From a bacterium (GTDB lineage: Bacteria; UBA8248; JACPRG01; G963555815), in assembly GCA_965261595.1 (NCBI GenBank), contig CBDHDG010000005.1, positions 192,001-256,000 of the forward strand: a stretch of 64,000 bases of DNA, written 5' to 3'. The position numbers were made by a program, and so were the translations under genes. Below, piece after piece: positions 1-64,000 of the stretch (its first letter is position 1; every line of letters begins with the position of its first letter). The notes beneath the pieces are model-generated. The model was not told the DNA's origin. It saw nothing but the letters and a program-made list of their open reading frames with translations, and searched no databases.

Positions 1-427
1 CCCGCTCCATTTTATTCTCCGGGACATGGAGATCCCCATCATCCCGATCTTCGTGAACGCCTACGCCGTCCCCCAGCCCAAGCCCGCCCGCTGCTACGCC
101 TTCGGCCGGGCCCTGGGCGAGTGCGTCGCGAGCCGTCCCGAGCGGGTGGCGGTGCTCGCGACCGGCGGCATGAGCCACTTCCCGGGGACGGACAAGTATC
201 CCCAACCCAACCACGACGCGGACCGCCGCTATCTGGAGATGCTGACCGGGGACCGGGCCGCCGAGTTCGGAGAGGTGACGTCCAAGGAGCTGGACGAAAC
301 GGGCAACCCGGAGCTGAGGTCCTGGGTCACGGCCCTTGGAATGATGGGGGGCGGGACGGCCGAGCTTGTGACCTATCAGGCCAGCTGGCACATCGGCTTC
401 GGGATGATCCGCTGGCCGTTGAACTGA
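1..427 (+). CDS. LigB-family (class III) extradiol ring-cleavage dioxygenase, 5' part outside window
   Basis: Motifs IPIIPIFVNA, RVAVLATGGMSH, NHDADRRYL, GNPELRSW are typical of the LigB/protocatechuate 4,5-dioxygenase beta fold; reading frame is open to the window edge. Confidence 0.8.
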   Translation, partial: PLHFILRDMEIPIIPIFVNAYAVPQPKPARCYAFGRALGECVASRPERVAVLATGGMSHFPGTDKYPQPNHDADRRYLEMLTGDRAAEFGEVTSKELDETGNPELRSWVTALGMMGGGTAELVTYQASWHIGFGMIRWPLN

Positions 428-449
428 ATTCGCTGGGAGGAGATCCACC

Positions 450-767
450 GTGGCGTTTTGCGCGACACCGATCCACGAAAATTCCGCCTTGAATCGCGTC
501 TTCGAGAAGGTGATGCACGGCGCCGGGTTCCGGACGCTTTTCGTCGGGGACCGGGACAAGGCCGTCGCCCCGTTCAACCTCACCGTCAAGGAGCGCGAGG
601 CCCTCGACACCCTGAAGCCCACGAATCTCGTCCCCCTGGGCGCCCACCCGATGCTCGTCGTCATGGCGCTCTGGCGGCTGGAGCTCGAAGGGCTGCTGCC
701 TTCCTACACGCCCTACGGCGTCGCCAAATCCACCGACCCGGCCGACCCGGAGTATACGTATTACTGA
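450..767 (+). CDS. LigA-like small (alpha) subunit of aromatic ring-opening dioxygenase
   Basis: GGAGG RBS before GTG; LNRVF..FRTLF..FNLTVKEREAL..LGAHPML pattern; adjacent to LigB-like gene. Confidence 0.65.
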   Translation: MAFCATPIHENSALNRVFEKVMHGAGFRTLFVGDRDKAVAPFNLTVKEREALDTLKPTNLVPLGAHPMLVVMALWRLELEGLLPSYTPYGVAKSTDPADPEYTYY

Positions 768-907
768 GGCCGGCGGATGGTCCCGGCTGACAGAGCGCGG
801 GATGTTTGCGCAAGATTCGAGGCGGTTGGAAATCCGACTTGGCCCCGCGAATTTCTTGCAAAAGCCTCTCGTGGAGGCTTAACCTCGACGTGGGTTTCCA
901 CTTCCTT

Positions 908-2146
908 TCACCTGACCGCCATTCGCCCCCGAAGCCCCAGGGCGCAGGCCGCCGCCCCCGCCAGCAGGACCGCGCCGATCAGGAACGCCTCGTCGTACCT
1001 GCCCAGGGCCTCGTAGACCAACCCCCCGGTCAAGGGCCCCGAGAACGCGCCCAGATAATGCACGAAAATCAGATAGCCGTACAGCGTCCCGAAGGACTTC
1101 GGGCCGTACAGCTCGCGCGTGGCGGCGGAGGTGACGGGGTTCGAGGCGAACAGGACGAACCCGTAAAACACCATGAAGACGTAAAGCGGCGCGGCGCTTC
1201 GGCTCATCATCAGGAGCACGAACCCCGCCGCGCGGACGGCGTAAATCGCCGCCAGGGGGATCGTCCTGCCCGTCCGGTCCGACAACCATGCCAGCGACAC
1301 CGTCCCCGCCAGGCTGATCCCGCCCGCTGTCCCCAGGATGTTGGCCGCCGTCTGATCGGCAACGCCGAGGCCGATGGCGAAGAGCGGGAAGTGGAAGAAC
1401 AGGAGGAAGTCCGTGAACCCGCAGGCGAAGTAGGTTCCCGAAAGCAGCCAGAAGGGCGCCGTCCGAAGGGCCTGCCGCACGGGAACGTTGAGGGAGGCGC
1501 CCGGAGGGTCTGTTTCCGGGGCCTCCCCGCCGCCGCCGGAATCTCCGGTCCGGTCCCGCAAGAGCGCCCACAGGAGGGGGACCACCGCCGCGAACATCCC
1601 CGCGCCGAGAATCCGGAACGCCGCGCGCCAGGACCATTCCAGGATCAGGAACTGGATGAAGGGGGTCAGGATCATTCCGCCGGCGCTGAGGCCGGCGAAG
1701 GCGATCCCGATGGCCGCTCCCCGGCGTCGGTCGAACCACGGGGCGATCACGTTGCTCACAGAGACCAGGGAGGAGAACCCGTATCCCGCCGCCATCACCA
1801 GGCTGAACGTGAGGTAAATGAAGGCCACACCGGGCGCGAAGCCGCTCAGGAAAAGGCCGAGCCCCATCAGCGCGATTCCGGTCCGGATGACGCGGGACGC
1901 GCCGAATTTCCCCATCGCCCATCCGATGACAAGCTGCGTCAGCGCGATGACGATGATGGCGGCGGAGGACACCAGGGAGACCGCCGTCCGGCCCAGGCCG
2001 AACTCCGCCAAAAGGGGTTTGAAGAAGATACCGAAGCTGTGCCAGATCCCGGCCGAGAAGAAAAGGGTGATGAAACCGCCGGCCACCACCGCCCACGGCC
2101 GGAGGACGCTTCCGTGATCCGGGCGGTTTCCACCTTGATCAGACAA
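908..2146 (-). CDS. MFS transporter (OFA/MCT-like)
   Basis: ~12 hydrophobic segments; WFDRRRGAAIGIAFAG and WLSDRTGR MFS loop motifs. Confidence 0.9.
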   Translation of the reverse strand: MSDQGGNRPDHGSVLRPWAVVAGGFITLFFSAGIWHSFGIFFKPLLAEFGLGRTAVSLVSSAAIIVIALTQLVIGWAMGKFGASRVIRTGIALMGLGLFLSGFAPGVAFIYLTFSLVMAAGYGFSSLVSVSNVIAPWFDRRRGAAIGIAFAGLSAGGMILTPFIQFLILEWSWRAAFRILGAGMFAAVVPLLWALLRDRTGDSGGGGEAPETDPPGASLNVPVRQALRTAPFWLLSGTYFACGFTDFLLFFHFPLFAIGLGVADQTAANILGTAGGISLAGTVSLAWLSDRTGRTIPLAAIYAVRAAGFVLLMMSRSAAPLYVFMVFYGFVLFASNPVTSAATRELYGPKSFGTLYGYLIFVHYLGAFSGPLTGGLVYEALGRYDEAFLIGAVLLAGAAACALGLRGRMAVR

Positions 2147-2168
2147 ATAAAAGACTCCGGGAGCGGCC

Positions 2169-2810
2169 CTATTCGTCCTGCCGCTCGATGGCCAACAGGA
2201 AGGGGTTGGCGGCGCGTTCCTGCCGGATGCTCGTCGAGGGCCCGTGTCCCGGGTGAACCACGATGGCGTCGTCCAGCGTGAGGATCTTCGTTTTGAGGGT
2301 CTCCATCAGCGTTTCGTGGTCCGCGCCGGGAAGGTCCGTCCGGCCGATGGAGCCCGCGAACAGGACGTCTCCGCCGATCAGCCGGTCGGGGAAGAGGTAG
2401 CCCAGGCTGCCGGGACTGTGGCCGGGCATGTGGACGGCGGTGAAGGCAATATCCCCCAGCGTGAAGCGGTCGCCCGGCTGGGGGTGGTGGGTGACCCGGG
2501 GCGTTTCAAACGGACCGAGGCCATACGCCGCGGCGGACTCCTGAAGGCGGTCGAGCAGAAACCCGTCATCCGGGTGGAGATGGAAGTCCACGCCCGTCTC
2601 CCGCTGGATGCGGCCCACCGCCCCTACGTGGTCCATGTGGCCGTGGGTGTTGATGATCCGGGTGAGGCGGAGGTCCTTTAGCGAAATCGCCGCGAGGATG
2701 CGCTCGGCCTCGTCGCCGGGATCGAACAGAATGGCCTCGCCGGATTTCTCATCGCTCAGCAGATAGCAATTTTCCTCAAACGCTCCCACCGTCAGACATT
2801 CAAGATTCAA
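2169..2810 (-). CDS. MBL-fold metallo-hydrolase (glyoxalase II/YcbL-like)
   Basis: THGHMDHVG, PGHSPG, GDVLF, HPGHG motifs; TTG start at 2810 with GGAGG upstream. Confidence 0.9.
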   Translation of the reverse strand: MNLECLTVGAFEENCYLLSDEKSGEAILFDPGDEAERILAAISLKDLRLTRIINTHGHMDHVGAVGRIQRETGVDFHLHPDDGFLLDRLQESAAAYGLGPFETPRVTHHPQPGDRFTLGDIAFTAVHMPGHSPGSLGYLFPDRLIGGDVLFAGSIGRTDLPGADHETLMETLKTKILTLDDAIVVHPGHGPSTSIRQERAANPFLLAIERQDE

Positions 2811-2985
2811 CGCGGCGGCTCCCTCCACTTCGGCATGAGTCTTCTCCCTTCGGGTCGCGGCCCGAAGCGGCGGCCGGGCAAACCGCCGGGATTCCCGAGG
2901 CGCCCTGATTGTATCAGAGACGGCTCGACGGAAGAACGGAGACCCGGCCTCGGGCTCCCCCCCGGTCATGGCCGAGAGGGGGGGC

Positions 2986-3681
2986 TCAGATCTTTCTCAG
3001 CTCTTCGAGGATCCGGGGGACGCGGGGCCAGTCCAGGGGACCGCGGCCGATGTGTTTCCAGCGGATGTTTCCTCTCTTATCCAGAATAAAGGCGGCCGGG
3101 GACGTCATGAGGGTTCCAGTGTTATACGTCTCGTAAAGGTCCGCCAGTTGAAGGCTGGAGATCACGGGAAACGACAGCCGCAAATCAGTCGCGGTCTGAA
3201 GGGCGAGGCTCCGGCTCTCTGTTGTGACGGCGATCACCTGCGCGCCGAGCGACCGGAATTTCTGATGGTTCGCTTGGAGCGCGCGAAGCCGATTGGTGGA
3301 GGTTGTGGAAAACGATCCCCGGTAAAAGATCAGGACGACCTTCCGCTTCCCCCTGAACTGCGCGAGCGAAATCTTTTTCCCTTTGATCGTCCGGCTTTGG
3401 AAGGGCCGGAGGGGTGCTTTCATCGTGGCGGGCCAGAACATCCGCTTCGCCGTGACCCCCGCCGCGGCGAGGAACACGCCAATGACGAACCAGTGGAATT
3501 TTCGTAATACAGGAGAAGGCTTCCTCCTGCGCTTGGAACCCACATGGTTCGGACGATTGGAGGAAGAACGCCGGGGCGCAGCCGGTCTTTTGGGCGCGGC
3601 CCGGGGACCCGTTATCGGACGCTTCGGCCGGGTGGGTCCCTTGGACCCGGGTCTTCTCCCCCGATGGCCTTCTTTAGACAA
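2986..3681 (-). CDS. Membrane-anchored AhpC/TSA (redoxin)-fold protein lacking cysteines
   Basis: Basic N-terminus, one TM segment, GKKISLAQFRGK..VVLIFYRG, PAAFILDKRGNIRW; CxxC position reads STTS. Confidence 0.75.
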   Translation of the reverse strand: MSKEGHRGRRPGSKGPTRPKRPITGPRAAPKRPAAPRRSSSNRPNHVGSKRRRKPSPVLRKFHWFVIGVFLAAAGVTAKRMFWPATMKAPLRPFQSRTIKGKKISLAQFRGKRKVVLIFYRGSFSTTSTNRLRALQANHQKFRSLGAQVIAVTTESRSLALQTATDLRLSFPVISSLQLADLYETYNTGTLMTSPAAFILDKRGNIRWKHIGRGPLDWPRVPRILEELRKI

Positions 3682-3862
3682 ACCGACTCCCCCCCTCTCA
3701 TCACCCCCGACATTTTACATGATTCGAAATCGGATCGCCTCGACGCGATCGGGGCGAGGATTGCGGCTGAATGGAGCGTGTCATCGGACGGGGGGGGCTT
3801 TATATAGATCGAGGCTTGAGCCTCAGGTCGAGGCTTGGCCTCAAAATTTCGGGATGATCCGG

Positions 3863-5275
3863 ATGAATCCTCTACAAAAAGCGGAATCGGACGCCCCCTC
3901 CCCCTCCCCCCCCACGGTCACGGTGGAAATCGAATCCCTAGCCTACAAGGGCTGGGGGGTCGGTCGATCCGACGGACGCGTGATTTTTGTGCAAGACACC
4001 TGTCCGGGGGACCGGGTCGATGTGCGCCTGGAAAGAGACCTCGGGTCGCACGGGTTCGCCCGCGTCGTCCGAATGCTCCGGAACGGCCCGGCGCGGCGAT
4101 CCGCGGCTTGTCCGGTCGCGGGGGAGTGCGGCGGTTGTCAATGGCAGCAAATCGACGAGCGGGTCCAGCGGGAGCAGAAGCTTGCCGTCTTTCGGGATCT
4201 TCTTCGAAGGATCGGCGGGATCGCGCCGTCCGACGCGGACGGAGCGCCCGTCCTCGGCATCCTCTCCCCGAGAGGTCTGGCCCTCGGCTACCGGACGCGG
4301 GTGCGAATCGCCGTCCAACCCCGGGGCCCCGCGTTCCGCCGGGGCGGAAGCCGGGAGGAAGTTCCGGTGTCCGGATGTCCGGTCGCGGTTGAGCCCTTGC
4401 ACCGGCTGCTGGCCGCGTGGGCCGAGAGGCCGCCGGCGTGGTTCGCCACCGGGGATTTCCACGAGGCGGAGGTGACTTGGTGCGCGTCGCCCGGGGGGTT
4501 TCAGGTGAACTTGATCACCCGGCCGGGACGCAGACCCCGCCAGCCGAAGAACGATAAGGATCGCGAAGGGCGCGGGCTTTTCTATGCGGTGGACGGCCGT
4601 TGGCCGGGGGGGGGGCCGCCGCGGGCCCTGAATCCGCCGGGCGCTTGGACCTATCTCATTCCCCCGGAGGCCTTGGGCCGGACGGAGGGATTGTACATGA
4701 CGGCGGGACCCGGGGAGTTCCTTCAGCCCAACCCGGCCGAGAACGCCGCGCTGATCGAGACGGTTCTGGATTTCAGCCGGCCCGCGGCGGGTCCGGGAGC
4801 GGCCGGCGAACGCGCCCTGGACCTCTATTGCGGCGTGGGGAATCTGTCCCTTCCCCTGGCGCTGGCGGGGTATGGCGTGTTGGGGGTGGATTCCTCTTCG
4901 GAGGGGATTCGGAGGGCCCGTGAGAACGCGAAGCGCAACGGCGTGGACGGCTGTGAATTCAAGGCTTTGAGCGTCGAGCGCGCCCTCGCCCGGATTCGCC
5001 GGGGAGGAGACGCGTTCGATCTCGTCGTGCTCGATCCCCCGCGGGCGGGATGCAAGAAGATCGTGGACGCGGTGGCCGATATCCGGCCGGGCCGCATCCT
5101 CTACGTGTCCTGCAACCCCGCCACCCTGGCCCGGGATTTGAAGTCCCTGGCCCAGCGGGGATACCGGCTGGCCGAGTCCCGCTTGGTGGACTTCTTTCCC
5201 CAGACGTATCACATCGAATCCGTCAATTTGCTCCTTTCGGCCGAGGTGTCTGGTGAAAGCGGTGGAATGCGATAA
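3863..5275 (+). CDS. rlmD: 23S rRNA (uracil-C5)-methyltransferase RlmD/TrmA family
   Basis: TRAM-like N-terminus, CPVAGECGGC Fe-S motif, LDLYCGVG, LDPPRAG, YVSCNPATLARD, DFFPQTYHIE; start codon uncertain. Confidence 0.9.
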   Translation: MNPLQKAESDAPSPSPPTVTVEIESLAYKGWGVGRSDGRVIFVQDTCPGDRVDVRLERDLGSHGFARVVRMLRNGPARRSAACPVAGECGGCQWQQIDERVQREQKLAVFRDLLRRIGGIAPSDADGAPVLGILSPRGLALGYRTRVRIAVQPRGPAFRRGGSREEVPVSGCPVAVEPLHRLLAAWAERPPAWFATGDFHEAEVTWCASPGGFQVNLITRPGRRPRQPKNDKDREGRGLFYAVDGRWPGGGPPRALNPPGAWTYLIPPEALGRTEGLYMTAGPGEFLQPNPAENAALIETVLDFSRPAAGPGAAGERALDLYCGVGNLSLPLALAGYGVLGVDSSSEGIRRARENAKRNGVDGCEFKALSVERALARIRRGGDAFDLVVLDPPRAGCKKIVDAVADIRPGRILYVSCNPATLARDLKSLAQRGYRLAESRLVDFFPQTYHIESVNLLLSAEVSGESGGMR

Positions 5276-5320
5276 AATGAACGGGGTCCCCGGAGAGGGT
5301 CTTCTCCGGTAAGCGGAAGG

Positions 5321-6615
5321 GTGTCCGAGGAGGAACGGACTGAATTGAATTCGACGCATCCTCGTCTCCGGCCGGTCGAAGCGCATCCCCTTGAGCAGAA
5401 CGGAACGCGGGGGATTTGCCTGCGTGATCCCCACCGTTATTCGGAGAGCATGATCTTTGTCCCCGAGGGGTTGATCCCGCTGCTCCAGTTGATGGATGGC
5501 TCCCGGAGCCTGGGGGACATTCAGGCCGAGTTGACGCGCCGGTTCGGAAGCACCGTCCCCACCCAAGAGCTTCAGGCCCTGGTGGACACGCTCGACCGCG
5601 CCCATTTCCTGAATTCCGAAAACTTCGCCGCCCACAGGGCGGAAGTCGATCGCCGGTTTCTGGAGTCCCCGGTTCGCGACGCCTATCTGGCCGGGCAGGC
5701 CTACCCGGATCCCCGGATGATCTGGCCCGGTATATCGACGAGTTGTTGCTCCATCCGGACGGACCCGGCGCCCCCCCCCCCCCCCCCCCCCCCGCGATTC
5801 CGGAGAAGGGCGCCCCCGGATCCCGGAGCAACGGGACGCCCAAGGGGGCGATCCTCCCTCACATCGATTTCACGCGCGGCGGGGCGGTCTACGCCTACGG
5901 ATACCGCTCCCTGGTCGAGGCTGAACCGGCCGACACCTACGTGGTGCTGGGCACCGCCCACATGGGCGCCCGCCGGGTGTTCGCCCTGACGCGGAAGGAC
6001 TTCGCCACCCCCTTGGGGGCCGTTCCGGCCGACCAGGGGTTCATCGACCGGCTCGTCGAGGAAGTCCCGGGGGGGGGGGATTATTTCGAGGATGAGCTGA
6101 GCCACCGGGCGGAGCACTCCATCGAGTTTCAGGCCGTCCTGCTCCGGCGTCTCATCGGACGGGATCGTGACGTCTCGATCGTTCCCATCCTTTGCGGCTC
6201 GCTGCACGAGTATGTCCGGACGGGGCGCTCCCCCATGGATGACCCGGAGATCGCCGGATTCGTGAAGGGGTTGAAAAGGACCCTGGCGGGGCGGAAGGAA
6301 AAGGTCTGCGTGATCGCCAGCGTGGACCTGGCCCACGTTGGGCCGCAATTCGGCGCCCCCGAGCCCGTGGATGAGGCCCGGATCGCCGACACAAGCCGGA
6401 AGGATCACGAAATGCTGAAGCGCGTCCTGGACCGGAACCCGGAGGGCTTCTTTCAATACGTCCAGGAAGAGGGGGACGAGCGGAACGTCTGCGGGCTGAC
6501 GCCCATCTACACGATACTTCATGCCCTGGAAAGTCGCGAAGTGGAAATGATCAAGTACGGCGTGGCGCCGGACCCCCAGGGGACGGTGACCTTTGCAAGC
6601 CTGCTCGTTCATTGA
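5321..6615 (+). pseudogene. amrB: AmmeMemoRadiSam system protein B (MEMO1 family), one frameshift near 5710 (possibly a sequencing error)
   Basis: Frame 1 ends ..AYLAGQAYPD; the next frame continues DDLARYIDELL..ILPHIDF, LGTAH, EHSIEFQ, SVDLAHVG, CGLTPI (MEMO motifs). Confidence 0.8.
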
Positions 6616-6824
6616 CCCGGCCGGGTCCGGGGCGAGGGGGGGGACGGGAAGAATTCAGCGCCGGAGTTGTTCTACCCTAATGATGAGGACGGGCGCGCGG
6701 GTGCGGTTTGTCAAATCCGGAGTCGAGGCCTTATCCAAAGTCCGCCCTGTTTGTCTCCCCCGCGTCGCGGGGGGGGGAGGGAGGGGGGCGGGGGGCTGGG
6801 GCGCGCTGAATCGGGGGGATCCGA

Positions 6825-7703
6825 ATGACGGATGAACACAAGATTTCTCCGCCGGATGAGATCCGCCGCTTCCTGCGCTCGGCAGAGGTCCGATTGCGCC
6901 TCTGGTCCCTCCTCGAGGCCGGCCTGTGGATTGTGGCCCTGGGTTGCTTGGTCCTGCTCTTGGGAATCGGTGCCCGGGCGCTTCGGGATCTCTGGGCGTT
7001 CACACCGCCGGTCTACGCCGGCCTCGCCGCCGCCCTGGCCGTTTGGGCGCTTGTCCTGCTGGCGTCCCGGGGGTTTCGAAAAATCCCCCCGGACCAGGTG
7101 GCCTTCCTCATCGAGCAGCGCCACCCCGGACTCAATAATTCGCTGATCAGCTCGGTTCAGTTGACGGCCTCCGGCCGGCCGGAGAGCGCGGGGGAGGACC
7201 CGGAAGGAAGGGCTCCCGCCTCGGGCGGCTCCGCTTCGCTGATTGGCGCCCTGCTTGCGCGGACGGCCGACGCCATCGGGCGCATCGCGCCCGGCGACGC
7301 CGTCGACCGGTCCCGTTTGCGCGGACCGCTCCGGGCGGCCGGCGTCCTGGCCGCCCTCACCCTGGTGGTGGGCGGGATCGGGCCGTCCGCCCTGGCGGGC
7401 GCATGGCGCCTCCTGACGCACCCCATCCAAAGCATGCCCCCGCGGGCGCTTCTCATCGAGACCGCCCCCGCCGCGGGCAGGGTCCTGCTGGGCCGTCCGG
7501 TGACCCTGATCGCCCGCACCGCCGGGCGGCGGACAAAAACGCTCAGCGTCGAGATCGCCCCCGAAGGGGAAGGGGGAAGGGGGGGAGCGCCGCGGGTGGT
7601 CGAGATGACGCGCGGGCCGGATGGACCGAACGGGGAGGGGAGGTTCAGTCACCGGACGGGTCCCGTGAGGGCCTCCTTCACGTATCGCGCGTTCATCGGG
7701 GGC
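6825..7703 (+). pseudogene. N-terminal fragment of a large membrane-anchored protein (DUF4175-like), truncated at ~7700
   Basis: TM segments plus 'AFLIEQRHPGLNNSLISSVQL' pattern, then Ig-like strand region; the frame becomes non-protein-like after ~7700. Confidence 0.5.
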
Positions 7704-8079
7704 GACGTTCACCTACGAGATCGGCGGGCTGTGCGTCGCTCATCTGGGAGACGCGGGCGGAAAGCTGACGACGCGGCAGCTCAAGGAGCTGGGCGTGGTG
7801 GATGTTTTGATGATCCCCATCGGGGGACGGTTCAGCATGGGCCCGGCGATGGCCCGGATCGTGCTTCGGCAGATCAAGCCCCGGGTCGCCATCCCGATGC
7901 ACTATTGGAGCCGTGAAGACCTGTTGGGCGTTTTCCTGGAAGGGTTGCGCCATCGCCGCCACAACGGGTCCGTTATCCGCTTTACGCGGGAGACCCTTCC
8001 CCGAACCATGACCGTCGTTGTCCTGCGGCCCCCCGGCGGGGCGAGCCGTCCGGTGTTCCCCGCTTTGCCGTTTCGGTGA
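7702..8079 (+). pseudogene. C-terminal half of an MBL-fold (Lactamase_B_3-type) hydrolase, no N-terminus
   Basis: Frame reads TFTYEIGGLCVAHLGDAG..VDVLMIPIGG..IKPRVAIPMHY; no start codon or HxHxDH motif upstream. Confidence 0.7.
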
Positions 8080-8193
8080 ATCACGGGGGCGGGCCGCCGC
8101 CGGTCGTATCCAAAAAGAGACGTGCGCGCGGTGCGTCGGGCCACTAAAATGATTCCTGGCTTGTGTCAAACCCTATGCGAGAAGGAGGACTCC

Positions 8194-8517
8194 ATGAAGC
8201 GAGTTGTGTGTTCCCTGGCCGTGGTGGTCTTGATGGTCATGGCCACGGGGTGCCGGACGATCGGCCAAGACTTCGATCAGCAGGTCGTCACGCGAATCGA
8301 GAAGGGCAAGACGACCAAGGCCCAAATCCAGGACTGGCTCGGCGCTCCCTACGAAAAAGGCATCCAGGAGGGGCTTGATCTCTGGACGTATACCTTCATC
8401 AAGGCCACCATTTCCGATGAAACCAAGAAAGATCTCTCGATCTGGTTCGAAAAGAGCGGCGTGGTGAATACATTCACGTACACCACAAACTACGCGCCCT
8501 GGCAGGTCTCGAAATAA
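8194..8517 (+). CDS. Lipoprotein, SmpA/OmlA (BamE-like) domain
   Basis: AAGGAGG RBS, lipobox ATGC, IEKGKTTKAQIQDWLGAP..WTY. Confidence 0.75.
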   Translation: MKRVVCSLAVVVLMVMATGCRTIGQDFDQQVVTRIEKGKTTKAQIQDWLGAPYEKGIQEGLDLWTYTFIKATISDETKKDLSIWFEKSGVVNTFTYTTNYAPWQVSK

Positions 8518-8616
8518 CGGCCGGCGTCCTCCGTTGGCGCGCGCGGCTTCCACCCCTTAGCCGATGGTTGGGTACGGCCGCGGAATGCCCTGCCGCGGTG
8601 GGGGAAACGATCCTCT

Positions 8617-9480
8617 TTGTCTCCGATCTTGCTGGCCCTTGCGGCCACAATCCTCTTCTCGTCCACGTTTGTCTGGGCGCGGCGGGGGGTGCTCTACTGC
8701 GACATCCTCCTGGGAACCCTGATCGCGTCCTGGATCAATTTTTTGATCCTGACGGCATGGGTGGCGGCGACGGCCCCGTTGTCGGCTTTTGCCGACAAAC
8801 GAATCCTCATGTTCTTCGGTCTCGGGCTTTTCGTGCCGTCCCTCTCAAGGCTCCTGCTCCTGGCGGCGGTGGAAAAGGTCGGCGCCTCCCGCGTCTCCAG
8901 CCTGCGGGCGATGTCGCCTTTTCTCGCCTCGCTGACGGCCGTCCTGTTCCTGGGCGAGCGGCCGACGCCCTGGAACGTGATCGGGATGATCGTGATCATC
9001 GCGGGCGGGATGATCCTGTCCAAGCCGGGGCGGAAGGAGCGGGTCTGGAGACGCAGGGACCTGATCTATCCGTTGGCGGGGATGGTTCTGCTCGGTTTCC
9101 GCGACGTGGTGATCCGGTATGGCGTGGCGGACCAACCGCATCCCGTCGTGGGCGCCTGGGCGATGCTTCTCAGCTCGGGTGTGGTCATCAGCGGGATCTG
9201 GCTGTGGCGGCGTCCGGCGGGAGAGGGTTTTCCCCCTCTGCGGGGTTGGATTTATTTCGGACTCGTGGGGGGGGTCCTGGGGATTGGCTTCGTGCTCTGG
9301 TTTTTCGCGTTCCAGACGGGCCGGGTCGTTACGCTGTCCCCCATCTCGGGGGCCACCCCGCTGTTCACCCTCCTGTTCAGCGCCATCTTCCTGCGGGACC
9401 TGGAAAGGCTGACCTGGCCCTTAGCGGCGGGGTGCCTGTGCATCGTGCTGGGGGGCGTCCTGGTGGCGCTCCGGATTTGA
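8617..9480 (+). CDS. DMT/EamA-family transporter
   Basis: ~10 TM; two EamA repeats (PFLASLTAVLFLGE; PLFTLLFSAIFL). Confidence 0.85.
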   Translation: MSPILLALAATILFSSTFVWARRGVLYCDILLGTLIASWINFLILTAWVAATAPLSAFADKRILMFFGLGLFVPSLSRLLLLAAVEKVGASRVSSLRAMSPFLASLTAVLFLGERPTPWNVIGMIVIIAGGMILSKPGRKERVWRRRDLIYPLAGMVLLGFRDVVIRYGVADQPHPVVGAWAMLLSSGVVISGIWLWRRPAGEGFPPLRGWIYFGLVGGVLGIGFVLWFFAFQTGRVVTLSPISGATPLFTLLFSAIFLRDLERLTWPLAAGCLCIVLGGVLVALRI

Positions 9481-9510
9481 GAAAGCCTGTAGCCCATTCA
9501 GGCGGCCCCC

Positions 9511-10461
9511 GTGCCGCGTAGCCCCGGGCGTCCGCCCTCCGCTTCGGTGCCGGCCCTGTACGGCGGTCTGCTTGTCGGCGTTGTCGCGGTTTCCGGCTCC
9601 GCTGTCTTCGTCAAGCTCTCCGGTCTCTCGGCGGCCAACATCGCGGCCGGCCGGATGACGATGGCCGTGCTCTTGATGGCCCCGTTCGCCCTGCGCCCGG
9701 CCTGGCGCGCGTGGAAGGATCTCGGCCGCAAAGAGGCCGCCCTTCTGGTCCTGGCCGGGGTCGGTTTGGGCGTCCATTTCGCTGTCTGGGTGGCCTCGCT
9801 CAAGTACATCTCGGTGGCCAGTTCGGTCATTCTGGTGACGACGAGCCCATTGTTCGTTTCGCTCGGTTCACGTTTTTGGCTGAAGGAGCCGCTGTCCCGC
9901 CGGCTGATCGTCGGGATGGTCGTCGCCGGCGCGGGCGCGGCCTGCGTCGCGTGGACGGACGCCCGGGGCCCGGGGCATGGTTTGACCGGAGACCTCCTCG
10001 CGCTGGCCGGGGCGGTCATGTTCTCGGTCTATCTGTTGGCGGGCGCGCGCCTGAGAAAGTCGCTCTCGACCGCCGCCTACACATTTCCCCTTTACGTTAT
10101 TTGCGCCGGGTTTCTCCTGCTGTTGGCCGCGGGGCCGAATCTCGGAGGACTGTGGGAGTTCGCCCGGGCGGATGGGCGGGAGTGGACGCTTCTCCTGCTG
10201 ATGGCGGTCGTTCCCACCCTGATCGGTCATAACTGTCTGAATTGGGCCCTTGGGCGCCTCTCTTCTCCCGTCGTGGCGACGGCGATCCTGGGCGAGCCCG
10301 TTCTGGCGGCGGTCTTCGCGTATTTCTTTCTGGGGGAGGGAATCTCCGCCGGTTTGGCCGTAGGGGGTGGATTGATCCTGGCGGGGGTTTTCGTGGCCGT
10401 CTCCGGGGCGGCGTCGGGGTCGGCCGGGTTCGGTCTTGACCGGCGAATGGGCGGGGACTAA
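9511..10461 (+). CDS. DMT/EamA-family transporter
   Basis: ~10 TM; GDLLALAGA, GEPVLAAVFAYFFLGE. Confidence 0.85.
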   Translation: MPRSPGRPPSASVPALYGGLLVGVVAVSGSAVFVKLSGLSAANIAAGRMTMAVLLMAPFALRPAWRAWKDLGRKEAALLVLAGVGLGVHFAVWVASLKYISVASSVILVTTSPLFVSLGSRFWLKEPLSRRLIVGMVVAGAGAACVAWTDARGPGHGLTGDLLALAGAVMFSVYLLAGARLRKSLSTAAYTFPLYVICAGFLLLLAAGPNLGGLWEFARADGREWTLLLLMAVVPTLIGHNCLNWALGRLSSPVVATAILGEPVLAAVFAYFFLGEGISAGLAVGGGLILAGVFVAVSGAASGSAGFGLDRRMGGD

Positions 10462-10469
10462 GGTTTACC

Positions 10470-11234
10470 ATGATGAGAAGCGGATACGGAAAAACGGACG
10501 GCGCCGGGGGAGGAGGCGGAAAATTTCGCTTCGCGGCTGGCTTGTTCATGGCCTTGTGGGTTGTGTCCTGTGCGGATCAAAGCCGGGAGATTGTCGAGCC
10601 GATCTGGTCGTATCGAATGGAGAAGCCTCCCGCTCCATGGGCGTCGGGCCGGGGGGAGTCCACGTTCGCCGAGATCGATTTGGGCGGGGATTTTTTCTTT
10701 CACAACCTGTACACGGGGGGCCTGATGGTGATTCGGGCCTTCCCGTTGAGTTTCCGCTACCGGCATTTCGAGTTGCCCGATCACGCGCGGCGGATTTATC
10801 GGGCGGTCCTGGAAGGGTGGGGGAACGACATGCGGGCCATCAAGGCCGGCCGGTTCCTCCCGCTGGACCGGGCCTGGACGTTGAATAAGGCAAACGGCCT
10901 GGAGCGGCTGGAGTTTCAGCTTCGCGGAGGGCTTTCCCGGCCTTTGATCGACGAGCTGGCCGAGAAGAAACACATCGAAGACGAGGTGCTCTTCGGCACG
11001 TCGGAAGAACGATTCGGGCCGGAAATCCGCAAAGCGAAGCGAAAACGCATCGAGCGGGAGCAAAGCCGCACCCAGGTTACAAGAGGGGCGCGGGGGAAGT
11101 TCATCCTCATCCTGAAGCGGGGCCGGAATCTGGACATCCTGTATGAATTCGTCTTTCTTGACCATGAGCTGGCCTTCCAAAGCACCGTGAAGGCTTTCAA
11201 CCGGATGGTGAAAAGTTTTCGGGTCCTGCAATGA
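10470..11234 (+). CDS. Hypothetical lipoprotein
   Basis: Signal with lipobox VVSC; in operon context between EamA gene and response regulator. Confidence 0.6.
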   Translation: MMRSGYGKTDGAGGGGGKFRFAAGLFMALWVVSCADQSREIVEPIWSYRMEKPPAPWASGRGESTFAEIDLGGDFFFHNLYTGGLMVIRAFPLSFRYRHFELPDHARRIYRAVLEGWGNDMRAIKAGRFLPLDRAWTLNKANGLERLEFQLRGGLSRPLIDELAEKKHIEDEVLFGTSEERFGPEIRKAKRKRIEREQSRTQVTRGARGKFILILKRGRNLDILYEFVFLDHELAFQSTVKAFNRMVKSFRVLQ

Positions 11235-11291
11235 GACGGCCGGAGGACGGTGAGGGAAGTCCTCCTTCGGGGGCGTTCGTGAGGAAATCGA

Positions 11292-11969
11292 TTGCGCGTT
11301 CTGGTTGTTGAAGACGAGGCCAAGGTGGCCAGCTTTATCGCCCGCGGCTTGGGAGAAGCCGGGTACACGGTGGACGTGGCGAGCCAGGGGCCCGCGGCGC
11401 TCGAGGAGGCCACGGTCAACGATTACGACCTGATCCTGCTCGACGTGATGCTGCCGGGCATCGATGGCTGGGAGGTCCTGTCCCAGTACCGGGAGGGCGG
11501 GGGGAATTCCCCGGTGATGATGCTCACGGCGCGGAACGCCGTGGAAGACAAGGTTCGCGGACTGGATTCCGGGGCGGACGATTACCTCACGAAACCGTTC
11601 GCCTTGACCGAGCTGCTCGCGCGCGTCCGGGCGCTGCTGAGGCGGGAGGACCGCAAGGCCCCCATTCTGAAGGTGTCCGACCTGGAGTTGAATCCGGCCA
11701 GCCGGGAGGTGCGGCGGGCGGAGAAGAAGATCAACCTCTCGGCGCGGGAATACGCCCTGCTGGAGTATTTCATGCGGCATCAGGACCGGATTCTCTCTCG
11801 CTCGATGGTCCTCGAACACGTCTGGGATTATTCCTTCGACCCCGAGACAAACGTCGTGGACGTCTATGTCAGCTATCTGAGGAACAAGATTGACCGGGGT
11901 TTCGATCCTCCGCTGATCCATACGATGCGAGGCGTGGGTTATCGGTTCGGCCTTCCGGAAAAGGCTTGA
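11292..11969 (+). CDS. OmpR/PhoB-family response regulator (CusR/CzcR-like)
   Basis: LVVEDE, LLDVMLP, GADDYLTKPF, TNVVDVYVSYLRNKID, TMRGVGY. Confidence 0.95.
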   Translation: MRVLVVEDEAKVASFIARGLGEAGYTVDVASQGPAALEEATVNDYDLILLDVMLPGIDGWEVLSQYREGGGNSPVMMLTARNAVEDKVRGLDSGADDYLTKPFALTELLARVRALLRREDRKAPILKVSDLELNPASREVRRAEKKINLSAREYALLEYFMRHQDRILSRSMVLEHVWDYSFDPETNVVDVYVSYLRNKIDRGFDPPLIHTMRGVGYRFGLPEKA

Positions 11970-11995
11970 CGGGGGCGCTGTCAAGGGATGGATGA

Positions 11996-13453
11996 ATGGG
12001 GTCCATGAAATCGCTCAGATTTCGGTCGATGGGTCTCAAGGCGCGCCTGACCCTGTGGTATTCGGGTGTGATGGCGGCGCTCCTGCTTGCCGTCAGCCTG
12101 GTCGTTTACGCGGCCGTCGGCCACCAGCTCCGTTCGAACCTGGATGGTTCGCTCCGGGCCGCGGGAAACGCCCTGGCCGCCTTTGATCGTCCCGACCTCA
12201 CCGCTCCGCCAGAATCGCTCCTGTCAAAGCTCTTCCCGGGTTTGCCCGTGAGCCGGATGTTCGACCGGATGGTTCAGGTCCTGGACCCGGAGGGCGAGGT
12301 TCGGATGCGGCCCTTGTCGCTGGGCGGGACGAAGATCAAACTGAGCGCCCTCGCCCGCCGAAACGCCGCCTCGGGACGGATCACCCTCGAAACCGTCCAC
12401 CCGCCCAACCGGCCGGCCATCCGGGTGTTGACCCAGCCCGTCATCCGGTCCGGCCGGGTGGTCAATTTCGTCCAGGTCGCGGCCTCGTTCGGCGAGGTCA
12501 ACGGGACCCTGCGGCGGCTGGCCCTGATTCTCCTGGCGGTGGTTCCCTCGGCGGTCCTGCTGGCCGGCTTCGGCGGGTGGAACCTGGCCAAGCGGGCGAT
12601 GCGCCCGGTGGACGAAGTCGTCGCCGCGGCCCGGCGGATCACCGCCGAGCGATTGAACGAGCGGATCGCCCGGCCCGACTCCGAGGACGAGATCGCCCGC
12701 TTAGTGGATACGCTGAACGCCATGATCGCCCGCCTGGAGGCGGCCTTCGATCGGGTCCGTGAGTTCAGCGGCGACGCCTCGCATGAGCTGAAGACCCCGC
12801 TGACCATTCTTCGGGGCGAAGCGGATCTGCTCCTGTCCTCCGACCGGACGGTCGAGGACTACAGACGGGGGCTGGGCGTGATCCGGGACGAGAGCGGCCG
12901 AATGGGCGGGATTGTGGAAGACCTGCTGACGCTGGCCAAGGCGGACTTGGGGGCCACACAGCTTCATTTTGCGCCGGTGGATCTGGGGGACCTGGTCGGC
13001 GAGGTCTATGAGAAGGCGAAGACCCTGCCGGAGGTGGACCGGAAGGTGTTTACGCTGAGCAGGCGGGACCCGTTGGTGATCGAGGGGGATGCGGACCACC
13101 TTCGACAGACCGTCATGAATCTGGTCGTGAACGCGTTTCGTTATACGCTGCCCGGGGGCGAGATCGATCTCTCCCTGACCCGAATGAATGGCAGCGCGAT
13201 GATCGCCGTGAAGGACACCGGAATCGGGATCGCCGAAAAAGATATCGGCCGCATCTTCGACCGGTTCTACCGCTCGGCCGAGGCCCGGGAGATGGGCGCG
13301 GAGGGCACGGGACTCGGCCTCAATATCTGTCGGTTGGTGTCGGAGGCCCACGGCGGGGTCATCCGGGTGGAAAGCCACCCGGGGCGCGGAAGCACTTTCA
13401 CCGTCGAGCTGCCCTTGGATCCGGAGGCCCATCCGGAGGATGAGACCGCCTGA
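11996..13453 (+). CDS. Sensor histidine kinase with HAMP domain (CusS/CzcS-like)
   Basis: 2 TM, HAMP, DASHELKTPL H-box, N/G1/F/G2 boxes. Confidence 0.95.
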   Translation: MGSMKSLRFRSMGLKARLTLWYSGVMAALLLAVSLVVYAAVGHQLRSNLDGSLRAAGNALAAFDRPDLTAPPESLLSKLFPGLPVSRMFDRMVQVLDPEGEVRMRPLSLGGTKIKLSALARRNAASGRITLETVHPPNRPAIRVLTQPVIRSGRVVNFVQVAASFGEVNGTLRRLALILLAVVPSAVLLAGFGGWNLAKRAMRPVDEVVAAARRITAERLNERIARPDSEDEIARLVDTLNAMIARLEAAFDRVREFSGDASHELKTPLTILRGEADLLLSSDRTVEDYRRGLGVIRDESGRMGGIVEDLLTLAKADLGATQLHFAPVDLGDLVGEVYEKAKTLPEVDRKVFTLSRRDPLVIEGDADHLRQTVMNLVVNAFRYTLPGGEIDLSLTRMNGSAMIAVKDTGIGIAEKDIGRIFDRFYRSAEAREMGAEGTGLGLNICRLVSEAHGGVIRVESHPGRGSTFTVELPLDPEAHPEDETA

Positions 13454-13642
13454 ATCGGTCACCCGGAATGGTTTCAGGTCAATCATTTCATCCATCCAAT
13501 CGGGGGAATGCGGAATCGCTTGATGGCGGTGTTTTGTCCATTGAATTGATAATCCATTCTGTTTCAATCAGTTATATGAATTTTATTGCTTCAGTCGCAC
13601 CTGGATCTCCCCCCCAAATCTTTGTTCGCGAATTAGATGATT

Positions 13643-13685
13643 TTAATGTTCTCTTAACTGTCCTCTAATGTTGGCGGCCTATATT
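13643..13685 (+). promoter_or_regulatory. Putative OmpR-family binding site (11-bp periodic TTAA/TTAA/CTAA) followed by -10-like TATATT
   Basis: TTAA at 13643 and 13654, CTAA at 13665; TATATT at 13680-13685; AT-rich spacer upstream of degP. Confidence 0.4.
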
Positions 13686-13992
13686 CAGTGTCGACCATTC
13701 GGAGTGAAGTTGGGGAAAGGGACCTCCCAACCAATCTCCGGCTTAAGAGGGACGCGCGTACTACCTCCCAACGCCTTCCCTCATGGCCAACGGCGGGGGG
13801 CTTACGCCCCCCGCCACTCCCCAAAATATCCGGAATTCGACAACACCCGGAACACGGGTTGGCGGATGACTTTGAATTCGAATGAATATCCGTGCGCATG
13901 CGCTTCACCATTTCCCGGGCGCTTCATCATTTCCAATGTGTTTCAAAGGGGAGACTTCCTTTGACAATCCAGGGTCCCGCTGGAGAGCCAAG

Positions 13993-15474
13993 ATGTTGAA
14001 GAAAATCAGAAAGGTGGTGTGGGTGCCGTTGATGTTGGCGATCCTCCTGACCGGCGCGTTCACGGCCGGAGGTGTTCTGAGGGGCTCTGGGCCCGCGCTG
14101 AACGCGGCCGAAGCCGCCCCCCCGGCCGGGGCGATCGCCGGGCTGCCTTCCTTCCGGGAGCTGGTCGAGCGCGTCAAGCCCACGGTCGTGAACATCCGTG
14201 TGGTTCAGAAGGTGGCGCGGAGCTCTTTCTCCGAGAAGATGCCTTCCCAGGGGCATCCCTTTCAGGAGGGGCCCTTCGGGGACCTGTTCCGCCGCTTTCG
14301 TGACAGGGGGCCGGGCGCGAGACGTCCCACGCCCGATTTCCACCGCCGGGGACTTGGCTCGGGCTTCATTTACAGCCGTGACGGCCTCATTGTGACCAAC
14401 AACCACGTGGTCCGGGGGGCCGACGAGATCCGCGTGACCCTGCACGATGGCCGGACCTTCGAGGCCAAAGTCCTGGGGCGCGATCCCAAAACGGACTTGG
14501 CCCTGTTGAAGATTACGGAAAAGGTCGATCTGCCGGCCGTGACCTTCGGCGATTCCGACGCCCTGGCCGCCGGCGACTGGGTGTTGGCCATTGGAAATCC
14601 GTTCGGCCTCGGCCACACGGTCACCGCCGGGATCGTCAGCGGAAAGGGCCGTTCCATCGGGGCGGGACCGTACGACGATTTCATCCAGACGGATGCCTCG
14701 ATCAATCCCGGCAACTCGGGCGGTCCGCTGTTCAACGTCCGGGGCGAAGTGGTAGGCGTCAATACGGCCATCCTCCCGAACGGACGGGGGATCGGATTCT
14801 CCATCCCCATCAACCTGACCCGCGATGTCGTCGGCTCTCTCAATGCCCGGGGTTATGTGTCGAGGGCTTGGCTGGGCGTTCAGATTCAGAATGTGACGCC
14901 CGGGCTGGCGAAGGCGTTTGGCCTGAAAAAGGGCCGGGGCGCCTTGGTGGCCGAGGTGCTGCCCGACGGCCCCGCCGAGAGGGCGGGCATGAAGCGCGGC
15001 GATGTCATCGTCAGCTTCGCCGGCCGGAAGGTCGACAGCGCCCGGGCGCTTCCCGCGCTTGTGGCCCGCGCGGCCATCGGGAAAGTGGTGAAGGTCCAGG
15101 CTGTCCGAAACAGAAAGAACCGGACGTTCACCGTCTCCCTGGATGAGATGAAGGACGCGGCCCGGAAGGTCTCCCCGGCCAAGAAAACCGGATATCACAT
15201 CGGGGTCCAGGTTCGGCCCCTGAGCGAGGGGGAGATTGCCCAGCTCGGCTTGGAAAAGGGGACGGGCCTGCGAATCGTCTCGGTCGTTCCGGGCAGCCCC
15301 GCCGCGCGCGGCGGTTTGCGGAACGGAGATGTCATCGTCGAGGTGAACGGCAAGCCCGCCGGGAAGGTGGAAATTCTCCGGTCCGAAGCGGCCTCGGCTG
15401 ATAAGGACATGGGCCTTCTCCTGCTCGTGAAGAGGAACCGGGGAAGCCTCTACCTGGCGATTCCCAAGGGCTGA
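13993..15474 (+). CDS. degP: Do/DegP(HtrA)-family periplasmic serine protease with two PDZ domains
   Basis: Signal peptide, GLGSGF, TNNHVV, TDLALL, INPGNSGG, two PDZ-like regions. Confidence 0.93.
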   Translation: MLKKIRKVVWVPLMLAILLTGAFTAGGVLRGSGPALNAAEAAPPAGAIAGLPSFRELVERVKPTVVNIRVVQKVARSSFSEKMPSQGHPFQEGPFGDLFRRFRDRGPGARRPTPDFHRRGLGSGFIYSRDGLIVTNNHVVRGADEIRVTLHDGRTFEAKVLGRDPKTDLALLKITEKVDLPAVTFGDSDALAAGDWVLAIGNPFGLGHTVTAGIVSGKGRSIGAGPYDDFIQTDASINPGNSGGPLFNVRGEVVGVNTAILPNGRGIGFSIPINLTRDVVGSLNARGYVSRAWLGVQIQNVTPGLAKAFGLKKGRGALVAEVLPDGPAERAGMKRGDVIVSFAGRKVDSARALPALVARAAIGKVVKVQAVRNRKNRTFTVSLDEMKDAARKVSPAKKTGYHIGVQVRPLSEGEIAQLGLEKGTGLRIVSVVPGSPAARGGLRNGDVIVEVNGKPAGKVEILRSEAASADKDMGLLLLVKRNRGSLYLAIPKG

Positions 15475-15524
15475 CCGGCCCCGCGAACGGTTGCCTTAAA
15501 CGGATGACCCGGTTGGGATTTTCA

Positions 15525-15567
15525 GGCGGCGCGGAGACGCGCGGGAGCGTCTCCGCCCGCCGCTTTT
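15525..15567 (+). terminator. Putative intrinsic terminator after degP
   Basis: GCGGAGACGC (15531-40) / GCGTCTCCGC (15547-56) stem, short T run at 15564-67. Confidence 0.5.
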
Positions 15568-15648
15568 GCCACGGACCGAAGGGACCGAATGGTCCGGGGG
15601 ACCGCAAGGTCCGAGGGTCCGAAGGTCGCCCGGCCGGGAGGCAAGGCC

Positions 15649-16263
15649 ATGTCCGATGACGAGACGCCCACGGTCCTGGGGGTTTTATCGGACACCCATG
15701 GGTTCCTGGATCCCCGGGTGTTCGATATCTTCGACGGGGTCGACCACATTCTGCACGCCGGGGATCTGGGGTCGGAGTCCGTGGCCGTCGAGTTGGAGGC
15801 CATCTCGCCCGTGACGGCGGTGGCCGGAAACGTGGACGCGCATCTGCCGCCGGGCCGATTCCCGGCCTTGCGCCTTTTTCAGGCCGGACGAACGATGATT
15901 CTCGTCGTCCATGAAGCCATCGTGCGGGGAAAGCCCCTGCCTGCTGTCGGAGACCATGTGCGCGATCACCGCGCCGATCTTGTCATCTTCGGTCACACCC
16001 ACAAACCCTACGCCGGCTGGCCGGCCCCGGGCGGGGGTGGGAGCGGGGGAGGGGGAGGGGGAGGGGATTGCTTTTTTTTCAATCCGGGAAGCGCGGGCAA
16101 GAAAAGGTTCACCCTCCCGAGAACGGTTGGCCGGCTGGTGGTGGCACCCGGAGGCGGGATCGCCGGCCGGTTGATCTCCCTCGAGGGCCGGACGGAGGAT
16201 GAGAGGGAGTTTGCGGCGCCGGGGCGGGAAGCCGCCGGGCCGGGTGTCGAAACGCTTTCTTGA
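15649..16263 (+). CDS. Metallophosphoesterase (YfcE/MJ0936 family)
   Basis: SDTHG, HAGD, GNVD, GHTH, FNPGSAG. Confidence 0.9.
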   Translation: MSDDETPTVLGVLSDTHGFLDPRVFDIFDGVDHILHAGDLGSESVAVELEAISPVTAVAGNVDAHLPPGRFPALRLFQAGRTMILVVHEAIVRGKPLPAVGDHVRDHRADLVIFGHTHKPYAGWPAPGGGGSGGGGGGGDCFFFNPGSAGKKRFTLPRTVGRLVVAPGGGIAGRLISLEGRTEDEREFAAPGREAAGPGVETLS

Positions 16264-16477
16264 GCGGAACAAAGTCGGCGTCGATCCAAGCGCGCGAGGA
16301 AGAGAGGCGGGGGAGGGGGGCGCGATTCGCGGCCGCCGGCCCGTCCCGAAGACAAGCGCGAGCGGGCGGCGGGAAATCCGGGTCGAACCTTGTCATCCAT
16401 GGGCGGCCGGACTACTGTAAAATACCATTCACCTTTGACTCCGGTTGGATGTCCAAGGCATCAGGGGGAGGAGAACG

Positions 16478-18211
16478 TTGAGCGTCATTCTGGCGAGGAC
16501 GGCGGGTTACTGCTGGGGCGTGAAGCGGGCCATCGACATCGCGATGGATATCGCCAAGGAAAATGAAGGGGAGGCCATCCTCACCCACGGTCCGCTGATT
16601 CACAACCCGCAGGCCGTCGACCTGCTCAAACAGAAAAAGGTTCGTCCCATCGAGGAGGACGAAGTCCCGAGCGGGGGGACGGTGGTCGTGCGCGCCCACG
16701 GCGTGAGCCCCGAGACCCGGGCGGAAATCAAGGGCTGGGGGGTCAAGTTGAAAGACGCGACCTGCCCCATCGTGGCGCACGTCCAGGGAAACATCAAAAA
16801 GCACGCCCACAAAGGCTATTCCACGGTCATCATCGGCGAGGAAGGCCACCCCGAAGTCATCGGCCTTTTGGGATTCACCGGGGGGCGGGGGCACGTGGTC
16901 AGGACGGTCGAAGAGGTCGAGGCCCTGCCCGCGCTGGAGAAGGTCAACGTCGTCGCCCAGACCACGACGAACACGCTCGAATACGACGCCCTCGTCGCCG
17001 CCCTGAGGCGGCGGTTTTCCGTCTGCGAGGTGACCAACACGATTTGTCATGACACCATCGACCGGCAGGACGAGATTGTCAGCCTGGCCCGGTCGGTGGA
17101 CGCCATGGTGGTCATCGGCGGACACAACAGCGGCAACACGCAGCGGCTGGCGGAGATCTCCAGGTCTTTCGGCAAGCCCACCTGGCATGTGGAAACCGAG
17201 GCCGAGCTCGACGTGGATGCCGTCAGCCGGCACGAAGACGTGGGCGTCATCGCTGGCGCCTCCACGCCCAGTTGGATGATCCAGCGCGTGATGGACGCCA
17301 TCCAAGACGCCAAGGGCGAGCGATCGGCCCTGGGGACCGGCTGGCAGCGCGTCGCGGGCTTTTTCCTGAAAACCAACGTTTATGTGGCGGCCGGCGCGGC
17401 GTTGATGACCCTGCTGGCCTCGATGCTTCAGGGAATCCGGCCGGCGACCTGGTACTTCCTCGTTCCGGCCCTTTACATCTTCGCGATGCACACCTTCAAT
17501 TACTGCCGGAACGTCGAATCCAGCCGATACAACGACCCGTCCCGGGCGCGGTTCTACGAGCGGTTCAGGCGCTGGATGTACGGAGCTGCCGGCTTGGCGC
17601 TGGTCGCGGCGCTCGGGGTGGTCGGCGCCCACTCGTTGTCGGCGTTCTTCATCCTTCTCGTCGCGAGCCTCGCGGGATCGGTCTATTGCCTTCACCTGGA
17701 GCCGACCCGCTTCAAGCGGCTCGACCTCTGGCTGCTCCCGGCCTCCAAGTGCATGATGACGCCGGCGGCCTGGGTGCTGGTGACGGTGGTCCTTCCCCTG
17801 TTTCTGACCCCGCTGGGGCCGGTGGGGGCCCTTTCGGCGGGAACCGCCGTCACCGGCCTCTGTGTGGCCATGCTGGTCTTTTCCGTCACGGCCATGGTGG
17901 ACCTGCGCGACATCCAGGGGGACCAGATCGTCGGCAAAGAGACGCTGCCCATGCTCATCACCACCTGGATGACCCGCAAGGCGATCTGGGCCGTTTCGGG
18001 GGGGATGTCCATCTTGTTGATCATGTCCGCTTGGATGGGCTGGGTCTCGCCGCTGGGTTATGCGCTGCTCCTCTCCCCCGTGTACACGGCCTGGGTCCTC
18101 CACTACACCCATCAGCGCAAGGTGATGAACCTCCTGGTCAGCCAAACCCTCATCGAAGGGTGTGTCGTTCTGCCGGGGATCATCGGGTTGGCGTTTTTCC
18201 TGCTTCGTTGA
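16478..18211 (+). CDS. ispH: 4-hydroxy-3-methylbut-2-enyl diphosphate reductase fused to a C-terminal UbiA-like membrane domain
   Basis: AGYCWGV, HGPLIHN, DATCPIV, TICHDT, GASTP; C-terminal ~8 TM with DLRDIQGD. Confidence 0.9.
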   Translation: MSVILARTAGYCWGVKRAIDIAMDIAKENEGEAILTHGPLIHNPQAVDLLKQKKVRPIEEDEVPSGGTVVVRAHGVSPETRAEIKGWGVKLKDATCPIVAHVQGNIKKHAHKGYSTVIIGEEGHPEVIGLLGFTGGRGHVVRTVEEVEALPALEKVNVVAQTTTNTLEYDALVAALRRRFSVCEVTNTICHDTIDRQDEIVSLARSVDAMVVIGGHNSGNTQRLAEISRSFGKPTWHVETEAELDVDAVSRHEDVGVIAGASTPSWMIQRVMDAIQDAKGERSALGTGWQRVAGFFLKTNVYVAAGAALMTLLASMLQGIRPATWYFLVPALYIFAMHTFNYCRNVESSRYNDPSRARFYERFRRWMYGAAGLALVAALGVVGAHSLSAFFILLVASLAGSVYCLHLEPTRFKRLDLWLLPASKCMMTPAAWVLVTVVLPLFLTPLGPVGALSAGTAVTGLCVAMLVFSVTAMVDLRDIQGDQIVGKETLPMLITTWMTRKAIWAVSGGMSILLIMSAWMGWVSPLGYALLLSPVYTAWVLHYTHQRKVMNLLVSQTLIEGCVVLPGIIGLAFFLLR

Positions 18212-18270
18212 GGGACCGGACGCCGGGGGGGCGCGCGGCGGCCCTCCGCCCGGATGAGGAGGAAGTCCCG

Positions 18271-19152
18271 TTGCCCCTTCTTCGGACCCTTCTGTTCGTC
18301 CCGGCGACGAATCCCGGCCGGATCCCCAAAGCCCTCGCGTCCGGCGCGGACGCGGTGATCGTCGACCTGGAGGACGCCGTCTCCTTTGAGCGGAAGGCCG
18401 AGGCCCGGGATTCGGTGGCGCGTTTTCTGGAAGAGAACCCGGACCGCCGGGGCCCGCCCCTGTATGTCCGGGTGAACGGCCCGGGGACGCCGTGGATGGA
18501 CGAAGACGTCGAAGGGGTCGTGCGTCCCGGACTTTCAGGGATCTTTCTTCCCAAGTCTCAACGCCCGGAGGAGGTTTCCGCCTTGGGGGATCGGGTCGGG
18601 GCCCTGTCGAAGAAGAGAACCTGTGAGGCGCCCCGGCTCGTGCCGATTGTCGAGACCGCTTTGGGTCTTCTCCATGCTTTCGAGATCGCTTCGGCGGATT
18701 CCGGGTGCGCGGCGCTGGCCTTGGGCGGGGAGGATTTCGCTCGGGACATCGGCGCGGTGCGAACCCCGTCGGGCGAGGAGATTGCCTTGGCCCGGATGCG
18801 GGTTGTCCTGGGGGCGAGGGCCGCGGGCGTCCTCCCGATCGATACGGTGTACACGGATTTCCGGGATGAAGCGGGTTTGTCGCGCGATGCCGAGCGCGCG
18901 CGCCGGCTCGGGTTCGCCGGCAAGCTGGTGATCCATCCCTGCCAGGTCGGGACGGTCAACCGGGCGTTTTCGCCGAGCCCCATCGAGATCCGGCGGGCGC
19001 GGGAGGTGGTTGCGGCCTTCGAGGCCGCCCGGGAAAGGGGCGAGGCCGTGGCCCAGCTGGACGGAAGGATGTTGGACCCGGCCGTCGTGGATCAGGCCCG
19101 CCGGGTCGTTGAGCTGGCGGAAGAGCAATCCCGGGTGGAGGCGTTGTCTTGA
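18271..19152 (+). CDS. HpcH/HpaI aldolase / citrate lyase beta (CitE)-like CoA-ester lyase
   Basis: RTLLFVP, DLEDAV, YVRVN, IVETALG, GGED, GKLVIHPCQ; GGAGG upstream of TTG. Confidence 0.88.
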   Translation: MPLLRTLLFVPATNPGRIPKALASGADAVIVDLEDAVSFERKAEARDSVARFLEENPDRRGPPLYVRVNGPGTPWMDEDVEGVVRPGLSGIFLPKSQRPEEVSALGDRVGALSKKRTCEAPRLVPIVETALGLLHAFEIASADSGCAALALGGEDFARDIGAVRTPSGEEIALARMRVVLGARAAGVLPIDTVYTDFRDEAGLSRDAERARRLGFAGKLVIHPCQVGTVNRAFSPSPIEIRRAREVVAAFEAARERGEAVAQLDGRMLDPAVVDQARRVVELAEEQSRVEALS

Positions 19153-20060
19153 ATATTCAGAAACGGCCCCGGACCCTCCGGCCGGTTCTCCTGCTGGCCG
19201 TGCTCTGCTGGGGAGTCTCGGGGGAGGCCATCGCCCAGAACAAACCGGCGCTCATCGCGCCCCCGCTCGACAGTGTTTTGAAGCGCTTTTCCCGCCGGAT
19301 CGACCCCGCCCTGAAAAAGGTCATCGAGGAGCGCCGCCGCCAGCTCATGAAGATGGGGTGGCTGGAGTTCTGGGAGAGGGAGCAGGACGTCTGGGAACGC
19401 ATCGTGCGGCATCGAGCGGAAGAGGAATCCATCGATAAGCGGCTGTTTTCGCTGGAAAGGGAGAAGGGGAAAGTCCTCGGCCGGCTGCGCAGGCTTTACC
19501 GCGAGAAGAGCCCGCTCTCCAAGAGAATGAACGACCTATTGGTCCTTCGGAATCTTTCCCATTCCATCCTGCCGCTCGCCGCGAAGCGGTCCAAGGCCTC
19601 CGGGGAGATCAGGACCTTGTTGCAGGAATGGATGCTCTTTCAGGACCTGGCCCAGGATCTTGTCCGAAGAGAATCCGGACGCGGCCAACAGGAGCTCGCC
19701 GCCGGGATCATCGGCCGCTTCCTCGGTGCATTCCTGAAGGGGAACACCAAAGACATCTCCCGGCTCATGCTCCGGGGCGTCCGTGTCAACGGCCACTTCG
19801 ACCGGCGGGCTTATCTCAGGCATCTACAGAACTATTTCGGGCGCGTTCGCGTGACGTCCTACAGGGTCAAGGACCGGGACTTCCGCGAGGTGAACCCGTT
19901 CACCCTTCGGGTCCGGGGGAAGTACGAGATAGAGGAAACTGAAATCGTCAAGGAGAAGGGAAAGAAGCCCCGGCAAAGAGGGCGAACCGGGAAGGTCTCC
20001 TTCACCCTGAGGGAGATTGGCGGAAATTGGTTGATCTCGAAGATGAGCGTGCCCGAATGA
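19149..20060 (+). CDS. Hypothetical exported protein (coiled-coil N-part, NTF2-like C-part)
   Basis: Signal peptide; C-terminus '..FTLREIGGNWLISKM' typical of NTF2-like folds; overlaps citE stop. Confidence 0.55.
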   Translation: MNIQKRPRTLRPVLLLAVLCWGVSGEAIAQNKPALIAPPLDSVLKRFSRRIDPALKKVIEERRRQLMKMGWLEFWEREQDVWERIVRHRAEEESIDKRLFSLEREKGKVLGRLRRLYREKSPLSKRMNDLLVLRNLSHSILPLAAKRSKASGEIRTLLQEWMLFQDLAQDLVRRESGRGQQELAAGIIGRFLGAFLKGNTKDISRLMLRGVRVNGHFDRRAYLRHLQNYFGRVRVTSYRVKDRDFREVNPFTLRVRGKYEIEETEIVKEKGKKPRQRGRTGKVSFTLREIGGNWLISKMSVPE

Positions 20061-20142
20061 TCCCCGGCCGGGGTTCCGTTTCCGGAACCCGAGAGACCCC
20101 CCGTTTGAATCCCCCCTCCCCCCCGCCGCGAAGGAGGCCGAC

Positions 20143-20880
20143 ATGCTTATCGCAGGATGGGTGATTTGGCTTGCGGGGGCGGTCTGGTACTTTTTCGAGC
20201 TTCGGCGGGGGATCTACCGGCTTCACCCGGTCTGGACGTACCTCTTGATGGCCGCCGGCCTGGGGTTCGGCGGCGCGGCGGTCGTTGTCGCACCGGGGAT
20301 TCAACGCTGGGTCTCATGGGGCGCGATGGCGGCCCTCACGGGCGTTTTCCTCTACTGGATGTTGGTTTACTCCGTCACTCCGGGGCGGCTTCGCGTGCGG
20401 CCGGGGGAGGCGATGCCGGATTTCGAGGTGCAGGACTCGAAAGGGGAGGCGTTTCGGCCCCGCGATTTGGCGGGGCGCCGGGCGGGGCTGTATGTGTTTT
20501 ACCGGGGCGGATGGTGAACGGTGTGCATCGTGGAGCTGGCTCAGCTCCAGCGTCGGGCATCGGATTTCGAGGAGGCGGGCGTTGAGGTTCTCCCCGTCAG
20601 CGCCGACCGGCCCGAGGAGTCCGAGAAGGTCCGCCGGAAGCTCGGGACGGAATTCAGATTTCTTTGCGACGTGGAAGCCCGCGCGGCCGAGCGCGTCGGG
20701 CTGCTTCACCTCAAGGGGCGCCCGTCGGAGAAGCGGGACATCGCCACGCCCGGCGTGATCCTCGTCGATGCGGACGGGATCGTCCGCTGGGTCTTCAAGC
20801 CGAGGAACTACCGCATGCGGGCCGACCTGAACACCGTTATCGAGATCGCCCGGTCGTTGCCGGAGTCCCCGAAAGGGTAA
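20143..20880 (+). CDS. Membrane-anchored AhpC/TSA-family peroxiredoxin-like selenoprotein (UxxC)
   Basis: In-frame TGA at 20515-17 in FYRGGW-U-TVC-IVELAQL; the two ORFs join into one redoxin domain after 3 TM helices. Confidence 0.85.
20523..20560 (+). promoter_or_regulatory. Putative bacterial SECIS element
   Basis: TGGAGCTG(20531-38)-GCT-CAGCTCCA(20542-49) hairpin 13 nt after the TGA, with G at loop start and possible lower stem. Confidence 0.65.
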
Positions 20881-20883
20881 CAC

Positions 20884-21642
20884 TCAGGCGCCCGGCCGGG
20901 CGCCATCCGGCGCACCCGTCTCGTATTCCCACCCCCCGCTTTTCCTTCTTTTCCTGAACCCGATGTCCGTCATCTCCCGGGCGGTGATCCCGTCGAAGAC
21001 CGGCCCGTCCGTGCAGACGCGGTAGCCGTTGCACGTGCATTGCCCGCAAAGGCCGACGGCGCACTTCATGTACCGCTCCAGTGAGAAATACGCCTGGTCC
21101 GGAGGAAGCAGCGGCTTGAGGGCCGCCATCATCTTGTCGGGTCCGCAGACGCAGTAGTAGCTCCCCGCCCGCGGCAACAGGTCCGTGATGAGACCCCGCG
21201 TCCCCAGCGAGCCGTCCTCCGTCGCCAGGTGGACCGTTCCCGCCCGCTCGAACTCATCCAGAAAGAGGATGTCATGGGCCGTGCGTCCGCCGAGGAGGAT
21301 GGTCGGGCGGTCGGCCCGTTTGGCCAGGATCAGAAGCGCGGCGATGCCGACCCCTCCCCCCAGAAGGACCGCCCCATCGCCGACGGGAAAGCTCGTCCCG
21401 TATGGTCCCCGCAGCCAGACGGAATCGCCGGCCTTCAGGCCGATCAGGCCTTCGCTGTACCAGCCGAGGTTCTTGACGGTGAAAGCGTTCTCGTAGGAGA
21501 GAGAGAAAGGTTTTTCGCTCTCTCCGGGGACCCAGGCCATGACAAACTGGCCGGGCCGGACATCGAAGGCGCGATCCAGGAACAGGGTGTGATTGTTTCC
21601 GCCGTCGTTCCGGTTTTCCGTGACCTTGCAGTGGACGTGCAT
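20884..21642 (-). CDS. pyrK: Dihydroorotate dehydrogenase electron transfer subunit
   Basis: PGQFVM, RGPYG, GGGVG, CGP, ERYMKCAVGLCGQC..VCTDGPVF. Confidence 0.9.
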   Translation of the reverse strand: MHVHCKVTENRNDGGNNHTLFLDRAFDVRPGQFVMAWVPGESEKPFSLSYENAFTVKNLGWYSEGLIGLKAGDSVWLRGPYGTSFPVGDGAVLLGGGVGIAALLILAKRADRPTILLGGRTAHDILFLDEFERAGTVHLATEDGSLGTRGLITDLLPRAGSYYCVCGPDKMMAALKPLLPPDQAYFSLERYMKCAVGLCGQCTCNGYRVCTDGPVFDGITAREMTDIGFRKRRKSGGWEYETGAPDGARPGA

Positions 21643-21693
21643 CGAATTTTCCCAATCGTGATGAAACAGGTGGGGCGGGCGTCCCGCCGGCCT

Positions 21694-22602
21694 TCAACCC
21701 CTTTGGGCGGCGCCCACGATCGATTCCAGCGGCTCGCCCTTCAGATAATCCCGGACGCCTTTCCACAGCGCGGCCGTATCCCGGACGATGTCGGCCGTGT
21801 TTCGGTGGGCGAAGAACGTCCCCAGGCCGATGACGCTTGCCCCGGCCAGGAAGTATTCCACCGCGTCCTCCCAATCCCCGATTCCCCCGTACGCCACAAT
21901 GGGACATCCGAGGGCGGCATAGGCGTCGTAGACCATCTTGAGATTGATGGGCTTGAGGGCCGGTCCGGAGACCCCGCCGGATCCGCCCGCGAGGACCGGC
22001 GTCCGGGCGTGGAGGTCGATGGCGATGCCGGGCATCGTGTTGCCGCAGCCCAGGTAGTCGGCCCCCGCCTCGATGCAGGCCCGGCCGACCTCGACGTACA
22101 CGGTATTGGGGGAGAGCTTGGCGATGACGGGTTTGTCCGTGGCGTCCTTGGCGGCGCGGACCACCCGGGCGGCGGCCTCGGGGTGTTGTCCGACGATGGC
22201 GTTGACGCTTTCCTCGCCCGGCACCAGGTTCGGACAGCTCAGGTTCAGCTCGAACCCCCCGGCGTAGGGATCGGTCATGCCCACGATTCGGCTCACCCCC
22301 TCGGGACTGACGCCGTTGACCGAGATGATGAGTTTCGACCGGACCAGGCGGGTTTCCCGAAGCTCTTCGAGCCATTCCTCCGGCGTCTGGGAGGGGAGGG
22401 CCAGGGAGTTCAGCTTGGGAAGATCATCCGGGCCGGACTCGACGAGGATGGGGTTCTCGTTCCCCAGGCGCTCTTCGGGGGAGATGGACTTGGTGATGTA
22501 ACCCCCGATGGACGCTCCTTTGCGGTCCAGGAGCTGGAAAATGTCCAGGAAGCTGAGAATTCCGCTCCCGTTGACGATGGGGGGATCGAGGTCCAGGTGC
22601 AT
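21694..22602 (-). CDS. pyrD: Dihydroorotate dehydrogenase (class 1B catalytic subunit)
   Basis: ITKS, ELNLSCPN, KLSPN, GGVSGPALKP; adjacent to pyrK. Confidence 0.9.
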   Translation of the reverse strand: MHLDLDPPIVNGSGILSFLDIFQLLDRKGASIGGYITKSISPEERLGNENPILVESGPDDLPKLNSLALPSQTPEEWLEELRETRLVRSKLIISVNGVSPEGVSRIVGMTDPYAGGFELNLSCPNLVPGEESVNAIVGQHPEAAARVVRAAKDATDKPVIAKLSPNTVYVEVGRACIEAGADYLGCGNTMPGIAIDLHARTPVLAGGSGGVSGPALKPINLKMVYDAYAALGCPIVAYGGIGDWEDAVEYFLAGASVIGLGTFFAHRNTADIVRDTAALWKGVRDYLKGEPLESIVGAAQRG

Positions 22603-22911
22603 GCGCGTCTCGCGTTGAGGAGCGGGGGAGGCGCCGATGGAGCGGATTTCCGGCTGAAATCCTTTCATACCACGAAGCGGCCGGGTGGCATAGACGGGGC
22701 ATGCCGATTGCACTCTTCCTGTGGGGGTGTTGGGGGGGAGAGGGAGAGGGGGAGAGAGGGACAACGACCCGGAAGCCCCCCCTCCGAACGTGGCTCCCCA
22801 AGGGCGGCGGCGCGCCCTGTCCGAATGTTCTTGCAATGCGGCCAGCATCATATAATGTTGAATGGAGCGCAAAACACTTGGAATTGAACCGGTGGGAGAT
22901 GAGGATTCCGG

Positions 22912-23718
22912 ATGAGCGCGCCGTTCATCATCAAGACGCTTTTTGTCTCGCTGGCCTTGATGGGATACTTCACCGGCGCGGTGGGGCACGTCTACTATTT
23001 TCTCTATCGCCGGAGCCGGATTCTCTGGGTGGCGACGATTGGCGTGGTCATCGGATTCGCCGCTCACACCGCCGCCCTGATTTCGCGGTTCGCGGATCTG
23101 GGGACGATTCCGGTCACACAGCTTTTCGACTTCCTGATGGTGTTCGGGTGGGCGGTGGTCCTGGCCTACGGCGCGGCGCAGTTGCGGTTGAAGATGGCCC
23201 ATTTGGGGTTGTTCGTGGTTCCGGTGGTCTTCCTGGTTCTGGCGGCGGCCTTCCTTCAGCCCCGGACCGGGGTGGCCGATCCGCCCCCCTTTGACAGCGT
23301 TTGGCTGACGATCCACGTCGTCATGGCTTTCCTCGGGGCGGCCGTTTATGTGTTGTTGTTCGGCATGGGCATCATGTACATGATCCAGGAGCGTCAGGTG
23401 AAGAAAAAGACGTTTGGAACGTGGTTCTACCGCCTTCCGTCCCTGGAGGTCCTGGACGGGGGAAGTTTCCTGGCCCTGGCGCTGGGTTTCCCGATGATCA
23501 CGCTGGGTCTCATCTCGGGCTCGGTCTGGGCGGCCTATGCCCGGGGGTCCTACTGGAGCTGGAATCTGGAGCGAACCCTGCCGCTGGTGGTCATTTGGGG
23601 GGCCTACGGCCTGCTCTTGTTCGGCCGGGTGGCGGCCGGGTGGCGCGGCCGCCGGGTGGCGATTTCTTCGGTCATCGGATTTGTCGGCGTGCTCATCTCT
23701 TACATCCTGCATTTGTGA
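22912..23718 (+). CDS. ccsA: Cytochrome c biogenesis CcsA/HemX-like membrane protein
   Basis: 8 TM, WLTIHV, LPSLEVLD, GSVWA..GSYWSW; precedes hemA. Confidence 0.85.
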   Translation: MSAPFIIKTLFVSLALMGYFTGAVGHVYYFLYRRSRILWVATIGVVIGFAAHTAALISRFADLGTIPVTQLFDFLMVFGWAVVLAYGAAQLRLKMAHLGLFVVPVVFLVLAAAFLQPRTGVADPPPFDSVWLTIHVVMAFLGAAVYVLLFGMGIMYMIQERQVKKKTFGTWFYRLPSLEVLDGGSFLALALGFPMITLGLISGSVWAAYARGSYWSWNLERTLPLVVIWGAYGLLLFGRVAAGWRGRRVAISSVIGFVGVLISYILHL

Positions 23719-23725
23719 GTCTGTG

Positions 23726-24991
23726 ATGGACCTCCTGGTCACCGGAATCAGTCATAAGCGGACCCCGATGGAGATCCGTGAGCGGGTCTACTTCGATGAA
23801 AGCGACCTGCGAACGCCGGTTTTGGAATTGAAGGCCCGCAAGGAGATCGAGGAAGCCGTCCTCGTTTCCACGTGCAACCGGATGGAAGTGTACGCCCGGA
23901 CAGACGACTTCGACCAGGCGGTCTCGTCTATCCAGGAGTTCATCGGTCAGTTCCATGAAGTTCCCCAGGCGATCCTGAAAGAGCACGGTTACGCCATGAA
24001 AACCAAGGAGGCCGTTCGACACGCCTTCCGCGTATCGTCGGCCCTGGACTCGATGGTGGTGGGCGAGCCCCAGATCCTGGGGCAGGTGAAAGAGTCCTAC
24101 CGGATCGCCCAGGAGGCGGGGTCCACGGGAATCTATTTGAACCATTTGTTCGAGAGAAGCTTCGCCGTGGCCAAGCGGGTGCGGACCGAGACGCGGATCG
24201 GGGAGAACGCCGTCTCGGTCAGCTATGCGGCCGTCGAGCTGGCCCGGAAGATTTTCGGAGACCTCGATGCACAGCGCGTGATGCTCGTGGGGGCCGGGGA
24301 GATGGCCGAGCTGGCGACCCAGCACCTGGTTCAACTGGGGGCGCGCGGCGTGGTGGTGGCCAACCGATCCATCGAGCGCGCGGAGGCGCTGGCCGATCGG
24401 TTCGGCGGGCGCGCGGTGGATATCAATCATGTCGAGGCCGAGTTGGTCGTCGCGGATATTGTGCTGTGCTCGACCGGCGCGCCGCACGCCGTGATCCACC
24501 GGGAAACCGTCCAGCGGGTCATCCGGCGCCGCCGGAACCGGCCCATGTTTTTTATCGATATCGCCATCCCCCGGGACGTCGAGCCGGGCGTTCAGGACAT
24601 CGGCAACGTGTACCTGTACAACATCGACGACCTGGAGCACGTGGTCACCGCCAACATCCAGGAGCGCGAGCGCGAGGCCGCGCGGGCCGAGGTGCTGATC
24701 GATGAGGAATCCGCCGCCTTTCTGCGGTGGATGGAGACACTGGAAGTGGTTCCGACCATCGTCTCGCTGCGCGAGCGGGCCGAGGCGGTGCGCCTCCAGG
24801 AGGTGGCGGACCTCCGGTCGAGGCTGAAGGGCCTGAGTCCGGAGGCTGAGGAGGCGGTGAACGCCCTGACGGCTTCTCTGGTGAACAAGCTTCTTCATTC
24901 CCCCATCACCGAGATCAAGCGCCGCGCCGCCGGCGACGACGCCCCCACCTTCCTCCGCGTCACCCGAAGCCTGTTCGGTCTCGATGACTGA
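23726..24991 (+). CDS. hemA: Glutamyl-tRNA reductase
   Basis: GISHK, STCNRME, LDSMVVGEPQILGQVK, GAGEM, DIAIPRD. Confidence 0.97.
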   Translation: MDLLVTGISHKRTPMEIRERVYFDESDLRTPVLELKARKEIEEAVLVSTCNRMEVYARTDDFDQAVSSIQEFIGQFHEVPQAILKEHGYAMKTKEAVRHAFRVSSALDSMVVGEPQILGQVKESYRIAQEAGSTGIYLNHLFERSFAVAKRVRTETRIGENAVSVSYAAVELARKIFGDLDAQRVMLVGAGEMAELATQHLVQLGARGVVVANRSIERAEALADRFGGRAVDINHVEAELVVADIVLCSTGAPHAVIHRETVQRVIRRRRNRPMFFIDIAIPRDVEPGVQDIGNVYLYNIDDLEHVVTANIQEREREAARAEVLIDEESAAFLRWMETLEVVPTIVSLRERAEAVRLQEVADLRSRLKGLSPEAEEAVNALTASLVNKLLHSPITEIKRRAAGDDAPTFLRVTRSLFGLDD

Positions 24992-26000
24992 TCCCCGACA
25001 CCTTGGAGTCGAAAATCCCGCCGGGCCTTCCGGTTCGCCTGAATCCCCCTCCCCCCTCCCCCTCGATTGCTTCCGGACGGACGGGAAACCCCTTCGCGTC
25101 GGGTCGCGCGGCAGCGCCTTGGCCTGGTGTCAGGCGGAAGGGGTCCGCGACGCCCTCCAGGCGCTCGGCGTCGGCGTCGAGCTGGTCGAGATCCGCACCG
25201 AAGGGGACCGGATTCTGGATCAGCCCCTCACGGCCATCGGCGGGAAGGGCGTTTTCACCAAAGAAATCGAAGACGCCCTCCTGGACGGGCGGATTGACCT
25301 GGCCGTCCACAGCCTCAAGGACCTGCCGACGGAGTTTCCGCCGGGTCTCTCGCTGGCGTCGGTTCCGCGGCGGGAAGACCCCCGGGACATCTTCATCGCC
25401 AAAGACAGCGCGACGAAACTCGCCGACCTCCCCCCCGGCGGACGGGTCGGCACCGGCAGCCTGAGACGGCGGGCCCAGCTCCGCGCCTTCCGGCCCGACC
25501 TGGAAATGGTGGACATCCGGGGAAACCTGGACACGCGCTTGCGCAAGCTCGATTCGGGCGAGATGGACGGCATTGTCCTGGCGGCGGCGGGTTTCTCCCG
25601 GCTGGGTTGGAAAGACCGGATCACCGAGCTTCTGTCCACCGGGGTGTGCCTGCCGGCGGTGGGGCAGGGGGCGCTCGGTCTGGAATGCCGGACCGAAGAT
25701 CGCGACACCCTCTCCCGCGTGTCCGGGTTGGATCACCCGGAAACGAATCGCGCCGTGCGGGCGGAGCGCGCCCTTCTCCGGCGTCTGGAAGGAGGGTGTC
25801 AGGTCCCCGTGGGCGCCCTGGCGCGGATTCGCGGCGCGGCAATCGACCTCGAGGCCGTCATCGCCTCGCTGGATGGGAAAGAGACCGTTCGGGGCGAGGC
25901 GTCCGGAGAAGACCCGGAGGCGCTGGGGGTCCGCCTGGCGGAAGACCTGTTGAACCGCGGCGGCGAAGACATCCTTCAGGACATCCGTCCGGAGGCCTAA
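24984..26000 (+). CDS. hemC: Hydroxymethylbilane synthase (porphobilinogen deaminase)
   Basis: GSRGSALA, GKGVFTKE, AVHSLKD, GTGSLRR, RGNLDTRL, LEGGCQVP. Confidence 0.97.
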   Translation: MTDPRHLGVENPAGPSGSPESPSPLPLDCFRTDGKPLRVGSRGSALAWCQAEGVRDALQALGVGVELVEIRTEGDRILDQPLTAIGGKGVFTKEIEDALLDGRIDLAVHSLKDLPTEFPPGLSLASVPRREDPRDIFIAKDSATKLADLPPGGRVGTGSLRRRAQLRAFRPDLEMVDIRGNLDTRLRKLDSGEMDGIVLAAAGFSRLGWKDRITELLSTGVCLPAVGQGALGLECRTEDRDTLSRVSGLDHPETNRAVRAERALLRRLEGGCQVPVGALARIRGAAIDLEAVIASLDGKETVRGEASGEDPEALGVRLAEDLLNRGGEDILQDIRPEA

Positions 26001-26018
26001 GCCGCAAGGAATCGTCTT

Positions 26019-26837
26019 TTGAATCCGGACAACCCACAACCCCTCGCGGCCCGGCGGATTGTCATCACCCGCGCCGCGAAACAGGCGGGCGAATTCGCGG
26101 ACCTGCTTCGCTCGTTCGGCGCGGAGGTGCTTGAGTTTCCGACCATCGCCTTCCGTCCGCCCGAGAGCTTCGAGGCGCTGGACGCGGCCCTCGGGCGGTT
26201 GGCCGGCTACGACTGGGTCATCTTCACGAGCGTCAACGGTGTGCGCGGGTTTTTCGACCGTCTCTCATTTCACGGCCGGGACGGCGGGGAGTTGTCGGGC
26301 CTGAAGGTCTGCGCCATCGGCCCGGCGACGGCGGAGGCGCTCCGCTCCCGGGGAGAGATCGTCGCGGACATGGTCCCGGAAAAGTTTCAGGCCGAGGGCA
26401 TCCTGGAGGCGTGGGCGGGCAGGGACCTGAGCGGCGTGCGGATTCTCCTGGCGCGGGCCGCGGTCGCCCGGGAGGTGTTGCCCGAGGCGCTGCGGAAGTC
26501 CGGCGCGCGGGTCGATGTGGTCACGGTGTACCGGACCGTGCCCGCCGAGGGCCCCCCCGGCGTGCGGCGGGAGATCATGGCGGGAGACATCGATGTCGTG
26601 ACCTTCACCAGCCCATCGACTGTGGAGAATTTCTGCGTCCTGTTCAGAGAGGAGGAACGCGCGAGGTTTCTCGATTTGTTTGTCACGGCCATTATCGGTC
26701 CCATCACGCGGGACCGGATCGAGGAATTGGGGTTGACGCCGGGCATCGAGGCGGACCCTTACACCGTCCCCGCCCTCGCCGAAGCCATTGTCCGGCACTT
26801 CGAAACGGTTTCCGGCCCGCCCGCGCCGCTCTGTTGA
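26019..26837 (+). CDS. hemD: Uroporphyrinogen-III synthase
   Basis: IVITRA, WVIFTSVNGV, AIGPATA, FTSPSTV, IIGPIT. Confidence 0.93.
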   Translation: MNPDNPQPLAARRIVITRAAKQAGEFADLLRSFGAEVLEFPTIAFRPPESFEALDAALGRLAGYDWVIFTSVNGVRGFFDRLSFHGRDGGELSGLKVCAIGPATAEALRSRGEIVADMVPEKFQAEGILEAWAGRDLSGVRILLARAAVAREVLPEALRKSGARVDVVTVYRTVPAEGPPGVRREIMAGDIDVVTFTSPSTVENFCVLFREEERARFLDLFVTAIIGPITRDRIEELGLTPGIEADPYTVPALAEAIVRHFETVSGPPAPLC

Positions 26838-27094
26838 ACATGGATCTCCGTCCGGATTGGACGAGTCGCTCCCATGGTCGATTTTTCGCCCTTGCAGGAA
26901 TATCCGATAGGCCGCTGAGAAGCGCTTGCTTCACTTTCAGTGCACGGCTGTTCGATGAAGCGCCGGTGCATGATGCAAGGAAGCCCCTGCCGGGCGCTCG
27001 TTGCGAGCTTGAGTGTCATTCGCCGGTCGAAGTATCATCGGCGGTCGAAGTTGTGAAGCGCTTTCCCGATGGAACGGCATCCAAAAGGCGTCGA

Positions 27095-27790
27095 ATGTTC
27101 ATCTATCTCATCCGTCACGGCGAGACCCCCTGGAACGCGGAGCAGCGCATCCTGGGGGCGACGGACATCGGGCTGACGGACAAGGGCCTGCTTCAGGCGG
27201 AGGCGCTGGCCGACGCCATGAGTGACCGGCCAATCCGGGCCGTCTATTCCAGCGACCTCAGCCGGGCGCTGCGGACGGCGGAAGCGCTCGCCCGGCCGCA
27301 TGCCCTTGAGATTCGCGCGCGCCCCGGTTTGCGGGAGATGAATCAGGGGTTCCTGGAGGGGTTGACGTTCGAGGAGCTCCGCGACCAACACCCCGATTTC
27401 CTGGAGTCCTGGAAACAGGATCCCAGCTCGATCGTTATTCCCGGCGGGGAATCCCTCGGGCAGCTTCAGGAAAGGGTTTGGAAGGCCGTCCAGGAGCTGG
27501 CGGAGGCCCATCCCGACGAAACCATCGCGGTGGTCAGCCACAACCTGGCCATCGTGGCGGCCCTGTGTCGGCTGCTCGACCTGCCGCTCAGACGGTTCCG
27601 TCAATTGCGCCAGGGATACACGGGCGTCAGCCTGCTGGAGTATGGAAGGCTGGGCTGGGCGGTTCATTACTTGAATGTCACGACTCACCTTCAGGGCGTA
27701 GAAGGATACCTGGAGCCGACGATTCGCGGCGCCAATGACTTTTACCGGGAGGGGGAGCCCCGGTGGTCTCCCGAGGGAGGCTCGGCATGA
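27095..27790 (+). CDS. Histidine phosphatase (phosphoglycerate mutase/CobC-like)
   Basis: RHGET, SSDLSRA, LREMNQG, PGGES, VVSH. Confidence 0.9.
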   Translation: MFIYLIRHGETPWNAEQRILGATDIGLTDKGLLQAEALADAMSDRPIRAVYSSDLSRALRTAEALARPHALEIRARPGLREMNQGFLEGLTFEELRDQHPDFLESWKQDPSSIVIPGGESLGQLQERVWKAVQELAEAHPDETIAVVSHNLAIVAALCRLLDLPLRRFRQLRQGYTGVSLLEYGRLGWAVHYLNVTTHLQGVEGYLEPTIRGANDFYREGEPRWSPEGGSA

Positions 27791-27815
27791 TTTCCGTCCC
27801 GGAAGGCGCCGCCGC

Positions 27816-28585
27816 ATGTCTATCCTGAGCGATTTCAGCCTCGAGGGCCGGAAGGCCGTCGTGACGGGGGCTGGCAGCGGCATCGGGCGGGCCATCGCCG
27901 TAGGGCTGGCCGAAGCCGGGGCCGACGTCGTCGCCGCGGGCCGCACCCGTGACGCCCTGGACGCGGTGGTCGGGGAAATCACGTCGCTGGGCCGAAAAGG
28001 ATTGGCCGCCACGGTCGACGTGTCGGACGAGGCGTCGGTCACCGACTTTCGCGACAACGTGGAAGAGGCCTTCGGTCCCGTTCAGATCCTCGTGAACAGC
28101 GCGGGGATTACTGTGCGCAAGCCCGTCTTGGAGCTCTCTTTGGCGGAGTGGGACGAGGTTATCCGCACCAATCTGACGGGATGTTTTCTGACGGCGCGGG
28201 CCTTCGGACCGACACTCATCAGGCAGGGATGGGGCCGGGTGATCAACCTCTCGTCGATCCGACTGTCCGTGACCTCCGCGGGGCTGGCCGCCTACGCCGC
28301 TTCGAAGGGGGCGATCGTTCCCTTGACGAAGACCCTGGCGCTGGAATGGGTGGAGCACGGCGTCACGGCCAACGCGATCGCGCCTGGATACGTGGACACG
28401 CCCCTGGTGGAATACGTCAAGGATCTGCCCAGGTCTACGCGGACACCCTGCGGCCGATTCCGATGGGCCGGTGGGGAGAACCGAGGGAGATCGCCCGCGT
28501 CGCTGTCTTCCTGGCCTCAGAGGCCTCCTCTTACATCACCGGCCAAGTGGTCGTCGTAGACGGCGGTCGGCTGGTGTGGTCATAG
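27816..28585 (+). pseudogene. SDR oxidoreductase (KduD/FabG-like), one frameshift near 28430 (possibly a sequencing error)
   Basis: TGAGSGIG, NSAG, YAASK, NAIAPG; C-terminus IPMGRWGEPREIA..YITGQVVVVDGG lies in the -1 frame. Confidence 0.85.
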
Positions 28586-28838
28586 CCGCTCGGAGGGGGG
28601 GGAGGGGAGGAGGGGGAACGGCGGGATCAGGAATCCCTCCGCAACAATCCGCGGCGGGCCGACTTCCTGGGTTTCAAGCGGTTGCGGCGACGGAGAAGGA
28701 TCCGGCGGGGGGGAGGCCGCCGATTCTCCAGCTCTTGCGGTCGGTTCCGGTGCGTGGCAAGATGATGGAAAATTGTTATGCCGCATTTGCTGGCAACGGT
28801 TCGGGCGGTCGTGTCGTCGGCGGTTCCCTGAGAGAGCA

Positions 28839-30135
28839 ATGCAGGACGTTGGAAAAAGCCGGTCTCGAGAGCCTCGCTCGTTCTCGGGCTGGATCAAGAA
28901 TGTTGTCCTGTTGCTGCTCTCCGTGTCGCTGGTTCTGGCCGGGGCCGAGGTGTTCGTCTGATACCACGATCCCCAGATGCTCAGCTTTCCGCATTCCCGG
29001 AAAAATTTTGCGCCGCCTATCTTTCGCGCGAACGCCAAGAGGCTCTTCGAGCTTCGTTCGGGAACCGTTTATGACCATCAAAGCCCCTATGGCGATTTCA
29101 GGGTCACTGTCCGGGTCAACCGGGAGGGGTTTCGGAGCCCCGCGGTAGAGGCTCGAAAACCGCCCGGGGTGTTCCGCATATTCACCGTGGGGGATTCAAC
29201 CACATTCGGATTGGGCGTGGAAAACCACGAGACGTTTCCCGCCCGGTTGGAAGCCAAATTGAATGAGGGGGCGGGAGAAGGCCTCCGGTTCGAGGTGATT
29301 AACGGCGGTGTTCCCGGGTACAACCTGGCGCACTATTACCTGGTCCTCCGGGACATCGTGTTTCGCTATGACCCGGATCTGATCCTGATGGGAATTCTGC
29401 CGTGGAACGATTGGGACTTGGCGAAGAAGGATTGGGTGGACGCAAGAGATGGGCTGCCCGGCGGGCTGCGCCAGGCGTTGTATGTGGACGCCGATGGCCG
29501 CGTCCGATTGAAGGGCCGGAATGTTCTTCGGCCGGAATCCCTTCGGTTCAATGTGCTTCCCGCCGGCGTCAAGCGCTTTCTGAGGGCGAATTCGCACCTC
29601 TAACACTTTTTGGGCGAGCGCCTGTACAGGCTGGGCAAGAACCTGAATCTGGCCTCATGGGTCGGGTGGGCCGACGCGGCGGAGCTCACCGCGGACGGCC
29701 TGCGCAAGCTGGGGCTGAGCCCGGAGGCCATCCGGAAGAAGCTTGATGAGCAGGATCGGGAGAACTGGCGAAAGGGGATGGCGCTCTTCGAGGCCATCTT
29801 GCGGATGGCCCGCGAGAAAAATATCCCTTTGGCGGTTCTGCTGATCCCGCATCTGTATGAGTCGCATAGCACCATTTTGGCGCCCAAGCGCACCTATCTT
29901 GGGGGGAGGCAGCACCGGACTCCATCTGCGCAAATGGCTGAAAAAGCGGAAAGTCCTGACCCTGGAGTTGGTCCAAAAGCGGGACCCCTTTAACGAGAAG
30001 AAATTGTATCTGAGATACGATAAGCACTATAGTGCCTACGGCAACGAGTTGATCGCCCGTTTTCTCCACGCCTTTCTCTTGAAGAATCGACTGGTTCCCG
30101 CCAAGCGGGCGGCGGCGAAACCGGAACAGCTATAA
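28839..30135 (+). pseudogene. SGNH/GDSL hydrolase-family membrane-anchored protein with two in-frame stops and a frameshift
   Basis: TM anchor, VGDSTTFG, NGGVPGY, WND, C-terminal DKH; TGA at 28959, TAA at 29601, +1 shift near the G run at 29901. Confidence 0.8.
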
Positions 30136-30146
30136 GAAAGGAATCG

Positions 30147-30402
30147 ATGATCCAGGCAATCGTGCGGTTCGGAAAACTCCTCTTCAAGGGCTGGATGGCC
30201 TTCGCCAACGTGTTGGCCTGGGGTCAACACCCGTATCCTCCTCATTTTGGTCTTCTTCGTGGTGATCACCCCCGTGGCGGTCGTGATGCGTCTGTTCGGC
30301 AAAGACCTGCTCTCCCGCCGTCTCGAACCCGGGGCCGAGACGTATTGGAAGCCGAAAGAGCAGTCTCCTATTGATCCGCAATCCTATCTGCGGCAGTTCT
30401 AG
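30147..30402 (+). pseudogene. SxtJ-family small membrane protein, one extra G near 30220
   Basis: Corrected reading KGWMAFANVLAW-VNTRILLILVFFVVITP..GKDLL..TYWK..YLRQF*; directly upstream of carbamoyltransferase. Confidence 0.75.
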
Positions 30403-30435
30403 CTGACACCGGAGGGCCAGTTCAGAGGGATATCG

Positions 30436-32184
30436 ATGGCCACGCACATCTTGGGAATTTCCTGCTTTTACCACGACGCCGCCGCCTGCCTCCTCCGGGA
30501 CGGCGAAGTGGTCGCCGCCGCCTCCGAGGAGCGTTTCACGCGCAAAAAGCATGACGCCGATTTCCCCATGAACGCCGTCCGGTACTGTCTGGAAGCGGGC
30601 GGGATTGAAATGGCCGACCTGGATCACGTCGGCTTTTACGACAAGCCGTTCACCAAGTTCGAGCGCATTCTCGAGACCTATCTCGCCGTCGCCCCCCGGG
30701 GCATCCAGTCCTGGGTCATGGCCATCCCCCTTTGGCTGAAAGAGAAGATCTTCATGCGCAAGACCATCGAGAAGAAGCTGGACGGCTATGAAGGGGACAT
30801 CCTGTTCTCCGAGCATCACGAATCCCACGCCGCCAGCGCCTTCTACTGCTCCCCCTTCGAGGAGGCGGCCATCCTGACGCTGGACGGCGTCGGCGAATGG
30901 GCAACGGCCGCCAAAGGTTTCGGCCGGGGGGAGGAGATCACCCTGACCCACGAGATCCATTTCCCCCATTCCCTGGGGCTTCTCTATACGGCGTTCACCT
31001 ATTATCTGGGTTTCAAGGTGAACAGCGGCGAATACAAGGTCATGGGTCTCGCGCCTTATGGGAAGCCCGAGTATTTCGACCTCATCATGGACCGCCTGAT
31101 CGATGTGAAGGCGGACGGCAGCTTCAAGCTGAACATGGATTACTTCGCCTACACCCACAAGCTTACGATGATCAACAAGAAGTTCAACGACCTGTTCGGG
31201 GCGCCCCCGCGGACGCCCGAGACCTGGCTCAACGAGCGGGAGTTCGACATCGCCGCGTCCATCCAGAAGGTGACCGAGGAGGTGGTCCTGCGGCTCTGCC
31301 GGAGCCTCCACGCGGAGACCGGCCTCGACAACCTCTGTCTGGCCGGGGGGGTGGCGCTCAACTGTGTGGCCAACGGGAAGATCATCAAACAGACGCCTTT
31401 CAAAGACATCTACGTCCAGCCCGCCGCGGGAGACGCCGGCGGCGCGCTCGGCGTCGCCCAGTTGATCTGGCACCGCTACCTGGGCCGGGAGCGAAAACAC
31501 CCGCTGCCGGACGCCTATCTGGGCCCGGAATACTCGAACGAGGAGATCAAGGCCTTCCTCGCGGAGAAAGGCGTGCCATATCGTGAGCTGGACCCGGAAA
31601 CGCTGGTAAGCGACGTCGCCCGGCTCATCGACGAGAAGAACATGATCGGCTGGTTTCAGGGCCGGATGGAGTTCGGCCCGCGCGCCCTGGGCGGCCGGAG
31701 CATCCTCGGCGACGCCCGCGACCCCGAGATGCGCAACATCGTCAATCGGCGGATCAAGTTTCGGGAGGGCTTCCGGCCTTTCGCCCCGACGGTCACGCTG
31801 GAAGGCTGTTCGGAGTGGTTCGAGCTGGACCAGCCGAGTCCCTATATGCTCCTGGTGGCCGACGTCCGGGAGGGCAAGCGCGTCATCCCTTCGGTGACCC
31901 ACGTGGACAACTCCGCCCGGATCCAGACCATCTCTGAAGCGGAGAACCCCCTCTACCACCGTCTCCTCAAGGCCTTCGAGGCCAGGACGGGTGTGCCTGT
32001 CATCATCAACACATCTTTCAACGTCCGGGGCGAGCCCATCGTCCGGACGCCGGCGGACGCTTACCTCTGCTTCATGCGGACGGACATGGATTATCTGGCG
32101 ATGGGCGATTTCCTGTTGGACAAGAAAGATCAGCCCCCGCTGAAAGAGGACATGGACTGGCGTTCACAGTTCGAGCTCGATTAG
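30436..32184 (+). CDS. O-carbamoyltransferase (NodU/CmcH/SxtI family)
   Basis: ILGISCFYHDAAA, EERFTRKKH, HHESHAASAF, DGVGE, EYKVMGLAPYG, GRMEFGPRALGGRS, FRPFAP, INTSFNVRGEPIV. Confidence 0.95.
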   Translation: MATHILGISCFYHDAAACLLRDGEVVAAASEERFTRKKHDADFPMNAVRYCLEAGGIEMADLDHVGFYDKPFTKFERILETYLAVAPRGIQSWVMAIPLWLKEKIFMRKTIEKKLDGYEGDILFSEHHESHAASAFYCSPFEEAAILTLDGVGEWATAAKGFGRGEEITLTHEIHFPHSLGLLYTAFTYYLGFKVNSGEYKVMGLAPYGKPEYFDLIMDRLIDVKADGSFKLNMDYFAYTHKLTMINKKFNDLFGAPPRTPETWLNEREFDIAASIQKVTEEVVLRLCRSLHAETGLDNLCLAGGVALNCVANGKIIKQTPFKDIYVQPAAGDAGGALGVAQLIWHRYLGRERKHPLPDAYLGPEYSNEEIKAFLAEKGVPYRELDPETLVSDVARLIDEKNMIGWFQGRMEFGPRALGGRSILGDARDPEMRNIVNRRIKFREGFRPFAPTVTLEGCSEWFELDQPSPYMLLVADVREGKRVIPSVTHVDNSARIQTISEAENPLYHRLLKAFEARTGVPVIINTSFNVRGEPIVRTPADAYLCFMRTDMDYLAMGDFLLDKKDQPPLKEDMDWRSQFELD

Positions 32185-32403
32185 CGGGCAATCCAGCAGG
32201 AGCGCGATGCGCTCGGCGTTGCGCCGTACGTCACGAGCGGCCTATTTCGCCCGCGCCGGGCGAGTGGATCGGCGGCGCGCAGAACTCGGGCGCCTCACCG
32301 GCGGGCCGTGGACAGTGTAGTCCCGAAGGACCCATTCACGGACATCGTCAGAAAATTCGAGGTCGGAATATAGGCTTTTTTATCTCTCGGTACGCGCCAT
32401 GAT

Positions 32404-33345
32404 TCAGCACAGGAGTGAGATAAGGGCTTCCTCGGGGGGAGTGGAGGCCTTCGCCGGAGAGGATGAGGCATTCAGCCGGGTGAGATAGAAAAAGGTTAAA
32501 AAGGCTGGAACCTGGACTTTGATACGCTGGATGCCGAATACAGCGGCGCAGGTCTCCAACCATTCTTTCGCGGATGACGCGAGAGGCGAGAGCAGACAGT
32601 CAAAAGCAAAGCCGGCCACGTCGAACATAATGTTCCCGAGTCGGGTCGCTTCGAAATCGATGATTCCAGCCAGTCGACGGTTGATTCCAGCGGATCGCGG
32701 AGACGTGACCAGTACATTGTAAGTCGTGAGTGAGCCGTGCACGATTTTGTCCGTGCACCCTGCCCAGTCTTCTTGGCCGGCGTTGTCTAATACTCGTTGG
32801 AGCGCTGAATTCAGCCGATCGGTCAAGTTTTCTTTATGAACCGCAAAAAATTCACCCGCGGCTTTTGTGGGATTGAAATCTTTAGCGTGAGTGCCGATCC
32901 TTCGTTGCGCCTTGGCTTCGCACAGGTCGTGAACCCGGGTTTGGTTTTGGAAATCTCTGAGCCAAAATGCCATGTCTTGAAAGATTCGTTTTCTTGAAGA
33001 GCCATCCATGGTTCCCATCACGTGGTGAAGCGAGACCCCCTGGAGCTCTTCCGTGATGAGGAAATGGGACCCATCGGGAATGGCTCTCCCGTGGCAGAGC
33101 AGCCTGGGGACGAAACCGGCTGAATCCTCCAAGGCCTCCAGGACGTCCGCCTCATCGGCGACGGACATCGAAGGCTGCGGTCCCCCCTGAAACTTGAGGA
33201 AAATCGGGTTGGACGGCTCTCTCAGCGTAAGGCGATAGGTGAGGTTGCGGCCTTCGAGGTTACAGGCCTCGATGGCCAAAATTTCCTCCGGGCGGGTCTG
33301 AAGCGTCGAGGCCAGGGTCCGGCGGATCGCGTCCTTCGTTATCAA
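32404..33345 (-). CDS. Aminoglycoside-phosphotransferase (APH)/kinase-fold protein with HGS in place of HGD
   Basis: IFLKF, EADVL, FVPRLL, FLITEELQG, IVHGSLTTYNVLV, IIDFE, MFDVA; TTG start overlaps ATP-grasp stop (TTGA). Confidence 0.75.
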   Translation of the reverse strand: MITKDAIRRTLASTLQTRPEEILAIEACNLEGRNLTYRLTLREPSNPIFLKFQGGPQPSMSVADEADVLEALEDSAGFVPRLLCHGRAIPDGSHFLITEELQGVSLHHVMGTMDGSSRKRIFQDMAFWLRDFQNQTRVHDLCEAKAQRRIGTHAKDFNPTKAAGEFFAVHKENLTDRLNSALQRVLDNAGQEDWAGCTDKIVHGSLTTYNVLVTSPRSAGINRRLAGIIDFEATRLGNIMFDVAGFAFDCLLSPLASSAKEWLETCAAVFGIQRIKVQVPAFLTFFYLTRLNASSSPAKASTPPEEALISLLC

Positions 33346-34343
33346 ACCGGCCCCCGAGAGAGGAGATGGGCGATCGCCTTGGAGATTTCCAATCCGGTCA
33401 ACTCCTCGATCCACCCCCACTGCCCGTTGGGATTCAACTCCAGAAATGTGACGGCGCCGTCGGGCGACACAACGAGGTCGACGGTCGAGAACGCAAGACC
33501 GAGCCGCTTCGTGAGAGCGACACATTTCTCCGCGAGCTCCGGCTGAAGATCTTGAGCGACATGGGGGGTGTTCGGAAAGTCATAGCGCCGCCAATCCACG
33601 CTTGTTTGCGGCGTTGCTTGGGAGTGAATTTCACAGGCGAATGTTTCTTGGCCGACAACGGTGACCCTGAGCTCGCACTGCTTTTCCAGATAGGCTTGGT
33701 AGGTTGCCGGGCAAACCGCCAGTGGGTCATCGCGCCCAACGTCCTTGTCCTCAAGAAGAGCGGTATAGATGCAGTATTGCTCCTCGGGATTGGGCGCCCG
33801 GGGCGGGCCCTTTGAAACGAGCTTTGCCGCGCAACGCTGTCCCCGGTCCCGAAGAGCGGTGTAAAAGTCCCGCACCTCATCCGGCCGCGCGGAAACCAAC
33901 GTCTCCGGTATGCAGAACCCGCAGGCCCGGGCCACCTTGAGTTGATAGAGCTTGTAAGAAGCGGTTCGAATTGATTCGGGATGGCTGACCCAGGGACAAT
34001 CCAGAGAATACAAGGTCCCATAAAGTTGAGCCTTCAGCTCCGAAGCGGCAAATGCGCGCGCGCCGGGATCGGTAACCGAGGAATCCGGAACGGGCGCCTC
34101 GGGCCGGCGAACCCAGATCGAGGCGATATCTTTTCCGTCTACCACGACCTCATCCACCACGACCCTGACTTGCGGAGCTCCTGACCCGATCCGGTAGTCG
34201 ATGTGGGCGGATGTTCCGAAAATCTCGGTGTTCAGCCGAACATAAGACGCACCGATCCGTCCGAGCTCTTTTTCAACGAGCGAGGCGGTCTCATCGCCCT
34301 CGCTGGTCAGGATCAAAACAGTCGGCGGCGACGACGGTTCCAC
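33342..34343 (-). CDS. ATP-grasp ribosomal peptide maturase (MvdC/MvdD-type graspetide synthetase)
   Basis: VLILTS..DET, IWVRRP, ASYKLYQLKVARACGFCIPETLVS, QAYLEKQCELRVTVVG, DWRR, FLELNPNGQWGWIE. Confidence 0.9.
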   Translation of the reverse strand: MEPSSPPTVLILTSEGDETASLVEKELGRIGASYVRLNTEIFGTSAHIDYRIGSGAPQVRVVVDEVVVDGKDIASIWVRRPEAPVPDSSVTDPGARAFAASELKAQLYGTLYSLDCPWVSHPESIRTASYKLYQLKVARACGFCIPETLVSARPDEVRDFYTALRDRGQRCAAKLVSKGPPRAPNPEEQYCIYTALLEDKDVGRDDPLAVCPATYQAYLEKQCELRVTVVGQETFACEIHSQATPQTSVDWRRYDFPNTPHVAQDLQPELAEKCVALTKRLGLAFSTVDLVVSPDGAVTFLELNPNGQWGWIEELTGLEISKAIAHLLSRGPV

Positions 34344-34362
34344 GAATTTGCCCGAGGATGAT

Positions 34363-34551
34363 CTAGTCGTCCGAATTGTAATCCATCGGATCGCTGGTGG
34401 TCAGGGAGGACGAGGTCATTCCCCGATTCGACATGTCGACAATATATTCCCGCTTGCTGAAAAGAAGCGGCTCGGGACCCGGCGGATCTTCAGCCGGAAT
34501 CTTGATTTCTTCTACGGACGGCTCAACGTGTGCTGTCTTGGCTGAACTCAT
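34363..34551 (-). CDS. Putative graspetide precursor peptide (62 aa)
   Basis: GGAGG RBS 5 nt before ATG; MSSAKTAHVEPSVEEIKIPAEDPPGPEPLLFSKREYIVDMSNRGMTSSSLTTSDPMDYNSDD; ends 19 nt before the ATP-grasp gene. Confidence 0.8.
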   Translation of the reverse strand: MSSAKTAHVEPSVEEIKIPAEDPPGPEPLLFSKREYIVDMSNRGMTSSSLTTSDPMDYNSDD

Positions 34552-34720
34552 CGAATCCTCCCTGAATGGATGTCGGCGCTTCAAACCTCGAGGATCGAAA
34601 CACCTTTTTCGTCTTGGGCGCAACGTAACACACATCAAAACTCGCAATCAACCGAGATCCCGCCTCCCCCATCCAGCGCGGTGGCCAAAAGCAATCTTCC
34701 GCCGGTTGCTTCGCTTGCCC

Positions 34721-35314
34721 TCAAAACTCGATTCCGGGTTGCGCCTTGATTCCAGCCCGATATGGATGCTTCACCATCTTCATTTCCGTAACCAGGTCGG
34801 CCATTTCGATTAATTCGGGCTTGGCCCCGCGTCCGGTGAGTATCACATGAAGCATCTCCCGCTTTTTTTGAAGTGCGTCCAGGACTTCATCGAGCGACAG
34901 TTGATTCTTGTGGATGGCCACATTGATTTCGTCGAGCAGGACCATGCCGATGTCGCGCCGCTCCAACAATTCCAGCGACTTCTCCCAGGCCTTTCGAGCC
35001 GCGCGCCGGTCCATCTCTTGATCCTGGGTGATCCAGGTGAACCCATCACCCATCCGGCGCCACTCGACCTGGTCCCCAAATCTCTTGAACACTTCCGTTT
35101 CGCCGGTGGGCATCACGCCTTTAATGAATTGAACGACCCCGACACGAATTCCGTGGTGAATCGTCCGCAGCAGCATCCCGAACGCCGCCGTGCTCTTCCC
35201 TTTCCCCGGACCCGTGTGGACGATGATCAGGCCTTTTTCCCGCGTGGCCATCGCCTTTCGCTTTGCATGAGATTCATGGATGCGCTGCATCTTGTCTTGA
35301 TAGGCATCACCCAT
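34721..35314 (-). CDS. cobO: Cob(I)yrinic acid a,c-diamide adenosyltransferase (CobO/BtuR)
   Basis: HTGPGKGKSTAAFG, VQFIKG, MGDGFTW, LLDEIN, LTGR, ADLVTEM..KHPY..GIEF. Confidence 0.95.
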   Translation of the reverse strand: MGDAYQDKMQRIHESHAKRKAMATREKGLIIVHTGPGKGKSTAAFGMLLRTIHHGIRVGVVQFIKGVMPTGETEVFKRFGDQVEWRRMGDGFTWITQDQEMDRRAARKAWEKSLELLERRDIGMVLLDEINVAIHKNQLSLDEVLDALQKKREMLHVILTGRGAKPELIEMADLVTEMKMVKHPYRAGIKAQPGIEF

Positions 35315-36086
35315 TTCTGATTCTCCTGGAGAAACCGTAATGGCGTTCGCCGTTGTGCACCCAATAGTGGGTCTCGACCTCGAACACCTTTCGCATCAAC
35401 CCGGGGAGCAACACTTCGTTCGTTGTCCCTTCGGCCACCAGCCGGCCGTCATGGACCAGCAAGAGCCGATCGCAGAATTGTTGGGCAAGGTTCAGGTCGT
35501 GAATCGCCACCGTAATCGTCCGCCCGTCGGCCGCCTGTCCGCGTAGGATGTCGAGAAGGTCCAGGCAGTGCCGAATATCCAGGTTCGCGGTGGGCTCGTC
35601 CAACAAAAGGACAGACGCCTCGGTCGCCAGGGTCCGCGCCAGGAGAACGCGCTGACGCTCTCCCCCTGAGAGATCGTTGACCGGCCGGCCTTTGAGCGAG
35701 TCCGCGTCGACCGCGCTGAGGGCGGCATCCACGGCCCGCCGGTCCTCAGGCCCCTCAGACCCGAACCGTTTTACGTGCGCGTACCGTCCCATCATCACAA
35801 CGTCTTCAATGGGCAGGGAAAAAGGGACTTCCGTGCTTTGGGGCAGGTAACCCACGCGGCGGGCCACTTCTCGCCGGGACAGAGCGGACAAGTCCCGCCG
35901 ATCGATTTTCACGCGACCCGCCGCCAGCGGGACGAGCCCCGTCAGGGCGCGCAACAAGGTGGATTTCCCCGCGCCGTTGGGCCCAAGAATCCCCGTGACC
36001 GCTCCCTCCTCGAACGAGAGCGTGACATCCCGCAGCACGGACCGTCCGCCGAGCTCCACGCTTCCATCTTCCATGGCCAGCTTCAT
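35307..36086 (-). CDS. btuD: Cobalamin/Fe-siderophore ABC transporter ATP-binding protein (BtuD-like)
   Basis: GPNGAGKS, LSGGERQR, LLLDEPT, IHDLN; TGATG overlap with permease. Confidence 0.88.
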   Translation of the reverse strand: MKLAMEDGSVELGGRSVLRDVTLSFEEGAVTGILGPNGAGKSTLLRALTGLVPLAAGRVKIDRRDLSALSRREVARRVGYLPQSTEVPFSLPIEDVVMMGRYAHVKRFGSEGPEDRRAVDAALSAVDADSLKGRPVNDLSGGERQRVLLARTLATEASVLLLDEPTANLDIRHCLDLLDILRGQAADGRTITVAIHDLNLAQQFCDRLLLVHDGRLVAEGTTNEVLLPGLMRKVFEVETHYWVHNGERHYGFSRRIRNG

Positions 36087-37120
36087 CAGAACACCTCGGT
36101 CCGTTTCCGATGCCGCAAGACAAGATACAAGAAAAACGGCCCCCCCAGACCGGATGTCAAAATCCCCAGACGGATTTCCTCTCCGGCGAGGATTGAGCGG
36201 GAGAGAAGATCCATTCCCGTCAGCAAGACCGCGCCCGCCAGCATGCTCGCGGGCAAAAGACGCCGGTGGTCCGGTCCCAGAAGCAGCCGGACGATGTGAG
36301 GGACGAGCAGGCCGACGAACCCGATGACGCCGGCGACGGCCACGGCCGCTCCAGCCGCTCCGGCCGCGACCGTGAGGATCCAGCGCTTGGTTTGGGCCGT
36401 GTTCACCCCCAAGGCCAGGGCCGACTCCTCTCCGGTCATCATCACGTTGAGCTCTCTCGAAAAGCACAAAGAGGCGGCAACGCAGACGACGAAAAAGGGG
36501 AGGATCATGAAAACATGCTCCCACGTCCGGTTTGTCAGACCGCCCATCAGCCAGAAGAGGATCTGGCGTCCGATCTCCCATTCGCGGACGCTGAAGCTCA
36601 AGACCAGTGAGGTGAGCGCGCCGGCAATCGAGTTGATGGCAAGGCCGCAGAGGATGAGCGTGGCGATGGGCGTCCGTCCCCGATGGGTCGATAACGCGTA
36701 AACCTGGAAGGCGGTCAACAAGGCCGCGCCGAAGGCCATCCCGGGCACCGCCCAGATGGAGAGGGCGCCCAGGCCGAGCGCGATCGCCGAGGTCGCCCCC
36801 AGCGCGCCCCCCATGCTGACACCGATGACACCGGGGCTCGCCATCGGATTCCGGAACAGTCCCTGGAGGAGCGCCCCGGACAAGGCCAAAGCCGCTCCGA
36901 CCAGCGCGCCCGTCAGGACGCGCGGAAGGCGGATGTACCAAACGATCGCCCGTTCCTGTTGACTGATGTTCGCGGCTTCCGGGGATCTCAATCCCGTTTC
37001 GACCAGAAGAACATCGGCCACTTTGTCCCAGCTCAAATCCGCCGGCCCGGACGTGATCCCGAGAGTCATCGTCACAACGAGAAGCCCCAGGCAAAGGCTC
37101 AGGATGATCGAGCCTCTCAT
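36086..37120 (-). CDS. btuC: FecCD/BtuC-family ABC permease
   Basis: IRLPR, LQGLFRNPMASP, GEESALALGV, IGFVGLLVPH, GGPFFL. Confidence 0.9.
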   Translation of the reverse strand: MRGSIILSLCLGLLVVTMTLGITSGPADLSWDKVADVLLVETGLRSPEAANISQQERAIVWYIRLPRVLTGALVGAALALSGALLQGLFRNPMASPGVIGVSMGGALGATSAIALGLGALSIWAVPGMAFGAALLTAFQVYALSTHRGRTPIATLILCGLAINSIAGALTSLVLSFSVREWEIGRQILFWLMGGLTNRTWEHVFMILPFFVVCVAASLCFSRELNVMMTGEESALALGVNTAQTKRWILTVAAGAAGAAVAVAGVIGFVGLLVPHIVRLLLGPDHRRLLPASMLAGAVLLTGMDLLSRSILAGEEIRLGILTSGLGGPFFLYLVLRHRKRTEVF

Positions 37121-37239
37121 GGGCGCATTCCTTGAACGAGATCCCCGATGTCTTCAACGACGTAACGGGCGCCGGTTGTGACATGGGCAAAGAGAATGGC
37201 GAGGGCTCGTTCGTTCATGAGATGTCTGAAGAGACCCTC

Positions 37240-38085
37240 TTATTCAGCGAGAATGGCTCGTCGAATCAAACGCGCCCGCAAATCGGCGGCGGCGTCGGCG
37301 ATGAAATGGGAGTTGGTGTACAAGGTCCGGGCCGGGATTCCGATCACACGCCGGGTGCGCACCGCCGTCAGGGACGAATAGCGGAGATCCGTCCGAAGCC
37401 TCTTGATCCATCCCTCGAACTGAAGGTAACCCTCGCTGACCAGAATCAAGTCAGGATCCACTTTCAGGACCCATTCCAACTGGACGACCCTGTGGCCGTC
37501 GATTTCCGATGCGGCATTTTTCAACCCGGCGTACTTGATAATCACCTCCACGCTGGTGTTTTTGCCGGAGGTCCAACCGCCCGGTGTGTAGAACAAAGCG
37601 CTCAGCCCGGAGCTCGGAAGACCCTCCAGGTTTTGAAGCTTTCGATCCATTTTCCGGATGAGGCTCTCCGCTTTCAGCGTTTTCCCGATGGCCCGCGCCA
37701 CCACGAGAATGCTCCGGCGGATGTCCTCCAAGCCAAGCGGTGTGGGCACCCTCGTTACGGACACTCCCGCTTGCCTGATCAGGGCCTCCACTTCTTTGGC
37801 GGCTCGGGTGGAAAGAAGCACCAAGTCGGGACCCAGCTCCAGGATGCTCTCCACATCGTCTCGCCTGAGCCGGGGAATCCCCTTGGCCAGACTGAAAACA
37901 TAACACTTGAGCGGATCGTTCGCGTACCGCGAAACCCCGACGACTCTCTCTCGGGATGCCAGGGAAAGCAGAATTTCATCCGTGACGACGGACAGCGAGA
38001 CGATTCGCTTCGGCGCCGCCGCGGCCGATCCTTCAGCGCCGAAACACAGGATCATAAAGAGGAGAGGGAGGACCCAGCGTTTCAC
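37240..38085 (-). CDS. btuF: Periplasmic binding protein, BtuF/HemV-like
   Basis: Signal peptide, PKRIVSLS..DEILLSL, ESILELGPDLV; in cobalamin operon. Confidence 0.8.
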   Translation of the reverse strand: MKRWVLPLLFMILCFGAEGSAAAAPKRIVSLSVVTDEILLSLASRERVVGVSRYANDPLKCYVFSLAKGIPRLRRDDVESILELGPDLVLLSTRAAKEVEALIRQAGVSVTRVPTPLGLEDIRRSILVVARAIGKTLKAESLIRKMDRKLQNLEGLPSSGLSALFYTPGGWTSGKNTSVEVIIKYAGLKNAASEIDGHRVVQLEWVLKVDPDLILVSEGYLQFEGWIKRLRTDLRYSSLTAVRTRRVIGIPARTLYTNSHFIADAAADLRARLIRRAILAE

Positions 38086-38723
38086 GGCCGGATCACCACA
38101 ATGCTCAGGTCACTGAAATCTCCGGAAAGGGCGTCCAGGCGTCCTTTCCATGTGCGCTCATCCAGTGAAAGAGATTCGAACACGATGACTTCGCGATCGG
38201 GCTCGACCCCTCTGGCCAAAAGATCCCCCGCGATATCGCGAGGCATGAAATCCCAAGGATGCGGCAGGACGATGGCGCCGCGTCCCAATTGCAGCGCCGA
38301 CGCGAGAAATCCTTTGTCCCGCTCTAAATCGCCTCTCTTGTGAAATGTGACAAAGACCAGATCCTCAAAGGCCAAACCCGTCTTCGCCGCGGCAAGTTGG
38401 ACTGAGCTGATCCCCGGGATCACTTCCACCCGCTCCCCGCAGGCCTTTTCTACGCGCGCCAACAGTTGATGTCCGGAAAAGCTTGGATCTCCCATGAAAC
38501 ACACGACACAACGCCGGCCGCTTTTGTGAAGAGAAGCCACTTCATCGAGCTTTTCTTCCTGGTCCTTGTACGTCAGGATGACCCGCTTCCCCCGACCGAT
38601 TTGTTCCACCACTTTGAGCACCGTGGCAAACCCCGCGACGATATCCGCCTCTTCCAGGAGACGGCGGGCGCTCAACGTCAGAAGTTCGAGGTCGCCCGGT
38701 CCTACGCCAACTGCGTAAATCAT
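38082..38723 (-). CDS. cbiE: Tetrapyrrole methyltransferase, CbiE-like
   Basis: VGVGPGD, MGDPSFSG, IPGISSVQLAAAK, FVTFH, FESLS. Confidence 0.75.
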   Translation of the reverse strand: MIYAVGVGPGDLELLTLSARRLLEEADIVAGFATVLKVVEQIGRGKRVILTYKDQEEKLDEVASLHKSGRRCVVCFMGDPSFSGHQLLARVEKACGERVEVIPGISSVQLAAAKTGLAFEDLVFVTFHKRGDLERDKGFLASALQLGRGAIVLPHPWDFMPRDIAGDLLARGVEPDREVIVFESLSLDERTWKGRLDALSGDFSDLSIVVIRP

Positions 38724-38726
38724 CTC

Positions 38727-40589
38727 TCAACCCGCCCTCAGCAACTGCCGGATTCTTTTTGGCCGAAGCGCTTCCAGCGTGACCACGGGGATGTTCCAAC
38801 GAGAACCCCACCCCTGCATCATGCCCATCGTGAAAGGACCCTCTTCGGTATCGACGAGCAGAAGATCCACCCGGCTTTTCGAGAAATGATGGAGCTCTCG
38901 CTCTGCCGCGCGGACGGGATCGATGTTGCCGAACCCGACGGTCGGCCGGCCATCCGAAACCAGAACGAGAGATTGCGCAATGGCGGGATGTCGGCGCCGA
39001 GAGTGAGCCAGCACCTGACGGGCTGTGTGAAGCGCATGAGCGAGCGGCGTTTTCCCCCCGACCGGAAGATCGCGTATGCTCCGTTGAGCCCTTCGAACGC
39101 TCCGCGTTGGAGGCAGGACAACGCGAGCCTCCGAGCCCTGAAATGTGATCAATCCCACTTCGTCGCGTTTTTGATAGGCCTCTTCCAAAAGACCCAACAG
39201 GACGCCTTTGGTCACCTCCATTCGACGGCGCGCCCCCATCGAGCGGCTTGCGTCCAGAACAAACAGGAAAAGGCGTTGATAAGGCGTGCGCCGTATCTTC
39301 TCCCGGAGATCTGTCGATCGAATGGAAATCGCCGTGTCCTCAGTCCTCCCGTTTTCCGGTCTGATGACAGCGGCGCGAAGTGTGGCGTCCAAAGCGAGGT
39401 CCGTCACTTTCCCTTTCGGAAACCTTGCGCGCACATAAGGGCCGCGAAAGGCTTTGGCCGTCTCCCATCCGCTCCGTCCGCCCGGCTGAACGATGCGGCG
39501 CTTCATTCGGGACTCCGTTTGCGGATTCCGAACGGGTCCCTCAGTGAGGGGATCGAACCGCATGGAAGCATCGGGATCCGCAGATCGCGGGGCCTCCGTT
39601 TGTTGCTTTGGCCGTGGCGGGGCGGGGGGGCGGGGGGGGGAGGGGGGCGGCGGATCCGGCGGATTCTTTCTCCGGTGCGCCAGCGCGAACTCCGCAATCC
39701 TTTCCACGTCGTCCCGGTTGACGGTCTTTCGTCCTTCCCAGGCGGCCAAGGTCATTGCGCCCTTCTGGATCACGATATCGGCCCGAAGCCCCTCTACATG
39801 CTCCCGGCAACAGATCGCGGAGACCTCCTCGGTGATCTCTTCGGGAATACGAACTCCGCCCATCATGTCCCGCGCGCGAAGGATGCGTTCGCGCAATCGC
39901 GTTTCTTCATTCGCCCAGGTCCGCGCGAAGGCCTCGGGATCCGCCTCGAACGCAATCGTCCGCCGAACGATTTCGGTCCGTTGAGCCGGGTCGGAAAGAT
40001 TCTCCACTTGAACGGACATTCCGAAGCGGTCGAGCAGTTGGGGACGCAGCTCACCTTCTTCCGGGTTCATGGTGCCGATGAGAATGAACCGCGCCGGATG
40101 CCGAACGGAAACGCCTTCCCGCTCAACAACGTTGACCCCGCTCACGGCCACATCCAGCAGGATATCGACCAGGTGATCGGGCAGCAGGTTCACTTCATCG
40201 ATGTAAAGAACACCCCGGTGGACGCGAGCCAGGAGGCCGGGTTCGAAGCGCTTCTCCCCGAGGCGAATCGCCTTCTCCAGGTCGATCGTGCCGAGTACAC
40301 GATCCTCTGTGGCGCCGATGGGCAGGGACACGAAGGGCGTAGGGACCTCATCGGTTGCTGTCTCGCTTGTTTCCTCGTATGGATCATCCGGGTTGCTGTT
40401 GTAATGGGAATCTCGAATCACCCGAATGTCCGGGAGAAGGTTCGCCAGCCCACGGGCGGCGCAAGACTTGCCGGATCCTTTCACGCCGGAAATCAAAACA
40501 CCCCTGATGTTGGGGTTGATCCCATTCAGGATGAGAGCGAGTAACATGTCTTCCTGGCCGACGATGGCCGAGAACGGGTAGTCGTTCAC
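38727..40589 (-). CDS. ChlI/ChlD-type chelatase subunit (AAA+ plus Pro-rich linker plus VWA), probable CobN partner
   Basis: YPFSAIVGQ, GVKGSGKS, YIDEVNLL, GTMNPEEGELRPQLLDRFG, DASRSM MIDAS. Confidence 0.9.
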   Translation of the reverse strand: MNDYPFSAIVGQEDMLLALILNGINPNIRGVLISGVKGSGKSCAARGLANLLPDIRVIRDSHYNSNPDDPYEETSETATDEVPTPFVSLPIGATEDRVLGTIDLEKAIRLGEKRFEPGLLARVHRGVLYIDEVNLLPDHLVDILLDVAVSGVNVVEREGVSVRHPARFILIGTMNPEEGELRPQLLDRFGMSVQVENLSDPAQRTEIVRRTIAFEADPEAFARTWANEETRLRERILRARDMMGGVRIPEEITEEVSAICCREHVEGLRADIVIQKGAMTLAAWEGRKTVNRDDVERIAEFALAHRRKNPPDPPPPSPPRPPAPPRPKQQTEAPRSADPDASMRFDPLTEGPVRNPQTESRMKRRIVQPGGRSGWETAKAFRGPYVRARFPKGKVTDLALDATLRAAVIRPENGRTEDTAISIRSTDLREKIRRTPYQRLFLFVLDASRSMGARRRMEVTKGVLLGLLEEAYQKRDEVGLITFQGSEARVVLPPTRSVRRAQRSIRDLPVGGKTPLAHALHTARQVLAHSRRRHPAIAQSLVLVSDGRPTVGFGNIDPVRAAERELHHFSKSRVDLLLVDTEEGPFTMGMMQGWGSRWNIPVVTLEALRPKRIRQLLRAG

Positions 40590-43500
40590 TTCATGTCCTC
40601 CAGGGCGGCTTCGTTTTCCAGGAAGATTTGTTTCAGTTGAGCCGCCATTTCATCCGGCGGCGACTCCCAATATCCTCGCTCCTGCGCTTCCAGCAATCGC
40701 TCGACCATGCCCCGGAGGGCCCAGGGATTCTTTTCCTGTAAGAAATTTCGCACGGATTCGTCGAAGATATACGCTTCGGTGACCTTTTCATACATCCAGG
40801 GCTCGATGACGTGCGCGGTCACGTCATACCCGAAGAGATAGTCCACTGTGACGGCCAGCTCGAAAGCGCCGCGGTAGCCGTGTCGTTGAATCGATTTGAT
40901 CCACTTGGGGTTCACGACCCGGGAGCGAAAAACGCGCACGACCTCCTCGCGCAAGTCTCGAATCTTCACGCGATCGGGTTTCGACGTGTCCCCGAAGTAC
41001 GCCTTCGGATTCTTCCCGGTCAGCGAGCGAATGGAGGCGATCATCCCCCCATGGAACTGGAAGTAGTCATCACTGTCGAAGATGTCGTGCTCCCGGTTGT
41101 CCTGGTTCTGCACGGCCACATTCACGCCGGCGAGGCGGCGCCGAAACTCGTCAAAGGCCCGGACGCCGGGTGCGTCCCGGCCGTAGGCGTACCCGCCCCA
41201 CGCCACGTAGACATCGGTGAGGTCTTGGTCCGTTGACCAGTTGCGCCCATCGATCAAACTCAGCAGACCGGCCCCGTAGCTTCCCGGCTTGCTTCCGAAG
41301 ATTCGGTACGCGGCTTTTCGAGGATCAACGCCCCGCCGGACTTCTTCGGAGATGTTGCCCCGAACGTAGTTTTGCTCCGGAGACTCATCCAGATCAGCGA
41401 CGGTCTTCACGGCCTCGTCCAGAAGCTCAACGACATTCGGGAACGCGTCCCGGAAGAATCCGCTGATGCGAACCGTTACATCAATGCGGGGGCGTCCCAG
41501 TTCTTGGAGCGGAATGACCTCGATACCGATGATCCGCCGGTTGATGCCTTGCCATACCGGCCGAACACCGAGGAGATGGAGAATCTCGCCGATGTCGTCA
41601 CCACCGGTGCGCATGTTGGATGTCCCCCAGACGACGATGCCGATGGAACGCGGATATTCTCCCGTCTCTTTCAGATAGCGTTCCAGCACCCCTTCGGCGG
41701 CGCGCCGGCCGACTTTCACGGCGGTCTGGGTCGGGATGCCGCGGATGTCCACGGAGTAAAAATTGCGCCCGGTGGGTAGGATGGTGGCCATTCCCCGCGT
41801 GGGGGCGCCGCTCGGGCCGGGCGGGACGAACCGGCCTTCCAGCGCGACCAGGATATTGGAAATCTCGTCCGGGACCCGCTCCAGACGAGGCTTGACCTCC
41901 TCGGTCAGGAACGCGAGGGTTTTGGCTGAGCTCGGGCCGGCGGGGCGGGTTTCGGCCACCACCTCGCGCGAGCGTTGTTCTAAAAGTTCAATCAAATCAC
42001 CCGCCGTCCGGCAACCGGGATAGGAGACCCCCTTCGCGGGATCCTCAACCAGCGCCTCATAATCGACCCCGAGATCTTCCGCGACGGCGGCCGGCAAGCC
42101 GAGAACGCCGGACTGGTCCAAACGGACCAGTGAGACCAGGAGATCCGTCAGGCGGCCTTCTTCCGGCATTTCGCCCAGGACATGCAAACCGTCTCGAATC
42201 TGGGATTCCTTGATCTCGCAGAGATAACCATCGAACGTCTGAATGAAGTCATCCAACTCCTCCGCGGATGGCGGCCGGTCGTAATTCAGGTCCCGGTAGA
42301 TGCGGCTTTGGTCGATCAAATGCAGCATTTGCTCGGCGACGAGCGGGCATTTCGACGGATCCATAACGCTGACCTGTGCGTACTCGTCGGCGAGTTGTTC
42401 CAGTTTGACCAAATCTCCGTAGGACTCGGCCCGGGTCATCGGGGGGATCATGTGATCGACAATGACGGCATTCGAGCGACGCTTGGCCTGTGTTCCTTCT
42501 CCCGGATTGTTGATGATGTAAGGATAGATGTTGGGGATGGCGCCCAAGGCAATCTCCGGATAACAAGCTTCACTCAGCCCGATCCCCTTTCCGGGAAGCC
42601 ACTCCAGGTTTCCGTGTTTGCCGACGTGCACAATGGCGTGCGCCCCGAAGTCCTCGCGGATCCATTGGTAATAACTCAGGTAAAAGTGTGTGGGAGGCAG
42701 GTCCGGGCTATGGTAGACGGCGGCCGAGTCTTTCCCGTAGCCCCGGGAGGGCTGGATGCCGACAAAAACGTTGCCGAGCCGCAAACCGGGGATCGCCAGT
42801 CCGTCCGAGGCCATCATGTATGCGCCCGGCGGCTCGCCCCATTGCTCCGTGATGGCCTCGCGTCGGGACGTGGGTAAGCGCTCGAACCGCTCAAGATACC
42901 GCGTTGGACTCAACTTGAAAGGCGTGGAATCAAGATTCTCTTGTGTCTGAAACTCTTCGTCGTGTGTGCAGCCGGCCAAGAGCTCGTGAATCAAGGCGTC
43001 TCCGTTCTCCGGCAAAGGCCCCGTTTGGTATCCCGCCTCTTTCATGGACCGAAGCAGCCGGATAACACTCTCCGGTGTGTCCAGTCCCACGCCGTTGCCG
43101 ACCCGGGCGTCTCGGGTGGGATAGTTATTGAAAAGAACGGCAACGCGCTTTTCAGAGACGGGGGCCCGGCGAAGCGCGCACCAGGAAATCGCCAAACGGG
43201 CGATCTGACGGACCCGATCGTCTAACGGAACGTTGCGGCGCAATTCGACTCCCAGCGCGTCATCCCGTTCGCCATCTCCTTTAAAGGTCATGGGGACCGA
43301 GATGATCCGGCCGTCGAATTCTGGAAGGGCCACGTGCATGGCGACGTCCTGCGGACTCAGGCCTGTCTCCGACGCGCCCCATTCCTCGAGACTGGATCCG
43401 CTGAAGATAGCCTGGATCACCGGGCAATCAAGCCCGTGGGGCGCGCCGAAAGCCAGGGTCGAGATCAACACGTCCGCGTCCGGGAGATGATCGCGAATCA

Positions 43501-44176
43501 CCAACGGCACACCGTTTTCATCTCTTTCCTTGAGGGATTCGCAAAACACGGGACGGGCGCGGCCGCCCAAATGTTGGATTTCGCGGGCCAAGGCGTCGAC
43601 GGCAAGCAGGTTCCCCGAGAGCCAGTGCGCCCGATAGAACAAGATGCCGACGAGCGGCGCTTCCGCGCGAACCGGGGGCAGGTCCGTGGGCTCGTATACG
43701 CCTCGGTCCGGCGTCGGTTGAGCCGGGTCGTAGCCATATCCCGTCAGCAGAAAACGGTCGGAAAGATGTCGGAGAAGATGCTCGAAGTTGCTCACGCCCC
43801 CGTACACGAAGTATTCCAACACCCCGGTGAGTGTGGAAATAGGGGCTGTGCTGATCGCGGTAAGCTCGGGATCGAGCTCCCGGCTTCCAGGCAACGCGAT
43901 CAGCGGGACGTCATGGTCGCGGCAGGCTTTCGAGAGAATTTCAAAACCATCTTGAAAATAGGCGAATCCACCCAGGATTCGGACGAGAAGGACACGGGCC
44001 GTGGGAACGACCTCCCGTGCGTAGCGGTCGAGGTCTTCCGGCTGGGACAGGCGCCGGATGTGCGCGGCCCGAACGCGGGGGAAATCCTGAGGCAGCCGGC
44101 CGCGCGCCTGAGACAGGCTCAGGATCTCGGTGTCCGCCGCGGTGATGAACAGGATCTCTCCCTGCTGGCAACCCAT
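40586..44176 (-). CDS. cobN: Cobaltochelatase large subunit
   Basis: VALPEFDG, HVGKHGNLEWLPGK, PGEGTQAKRR, LPTGRNFY, RITVRISG-like RIDVTVRISGFFRDAFP, RSRVVNPKW. Confidence 0.95.
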   Translation of the reverse strand: MGCQQGEILFITAADTEILSLSQARGRLPQDFPRVRAAHIRRLSQPEDLDRYAREVVPTARVLLVRILGGFAYFQDGFEILSKACRDHDVPLIALPGSRELDPELTAISTAPISTLTGVLEYFVYGGVSNFEHLLRHLSDRFLLTGYGYDPAQPTPDRGVYEPTDLPPVRAEAPLVGILFYRAHWLSGNLLAVDALAREIQHLGGRARPVFCESLKERDENGVPLVIRDHLPDADVLISTLAFGAPHGLDCPVIQAIFSGSSLEEWGASETGLSPQDVAMHVALPEFDGRIISVPMTFKGDGERDDALGVELRRNVPLDDRVRQIARLAISWCALRRAPVSEKRVAVLFNNYPTRDARVGNGVGLDTPESVIRLLRSMKEAGYQTGPLPENGDALIHELLAGCTHDEEFQTQENLDSTPFKLSPTRYLERFERLPTSRREAITEQWGEPPGAYMMASDGLAIPGLRLGNVFVGIQPSRGYGKDSAAVYHSPDLPPTHFYLSYYQWIREDFGAHAIVHVGKHGNLEWLPGKGIGLSEACYPEIALGAIPNIYPYIINNPGEGTQAKRRSNAVIVDHMIPPMTRAESYGDLVKLEQLADEYAQVSVMDPSKCPLVAEQMLHLIDQSRIYRDLNYDRPPSAEELDDFIQTFDGYLCEIKESQIRDGLHVLGEMPEEGRLTDLLVSLVRLDQSGVLGLPAAVAEDLGVDYEALVEDPAKGVSYPGCRTAGDLIELLEQRSREVVAETRPAGPSSAKTLAFLTEEVKPRLERVPDEISNILVALEGRFVPPGPSGAPTRGMATILPTGRNFYSVDIRGIPTQTAVKVGRRAAEGVLERYLKETGEYPRSIGIVVWGTSNMRTGGDDIGEILHLLGVRPVWQGINRRIIGIEVIPLQELGRPRIDVTVRISGFFRDAFPNVVELLDEAVKTVADLDESPEQNYVRGNISEEVRRGVDPRKAAYRIFGSKPGSYGAGLLSLIDGRNWSTDQDLTDVYVAWGGYAYGRDAPGVRAFDEFRRRLAGVNVAVQNQDNREHDIFDSDDYFQFHGGMIASIRSLTGKNPKAYFGDTSKPDRVKIRDLREEVVRVFRSRVVNPKWIKSIQRHGYRGAFELAVTVDYLFGYDVTAHVIEPWMYEKVTEAYIFDESVRNFLQEKNPWALRGMVERLLEAQERGYWESPPDEMAAQLKQIFLENEAALEDMK

Positions 44177-44267
44177 TCAGCTTCTCCCGCCGGCGTGAAT
44201 CCCGCGGACCGGCTTTGGACGCCTCATCCTGTTTTCACCTGGATGTCTCACGATAAGGTTTTTCCCA

Positions 44268-46330
44268 TCACCACCTCAGCTCGATTCCGCCCAGGACGTT
44301 GATCCCCGGAGATTCGATGCCGAACGTTTCCTGGTAATCGTTGTTGAGCAGATTCCGGATCAGGAGCCTGAGCCTGAGCTCGCGGCCCTTCGGTTTAAAG
44401 GCGATGACGCGATACGACGCGGCGAGGTCGAGCTTTCCGAACGCATTATTGACCACCCGCCGGCCGGACGAGGAAGCGGCGAAGTCGCGATCGATACGGT
44501 CACCGACCACGGTCCCGGATAAATTCGCCTGAAGGTCGCCCCACCGGACATCGATAAAGAACGATCCGCCGTGCCGCGGACGGCGAAGGAGCTGTTCGCC
44601 CTCTACGAAAGAAGTGTTCGTCAGCCCCCCGGCATCTGTGACTTCCGTTTCAAGATAGGTGTACGCGCCGCCGAACCTGATCTCTTCGGAGAGACGGAAT
44701 GTAAAGCCGGTTTCGAGCCCATGCGATTCCGCCTCTTGAATGTTCTGGTAGGTTCCGACGAGGAAAGAGCCGACCAGGGCAATCATATCCTTATACCGGT
44801 TCTGAAAATAGGTGGCCGACAGCAGGAGTTTACCCTCCCAGACAGTTTGGTCCAGACCGATTTCCCAGGAAAAGGATCGTTCCGGATCGAGATCGGAATT
44901 TCCTTGAATCCCTCCCAAGCCGAACGTCTCGAGGAAGCGCGGTTCCTTGAGCCCGGTTCCGATGGCGCCGCGGATCTTCGTCCCGATGGATCGAAGCAGA
45001 TACGCGATGGAGCCGCGTGGATTGAACGAGCTGCCGAACTTGGAGTTGTCATCGAAGCGAAAACCAGCGGTCAAATATAACCGCTCGGAGATGGAAAGCC
45101 GCTCTTGGAGGTAATAAGCGAATGTGGTTCTCGTCTCATCCAAATTACGTCTCGATACGGCGCCACTGGATGAAATTGTCTTGCGGTCCTGATTAAATGT
45201 TTCCGGCTCGAATTCGAAGCCCAGTGTGAGCGTGCTTCCCACGTGACTCCAGGGTGAGCCCCGAAAAAGTTGACGGTAATCCACGGAGAGTCTTCGCTCG
45301 TCCGTGAAGACCTCGATGTCCGAAAAATCCGAGGGGATGGGGTCGTTTCCATCGAAGTCCCGGTTGCTGTAGTCGAAAAGCCCCACCTTCAGACGATTTC
45401 CCCACCATTCATTGGCATTGAATTCCAGGTCGAAGCCGACGATGATTTCCTCGGTTTCGCGCCCTTGATCGGGATCGATTGGGGGAAACCCCCGTCCGGC
45501 GACAAAATCAGTCGGGAAGTTGAAGTCGCTTTGGATGTATCCCACGGTGAGACCGAGGGAGAGGAGTGGGTTCGGGTCGAGATCGAATCTTGCGCGGAGC
45601 GATGTGTTTTTCGCCTCGTTGTTCAGATCGAGCAGCCCATCGGTGTCGTATCGTCCGGCCGATAGGGAATACCCGAACTTTTTGATTCCTCCTCTGAGGG
45701 AAAGTCGTTCTTCCGTTGTGTGATAGCTCCCGCCTTGCGCCACCAATTCGGCCTTCAGCGGACCTTTCCCCCGCTTCGAGATAATATTGATGGTCGAGGC
45801 AATCGCGTCCGAGCCGTACAGGCTGCTCAAAGGTCCTCGGATGATCTCTATTCTCTCGATGTTGTCAGCCGCCAGATTGGCGAAGTTAAAGAATCCACCG
45901 GCCTGATTGATTTGAACGCCGTCGATCATCACCAGGTTGTAATCGGGTTCGCCCCCTCGGACGAAGGTGGAGGTCCTCCCGCCGCGGCTTCCCGCCTGCA
46001 CGATGGTGAACCCCGGAACTCCCCGGAGCAGATCGAGCACGTCTCGCGCTTTTCGGCGTTCGATCTCCTTCGCTGTGATAACGGTCACCGACGCGCCCAC
46101 CTGCTCCAAAGGGATCTCTATCTTCGTCGCGGTCACGATCACTTCCGGAAGGACGAATTCCTGTGCGGACTCCGTAGGGGCCGATTCGCCCGCGGGCCGC
46201 TGGGCGGGCGCCTCTTGACCCATGAGGAAAAGAGATAAGGCCGCCGCGCCATAAATACGGAAACGCTTTCGAGCGGTTTTTTTCCCGGAGGTGTTCCAAA
46301 GATCGGGTCCGGTCCATGTGACTTCATCAC
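44268..46330 (-). CDS. btuB: TonB-dependent receptor, BtuB-like (start uncertain)
   Basis: TonB box-like EVIVTAT, plug motifs VMIDG and IERIEIIRGPLSSLYGSDA, C-terminal ELRW; in B12 operon. Confidence 0.85.
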
Positions 46331-46345
46331 CGGGCCGTCGGACGT

Positions 46346-47341
46346 TTATGTTCCCAACGCTTGCCAAGACAAATGCCTCCATGGTTCCATCGATAGGATG
46401 AACGCCCGAATTCCGGTGAAGAACGCGAGACCGATGATGGATGTCGCGTACATCCACTTGACAGCGCGGGGGATGTCCCGTGGTTCGAGGTCACGAAGCG
46501 CATCGCCGAGATGGGGTCGTTTTTCCGCCTTTCCTTGATAGATGTTGACGCCGCCCAACTGGACGCCCAGAGCGCCCGCCACGGCGGCTTCGCTGATGGC
46601 CGCGTTCGGACTGGGGCTCTTGCGCCCGTCCCGCCAAGAGACGGACCAACAGCGGGCGGCGTTCAGGCCGCACAGAAGCGAGGCTACGGGATAGAAGAAC
46701 CGGGCCACCCTCGCCGGAACGAGATTGAGCAGGTCATCCAGCCGGGCCGAGGCCCAGCCGAAGCGAATGTATCGTTCGTCGCGGTGGCCCGTCATGGAGT
46801 CCAGGGTGTTGGCCGCCTTGAAAGCCATGGCCAGGGGGGCGCCGCCGAGAACCGCGAAGAACAGCGGAGAAAGGATGCCGTCGACGGTTCCTTCCGCGAT
46901 GGTCTCCACCGCTCCCCGGACGATTTCCCGCTCATTCAACTGATCGGTCGAGCGGCCGACGATCATTGAGAGGTCCTTGCGCGCGGCGTTTCGGTCTCCC
47001 CGCTGGAGGGACCGGAAAACTTTCATGCTCTCTTGATCCAAGTCGCGCGCCGCGAGGGCCGAGTAGAGAAAGTACACGGTCAGGATCAGGGTCAGGCGGT
47101 GGTCGAATCTCTCAGCCGCATTCAGGATTCCCCACACGGCGAAATAGGCCCCCCCGGCGACCATCGCCGCGAGAAGCGTTCCGGAAGAGCGGTTGCGGCC
47201 AAAAAGGCGCGTCAACAGGGGTTCCAGTCTTACGGTGACCCGCCCAATCAGACGCACCGGGTGCGGAAGCCAGCGGGGATCGCCGAGGATCCGGTCCAGG
47301 CCGAAGGCGGCCATCATGGAAACGCTCAGCTCGTCGATCAC
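46346..47341 (-). CDS. cbiB: Adenosylcobinamide-phosphate synthase (CbiB/CobD)
   Basis: GDPRWLPHPV, IVGR, ETIAEGTVDG, NTLDSM.GH, DDLLNLVPAR, SPNA. Confidence 0.93.
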   Translation of the reverse strand: MIDELSVSMMAAFGLDRILGDPRWLPHPVRLIGRVTVRLEPLLTRLFGRNRSSGTLLAAMVAGGAYFAVWGILNAAERFDHRLTLILTVYFLYSALAARDLDQESMKVFRSLQRGDRNAARKDLSMIVGRSTDQLNEREIVRGAVETIAEGTVDGILSPLFFAVLGGAPLAMAFKAANTLDSMTGHRDERYIRFGWASARLDDLLNLVPARVARFFYPVASLLCGLNAARCWSVSWRDGRKSPSPNAAISEAAVAGALGVQLGGVNIYQGKAEKRPHLGDALRDLEPRDIPRAVKWMYATSIIGLAFFTGIRAFILSMEPWRHLSWQALGT

Positions 47342-48825
47342 GCCACCCGCCTCACAATCTTGTAAATCTCGCCGATATCCAGGTCCGCCCTGACCCGATC
47401 CGCCAATTGATCAATCGCGCCGGAGAGGTTCGTATCGGCCGGCGTCCACAGCGGGTCCAGGCCTTTTCGAGCTCGCAACGCGTTGATGAAACGGCGGCGG
47501 AATGGACCGCTATCAAAAACCCCATGGATGTACGTGCCCCAGACCCGGCCTTGGTCGGCCGAGGCGCCGTCCCAGTCACTGGCGGGTTTTCCAAGTCGTT
47601 CCACAACCCGGAAGACGGCCTTCCCTTCGCCCCGTGTCTTTCCCATGTGAATCTCGTAACCGCTCACCTCCGCGCCGCTTTCGATGTGAATCGCTCGGAC
47701 CTGGGCGGTCTGCTTGTTCTCGTCGAACACCGTCTCCATCGGCAGAAGGCCGAGTCCCTTCTCCGTCTCTGTTTCTGATTCGATATGGTCGGGATCCCGT
47801 AACACCCTCCCCATCATCTGGAAGCCTCCGCAAATTCCGGCCACGGTGACTCCCTGTTCCCGGCAGCGCGCTACATGCTCGGGAAAACCCGCGGACTTGA
47901 GACGCCGGAGGTCGGGAATCGTGCTCTTGGTCCCAGGGAGCAGGAGGGCATCGGATAGAAGATCTTCAGGGCGGTCCACGTAGCGAAGGGAGACGTCCGG
48001 CTCGGCTTTCAGCGCGTCGAAGTCCGTGAAGTTGGAGATCCGGGGATGACGGATCACGTCGATACGGACGCTGCCTTCGTGATGCTCCGCGTTTCCGTTC
48101 CACAAAGGGACGCTGTCTTCCTCGGGAAGGCGGATGTCTTGATAGAACGGAAGAACGCCGAGCACCTTTTGTCCCGTCTCGGCCTCCAGGTAATCCAAAC
48201 CGGGTTTCAGGATTTCGGGATCGCCGCGGAACTTATTAATCACGAATCCACAAATCCGGGCCCGTTCTTCTTCCAGGAGCAGATGCAGCGTTCCGACCAA
48301 CTGCGCGAATACGCCGCCGAAGTCGATGTCTCCGACGAGGATGACCGGAGCGTCCGCCAGGGCGGCGGTCTTCATGTTGACGATGTCGCTCTCGCGCAGG
48401 TTGATCTCCGCCGGGCTGCCCGCCCCCTCGATCAGGACCAGGTCGTATTCATCTCGAAGCTGGTCAAGGCACCGCTGAACCGTCGGAATCAGGGAGGGCT
48501 TGAAGTTTTGGTATTCCCTTGCGTTCATCGTTTTGACCGGACGGCCCATGACAATGACCTGGGAACCCGAATCCGTGCATGGCTTGAGCAGAACGGGATT
48601 CATCTCAACTGCCGGCGCCACGCCGCAGGCCATCGCCTGCAAGGTCTGGGAACGCGCGATTTCTCCGCCGTCACGGCACACGAACGAGTTGTTCGACATG
48701 TTCTGCGCCTTGAAAGGGGCTACGCGCAGGCCGTCCTGGCGGAAAATTCGGCCAAGCGCGGTCACAAGAAGGCTCTTGCCGACGTGCGAGCCGGTCCCCT
48801 GGACCATCAGCGTCCGGCTGGGCAT
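47338..48825 (-). CDS. cobQ: Cobyric acid synthase
   Basis: MVQGTGSHVGKS, PFKAQNMSNN, EGAGSPAEINL, ISNFTDFD, GICGGFQM, GTYIHG. Confidence 0.96.
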   Translation of the reverse strand: MPSRTLMVQGTGSHVGKSLLVTALGRIFRQDGLRVAPFKAQNMSNNSFVCRDGGEIARSQTLQAMACGVAPAVEMNPVLLKPCTDSGSQVIVMGRPVKTMNAREYQNFKPSLIPTVQRCLDQLRDEYDLVLIEGAGSPAEINLRESDIVNMKTAALADAPVILVGDIDFGGVFAQLVGTLHLLLEEERARICGFVINKFRGDPEILKPGLDYLEAETGQKVLGVLPFYQDIRLPEEDSVPLWNGNAEHHEGSVRIDVIRHPRISNFTDFDALKAEPDVSLRYVDRPEDLLSDALLLPGTKSTIPDLRRLKSAGFPEHVARCREQGVTVAGICGGFQMMGRVLRDPDHIESETETEKGLGLLPMETVFDENKQTAQVRAIHIESGAEVSGYEIHMGKTRGEGKAVFRVVERLGKPASDWDGASADQGRVWGTYIHGVFDSGPFRRRFINALRARKGLDPLWTPADTNLSGAIDQLADRVRADLDIGEIYKIVRRVA

Positions 48826-49790
48826 GGATTCATGATCTCCCTGCATGCGGCCAGAAGTCGGTCATTTTCCTCCCCTGTGCGCACCGCGAACCTCACGTAG
48901 CGGTTTGGTTCGATGGCGGTGAATGAATCGCAGTTTCTGGCGGCAATGCCGCGGCTGAGGAGCTCTCGACATAGGGATCCCGTGTCGGGGACCTTGCAGA
49001 GAACGAAGTTGGTTTCCGACGGAAGCGGATTCAGCCCCGCGTCCGAGAGCCCCCGGGTCAGGCTCTCGCGTAGCCGCCGAACCGTCCGGCGCGTGCGTTC
49101 GCCATACTCCCGATCCGCCAGCGCCGCGACCCCGGCTTGAATCGCGAGGGCGTTGACGTTCCACGGAGGCTGCAGGCGCCGGAGGCGTGAGATGGTGTCA
49201 GGCGCCGCGATCAGATAGCCGAGGCGAAGACCCGGAATGGCGTAAAACTTCGTCAGCGAACGGATCACGATCACCCGGGGGTCTTCCGCCGCCCTGTCCA
49301 CCAGCGATTCCGATCCCGCGGTAAAGTCCATGAACGCTTCATCGATGACGAGCTTCCCGTCCAACCGCAGGATCTCTTCCCGTGGAATCAAGCGTCCCTC
49401 CGGGCTGGTCGGATTGCCGGCGAAGGTTACGTCGTAGTTCTCTTGGTTCACAGGGATCCCCGCGGCCTCACAGGCGTCCTCGTATTCCGTGAAGGCGGGG
49501 ACGACCACGCGGGCCCGGAGGCCCACAAAGAGGCGTGTCACCAGATAGATCAAATCGCTGGCGCCGTTGCCCGCGAGAACGCACCCACGCGGGATGCGGT
49601 GGTGAGAGGCGGCCGCCTCGCAAAATTCTCCGGCGTCGGGCGTCGGGTATCGCAGGATTGAATCCGTCCGCTGGATCAAAAGGGATCGCACCCCCTCGGG
49701 CGGACCCAGCGGGTTCACGTTCGCGCTGAAGTCCAGGACGAATGGGTCGATCGCGCCCCCATGCCCCCGTTTCACAGGCGCCACCTCCAA
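48807..49790 (-). CDS. cobD: Threonine-phosphate decarboxylase (PLP aminotransferase class I/II)
   Basis: HGG, DFSANVNPLG, IDEAFMDF, RSLTKFYAIPGLRLGY. Confidence 0.9.
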   Translation of the reverse strand: MEVAPVKRGHGGAIDPFVLDFSANVNPLGPPEGVRSLLIQRTDSILRYPTPDAGEFCEAAASHHRIPRGCVLAGNGASDLIYLVTRLFVGLRARVVVPAFTEYEDACEAAGIPVNQENYDVTFAGNPTSPEGRLIPREEILRLDGKLVIDEAFMDFTAGSESLVDRAAEDPRVIVIRSLTKFYAIPGLRLGYLIAAPDTISRLRRLQPPWNVNALAIQAGVAALADREYGERTRRTVRRLRESLTRGLSDAGLNPLPSETNFVLCKVPDTGSLCRELLSRGIAARNCDSFTAIEPNRYVRFAVRTGEENDRLLAACREIMNPCPAGR

Positions 49791-50560
49791 AACACTTCCG
49801 GCAGAACCCCTTCAACAGCGGAAAATGACAGAGATGAGGTTGCCAGGAGGACCAGGAGAAATACGGTTTCCGCCACTTCGTTGGCGGCGCCGCAAACGTC
49901 TCCCGTCACGCCGTGGATTTTCCGCCAGACGACGCGAAGCAATATTCCCAACCCCCCCAGGGCTCCCAGCAGCGCGCATATCCCCGCGAATTTGAGGACG
50001 GAAAACGCCGCGACAATCATCAGAGACAAGGCGAGCGGCCAGTCCCACTTCGAGCGATGATCGGCGAACGCTTTGCCGAGACCGGAGGGTCGCGCGTAGG
50101 GAAAGGCCAGAACCATGACCATCGACCCGCGTCCGATGGCCGGCGCGACCAGAATCCCTCCCCTGCAGAACTCCTCGGACAAGGAGGCGAGCACGGCGGT
50201 TTTCAGAAGGAGCACGGTGACGATGGCGATGACGCCCATGGCGCCGACCTGCGGATCTCGCATGATCCGGAGCGCGTGGTCTCGATCCTTTCCGCCGTAA
50301 ACGCCGTCAACGGTGTCGGCCAGTCCGTCCAGGTGGAAAGCGCCGGAAAAGAGGATCAGAACGACCAGGGTCAGCACCCGCGCGGCCAAAACCGGAAGGA
50401 AGGCGCTGAACAATAGATAGGCGCCCAACAAAACGCCGCCGATGAGCCCGCCCACGATCGGAAAGAAGACCGCCGAACGTCCGATCTCCTTTTCCGTCGC
50501 GCCCTCGGCGGATAGGGGGATGCGTGTGAGAAATTGAACCGCCACCCAAAGGGATCTCAC
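49772..50560 (-). CDS. cobS: Adenosylcobinamide-GDP ribazoletransferase (cobalamin synthase)
   Basis: FLTRIP, GAFHLDGLADTVDG, IMRDPQVGAMG, GVTGDVCGA..E. Confidence 0.95.
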   Translation of the reverse strand: MRSLWVAVQFLTRIPLSAEGATEKEIGRSAVFFPIVGGLIGGVLLGAYLLFSAFLPVLAARVLTLVVLILFSGAFHLDGLADTVDGVYGGKDRDHALRIMRDPQVGAMGVIAIVTVLLLKTAVLASLSEEFCRGGILVAPAIGRGSMVMVLAFPYARPSGLGKAFADHRSKWDWPLALSLMIVAAFSVLKFAGICALLGALGGLGILLRVVWRKIHGVTGDVCGAANEVAETVFLLVLLATSSLSFSAVEGVLPEVFWRWRL

Positions 50561-50583
50561 GTTCGCTTCAGTCCTCCGTTTGT

Positions 50584-51666
50584 CTATGCCTTGCCCCGCG
50601 CGCCATGAGGTTTCCCTCTTTCGGCGCCCGCGCTACCTGAAACCCGCGCTTCTTCAAAGGTTGCCATCTCGTCGAGAACCTTGCCCGCCGCCTCGATGAT
50701 GTTCATCGCGAGAACCGCGCCCGTGCCTTCGCCAAGGCGCATGTCGAGGTCTAGAATGGGCTTGAGTCCCAACCACTCAAGCGAAACGGAATGACCCGGT
50801 TCCGCGGAACGATGCCCCGCAAACAGAAAGTCTTTGACCGAATGACAGAGCGTCGCGGCAATCAGCGCCGCGGCCGCCGAGATGAAACCGTCGATGACGA
50901 TCGGAATCCGTCGCGCGGCGGCGCCGAGCATGACGCCCGCCAGTCCCCCGATTTCGAATCCTCCGATCTTCGCCAGGATATCCAATCCATCCGATGGGTC
51001 CGGGCGGTGCTTGGCAATGGCCCCCCGAATGACCTGGATCTTGTGTTGCAGCGCAACGTCGTCGATGCCTGTCCCCCTTCCGGCGGTCTCTTCCGGCGGC
51101 CGTCCCGTGACGGCCGCCGTAATGGCGCCGGCCGCCGTGGTATTGCCGATCCCCATTTCGCCGGTCCCGATGAGGTCCGCTTCCCGGACGAGCTCGACAC
51201 CCGTCTCGACGGCGCGAACCGCCTGGTCCCGCGTCATCGCCGGCTCGCGGAAGAAATTGCGCGTGCCTGGACCGATCGGACGTGAGAGGAGGGCGGGATC
51301 AGGGTCCGGATCGGAGACCATCCCCAAGTCGGCCAAGATCATCTCTACGCCGGCATGCTTGGCCAAGACATTGATCGCCGCTCCGCCCTGTAGGAAGTTG
51401 CTGACCATCTGCCCTGTGACTTCCCGCGGGTAGGCGCTCACCCCCTCGGCGACGACCCCGTGGTCCGCCGCCAATAAGAAAATCATCTTGCGGCGGATCC
51501 GGGGTCTTGGATTTTTCGTCATGCCGGCGAGTCGGACAGAAATTTGTTCGAGAACCCCCAGACTACCCGGCGGCTTGGTCAGCGAGTCCAGACGTTCCCT
51601 CGCCCGCTCCATCGCGGATCGGTCCAGGGGGGCAATGGCCGTGAGGGTTTGTTTCAGCCTTTCCAT
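50584..51666 (-). CDS. cobT: Nicotinate-nucleotide-dimethylbenzimidazole phosphoribosyltransferase
   Basis: LTKPPGSLGVLE, AADHGV, GEMGIGNTT, GRGTG, RLGEGTGA, MATF. Confidence 0.96.
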   Translation of the reverse strand: MERLKQTLTAIAPLDRSAMERARERLDSLTKPPGSLGVLEQISVRLAGMTKNPRPRIRRKMIFLLAADHGVVAEGVSAYPREVTGQMVSNFLQGGAAINVLAKHAGVEMILADLGMVSDPDPDPALLSRPIGPGTRNFFREPAMTRDQAVRAVETGVELVREADLIGTGEMGIGNTTAAGAITAAVTGRPPEETAGRGTGIDDVALQHKIQVIRGAIAKHRPDPSDGLDILAKIGGFEIGGLAGVMLGAAARRIPIVIDGFISAAAALIAATLCHSVKDFLFAGHRSAEPGHSVSLEWLGLKPILDLDMRLGEGTGAVLAMNIIEAAGKVLDEMATFEEARVSGSAGAERGKPHGARGKA

Positions 51667-52172
51667 TCAGCCCCCTTCACCCAAACCGGAACCCCGCAAA
51701 CCATCAGGATCACCTCATCGCAGCGCTCGGCGGCGATGCGGTTCAGCCGTCCGGCCAGCTCTCGGAACCGCCGGGCAAGGGCATTTTCGGGGACGATTCC
51801 GCAGCCCACCTCGTTGGTGACCACCAACAACCGGCAGGGGGGCGAGTCAAATATGCGAGTCACCTCCGCGTCGATTTCCGACTCGGATACGCCGTCAACG
51901 AACATCTGGGAAATGAGCAAGGTCAGGCAGTCGATGATCGCGGCGTCATATTCAGCGGCGAGGACCACCGCGATCTCCCGGGTTCCTTCTACCGTGCGCC
52001 AAGTCGAAGGACGCTCCGCGCGATGACGTGCGACCTTGGCCCGCATCTCATCGTCACCAGGGACGCACGTGGCTACGAACAGGACATTTTCACCGCACCG
52101 AGCCGCGCGCTCGCACGCGTAGCGGCTCTTTCCGCTTGCCGCGCCTCCCGTGATGAGCGTGATGGCGGTCAA
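51654..52172 (-). CDS. cobU: Bifunctional adenosylcobinamide kinase/guanylyltransferase
   Basis: TGGAASGKS, HRAERP, DCLT, TNEVGCGIVP..RRFR..G. Confidence 0.93.
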   Translation of the reverse strand: MTAITLITGGAASGKSRYACERAARCGENVLFVATCVPGDDEMRAKVARHRAERPSTWRTVEGTREIAVVLAAEYDAAIIDCLTLLISQMFVDGVSESEIDAEVTRIFDSPPCRLLVVTNEVGCGIVPENALARRFRELAGRLNRIAAERCDEVILMVCGVPVWVKGAEWKG

Positions 52173-52735
52173 GGAAGAGCCTCCCGTGTCTCACGCACGT
52201 TGTGGAGGAACAAACAGGCGGGAGGCGCTTCCGGTTTCCAGAATTCATCCAGGCGCCGGGCAAGCAGTATCCTGATGGGACCCCCATGTGTGATGAGCGC
52301 GATGGTTTGGCCGGGAGCTCGGCGGGCCAGATCACCAACAAAACAACGGATTCTTTCGGCGAGGCGGGTGAGGGATTCCCCGCCCGGCGGGCTCACGCTT
52401 TGGGGGTCATCGAGCCAGCGGCGGTAAAGCGATGGGTAGGCCCGGGCAAGGCTGTCGGAGGTCTGGCCCTCCCAGCGGCCAAAGTGCAGCTCCCGCAATT
52501 CTTCCGTATGGATGATGTTGGATTGAGGCGCCAGGATCTCGGCCGTTTCACAGCAACGACAAAGATCGCTGGAAAAAACTTGATCCACGTGAAATTTTTG
52601 GAAGCGTTGCCGCAGACGGAGGGATTGCCGCCGGCCATTGGAAGTAAGGGGGGTGTCTACGTGGCCCGCATATCGGCTTTGGGAACCCAGGACTGACTCG
52701 CCGTGACGGATAAGGAGAATCCGGGTCACAAACAA
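52169..52735 (-). CDS. cobC: Histidine phosphatase, probable alpha-ribazole phosphatase
   Basis: IRHGES, SSDL.RC, LRELHFGRWEG, PGGES, THGG; first gene after B12 riboswitch. Confidence 0.85.
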   Translation of the reverse strand: MFVTRILLIRHGESVLGSQSRYAGHVDTPLTSNGRRQSLRLRQRFQKFHVDQVFSSDLCRCCETAEILAPQSNIIHTEELRELHFGRWEGQTSDSLARAYPSLYRRWLDDPQSVSPPGGESLTRLAERIRCFVGDLARRAPGQTIALITHGGPIRILLARRLDEFWKPEAPPACLFLHNVRETREALP

Positions 52736-52852
52736 ACTCCCAACTGTCAGCTTGGGAGGGACTGCACCCGTGTCCTTGATCCCTCTATTCCGGGTATTAA
52801 ATTGCCCGGGCGACGTCCGCTCCCTCCATCGGAGAGCTTGATACGCGCTGGC

Positions 52853-53010
52853 TCAGGCAGGTCTTCTGGCTTCTGGACTTCCTACTCCCGCGCCTTCCCG
52901 GCCTCATCAAGAAGCCAGTGGCCTTGCGGTTTCGTTTCCAGTTACAGCGGCGGGACCGCCCCCGATTCTCACGGGGTTCCCTATTAAGCCTTCTCAGGCG
53001 CCTGGGCTTG
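52853..53010 (-). ncRNA. Cobalamin (AdoCbl) riboswitch
   Basis: Minus strand shows AATAGGGAACCCCGTG..CGGTCCCGCCGCTGTAA..GCCACTG..GGGAAGG..AGCCAGAAGACCTGCC (B12 box). Confidence 0.93.
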
Positions 53011-53152
53011 AGTTCGTTTATAGCTTAACGCTCTGCCGGATGTCAAGAATCACATTGGAAGCGCCAAGCATTCCCTATGCAGGGCGATTTGTTGACGAAG
53101 CCGGACGATGTTTCCCTCGGGAAGATGGAAAGGAATATCCTGATTCGAACCG

Positions 53153-53833
53153 CTAAGCTCGACCTTCGACTCCTTCGAAGCGTTTGGAAAATAACCCCGC
53201 TATTCCACCCAGAATGAGCCAGTATATGGCAGATGTTGCAAATGTGACCATCACGAAGGAGCGCGATAATTGTTCCGGCGCCAGACCCCCGTGTTCCTCC
53301 GGAAGAGGGGCGCCAACGATATGAGGGAGAGCGATGAGGAGCACACCGAGACCCTTCCAATGGGCGCCCGCCTTGAACAGGAGCAGAATGAGTCCGCCGC
53401 CGGTTCCCGCGACAGTCGCAACCCACCACATCTGCCGTTCCTGAAGAGGCGCAGCGAGCGAGCCGGGCAGCTCAGGGGAAAGCCCGATGGATGGGGCCAA
53501 GAAGAAGGTCGCGAATCCACCCAGGCCCCAGAGGATGCCCTTTCTCCAGTCCACATCTCCATGGATGGTAAAGGCCGCGATCAGAAGGAGGGCGAAACCG
53601 ATAGAGGTTAGAACATTCGAGATGACTGTGAGTGCGGTCCGAGAAAATCCCCCTTCTTCTTCGTCACGAGGAGTCTGGCCGGCCTTGGTCATCTCCTCTT
53701 GTTTCTCGTAGGTCTCCGCTTTAAGAATCAGCGGAATGGCGCCAAAGGATTGCAAAGCGGAGAGAATCAAGCCGGCGACGAGTCCGGAAATCGCCGCGGC
53801 GAAGACGATGCGTCGAAACTTGACCGGAAGCAT
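53153..53833 (-). CDS. cbtA: Cobalt transporter subunit CbtA
   Basis: FRRIVFAA..GLVAG, PLILKAETYE, GILWGLGG, PSIGLSPELPG, RQMWW, PHIVGAP. Confidence 0.9.
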   Translation of the reverse strand: MLPVKFRRIVFAAAISGLVAGLILSALQSFGAIPLILKAETYEKQEEMTKAGQTPRDEEEGGFSRTALTVISNVLTSIGFALLLIAAFTIHGDVDWRKGILWGLGGFATFFLAPSIGLSPELPGSLAAPLQERQMWWVATVAGTGGGLILLLFKAGAHWKGLGVLLIALPHIVGAPLPEEHGGLAPEQLSRSFVMVTFATSAIYWLILGGIAGLFSKRFEGVEGRA

Positions 53834-53841
53834 TTTTCCGC

Positions 53842-54039
53842 TCAATGACAGGGAAACGCGGAGGCGTGGCGTATGTCGTGGGCAGCGTCGTGAATGGCCT
53901 GGGGCTGGGCGAAGGTGACGCCATAAAGGATTGCTATGCCGAGCAGGGCCGCGCAAAGGGCGGATTTAACCGCCGTGACGCGCTGGCTTACGGGCCCCGC
54001 AATAGCCCGTTGCGTCAACTCCGACTGCAGATTCACCAT
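53842..54039 (-). CDS. cbtB: Cobalt transporter subunit CbtB
   Basis: One TM followed by IHDAAHDIRHASAFPCH; AGGAG RBS. Confidence 0.9.
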   Translation of the reverse strand: MVNLQSELTQRAIAGPVSQRVTAVKSALCAALLGIAILYGVTFAQPQAIHDAAHDIRHASAFPCH

Positions 54040-54419
54040 CGTATAAGCTCCTTTGACTTGTAGCGGGATCCCTACACAAAACCCCGTAATGGATTGATGG
54101 CAACCCAAAAATCCCTCGCAGTTTATCACAAGCGGAGCATGGGAGGAAGTGGAGTCGAATCAGAGTTGGCCCGATTTCGTGGACCTTGCCCGCGGAATCG
54201 TGATGATTCGAGTCCGGAAGAGCAAGAGTCGGAAGGAGCGAGACATCTTCGTTGGAACTCGCTTGACAGAAATCCTCGGAGTGGCTAAAGATAAAGATGA
54301 AGACGTGTTCAAAGGCCCAAAGGGGGATCCGATTTGTTCGGTCGGATGGTCGAAATATGGTCGAAGTGGGGGGCCATTATCAAGAGCCGATTCGGCTAAA
54401 TATTTCAAACTAAAAGCGT

Positions 54420-54497
<78 letters not shown>

Positions 54498-54503
54498 TAA
54501 TTC

Positions 54504-54542
54504 AAGGGGTTGCCGATACATTCGGCAGCCCCTTTTGTTTTT
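54504..54542 (+). terminator. Intrinsic terminator after tRNA-Pro
   Basis: AAGGGGTTGCCGA-TACAT-TCGGCAGCCCCTT followed by T-rich tract. Confidence 0.85.
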
Positions 54543-54808
54543 GTGATCGAGTCTATGTTCGAACGATGCCTTGGGCGGCTAAAAGACCATACCTCTGAAG
54601 CGAAGGGCTTCCGGATTTCGTCGGAATCAATGAATTGCTCATGCGCGGACGGACGGCTTTTGGCTTCCCCCCGTCGGAGAGCCTAAATTGAACGGGACGA
54701 AGAGGGTTTCGCGGCCCTTTTCTCCGTCATCGGAAGCGTGATTTGAGCCGCGGACCGGTCCGGCCCCTGGCATTCTGGGCGATGGGCCGCTCAGAGGGAG
54801 GTCAGGAA

Positions 54809-55536
54809 GTGAAGGGGTCCATCACCATTGCCCTGGCACTGATCCTGACGCCGGCCGGGCCGGTCTTGACGCCGCACGCCCAAGGCGCGGAAGAGATTAC
54901 GCTTCGCCTGATCGAGGCGGACGGAACGATCGGCCGCAGGGTGCGGGGAGGGATACTTCACGGCGACGGCGGGTTCTCCCCGATGGCCGAAGGGGTGATT
55001 TACCTTCGGGATGGAACGGTGGCGTTTGAGCGGGGGGGCTTCCTGATCCTTCCCGATGGGGGGCGATTTCCGTCCTCTCACCGGATCGGGGGTCCAAGGA
55101 GGTCCGGGACGAGAATGGAAAGCGTTATCGGATTTCTCCCGGATTTCACTTGGAGAAGGAAGCCGACAGCGGGCGGCACTTTGTCGTTCCGGAGGGCGGC
55201 GCCGTCGTCCTGGATCGGGAGGGGCGCTATCACGTCCTCCCGCCGGACGCCCGCCTCGAGCGGGACGGGAACGGCCGCACGATCGTTGTCCCGCCGGGGG
55301 CTGAGCTTGTTCTCGACGATTTCGGAAGGGCTTACGTGGTTCCGAAGGGCATGCGCATCGTCTTTCTCCCCTCGGCGACCCGGCCGCCCCGTTACGTGGT
55401 CCTCCCGTCCGGGGCGGAGGTGGTGAAGGCCGGAGGCCGGGCCTACGTTGTCCCCAAGGGAGGAAAGCTTGTCCGCGAGGAGACCGACCGCTGGCCGCCG
55501 AGGTTCAAGGTCGTCTTCGGGGATGAGGGGGAGTAA
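54809..55536 (+). CDS. Secreted protein with ~17-aa beta-hairpin-like repeats; frameshift at G6 run 55058-63
   Basis: GGAGG RBS, signal peptide ending AQG; repeats GRHFVVPEGG/GRYHVLPPDA/GRTIVVPPGA/GRAYVVPKG in the -1 frame. Confidence 0.6.
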
Positions 55537-55638
55537 GCCCCCAACGCCGCTTCGGGGCCGGTGGGCGTTTCACGGTGGGCGGATCCGGATGAACCGAGCG
55601 GTGGCCGTTCGGGTTTGGGAGAGATTCAACTCCCGCGC

Positions 55639-56454
55639 CTAAAGTGACCATTTCCTGATCCTGGAGGGTTTTTTCTTCATCTGAACGGGTTCGATGAGGG
55701 TTTTCTCGACTTCGGATTCCAGGCTTTTCCAGATGCGCTTGACCGTTCTGGCGAAGGCGGGGTCGGACATGCTGTCGAACGTGCGCGGACGGGCGAGGGG
55801 GACTTCGACCACCTCGATCACACGTCCGGGCCCGGCTGAGAAGACCGCCACCCGGTCGCACAGCAGGACGGCCTCCTCCAGGTTGTGCGTTACATAGACG
55901 AACGTCTTGTTCTCCCTTTTCCAGAGTTCCTCCAACTCCTGCCGCATGAGGATGCGCGCCTGGGGATCGATCTGGGCGAAGGGCTCATCGAGCAGGAGCA
56001 CCTCGGGGCTTGTGGCCAGGGCGCGGCCGATGCCCGCGCGCTGCTTCATCCCGCCCGAGAGTTGTGCGGGGTAGAGGGTTTCCGTCCCCCGAAGGCGGAC
56101 CTTGCCCAAAAAGAAATCCGCGATGCGCCGGTAGATGCGCTTGGGCGCGCCCTTGACCTCCGGGCCGAAGCCCACGTTGCCCCGGGTGTACCGCCACGGC
56201 ATCAAGGCGAAGTTCTGAAAGACCATCGCCGAGCGTTGCTCACTCCTTTGCTCGCCGGTGAATACAATCGACCCGGAGGTGGGCTCCTTGATCTCGCCCA
56301 GAAGGTGAAGGAAGGTGGTCTTCCCGCAGCCGTTGGGGCCGATGACGCCGAAGAAGGCGCCGTCCTCGATGGTCAGGTTGACCCCATCCAGGGCGACCTT
56401 CTCCGTGTCCCGGCCGGTGTAGACATACGTCAGGTCCCGGACTTCGATCTTCAT
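55639..56454 (-). CDS. ABC transporter ATP-binding protein (TauB/NitT/SsuB family)
   Basis: GPNGCGKT, VFQNFALMPW, LSGGMKQR, LLLDEPF, VTHNLEEA. Confidence 0.92.
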   Translation of the reverse strand: MKIEVRDLTYVYTGRDTEKVALDGVNLTIEDGAFFGVIGPNGCGKTTFLHLLGEIKEPTSGSIVFTGEQRSEQRSAMVFQNFALMPWRYTRGNVGFGPEVKGAPKRIYRRIADFFLGKVRLRGTETLYPAQLSGGMKQRAGIGRALATSPEVLLLDEPFAQIDPQARILMRQELEELWKRENKTFVYVTHNLEEAVLLCDRVAVFSAGPGRVIEVVEVPLARPRTFDSMSDPAFARTVKRIWKSLESEVEKTLIEPVQMKKKPSRIRKWSL

Positions 56455-56608
56455 GATGGGAAAATCCTCCGTCCCGGCGGCGTTCCCCAGGCCCGCTCGC
56501 TCCGCGGCCCCCCCCTGCCAATCGCCTATGATACCATCGTCTCAACGGACGTTCCGTTCGTCCATCCGATGAATGCAGCCAAAAAGTTCGGACCGGGGAG
56601 GATAATCC

Positions 56609-57595
56609 TTGACCATCGATCTGCACGCTCACTATGTCCCGGGGGCCTATCTGCGTCTCATGCAAAAGGAAGCGGCGAGGTTCAACACCCGCTACGGCGA
56701 GGATGAGCAGGGCCGGCCCTACGTCGAGCATCCCGGCAGGGGCCGCGCGTTCTTTACGAATGAATTCACGGACAAGGACGCCATCCGGGCGCGAATGGAC
56801 AGGGCCCGGCTGGACCGCCAGATATTCTCCCCCCCGCCCCAGCTCTTCCACTACGACCTGGCGCCGGAGCCGGGGCTGGAGATCGCCCGCCTCTGGAACG
56901 ACGCGCTGGCGGAGTTCACGGCGGAAGACCCGAAGCGGTTCGGCGCGCTGGCTTCCGTCCCGCTGCAAAGCCCCGAGGCCGCCGCGACGGAGCTTCGCCG
57001 GGCGGTGAAGGAGAAGGGCCTGCTGGGCGTCGAGATCGCGACCAACATCAACGGAAAATATCTGGATGAATCCGGGCTGGACCCGTTCTTCGAAGAAGCG
57101 GCGTCACTCGGCATCCCCGTCCTGGTGCACCCGTGGAATCCCCCCGGGGGGGACCGGATGAGCGAGTACGCCTTGTTCGAGGTGGCGGCGTTCCCGTTCG
57201 ATTCGACCGTTTGTCTGATCCGTTTGATGTTGAGCGGAACGCTCGACCGGTTTCCCGATGTCCGGTTCTGCTTCGTTCACGCGGGGGCCTACGTGCCGAC
57301 GCTACTGGGCCGAATCCGGCGGGGGATGGAGGTCTATCCCGATATGGCCGGGAACCTGAAGGCCGGGCCGGAGGAATACCTGAGGCGGCTCCATTTCGAC
57401 ACCATCATCCTCAGCGCCCCGGCCCTTCGTTTCGTCATCGATTGCGTGGGGATCGATCGGTTGTTCCTGGGGAGCGATCACCCCTTCGGCGTCGGGGACC
57501 CGGACCCGGTCACCTCGGTCGAGGCTTTGGGCCTCCCGCCGGAGCAGGAAGCGGCCATCATGGAAGGGAACGCGAAGAGATTGTTGGGGATGTAG
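56609..57595 (+). CDS. Amidohydrolase_2 family (ACMSD-like decarboxylase/hydratase)
   Basis: IDLHAH, WNDALAE, ASVPLQ, VLVHP, HAG, GSDHPF. Confidence 0.88.
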   Translation: MTIDLHAHYVPGAYLRLMQKEAARFNTRYGEDEQGRPYVEHPGRGRAFFTNEFTDKDAIRARMDRARLDRQIFSPPPQLFHYDLAPEPGLEIARLWNDALAEFTAEDPKRFGALASVPLQSPEAAATELRRAVKEKGLLGVEIATNINGKYLDESGLDPFFEEAASLGIPVLVHPWNPPGGDRMSEYALFEVAAFPFDSTVCLIRLMLSGTLDRFPDVRFCFVHAGAYVPTLLGRIRRGMEVYPDMAGNLKAGPEEYLRRLHFDTIILSAPALRFVIDCVGIDRLFLGSDHPFGVGDPDPVTSVEALGLPPEQEAAIMEGNAKRLLGM

Positions 57596-57658
57596 CGCTT
57601 TGGGGAGAGAGGGAGGGGGGGAGAAGCCAGCCGGAATCGGCGCCCCCGGGGCGCTTCG

Positions 57659-58132
57659 TCAGGTCTTCATCATCTTCGCGGCCTGTTGGATGGCGCGGAT
57701 GATCTCGAAGTAGCTGGTGCAGCGGCAGAGGTTGCCCTCCATGAACTTCTTGATCTCCTTCTCGGTCGGATCGGGATTTTCGTCCAGGAGGGCCTTCGCC
57801 GTCATGATCATCCCCGGCGTGCAGTACCCGCACTGAAACCCGCCCTGATCGATGAACGCTTCCTGGAGGGGATGGAGCTCGTCCTCGCTCGGGGCGAGGC
57901 CCTCGATGGTCTTGATGTCCGTCCCGTCGGCAAAGGGGGCCAGCAAGACGCACGTGGCCACCGGCCGGTCGTCGAGAAGGACCGTGCAGGCCCCGCAGAC
58001 CCCCAGTCCGCACACCTCCCGGGGGCCCGTCATCCGGAGCTGGTTGTGGAGGACGTCCATGAACGTGTGGTGAGAGCGGACGGTGATCCGGCGCTCCTCA
58101 CCGTTCAGCGTGAAGCGAATTTCCCGTTCCAT
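57659..58132 (-). CDS. (2Fe-2S) small subunit of xanthine-dehydrogenase-family molybdoenzyme (CoxS-like)
   Basis: CGLGVCGACTV, QCGYCTPG, GNLCRCT. Confidence 0.93.
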   Translation of the reverse strand: MEREIRFTLNGEERRITVRSHHTFMDVLHNQLRMTGPREVCGLGVCGACTVLLDDRPVATCVLLAPFADGTDIKTIEGLAPSEDELHPLQEAFIDQGGFQCGYCTPGMIMTAKALLDENPDPTEKEIKKFMEGNLCRCTSYFEIIRAIQQAAKMMKT

Positions 58133-60480
58133 CAGGATGAGGCCTCCCGTGCTTCCTTGTCCCGCAGGGCGCGGAGCACCTTCTCGGGGGTGATGGGCAG
58201 ATCGTGGATGCGCACCCCCACGGCGTCGAAGACCGCGTTGGCGACGGCCGGAGAGGGCGGGGTGATTGAAGTCTCCCCCGTCCCCCGCGCGCCGAAAGGT
58301 CCGTCTTTCACCGGCGTCTCGACCAGGATGTCCTCCATCTCTCCCGGGATTTCCTCAAACGAGGGGAGGATGTAGTCCACGAAGTGAGGGTTCAGGGGCT
58401 GTCCGTTGTCGAAGTTCAAGGACTCGAAAAAGGTCTGCCCCAGCGCCATCATGGCCGATCCGGAGACCTGCTCGCGGCAACTCTTGGGGTTCAGGGCTTT
58501 GCCCACGTCCACCGCGTTGACGAACTTGCGGACCTTCACGACGCCTGTTTCCGTGTCCACTTCCACCTCGGCCGCCCCCGCCGCGGGAAACCAGTACACC
58601 GTCGTCAGCTCTTCGAGCGCCAGGCCGGTTTCCTTGTCGAGCTTGCCGCCTTTGGTCTTGAGGACCCCCCGCCCGAGGATGTTCCCGCCGTCCATCCCGA
58701 AATAGCCCTGGATGACATCCTGGATCGAGATGTTCCGGTCCGGGTCGGTCTTCGGAAACACCCGCCCTTCCCGGATGTCCAGGTCTTCGGAGGCCGCCTC
58801 CAACAGGTCGGCGGCCAGATCGCAGATCTGCTTTTTGGCATCGACGGCCGCCATGCTCACAGCCGATCCCACGTGGAAGGTGGACCGGCTGGAGTTCGTC
58901 ATCTGGTCGTAGGGCGTCACGTCGGTGTCCGGGTGGACGATCTTCACGCTGTGGTAGGTCGTTCCCAGGGTCTCGGCCGCGATCTGGGCCATGACGGCGT
59001 CGGACCCCTGGCCCATGTCCACGGTGCTGCAAAGGACGGAGACGCTCCCGTCGTTGTTGACCGTGATAAAGGCGCTCGAGGTCGTGGGCGTCACGGTGCT
59101 CTTGATGGCGACGGCCACGCCCCGGCCCACTTTGACGTGCGCTTCCGCGGCGGGTTCGGGCGGCTTGTCCCAGCCCAGGGCCTCGGTGGCCCGGCGGAGG
59201 TTTTCCTTGAAGTCGATCTCTTTCATGATCGAGGTCGTGACGAATTCATCCCCCGGCTCGATCAGGTTCCGGTCCAGGAACTCCCGGCTCTCGATCCCCA
59301 GGGCGTGCGCGATGATGTCGTTTTGCTGCGCGTAGGCCCACGATACCTGCGCGACGCCGAATCCGCGAAACGGTCCGGACGAGGGCTTGTTGGTCAGAAC
59401 GCAGTGGGAATCGACCCAGGCGTTGGGCATCTTGAACGGTCCGCATGAGACGTACCCGCAGTTCTTGGCCACCCGAGGGCCGATGTCGGCGTAGGCCCCG
59501 GTGTCCAGGTAGATCTCCGTCTTCCGCGCCCGGAAGCGGCCGTCCCGGCCGACGCCGGTCTTGATCTTGACGAGGGAGGCGTGCTTGACGCATTCCAGGA
59601 AGCATTCCTCCCGGGACAGTGTCAGCCGGACCGGCCGGCCGCACTTCCAGGCCAGACAGGCCGTCACCGGCTCGATCCGGGCGTAGGTCTTGCTGCCGTA
59701 TCCGCCTCCGAGGTATCCGGGAATGATGATCCGGACATTGCCGACCTGCGTCTTGAAGACCCGCGCCACGGAGTTGCGCGCGAGGAAGGGGTTCTGGGTG
59801 CTGGACCAGATGGTGACCCGGTTGCCCCGCTCGACCTTCGCGACGGCGTTGTAGGGCTCGAAAGCCACGTGCTGCGTCGTCGGGGTGGTGAACTCGTGCT
59901 CGAAGACGTGGTCCGATTCGGCGAACCCTTTGTCCACATTCCCGTAGCGCAGCCGGTACTGGTTGCAGATGTTGGTGCCGGGGATGGGGCGGATCGTCTT
60001 CAGGTCGGCGAACCCCTGGGACGGGGGCTCCAGGATTCCGTGGATGAGAGGCGCCCCCTCGGCCAGGGCGGCCTCAAGGTCCGTCGCTGCGGGGATCTCC
60101 TCGTACTCCACGTCGATGAGACCGAGCGCCTCCTCGGCCGTGTCGATGTCCGCCGCGGCGACGGCCGCCACGCGGTCCCCCACGTAGCGCACCTTGTCCA
60201 GCGCGACGACGGGTTGATCGTAATAGACCGGACCGTAGGTCGGGGTGAAGCGGTCGTTACCGATGAAATCGTCCCGGGTCAGCACGCCGAAAACCCCGGG
60301 CAGCCGCTCCGCCCGGGAGGCGTCGATGTGGCGAATCCGGGCGTGGGGATGGGGGCTTCTCAGGACCAGGGCGTGGGCCGCCCCCGGCACTTCGAAGTGC
60401 ATCGTGTAGACGCCTTCGCCCCGCACCTTGGATTCGGCTTCGGGGCGGATCTCGGACAGGCCGATGGTTACATTGCCCAT
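58132..60480 (-). CDS. Molybdopterin-binding large subunit of xanthine-dehydrogenase family (CoxL-like, not form-I CODH)
   Basis: RSPHPHA, KVRYVGD, GGGYGSK, GPFRGFG, DMGQG, GARGTGE, AVANAVFDAVGVR. Confidence 0.92.
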   Translation of the reverse strand: MGNVTIGLSEIRPEAESKVRGEGVYTMHFEVPGAAHALVLRSPHPHARIRHIDASRAERLPGVFGVLTRDDFIGNDRFTPTYGPVYYDQPVVALDKVRYVGDRVAAVAAADIDTAEEALGLIDVEYEEIPAATDLEAALAEGAPLIHGILEPPSQGFADLKTIRPIPGTNICNQYRLRYGNVDKGFAESDHVFEHEFTTPTTQHVAFEPYNAVAKVERGNRVTIWSSTQNPFLARNSVARVFKTQVGNVRIIIPGYLGGGYGSKTYARIEPVTACLAWKCGRPVRLTLSREECFLECVKHASLVKIKTGVGRDGRFRARKTEIYLDTGAYADIGPRVAKNCGYVSCGPFKMPNAWVDSHCVLTNKPSSGPFRGFGVAQVSWAYAQQNDIIAHALGIESREFLDRNLIEPGDEFVTTSIMKEIDFKENLRRATEALGWDKPPEPAAEAHVKVGRGVAVAIKSTVTPTTSSAFITVNNDGSVSVLCSTVDMGQGSDAVMAQIAAETLGTTYHSVKIVHPDTDVTPYDQMTNSSRSTFHVGSAVSMAAVDAKKQICDLAADLLEAASEDLDIREGRVFPKTDPDRNISIQDVIQGYFGMDGGNILGRGVLKTKGGKLDKETGLALEELTTVYWFPAAGAAEVEVDTETGVVKVRKFVNAVDVGKALNPKSCREQVSGSAMMALGQTFFESLNFDNGQPLNPHFVDYILPSFEEIPGEMEDILVETPVKDGPFGARGTGETSITPPSPAVANAVFDAVGVRIHDLPITPEKVLRALRDKEAREASS

Positions 60481-60494
60481 GGTTCCTCCGCTCC

Positions 60495-61376
60495 TCAGGC
60501 GGTAACATTTTCGCCGATGGCCCGCTTCACGATACGGCGGGCGAAGACGCGCGAGAGTTCTTTCTTGTACCAGGCGGATCCCCGGGAATCCTCCATGGGG
60601 TCCACCCGGTCGAAGCAGTGCTCGGCGATCTCGTCGATGAGGGCGTCGTCCAGCCCCCGGCCGGCCGCCATCTCCGGGACCCCGGGCACGCGAAAGGGGA
60701 TTTCGGTCACGGACCCGAAAATGATCTCCAGCGAGCGGCACGTCCCGTCCCCTTCCAGTTCCGCAAACGCCGCCACGCCCAGGCAGGGCCAGTCGGTGGA
60801 GGTGTTGGGCGTGAATTTCAGATAGGCGGACCGCAAGGATGGCGGGGCGTCGGGAATCACGACGCTCCGGAGGATTTCGTCCTCCTCCAGGGCGGATTCC
60901 AGATAGCCGGTGAAGAAGTCGGCGAAGGGTATCTCCCGCTCCCCCCGGACGCTTTGGACGACCGCGTAGGCCCCCAGCCCGATGAGGACGGGGGGGGGGT
61001 CGGAATGCGGGTCCGCGTGAGCCAGCTCGCCGCCCAGCGTGCCCATGCACCGGATCCGGACGTTGGCCACCTGGCTCATCACCTCGGCCAGCAACGGGCA
61101 GTGCGCGCGGACCGTCGGTGAGGTTTCCAGCGTCCGGTGCAGAGCCCCGGCGCCGATGATCAGACCGACCCCCGATTCATGGCGGATGGCGTCGAAATCC
61201 CGGATGCGCCGCACGGCGACCAATCGCTCGGGCCGGAAGATTCGTTGTTTCATCAGGATGGAGAGCGCGATGCCGCCCCCGACGACCTTCACGCCTTCGC
61301 CAGCCTTGGAGAGTTGATCGCAGGCCTCCTCCAAGGAGGCGGGTTCGAGGATTTCCAGGGAGACCATCCGGTCCAT
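60495..61376 (-). CDS. FAD-binding medium subunit (CoxM-like)
   Basis: PASLEEA, VVGGG, ANVRIRCMGTLGG.LAHADP, DSRGSAWYK. Confidence 0.92.
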   Translation of the reverse strand: MDRMVSLEILEPASLEEACDQLSKAGEGVKVVGGGIALSILMKQRIFRPERLVAVRRIRDFDAIRHESGVGLIIGAGALHRTLETSPTVRAHCPLLAEVMSQVANVRIRCMGTLGGELAHADPHSDPPPVLIGLGAYAVVQSVRGEREIPFADFFTGYLESALEEDEILRSVVIPDAPPSLRSAYLKFTPNTSTDWPCLGVAAFAELEGDGTCRSLEIIFGSVTEIPFRVPGVPEMAAGRGLDDALIDEIAEHCFDRVDPMEDSRGSAWYKKELSRVFARRIVKRAIGENVTA

Positions 61377-61767
61377 CCTTTCTCAACATGAATTCACAGA
61401 GACAGGCGGTGAAGGCGCCCCCCTCCCGCGTGCAAACCATCCTGTCCTGTCGGGGAAGTCTCCAATCGGTCCGGTCAGGCCGCGGATCGGTCGCGGCGCG
61501 TCCCTGTCGTTACCGGATGCGGTTCCGCACGCGCCGACCGGACATTTGAATTCCAGGAACGGGAAAGTGTATTCCGACACGAAACGGGTTGTCAAGGTTG
61601 CGCGTTCGTTCGCGCTCCGGGATGGGCGGGGAGGCGGTTCACAAGCGGCGGGGCCGGACGCGCCGCGTCCCTCGGAAATCGGGTGTAAAATATCCAACCC
61701 CCAGTTTCCGGGGGGGATGGGCGCGTTCCGGTCCGGGATGAGCCCCGCGGTCAAGGAATTCTCGGAT

Positions 61768-62922
61768 ATGGCCAGCCGAAACCGATGGGTCCTCCTGGCA
61801 ATCGCCTGGTGCGTCGCGCTGAACCTGCGCGGGATCTCCCTCTCGGTGTCGCCCCTGTTGCCTTTCATCAAGAACGATCTGGGGTTGACGTACGTGGAGG
61901 CGGGGCTCCTGTTCTCGACGCCCACGATCCTGATGGCCGTCTTCGGGTTTCCCGGCGGATGGCTGGCGGACACCATCGGCATGAAGCGGACCCTGACCCT
62001 GGGCTTGGTGTTGATCCTGGCGGGCGCCGCGCTTCGGACGGCCGCGCCGGGTTTCCGGATGCTTTTGCTCTGGACGGCGCTTTTGGGGGCCGGTATGGGG
62101 ATCTCGGGCCCCTGCCTGACGCGGATGGTCAAGGACCGGTTCGCGGACCTGCCGGGCACGGCCACGGGCATCTACACGACCGGGATCATCATGGGCGCGA
62201 CGCTGGCGACGTGGCTGACCTATCCCTTCCTGTTGGGGTGGACCGGGTCCTGGAAGGGGACGTTCCTGGTTTGGAGCGCCGTCGCGTTGTTCGGGTTATT
62301 GGGATGGGTGCTGCTGGCCCCGTCCGGCGACGGCGCCGGCGGCGGCGCTCCGAAGATCGCGGGAATTTGGCGGGACAGGACGGTTTGGAAGCTGAACATC
62401 ATTTTTCTCGCCCAGGGGTTCGTGTTCTATTCCCTGTCCTCCTGGATACCGACGTACTATCACGAACTGGGCCTGACGCTGAAGACCAGCACGCGGATCC
62501 TGGCGGTGTTCATTTTTCTGAATCTGCCTTCAAGCCTGATCATTCCTTATGTCTCGGACAAAACCGGGGGAACCAAGACGAGCCTGATCGTTTCGGGCGC
62601 CATTCTTCTTCCGGCGGTGTTCGGGATAATCTTTTTTCCCCTGGCGTTGACTTGGTTCTACCCAATTTTGATGGGCGTTGCGATGGGGGGGATCTTCGCC
62701 CTGAGCTTTGCCTTGCCGCTGAAATACGTTGAGCCCCGCCTTGTGGGCAGCGTGGCGGGCGCGAACCTTCTGGTCGGGTACGGGGGGACCTTCGCCGGAC
62801 CCATCGTGATCGGTTGGGTCCACGACCTGACGGGCGAATTCACGGGGGGCTGGTTTCTCGTGATCAGGTCGATCGTCCTGCTCATGCTGACCGCCTGGCG
62901 GCTGCCGAAGCAGGTGTATTAA
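61768..62922 (+). CDS. MFS transporter (CynX/NimT-like)
   Basis: ALNLR..SVSPLL, GWLADTIG, ~12 TM, GWVHDLTG. Confidence 0.85.
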   Translation: MASRNRWVLLAIAWCVALNLRGISLSVSPLLPFIKNDLGLTYVEAGLLFSTPTILMAVFGFPGGWLADTIGMKRTLTLGLVLILAGAALRTAAPGFRMLLLWTALLGAGMGISGPCLTRMVKDRFADLPGTATGIYTTGIIMGATLATWLTYPFLLGWTGSWKGTFLVWSAVALFGLLGWVLLAPSGDGAGGGAPKIAGIWRDRTVWKLNIIFLAQGFVFYSLSSWIPTYYHELGLTLKTSTRILAVFIFLNLPSSLIIPYVSDKTGGTKTSLIVSGAILLPAVFGIIFFPLALTWFYPILMGVAMGGIFALSFALPLKYVEPRLVGSVAGANLLVGYGGTFAGPIVIGWVHDLTGEFTGGWFLVIRSIVLLMLTAWRLPKQVY

Positions 62923-62952
62923 TCCACCCTCGGGGAGGGGGACGCCGCCTGC

Positions 62953-63165
62953 CTACGAAGCGGTCGGATTTTCCCCGTCCCTGTTTTCCGGGTCTTTCTT
63001 CTCGGAGGGCGAGTATTCATCCAGATAACGGCGGATGGCCGACGTGACGATCTCTGTGACCGTTCTCCGCTCTTGGGTGACGATCGAGTCCAGCTTTTTT
63101 GTGACGTCCGGGGGCAGGGCGAGGGTGTGGACCCTGACCGCGCGGAATCGAATGCCCTGGGCCAT
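62953..63165 (-). CDS. Small ribbon-helix-helix (CopG-like) protein
   Basis: TLALPPDVTKKLDSIV..RRTVTEIVTSAIRRYL pattern; GGAGGAG RBS. Confidence 0.6.
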   Translation of the reverse strand: MAQGIRFRAVRVHTLALPPDVTKKLDSIVTQERRTVTEIVTSAIRRYLDEYSPSEKKDPENRDGENPTAS

Positions 63166-63242
63166 CTTTCTCCTCCCACCTTTCCTCCGGCCGCATCCCC
63201 CGGTCTTGCGGGGCGCCGTTTTCAAAACAGTGAACGCGGGCG

Positions 63243-63905
63243 TCAGGACGCCCCGTTGAAGTCGGGTCCGATGAACTCCATGTACGGCTTCGAATACGAA
63301 GCGATGAAATGATTCGTGCGATCCTCGATAAGCCCCTCCACCTTCTCCTGGATTTCCGGCGTCGTTGCGTAGCGCTCCAGGATCAGCCGGCCGGTGTGGA
63401 TGTGATTGCCCTCGTGGGCCATGACCTCCTCCTCGATGACCCGGGCGGACTCCTTATCCACAAGCGTGACCAGCTTTTCCATGCACGCGGCCAGGATGAA
63501 CTCGCCCGTCAGGTTGCTCGCGGCCGCGATGTAGACCGGATGGTCCCAGGAGAGGGTCTTCTCGAGCATGCCGTTGTGGGCGGGTCCGGCCTTGAATCGG
63601 GTGAGGTCGCTCTCCGCCCCGCGGTCGGCGACGAGCTTGGCGAAGACCTGGTAGTGGTGATATTCCTCGACGAGCTGTTGTGTGAGGAGAAGCTTGAGGT
63701 CGAGGTCTTCCGGAGAAATGAGGGTGATCATTTTGGCCGGGCAAAAGACGCCGAGGTAATACTCTCTCCATTCGTGAGACTGGAAGGTGGCGGTGATCTC
63801 GTCCTCGGAAAGCGTAGGCGTGCGCTCCAGGACGGTTTCCTTCATTTTCTCGGCGTTTTCCGTCGCCCTGGCAAGAATCCGCTTGGCAAATTCCCGGCTG
63901 TCCAT
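63243..63905 (-). CDS. Ferritin-like (di-iron carboxylate) domain protein
   Basis: Helical, E..EEYHH and E..HEGNH pairs; AAGGAGG RBS. Confidence 0.7.
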   Translation of the reverse strand: MDSREFAKRILARATENAEKMKETVLERTPTLSEDEITATFQSHEWREYYLGVFCPAKMITLISPEDLDLKLLLTQQLVEEYHHYQVFAKLVADRGAESDLTRFKAGPAHNGMLEKTLSWDHPVYIAAASNLTGEFILAACMEKLVTLVDKESARVIEEEVMAHEGNHIHTGRLILERYATTPEIQEKVEGLIEDRTNHFIASYSKPYMEFIGPDFNGAS

Positions 63906-64000
63906 CGCCTCGCCTCCTTCAGGTCTTGAGGGTGGATTTCAGACCCTTGAAAGTTCCGCCTTGGAGTCCCTTTCGCGGTTTGGGCGAAGGTGAAATCCTG

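Follow-up and report, generated by a model that had tools for sequence, protein, structure and literature searches.

Three tightly packed genes, all on the minus strand, extend from position 34551 to 32404 of the window, by which we mean the whole stretch of 64,000 nucleotides that was analysed. They encode a small precursor peptide, an ATP-grasp ligase and a protein with an APH fold, and the complete cassette comprises about 2.2 kb (Table 1). The precursor ORF starts with ATG at 34551 and ends with TAG at 34363–34365. Its stop codon is separated by 19 nt from the GTG start of the ligase gene at 34343, and the TGA stop of the ligase overlaps the TTG start of the APH-fold frame in the tetranucleotide TTGA at 33345. 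Three co-oriented genes, a 62-residue ORF with a good ribosome binding site, its spacing to the ligase and the stop/start overlap had all been described in an earlier, sequence-only reading of this DNA, and each was found as described. The TTG start of the APH-fold gene agrees with the N-termini of homologous proteins. A longer ORF of 373 residues with an ATG start at 33525 would overlap the ligase gene by 180 nt.

A convergent carbamoyltransferase gene (30436–32184) flanks the cassette on one side and a BtuR/CobO adenosyltransferase gene (34721–35314, assigned by Pfam) on the other. Further ORFs on the latter side are putative B12 uptake genes, assigned by reading rather than by family search. 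Neither a protease nor a peptide exporter adjoins the cassette in the window, as the sequence-only reading had noted, and the same holds for a GNAT protein. A PADLOC scan of the three cassette proteins gave no match, so that a known defence system is without support. In the region 32150–34800 no terminator was found; the single promoter-like site lies within the precursor gene, a count that shuffled sequences reach as well. The precursor gene is covered by RNA-library contigs from two runs of one study; DNA carry-over in the libraries is possible, the contigs cannot rank expression, and missing cover of other cassette parts carries no meaning.

Table 1. Positions of the cassette genes and of selected motifs within the window.
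Feature	Position	Strand	Basis
Shine-Dalgarno-like AGGGAGG	34557..34563	minus	5 nt upstream of precursor ATG; read from sequence
Precursor peptide gene, 62 aa + stop	34363..34551	minus	ORF; homologous small ORFs in related loci
Putative leader recognition-type motif PLLFSKREY, residues 28–36	34444..34470	minus	conserved PLL[FY]xKRE
Core peptide, residues 46–62	34366..34416	minus	gap-free, C-terminally anchored alignment to 7 metagenome cassette cores
Graspetide ATP-grasp ligase, 333 aa, GTG start	33342..34343	minus	PF21068, TIGR04187, MvdC and MvdD models
APH-fold accessory protein, 313 aa, TTG start	32404..33345	minus	PF01636 match
Catalytic-loop equivalent H203-G-S205-L-T-T-Y-N210, Ser replacing catalytic Asp	32716..32739	minus	profile alignment
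D230-F-E232, DFG-equivalent Mg-binding Asp	32650..32658	minus	D230 and E232 invariant in 26-sequence alignment
K51, beta3 ATP-binding Lys equivalent	33193..33195	minus	invariant in 26-sequence alignment, as is E65

The ligase and its precursor

The ligase contains the pre-ATP-grasp domain of MvdD (PF21068, 3.3e-14, 53.4 bits versus a cut-off of 27) and matches three NCBIfam maturase models from end to end: TIGR04187 (3.5e-69), MvdC (TIGR04185, 5.1e-57) and MvdD (TIGR04184, 1.6e-53). All hallmarks listed in the sequence-only reading (KLYQL...GFCIPETLVS, ELRVTVVG, DWRR and FLELNPNGQW) are present. Its best solved relatives are without exception graspetide synthetases, namely MdnB (5ig8, 1.6e-41), MdnC (5ig9, 1.7e-35), AMdnB, 9bou, CdnC and PsnB. 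The scores nevertheless stay below the curated cut-offs, with 233 versus 350 bits for TIGR04187 (SAV_5884 type), 193 versus 425 for TIGR04185, 182 versus 475 for TIGR04184 and 91 versus 230 for TIGR04192 (grasp-with-spasm). By profile score, the ligase is related to all four maturase subfamilies and is a member of none of them. Because it falls below all four cut-offs, the ring pattern of a characterised group should not be transferred to the window product.

The alpha-L-glutamate ligases of the RimK/LysX/MptN type match far less well. RimK (TIGR00768) scores 33 versus a cut-off of 143 bits (3.3e-8) and covers residues 216–325 only, while the LysX and MptN models reach 19 versus 276 and 23 versus 350 bits, respectively. 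On these scores the ligase is placed outside this group and with the peptide maturases, as the sequence-only reading had proposed. It carries the clade signature GPP-x7-QY-x113-NPNGQWG; among the 120 nearest homologues listed, the other 77 lack the GPP-x7-QY insertion. In its own genome it is the only match to a graspetide-type ligase. A search for fused ligase-APH proteins among the longer ligase homologues gave two matches with 33–34% identity, neither of which has a PF01636 domain; this is weak evidence.

Neither Pfam nor NCBIfam gave a match to the small ORF. The precursors of all cassettes share a leader motif PLL[FY]xKRE, whose distance from the core is constant, a Thr/Ser-rich core and the C-terminal sequence D-[YW]-x-x-D-D. 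When the window core is aligned from the C-terminus with the cores of seven distinct metagenome cassettes, no gaps are needed and four Thr/Ser positions are conserved. In the 17-residue window core (residues 46–62) Thr and Ser accumulate in the N-terminal half, and Lys is absent. Putative acceptors are Asp54, Asp57, Asp61, Asp62 and the C-terminus, a ring pattern which we infer from the sequence. The leader motif may serve in ligase binding, by analogy with the leader of microviridins. An adjacent precursor with a leader and a core rich in Thr/Ser/Lys and Asp/Glu, by which graspetide systems are recognised, is thus present at the locus.

Conservation of the three-gene order

We examined 12 metagenome loci, which had been picked solely by the DNA signature inside the ligase gene and not by their neighbours. 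The order precursor-ligase-APH was found in all 12, which represent seven distinct cassettes. Two actinobacterial genomes with the same order (L099 and L100) were found through the profile of the APH-like protein. In both sets the short ORF lies directly upstream of the ligase gene and the APH-fold gene directly downstream, the neighbourhood for which the sequence-only reading had suggested looking. With the window, this amounts to 10 distinct cassettes that keep adjacency and order while their flanks are otherwise unrelated. None of 80 loci of more distant graspetide ligases shows this gene order, and a quick tree places the 10 APH-linked ligases on one side of a branch (SH-aLRT 99) versus 76 unlinked ones. 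The cassette also occurs in genomes G301 and G054, which belong to the same GTDB family as Nocardia brasiliensis, and its conservation spans at least two phyla. RpoB of the window's genome was compared with that of five named genomes (Nitrospirae, Acidobacteriaceae, Nannocystis, Dactylosporangium), one of which gave no match; identities were 58–64% over the longest aligned pieces and 45–72% for individual pieces, which does not point to a phylum.

The three genes are strictly co-inherited. The junction of ligase and APH-fold genes is tight in other cassettes as well: TTGA in the window corresponds to GTGA in L091, a 3 nt gap in L084 and overlaps of 8 nt in L094 and 11 nt in L087. In the window and in the six loci with Pfam-scanned neighbours, no further conserved gene flanks the cassette, and no conserved exporter was found.

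The three genes might be mere neighbours, with a spurious small ORF or with an unrelated housekeeping ligase of the RimK/LysX type. The missing family matches of the small ORF and the subthreshold maturase scores of the ligase would agree with this. Three observations stand against it. Every related locus examined has the small ORF and the APH-fold gene in the same order around the ligase, an arrangement that chance falls far short of explaining; the leader and core motifs are conserved residue by residue; and the maturase model gives 233 bits where the RimK and LysX models give 33 and 19. We regard chance neighbourhood as close to refuted. Every computable test that might have overturned the assignment to a graspetide system, as made in the sequence-only reading, came out in its favour.

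The APH-fold protein

The sequence-only reading had also named a kinase-fold accessory. As to the fold, this is borne out: the protein matches PF01636 (APH) with 1.1e-12 and 48.7 bits versus a gathering cut-off of 23.2. An AF2 model (pLDDT 93, pTM 0.92) has as its top Foldseek matches APH(2'') and APH(4) enzymes and capreomycin phosphotransferase, with TM values of 0.6–0.7 to APH(2'')-IIIa and others. The family is tiny, with 38 representatives among 1.84 billion, and is visible only by exhaustive HMMER search, since a word-index search gave a single relative. Comparison with a protein atlas yielded generic APH clusters only. The single protein did not retrieve a solved structure even at E values up to 1, while the family profile found viomycin kinase/Cph001 (4.2e-12) and capreomycin phosphotransferase (8.5e-10) as the best solved matches.

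The part of the claim which is weakened is the implied kinase chemistry. In the profile alignment, HGS of the window protein faces HGD of APH(3')-VIII and HGN of the D189N crystal form of Cph001. The window loop HGSLTTYN (residues 203–210) contains no acidic residue. Ser occupies the position of the catalytic Asp in 31 of the 34 family motifs that could be located; two of the remaining members have HGD and one has HGA. One clade has the form HGSFDPxN, in which the second residue after the Ser is acidic (Asp or Glu) and might substitute as base. In an alignment of 26 sequences K51, E65, D230 and E232 are invariant, and conservation reaches at least 90% at S205 and N210. As judged from these alignments, the family keeps the fold and the ATP and Mg residues, and in most members, including that of the window, the HGDxxxxN pattern has lost its Asp to Ser. 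Because of this replacement it is unlikely that the protein works as an ordinary Ser/Thr kinase.

A working peptide kinase would O-phosphorylate a core hydroxyl (Ser or Thr), either on the linear or on the cyclised peptide, and produce a phospho-graspetide (+80 Da). The PF01636 score above cut-off and the invariant ATP and Mg ligands speak for such an activity, and the four conserved Thr/Ser hydroxyls exceed the needs of three esters. The kinases of class V lanthipeptides are one example of such an enzyme. Others are the APH-family kinases Cph and Vph, which phosphorylate a peptide Ser in capreomycin and viomycin, according to the part of the source covered (PMC10730852). The covered part of a RODEO census from 2026 reports that phosphotransferases are often present in graspetide groups 29 and 37, in Actinomycetota only (PMC13097080). 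The replaced Asp, with no acidic residue in the window loop to take over its role, argues in the opposite direction; this same Asp is indispensable in Cph001, where both D189A and D189N abolish activity (PMC10730852, in part). The Ser-containing loop could support slow or assisted phosphoryl transfer. We consider a working peptide kinase rather unlikely, and the phosphorylation by +80 Da that the sequence-only reading implied is less likely than was assumed there, because this Asp, which is catalytic in APH kinases, is missing from the accessory.

The protein might instead protect the producer by sequestering or inactivating the mature graspetide, as the resistance kinases of antibiotic clusters do. 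Its best solved profile matches are self-resistance enzymes for peptide antibiotics, and protection by Cph is partly due to sequestration without catalysis, as far as the covered part of the paper describes it (PMC10730852). The APH-like proteins also diverge much faster than the ligases (23–34% versus 44–56% identity for the same cassette pairs), as binders of variable ligands might, and the cassette is without a conserved exporter. A sequestering protein, however, must match stoichiometrically a product of which an excess is usually made, and sequestration does not require invariant residues in the ATP site. Moreover, many graspetide clusters have no immunity gene; groups 27, 28 and 35 consist of synthetase and precursor only in the covered part of the census (PMC13097080). 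A protective role appears improbable to us.

A proposed scheme and its relation to known systems

Our preferred reading is that the locus is a self-contained graspetide cassette with a cassette-specific, Asp-less APH-fold accessory; for the proposed scheme as a whole we estimate a probability slightly above one half (about 0.55). The ligase would bind the precursor leader via PLL[FY]xKRE and, with ATP, join Thr/Ser hydroxyls from the N-terminal half of the core to the Asp beta-carboxylates of the C-terminal D-Y-x-x-D-D. The product would have at most three lactone rings, and no lactam is expected because the window core has no Lys. The APH-fold protein is most likely an ATP-binding accessory that works directly with the ligase, on the peptide, or both. 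It may be an obligate partner, a subunit holding the peptide or an enzyme that uses ATP for non-canonical chemistry. The overlap of the ligase stop with the accessory start suggests production of the two proteins in a fixed ratio. Catalysis of some kind is favoured, because a pure scaffold needs no invariant Lys, Glu, Asn and Asp.

Several kinase folds without the canonical base perform other ATP-dependent chemistry: SelO is an AMPylase and SidJ a glutamylase. CalN, a kinase-derived 'pseudokinase', catalyses ATP-dependent nitrile formation (cited in PMC13060819, which was covered in part). These proteins keep their nucleotide-binding residues and have lost the base, as in the window protein; the likeness is one of analogy. 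In the same manner, the APH-fold protein could be a true enzyme, a repurposed kinase dedicated to the graspetide, which uses ATP to activate or decorate the peptide and not to phosphorylate a hydroxyl. Adenylylation or phosphorylation of a surplus carboxylate in the C-terminal -D-D would be examples, the latter conceivable without the Asp because such a substrate requires no general base. We hold this specific form of the enzyme option to be unlikely.

Graspetides supply a growing number of protease-inhibiting macrocycles, and partner-dependent synthetases have just been recognised. The cassette pairs its ligase with a very rare kinase-fold family in which the ATP site is kept and the catalytic base lost. 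If our preferred reading of an Asp-less accessory is true, the protein would be either a pseudokinase-type partner of an ATP-grasp macrocyclase or a kinase fold that uses ATP on a ribosomal peptide in a non-canonical way. In each case the outcome would mean a new biosynthetic logic for RiPPs and possibly a new modification.

Microviridins are made with two ligases and an N-acetyltransferase from a TxKxPSD-type core with a lactam-forming Lys. In contrast, the window has one ligase, a core of different motif without Lys, and neither GNAT nor transporter. Their ligases MdnB/MdnC (MvdC/MvdD, group 1) share fold and domain order with the window ligase, PF21068 preceding the ATP-grasp domain, but not its GPP-x7-QY insertion. 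Class V lanthipeptides and thioamitides use dehydration pairs of an APH-type kinase and a HopA1-like lyase, whereas the window cassette has no lyase gene beside the kinase-fold gene. We considered and rejected the idea that the APH-like protein serves as kinase in a dehydration like that of lanthipeptides: the cassettes conserve neither a lyase nor a cyclase, and the window core has Ser at a position where the other cores have Cys.

Cph, Vph and Cph001, the best solved profile matches, have the APH fold in common with the window protein and act on or sequester cyclic peptides (PMC10730852, in part). Unlike it, they possess the catalytic Asp and are resistance genes of NRPS clusters, and the similarity is remote. 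A parallel for a non-ligase partner that descends from an enzyme fold is provided by the rosaritide synthetase, which needs its strictly co-occurring and co-purifying partner MirC, a divergent PpiC-type PPIase, for activity and stability (covered part of PMC13097080). There the partner has a PPIase fold, here a kinase fold, and binding of the window ligase to its APH-fold protein is putative.

The remaining comparisons are with the covered part of the census (PMC13097080). Microviridin precursors, as a group-1 row shows, have a short hydrophobic leader motif, PFFARFL, comparable to that of the window. Groups 29 and 37 resemble the window by description, as graspetide clusters often having an extra predicted phosphotransferase. 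When compared by precursor only, none of their rows resembles PLL[FY]xKRE ... D[YW]xxDD: in group 29 (Streptomyces) the leader is of the PFALRLFT type and most cores end in W or C, and in group 37 (Embleya) the cores end in KKDD or TDD. The window precursor motifs are absent from the numbered groups 1–43 in the part of the table covered, where two ungrouped actinobacterial rows, and no others, look related to the window precursor. This agrees with the suggestion of the sequence-only reading that the subgroup may be undescribed. As far as could be seen, the cassette is a conserved module so far unstudied and represents an undescribed subgroup. To judge from its sequences, it is of a known kind, a graspetide cluster; what appears to be new is the tiny, mostly Asp-less family to which its APH-fold protein belongs.

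The cassette and its ligase

The three genes of the cassette are co-oriented on the minus strand of the window. Neither a protease nor a peptide exporter adjoins them, as the sequence-only reading had already stated, and all ligase motifs quoted in that reading are found in the window sequence. A putative cobalamin cluster (window 34721-38085) shares the strand and lies upstream of the cassette; with btuR just 169 nt from the precursor gene, transcription could read through from the former into the latter.

Features of the cassette, its neighbours in the window, and the flanks of metagenome cassettes (window positions unless a metagenome locus, L084 to L092, is named)
Feature	Position	Strand or location	Basis
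Precursor ORF, 62 aa	34363-34551	-	sequence; AGGGAGG 5 nt before ATG
ATP-grasp ligase gene, 333 aa	33342-34343	-	GTG start 19 nt past stop of small ORF; PF21068 (MvdD pre-ATP-grasp domain)
APH-fold gene, 313 aa	32404-33345	-	TTG start overlaps ligase TGA; PF01636 (APH)
Carbamoyltransferase	30436-32184	convergent to cassette	Pfam
BtuR/CobO adenosyltransferase	34721-35314	same strand as cassette	Pfam
ABC ATPase-like C-terminal part of long ORF	ORF 35307-37190	same strand as cassette	translation judged by eye
Permease-like ORF	36086-37120	same strand as cassette	translation judged by eye
Periplasmic-binding-like ORF	37240-38085	same strand as cassette	translation judged by eye
Cas10/Cmr2 and RAMP protein	L084:381-3197	flank	Pfam
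Integrase fragment	L084:9346-9738	flank	Pfam
Amidoligase_2 and GATase_6 pair	L085:109-1707	flank	Pfam
Y2 transposase	L087:169-1335	flank	Pfam
AbiEii/AbiEi pair	L092:526-1997	flank	Pfam

The NCBIfam maturase models align end to end with the window ligase: TIGR04187 at 233 bits (curated cut-off 350), MvdC at 193 (425), MvdD at 182 (475) and grasp-with-spasm at 91 (230). The RimK and LysX models match its C-terminal third only, at 33 bits (cut-off 143) and 19 bits (cut-off 276). The ligase is thus placed with peptide maturases rather than with RimK/LysX, as had been proposed, and since every maturase score falls below its curated cut-off, we regard it as a graspetide synthetase that belongs to none of the named subfamilies. 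The solved structures that match it are exclusively graspetide synthetases (MdnB at 1.6e-41, followed by MdnC, AMdnB, 9bou, CdnC and PsnB).

A search for homologues gave 741 proteins at E up to 1e-10. Among the 120 listed, 43 carry the signature GPP-x7-QY-x113-NPNGQWG with fixed spacing and are 43-59% identical to the window ligase; in the other 77 the loop at the signature site is different and shorter. Two homologues, P0159 (711 aa) and P0160 (591 aa), are far longer proteins with a graspetide-type ATP-grasp (33-34% identity) and 260-380 additional, unexplained residues beyond it.

Precursor peptides and conserved gene neighbourhood

The ligase-internal signature was turned into a DNA pattern, and scanning of the metagenome collection yielded 12 loci with seven distinct ligase sequences, several loci being near-identical copies from different samples. 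The resulting test of the neighbourhood is fair because neither neighbour played a part in picking the loci. In each of the 12, a small ORF ending in the same type of core sits directly upstream of the ligase (nine detected by phmmer, three by eye) and an APH-like ORF directly downstream on the same strand. In L089 and L091 the contig ends within the APH-like ORF, and in L085 a stop 78 nt short of the end of the contig leaves just 91 residues of it. Both the short ORF and the APH gene are thus kept beside ligase homologues. It is extremely improbable that the three genes are merely chance neighbours. The ligase and APH-like genes overlap or nearly so: TTGA in the window, GTGA in L091, overlaps of 8 nt in L094 and 11 nt in L087, a 3-nt gap in L084, a probable overlap in L092 and L085, and an ambiguous junction in L088. 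In L088/L093 (4871-4928) neither ATG nor GTG nor TTG is available to the APH-like frame around the stop codon of the ligase, and its first canonical start lies 57 nt inside the conserved N-terminus; this could reflect the use of a non-canonical start codon, an error in the sequence or truncation of the protein.

We also inspected 80 loci from species-representative genomes whose graspetide ligases are less closely related (30-41% identity). None contained the ligase signature or, by phmmer at E up to 1e-3, an APH-like relative, and the APH-like family profile gave a single weak generic match (6.6e-4, locus L037).

The window peptide and seven distinct metagenome peptides align without gaps when matched from their C-termini. 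The precursors share a leader motif, PLL[FY]xKRE[YF], followed by 9-10 variable residues, and the core consensus at the extreme C-terminus is [ST]-T-[ST]-C-Q-x-T-x-N-P-x-D-[YW]-G-P-D-D. The window core, MTSSSLTTSDPMDYNSDD, is the most divergent of the set; Ser replaces Cys, N-S replaces G-P, and Lys is absent. Four Thr/Ser positions are conserved as donors, and three Asp and the C-terminus as acceptors, from which we infer a product with up to three lactone rings. The window's genome has no second precursor-like ORF (sole other match E 0.5). Maturase-model matches, solved relatives and conserved neighbours together make the assignment as a graspetide system, proposed earlier, well supported on computational grounds.

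Role of the APH-fold protein

Members of the APH-like family are rare: when 1.84 billion representatives were searched exhaustively with HMMER, 38 proteins had E values of 1e-3 or below and 16 of 1e-10 or below, and a word-index search gave a single relative. The window sequence by itself matched no solved structure. The family profile matched viomycin kinase/Cph001 (4.2e-12), APH(3')-VIII, hygromycin kinases and capreomycin phosphotransferase, and the AF2 model (pLDDT 93, pTM 0.92) has the APH fold (Foldseek TM 0.6-0.7). Within cassettes, the APH-like proteins (23-34% identity) diverge faster than the ligases (44-56%).

In an alignment of 26 family members, K51, E65, G204, D230 and E232 are invariant, and conservation at S205 and N210 is 90% or more. 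The invariance of the ATP and Mg ligands argues for nucleotide binding and probably catalysis. By profile alignment, S205 occupies the position of the catalytic Asp of APHs, its HGS aligning with HGD of APH(3')-VIII and HGN of the crystallised Cph001 D189N mutant; in Cph001, D189A and D189N abolish activity (PMC10730852). The loop reads HGS in 29 of 34 located family sequences, QGS in two, HGD in two and HGA in one, the loop pattern having missed 11 further sequences or fragments. Ordinary O-phosphorylation is disfavoured by this family-wide loss of the catalytic base, and a conventional peptide kinase, which the fold might suggest, is accordingly rather unlikely. The window clade has HGSL[TS]TxN. 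In the clade of L099 (an actinobacterial cassette), the homologue P0134 and L088, an acidic residue stands two positions past Ser (HGSFDPxN or HGSFEPxN) and might, in that clade only, partly stand in for the lost base.

Kinship to the peptide-antibiotic kinases Cph and Vph would suit peptide binding or self-protection, and Cph has a further means of protection, the sequestration of a congener that cannot be phosphorylated (PMC10730852). We consider immunity very unlikely as the function of the protein. Strict co-inheritance, overlapping genes and the precedent of MirC, the partner protein of rosaritide synthetase, would fit an obligate partner or a peptide-holding subunit. We favour, at a probability of roughly 55%, an accessory that binds ATP and whose role is either non-canonical or not catalytic. 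Within this accessory reading, a genuinely new ATP-dependent modification is perhaps conceivable, its overall chance being low.

Distribution and comparison with known systems

Three of 401 genomes of the GTDB family holding Nocardia brasiliensis matched the APH-like profile (E up to 1e-20). Two, G301 and G054, contain the complete cassette, in which the precursor again comes first, then the ligase and then an HGS-type APH-like gene; in the third, G310, the APH is of the ordinary HGD type and no ligase lies close to it. The collection contains only 51 species genomes of the window's phylum, all of one class. The APH-like gene occurs in one of these, the window's own, and in none of the 29 of high quality; the ligase was absent from 40 relatives of the window's genome. 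This places the source organism outside the actinobacteria and makes the distribution of the cassette patchy. RpoB of the window organism (1368 aa) shows 58-64% identity, taking the longest aligned pieces, to RpoB from named genomes of Nitrospirae, Acidobacteriaceae, Nannocystis and Dactylosporangium.

The G+C content of the cassette is 57.5% versus 63% for the window, and the flanks of the metagenome cassettes are mutually unrelated by Pfam. Copies adjoin defence or mobile genes, with nothing else common to the flanks. Just the three genes move jointly, in the manner of a mobile module. A rapid IQ-TREE search with 86 ligases, in which the L100 branch (an actinobacterial cassette) is long and the row sets were collected by different routes, separates the 10 APH-linked ligases from 76 unlinked ones by one branch (SH-aLRT 99). 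P0125, a fragment of 74 residues, shares 89% identity with the C-terminus of the window APH-like protein, so a close relative of the window cassette exists in another data set.

Cassette DNA is present in runs of eight studies. Two metatranscriptome runs of one study contain contigs of at least 99% identity over the precursor gene (34274-34620; 34353-34578); the ligase (33698-33872) and the APH-like gene (33012-33188) have one piece each. Such contigs, which are no proof of transcription, faintly hint at expression.

No description of the cassette surfaced in full-text literature on graspetides and kinases or on graspetides since 2022, and that on pseudokinases and RiPPs gave indirect precedent only. 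By its main-text terms, a 2022 phylogenomic survey names no APH-type kinase among families tied to graspetide loci (PMC8939145). The first graspetide synthetase dependent on a partner protein is described in the 2026 RODEO census (PMC13097080). Its groups 29 and 37, known from Actinomycetota only, often include a predicted phosphotransferase; they are uncharacterised, and their rows show leaders and cores unlike those of the cassette precursors. The portion of the census's precursor table that was covered lacks DYGPDD, DYNSDD, TTSCQ, TTTCQ, YGPDD, WGPDD, DWTPDD, DWGPDD, PLLYQ, PLLFQKRE and PLLYQKRE; the sole PLLFQ in it belongs to a group-5 peptide that is unrelated. Two rows of the table without group number do combine a C-terminal GPDD with a PLLY/PFLY...RE leader: MDR0285446.1 from Propionibacteriaceae and WP_382360361.1 from Gordonia phosphorivorans, the latter resembling the L100 cassette.
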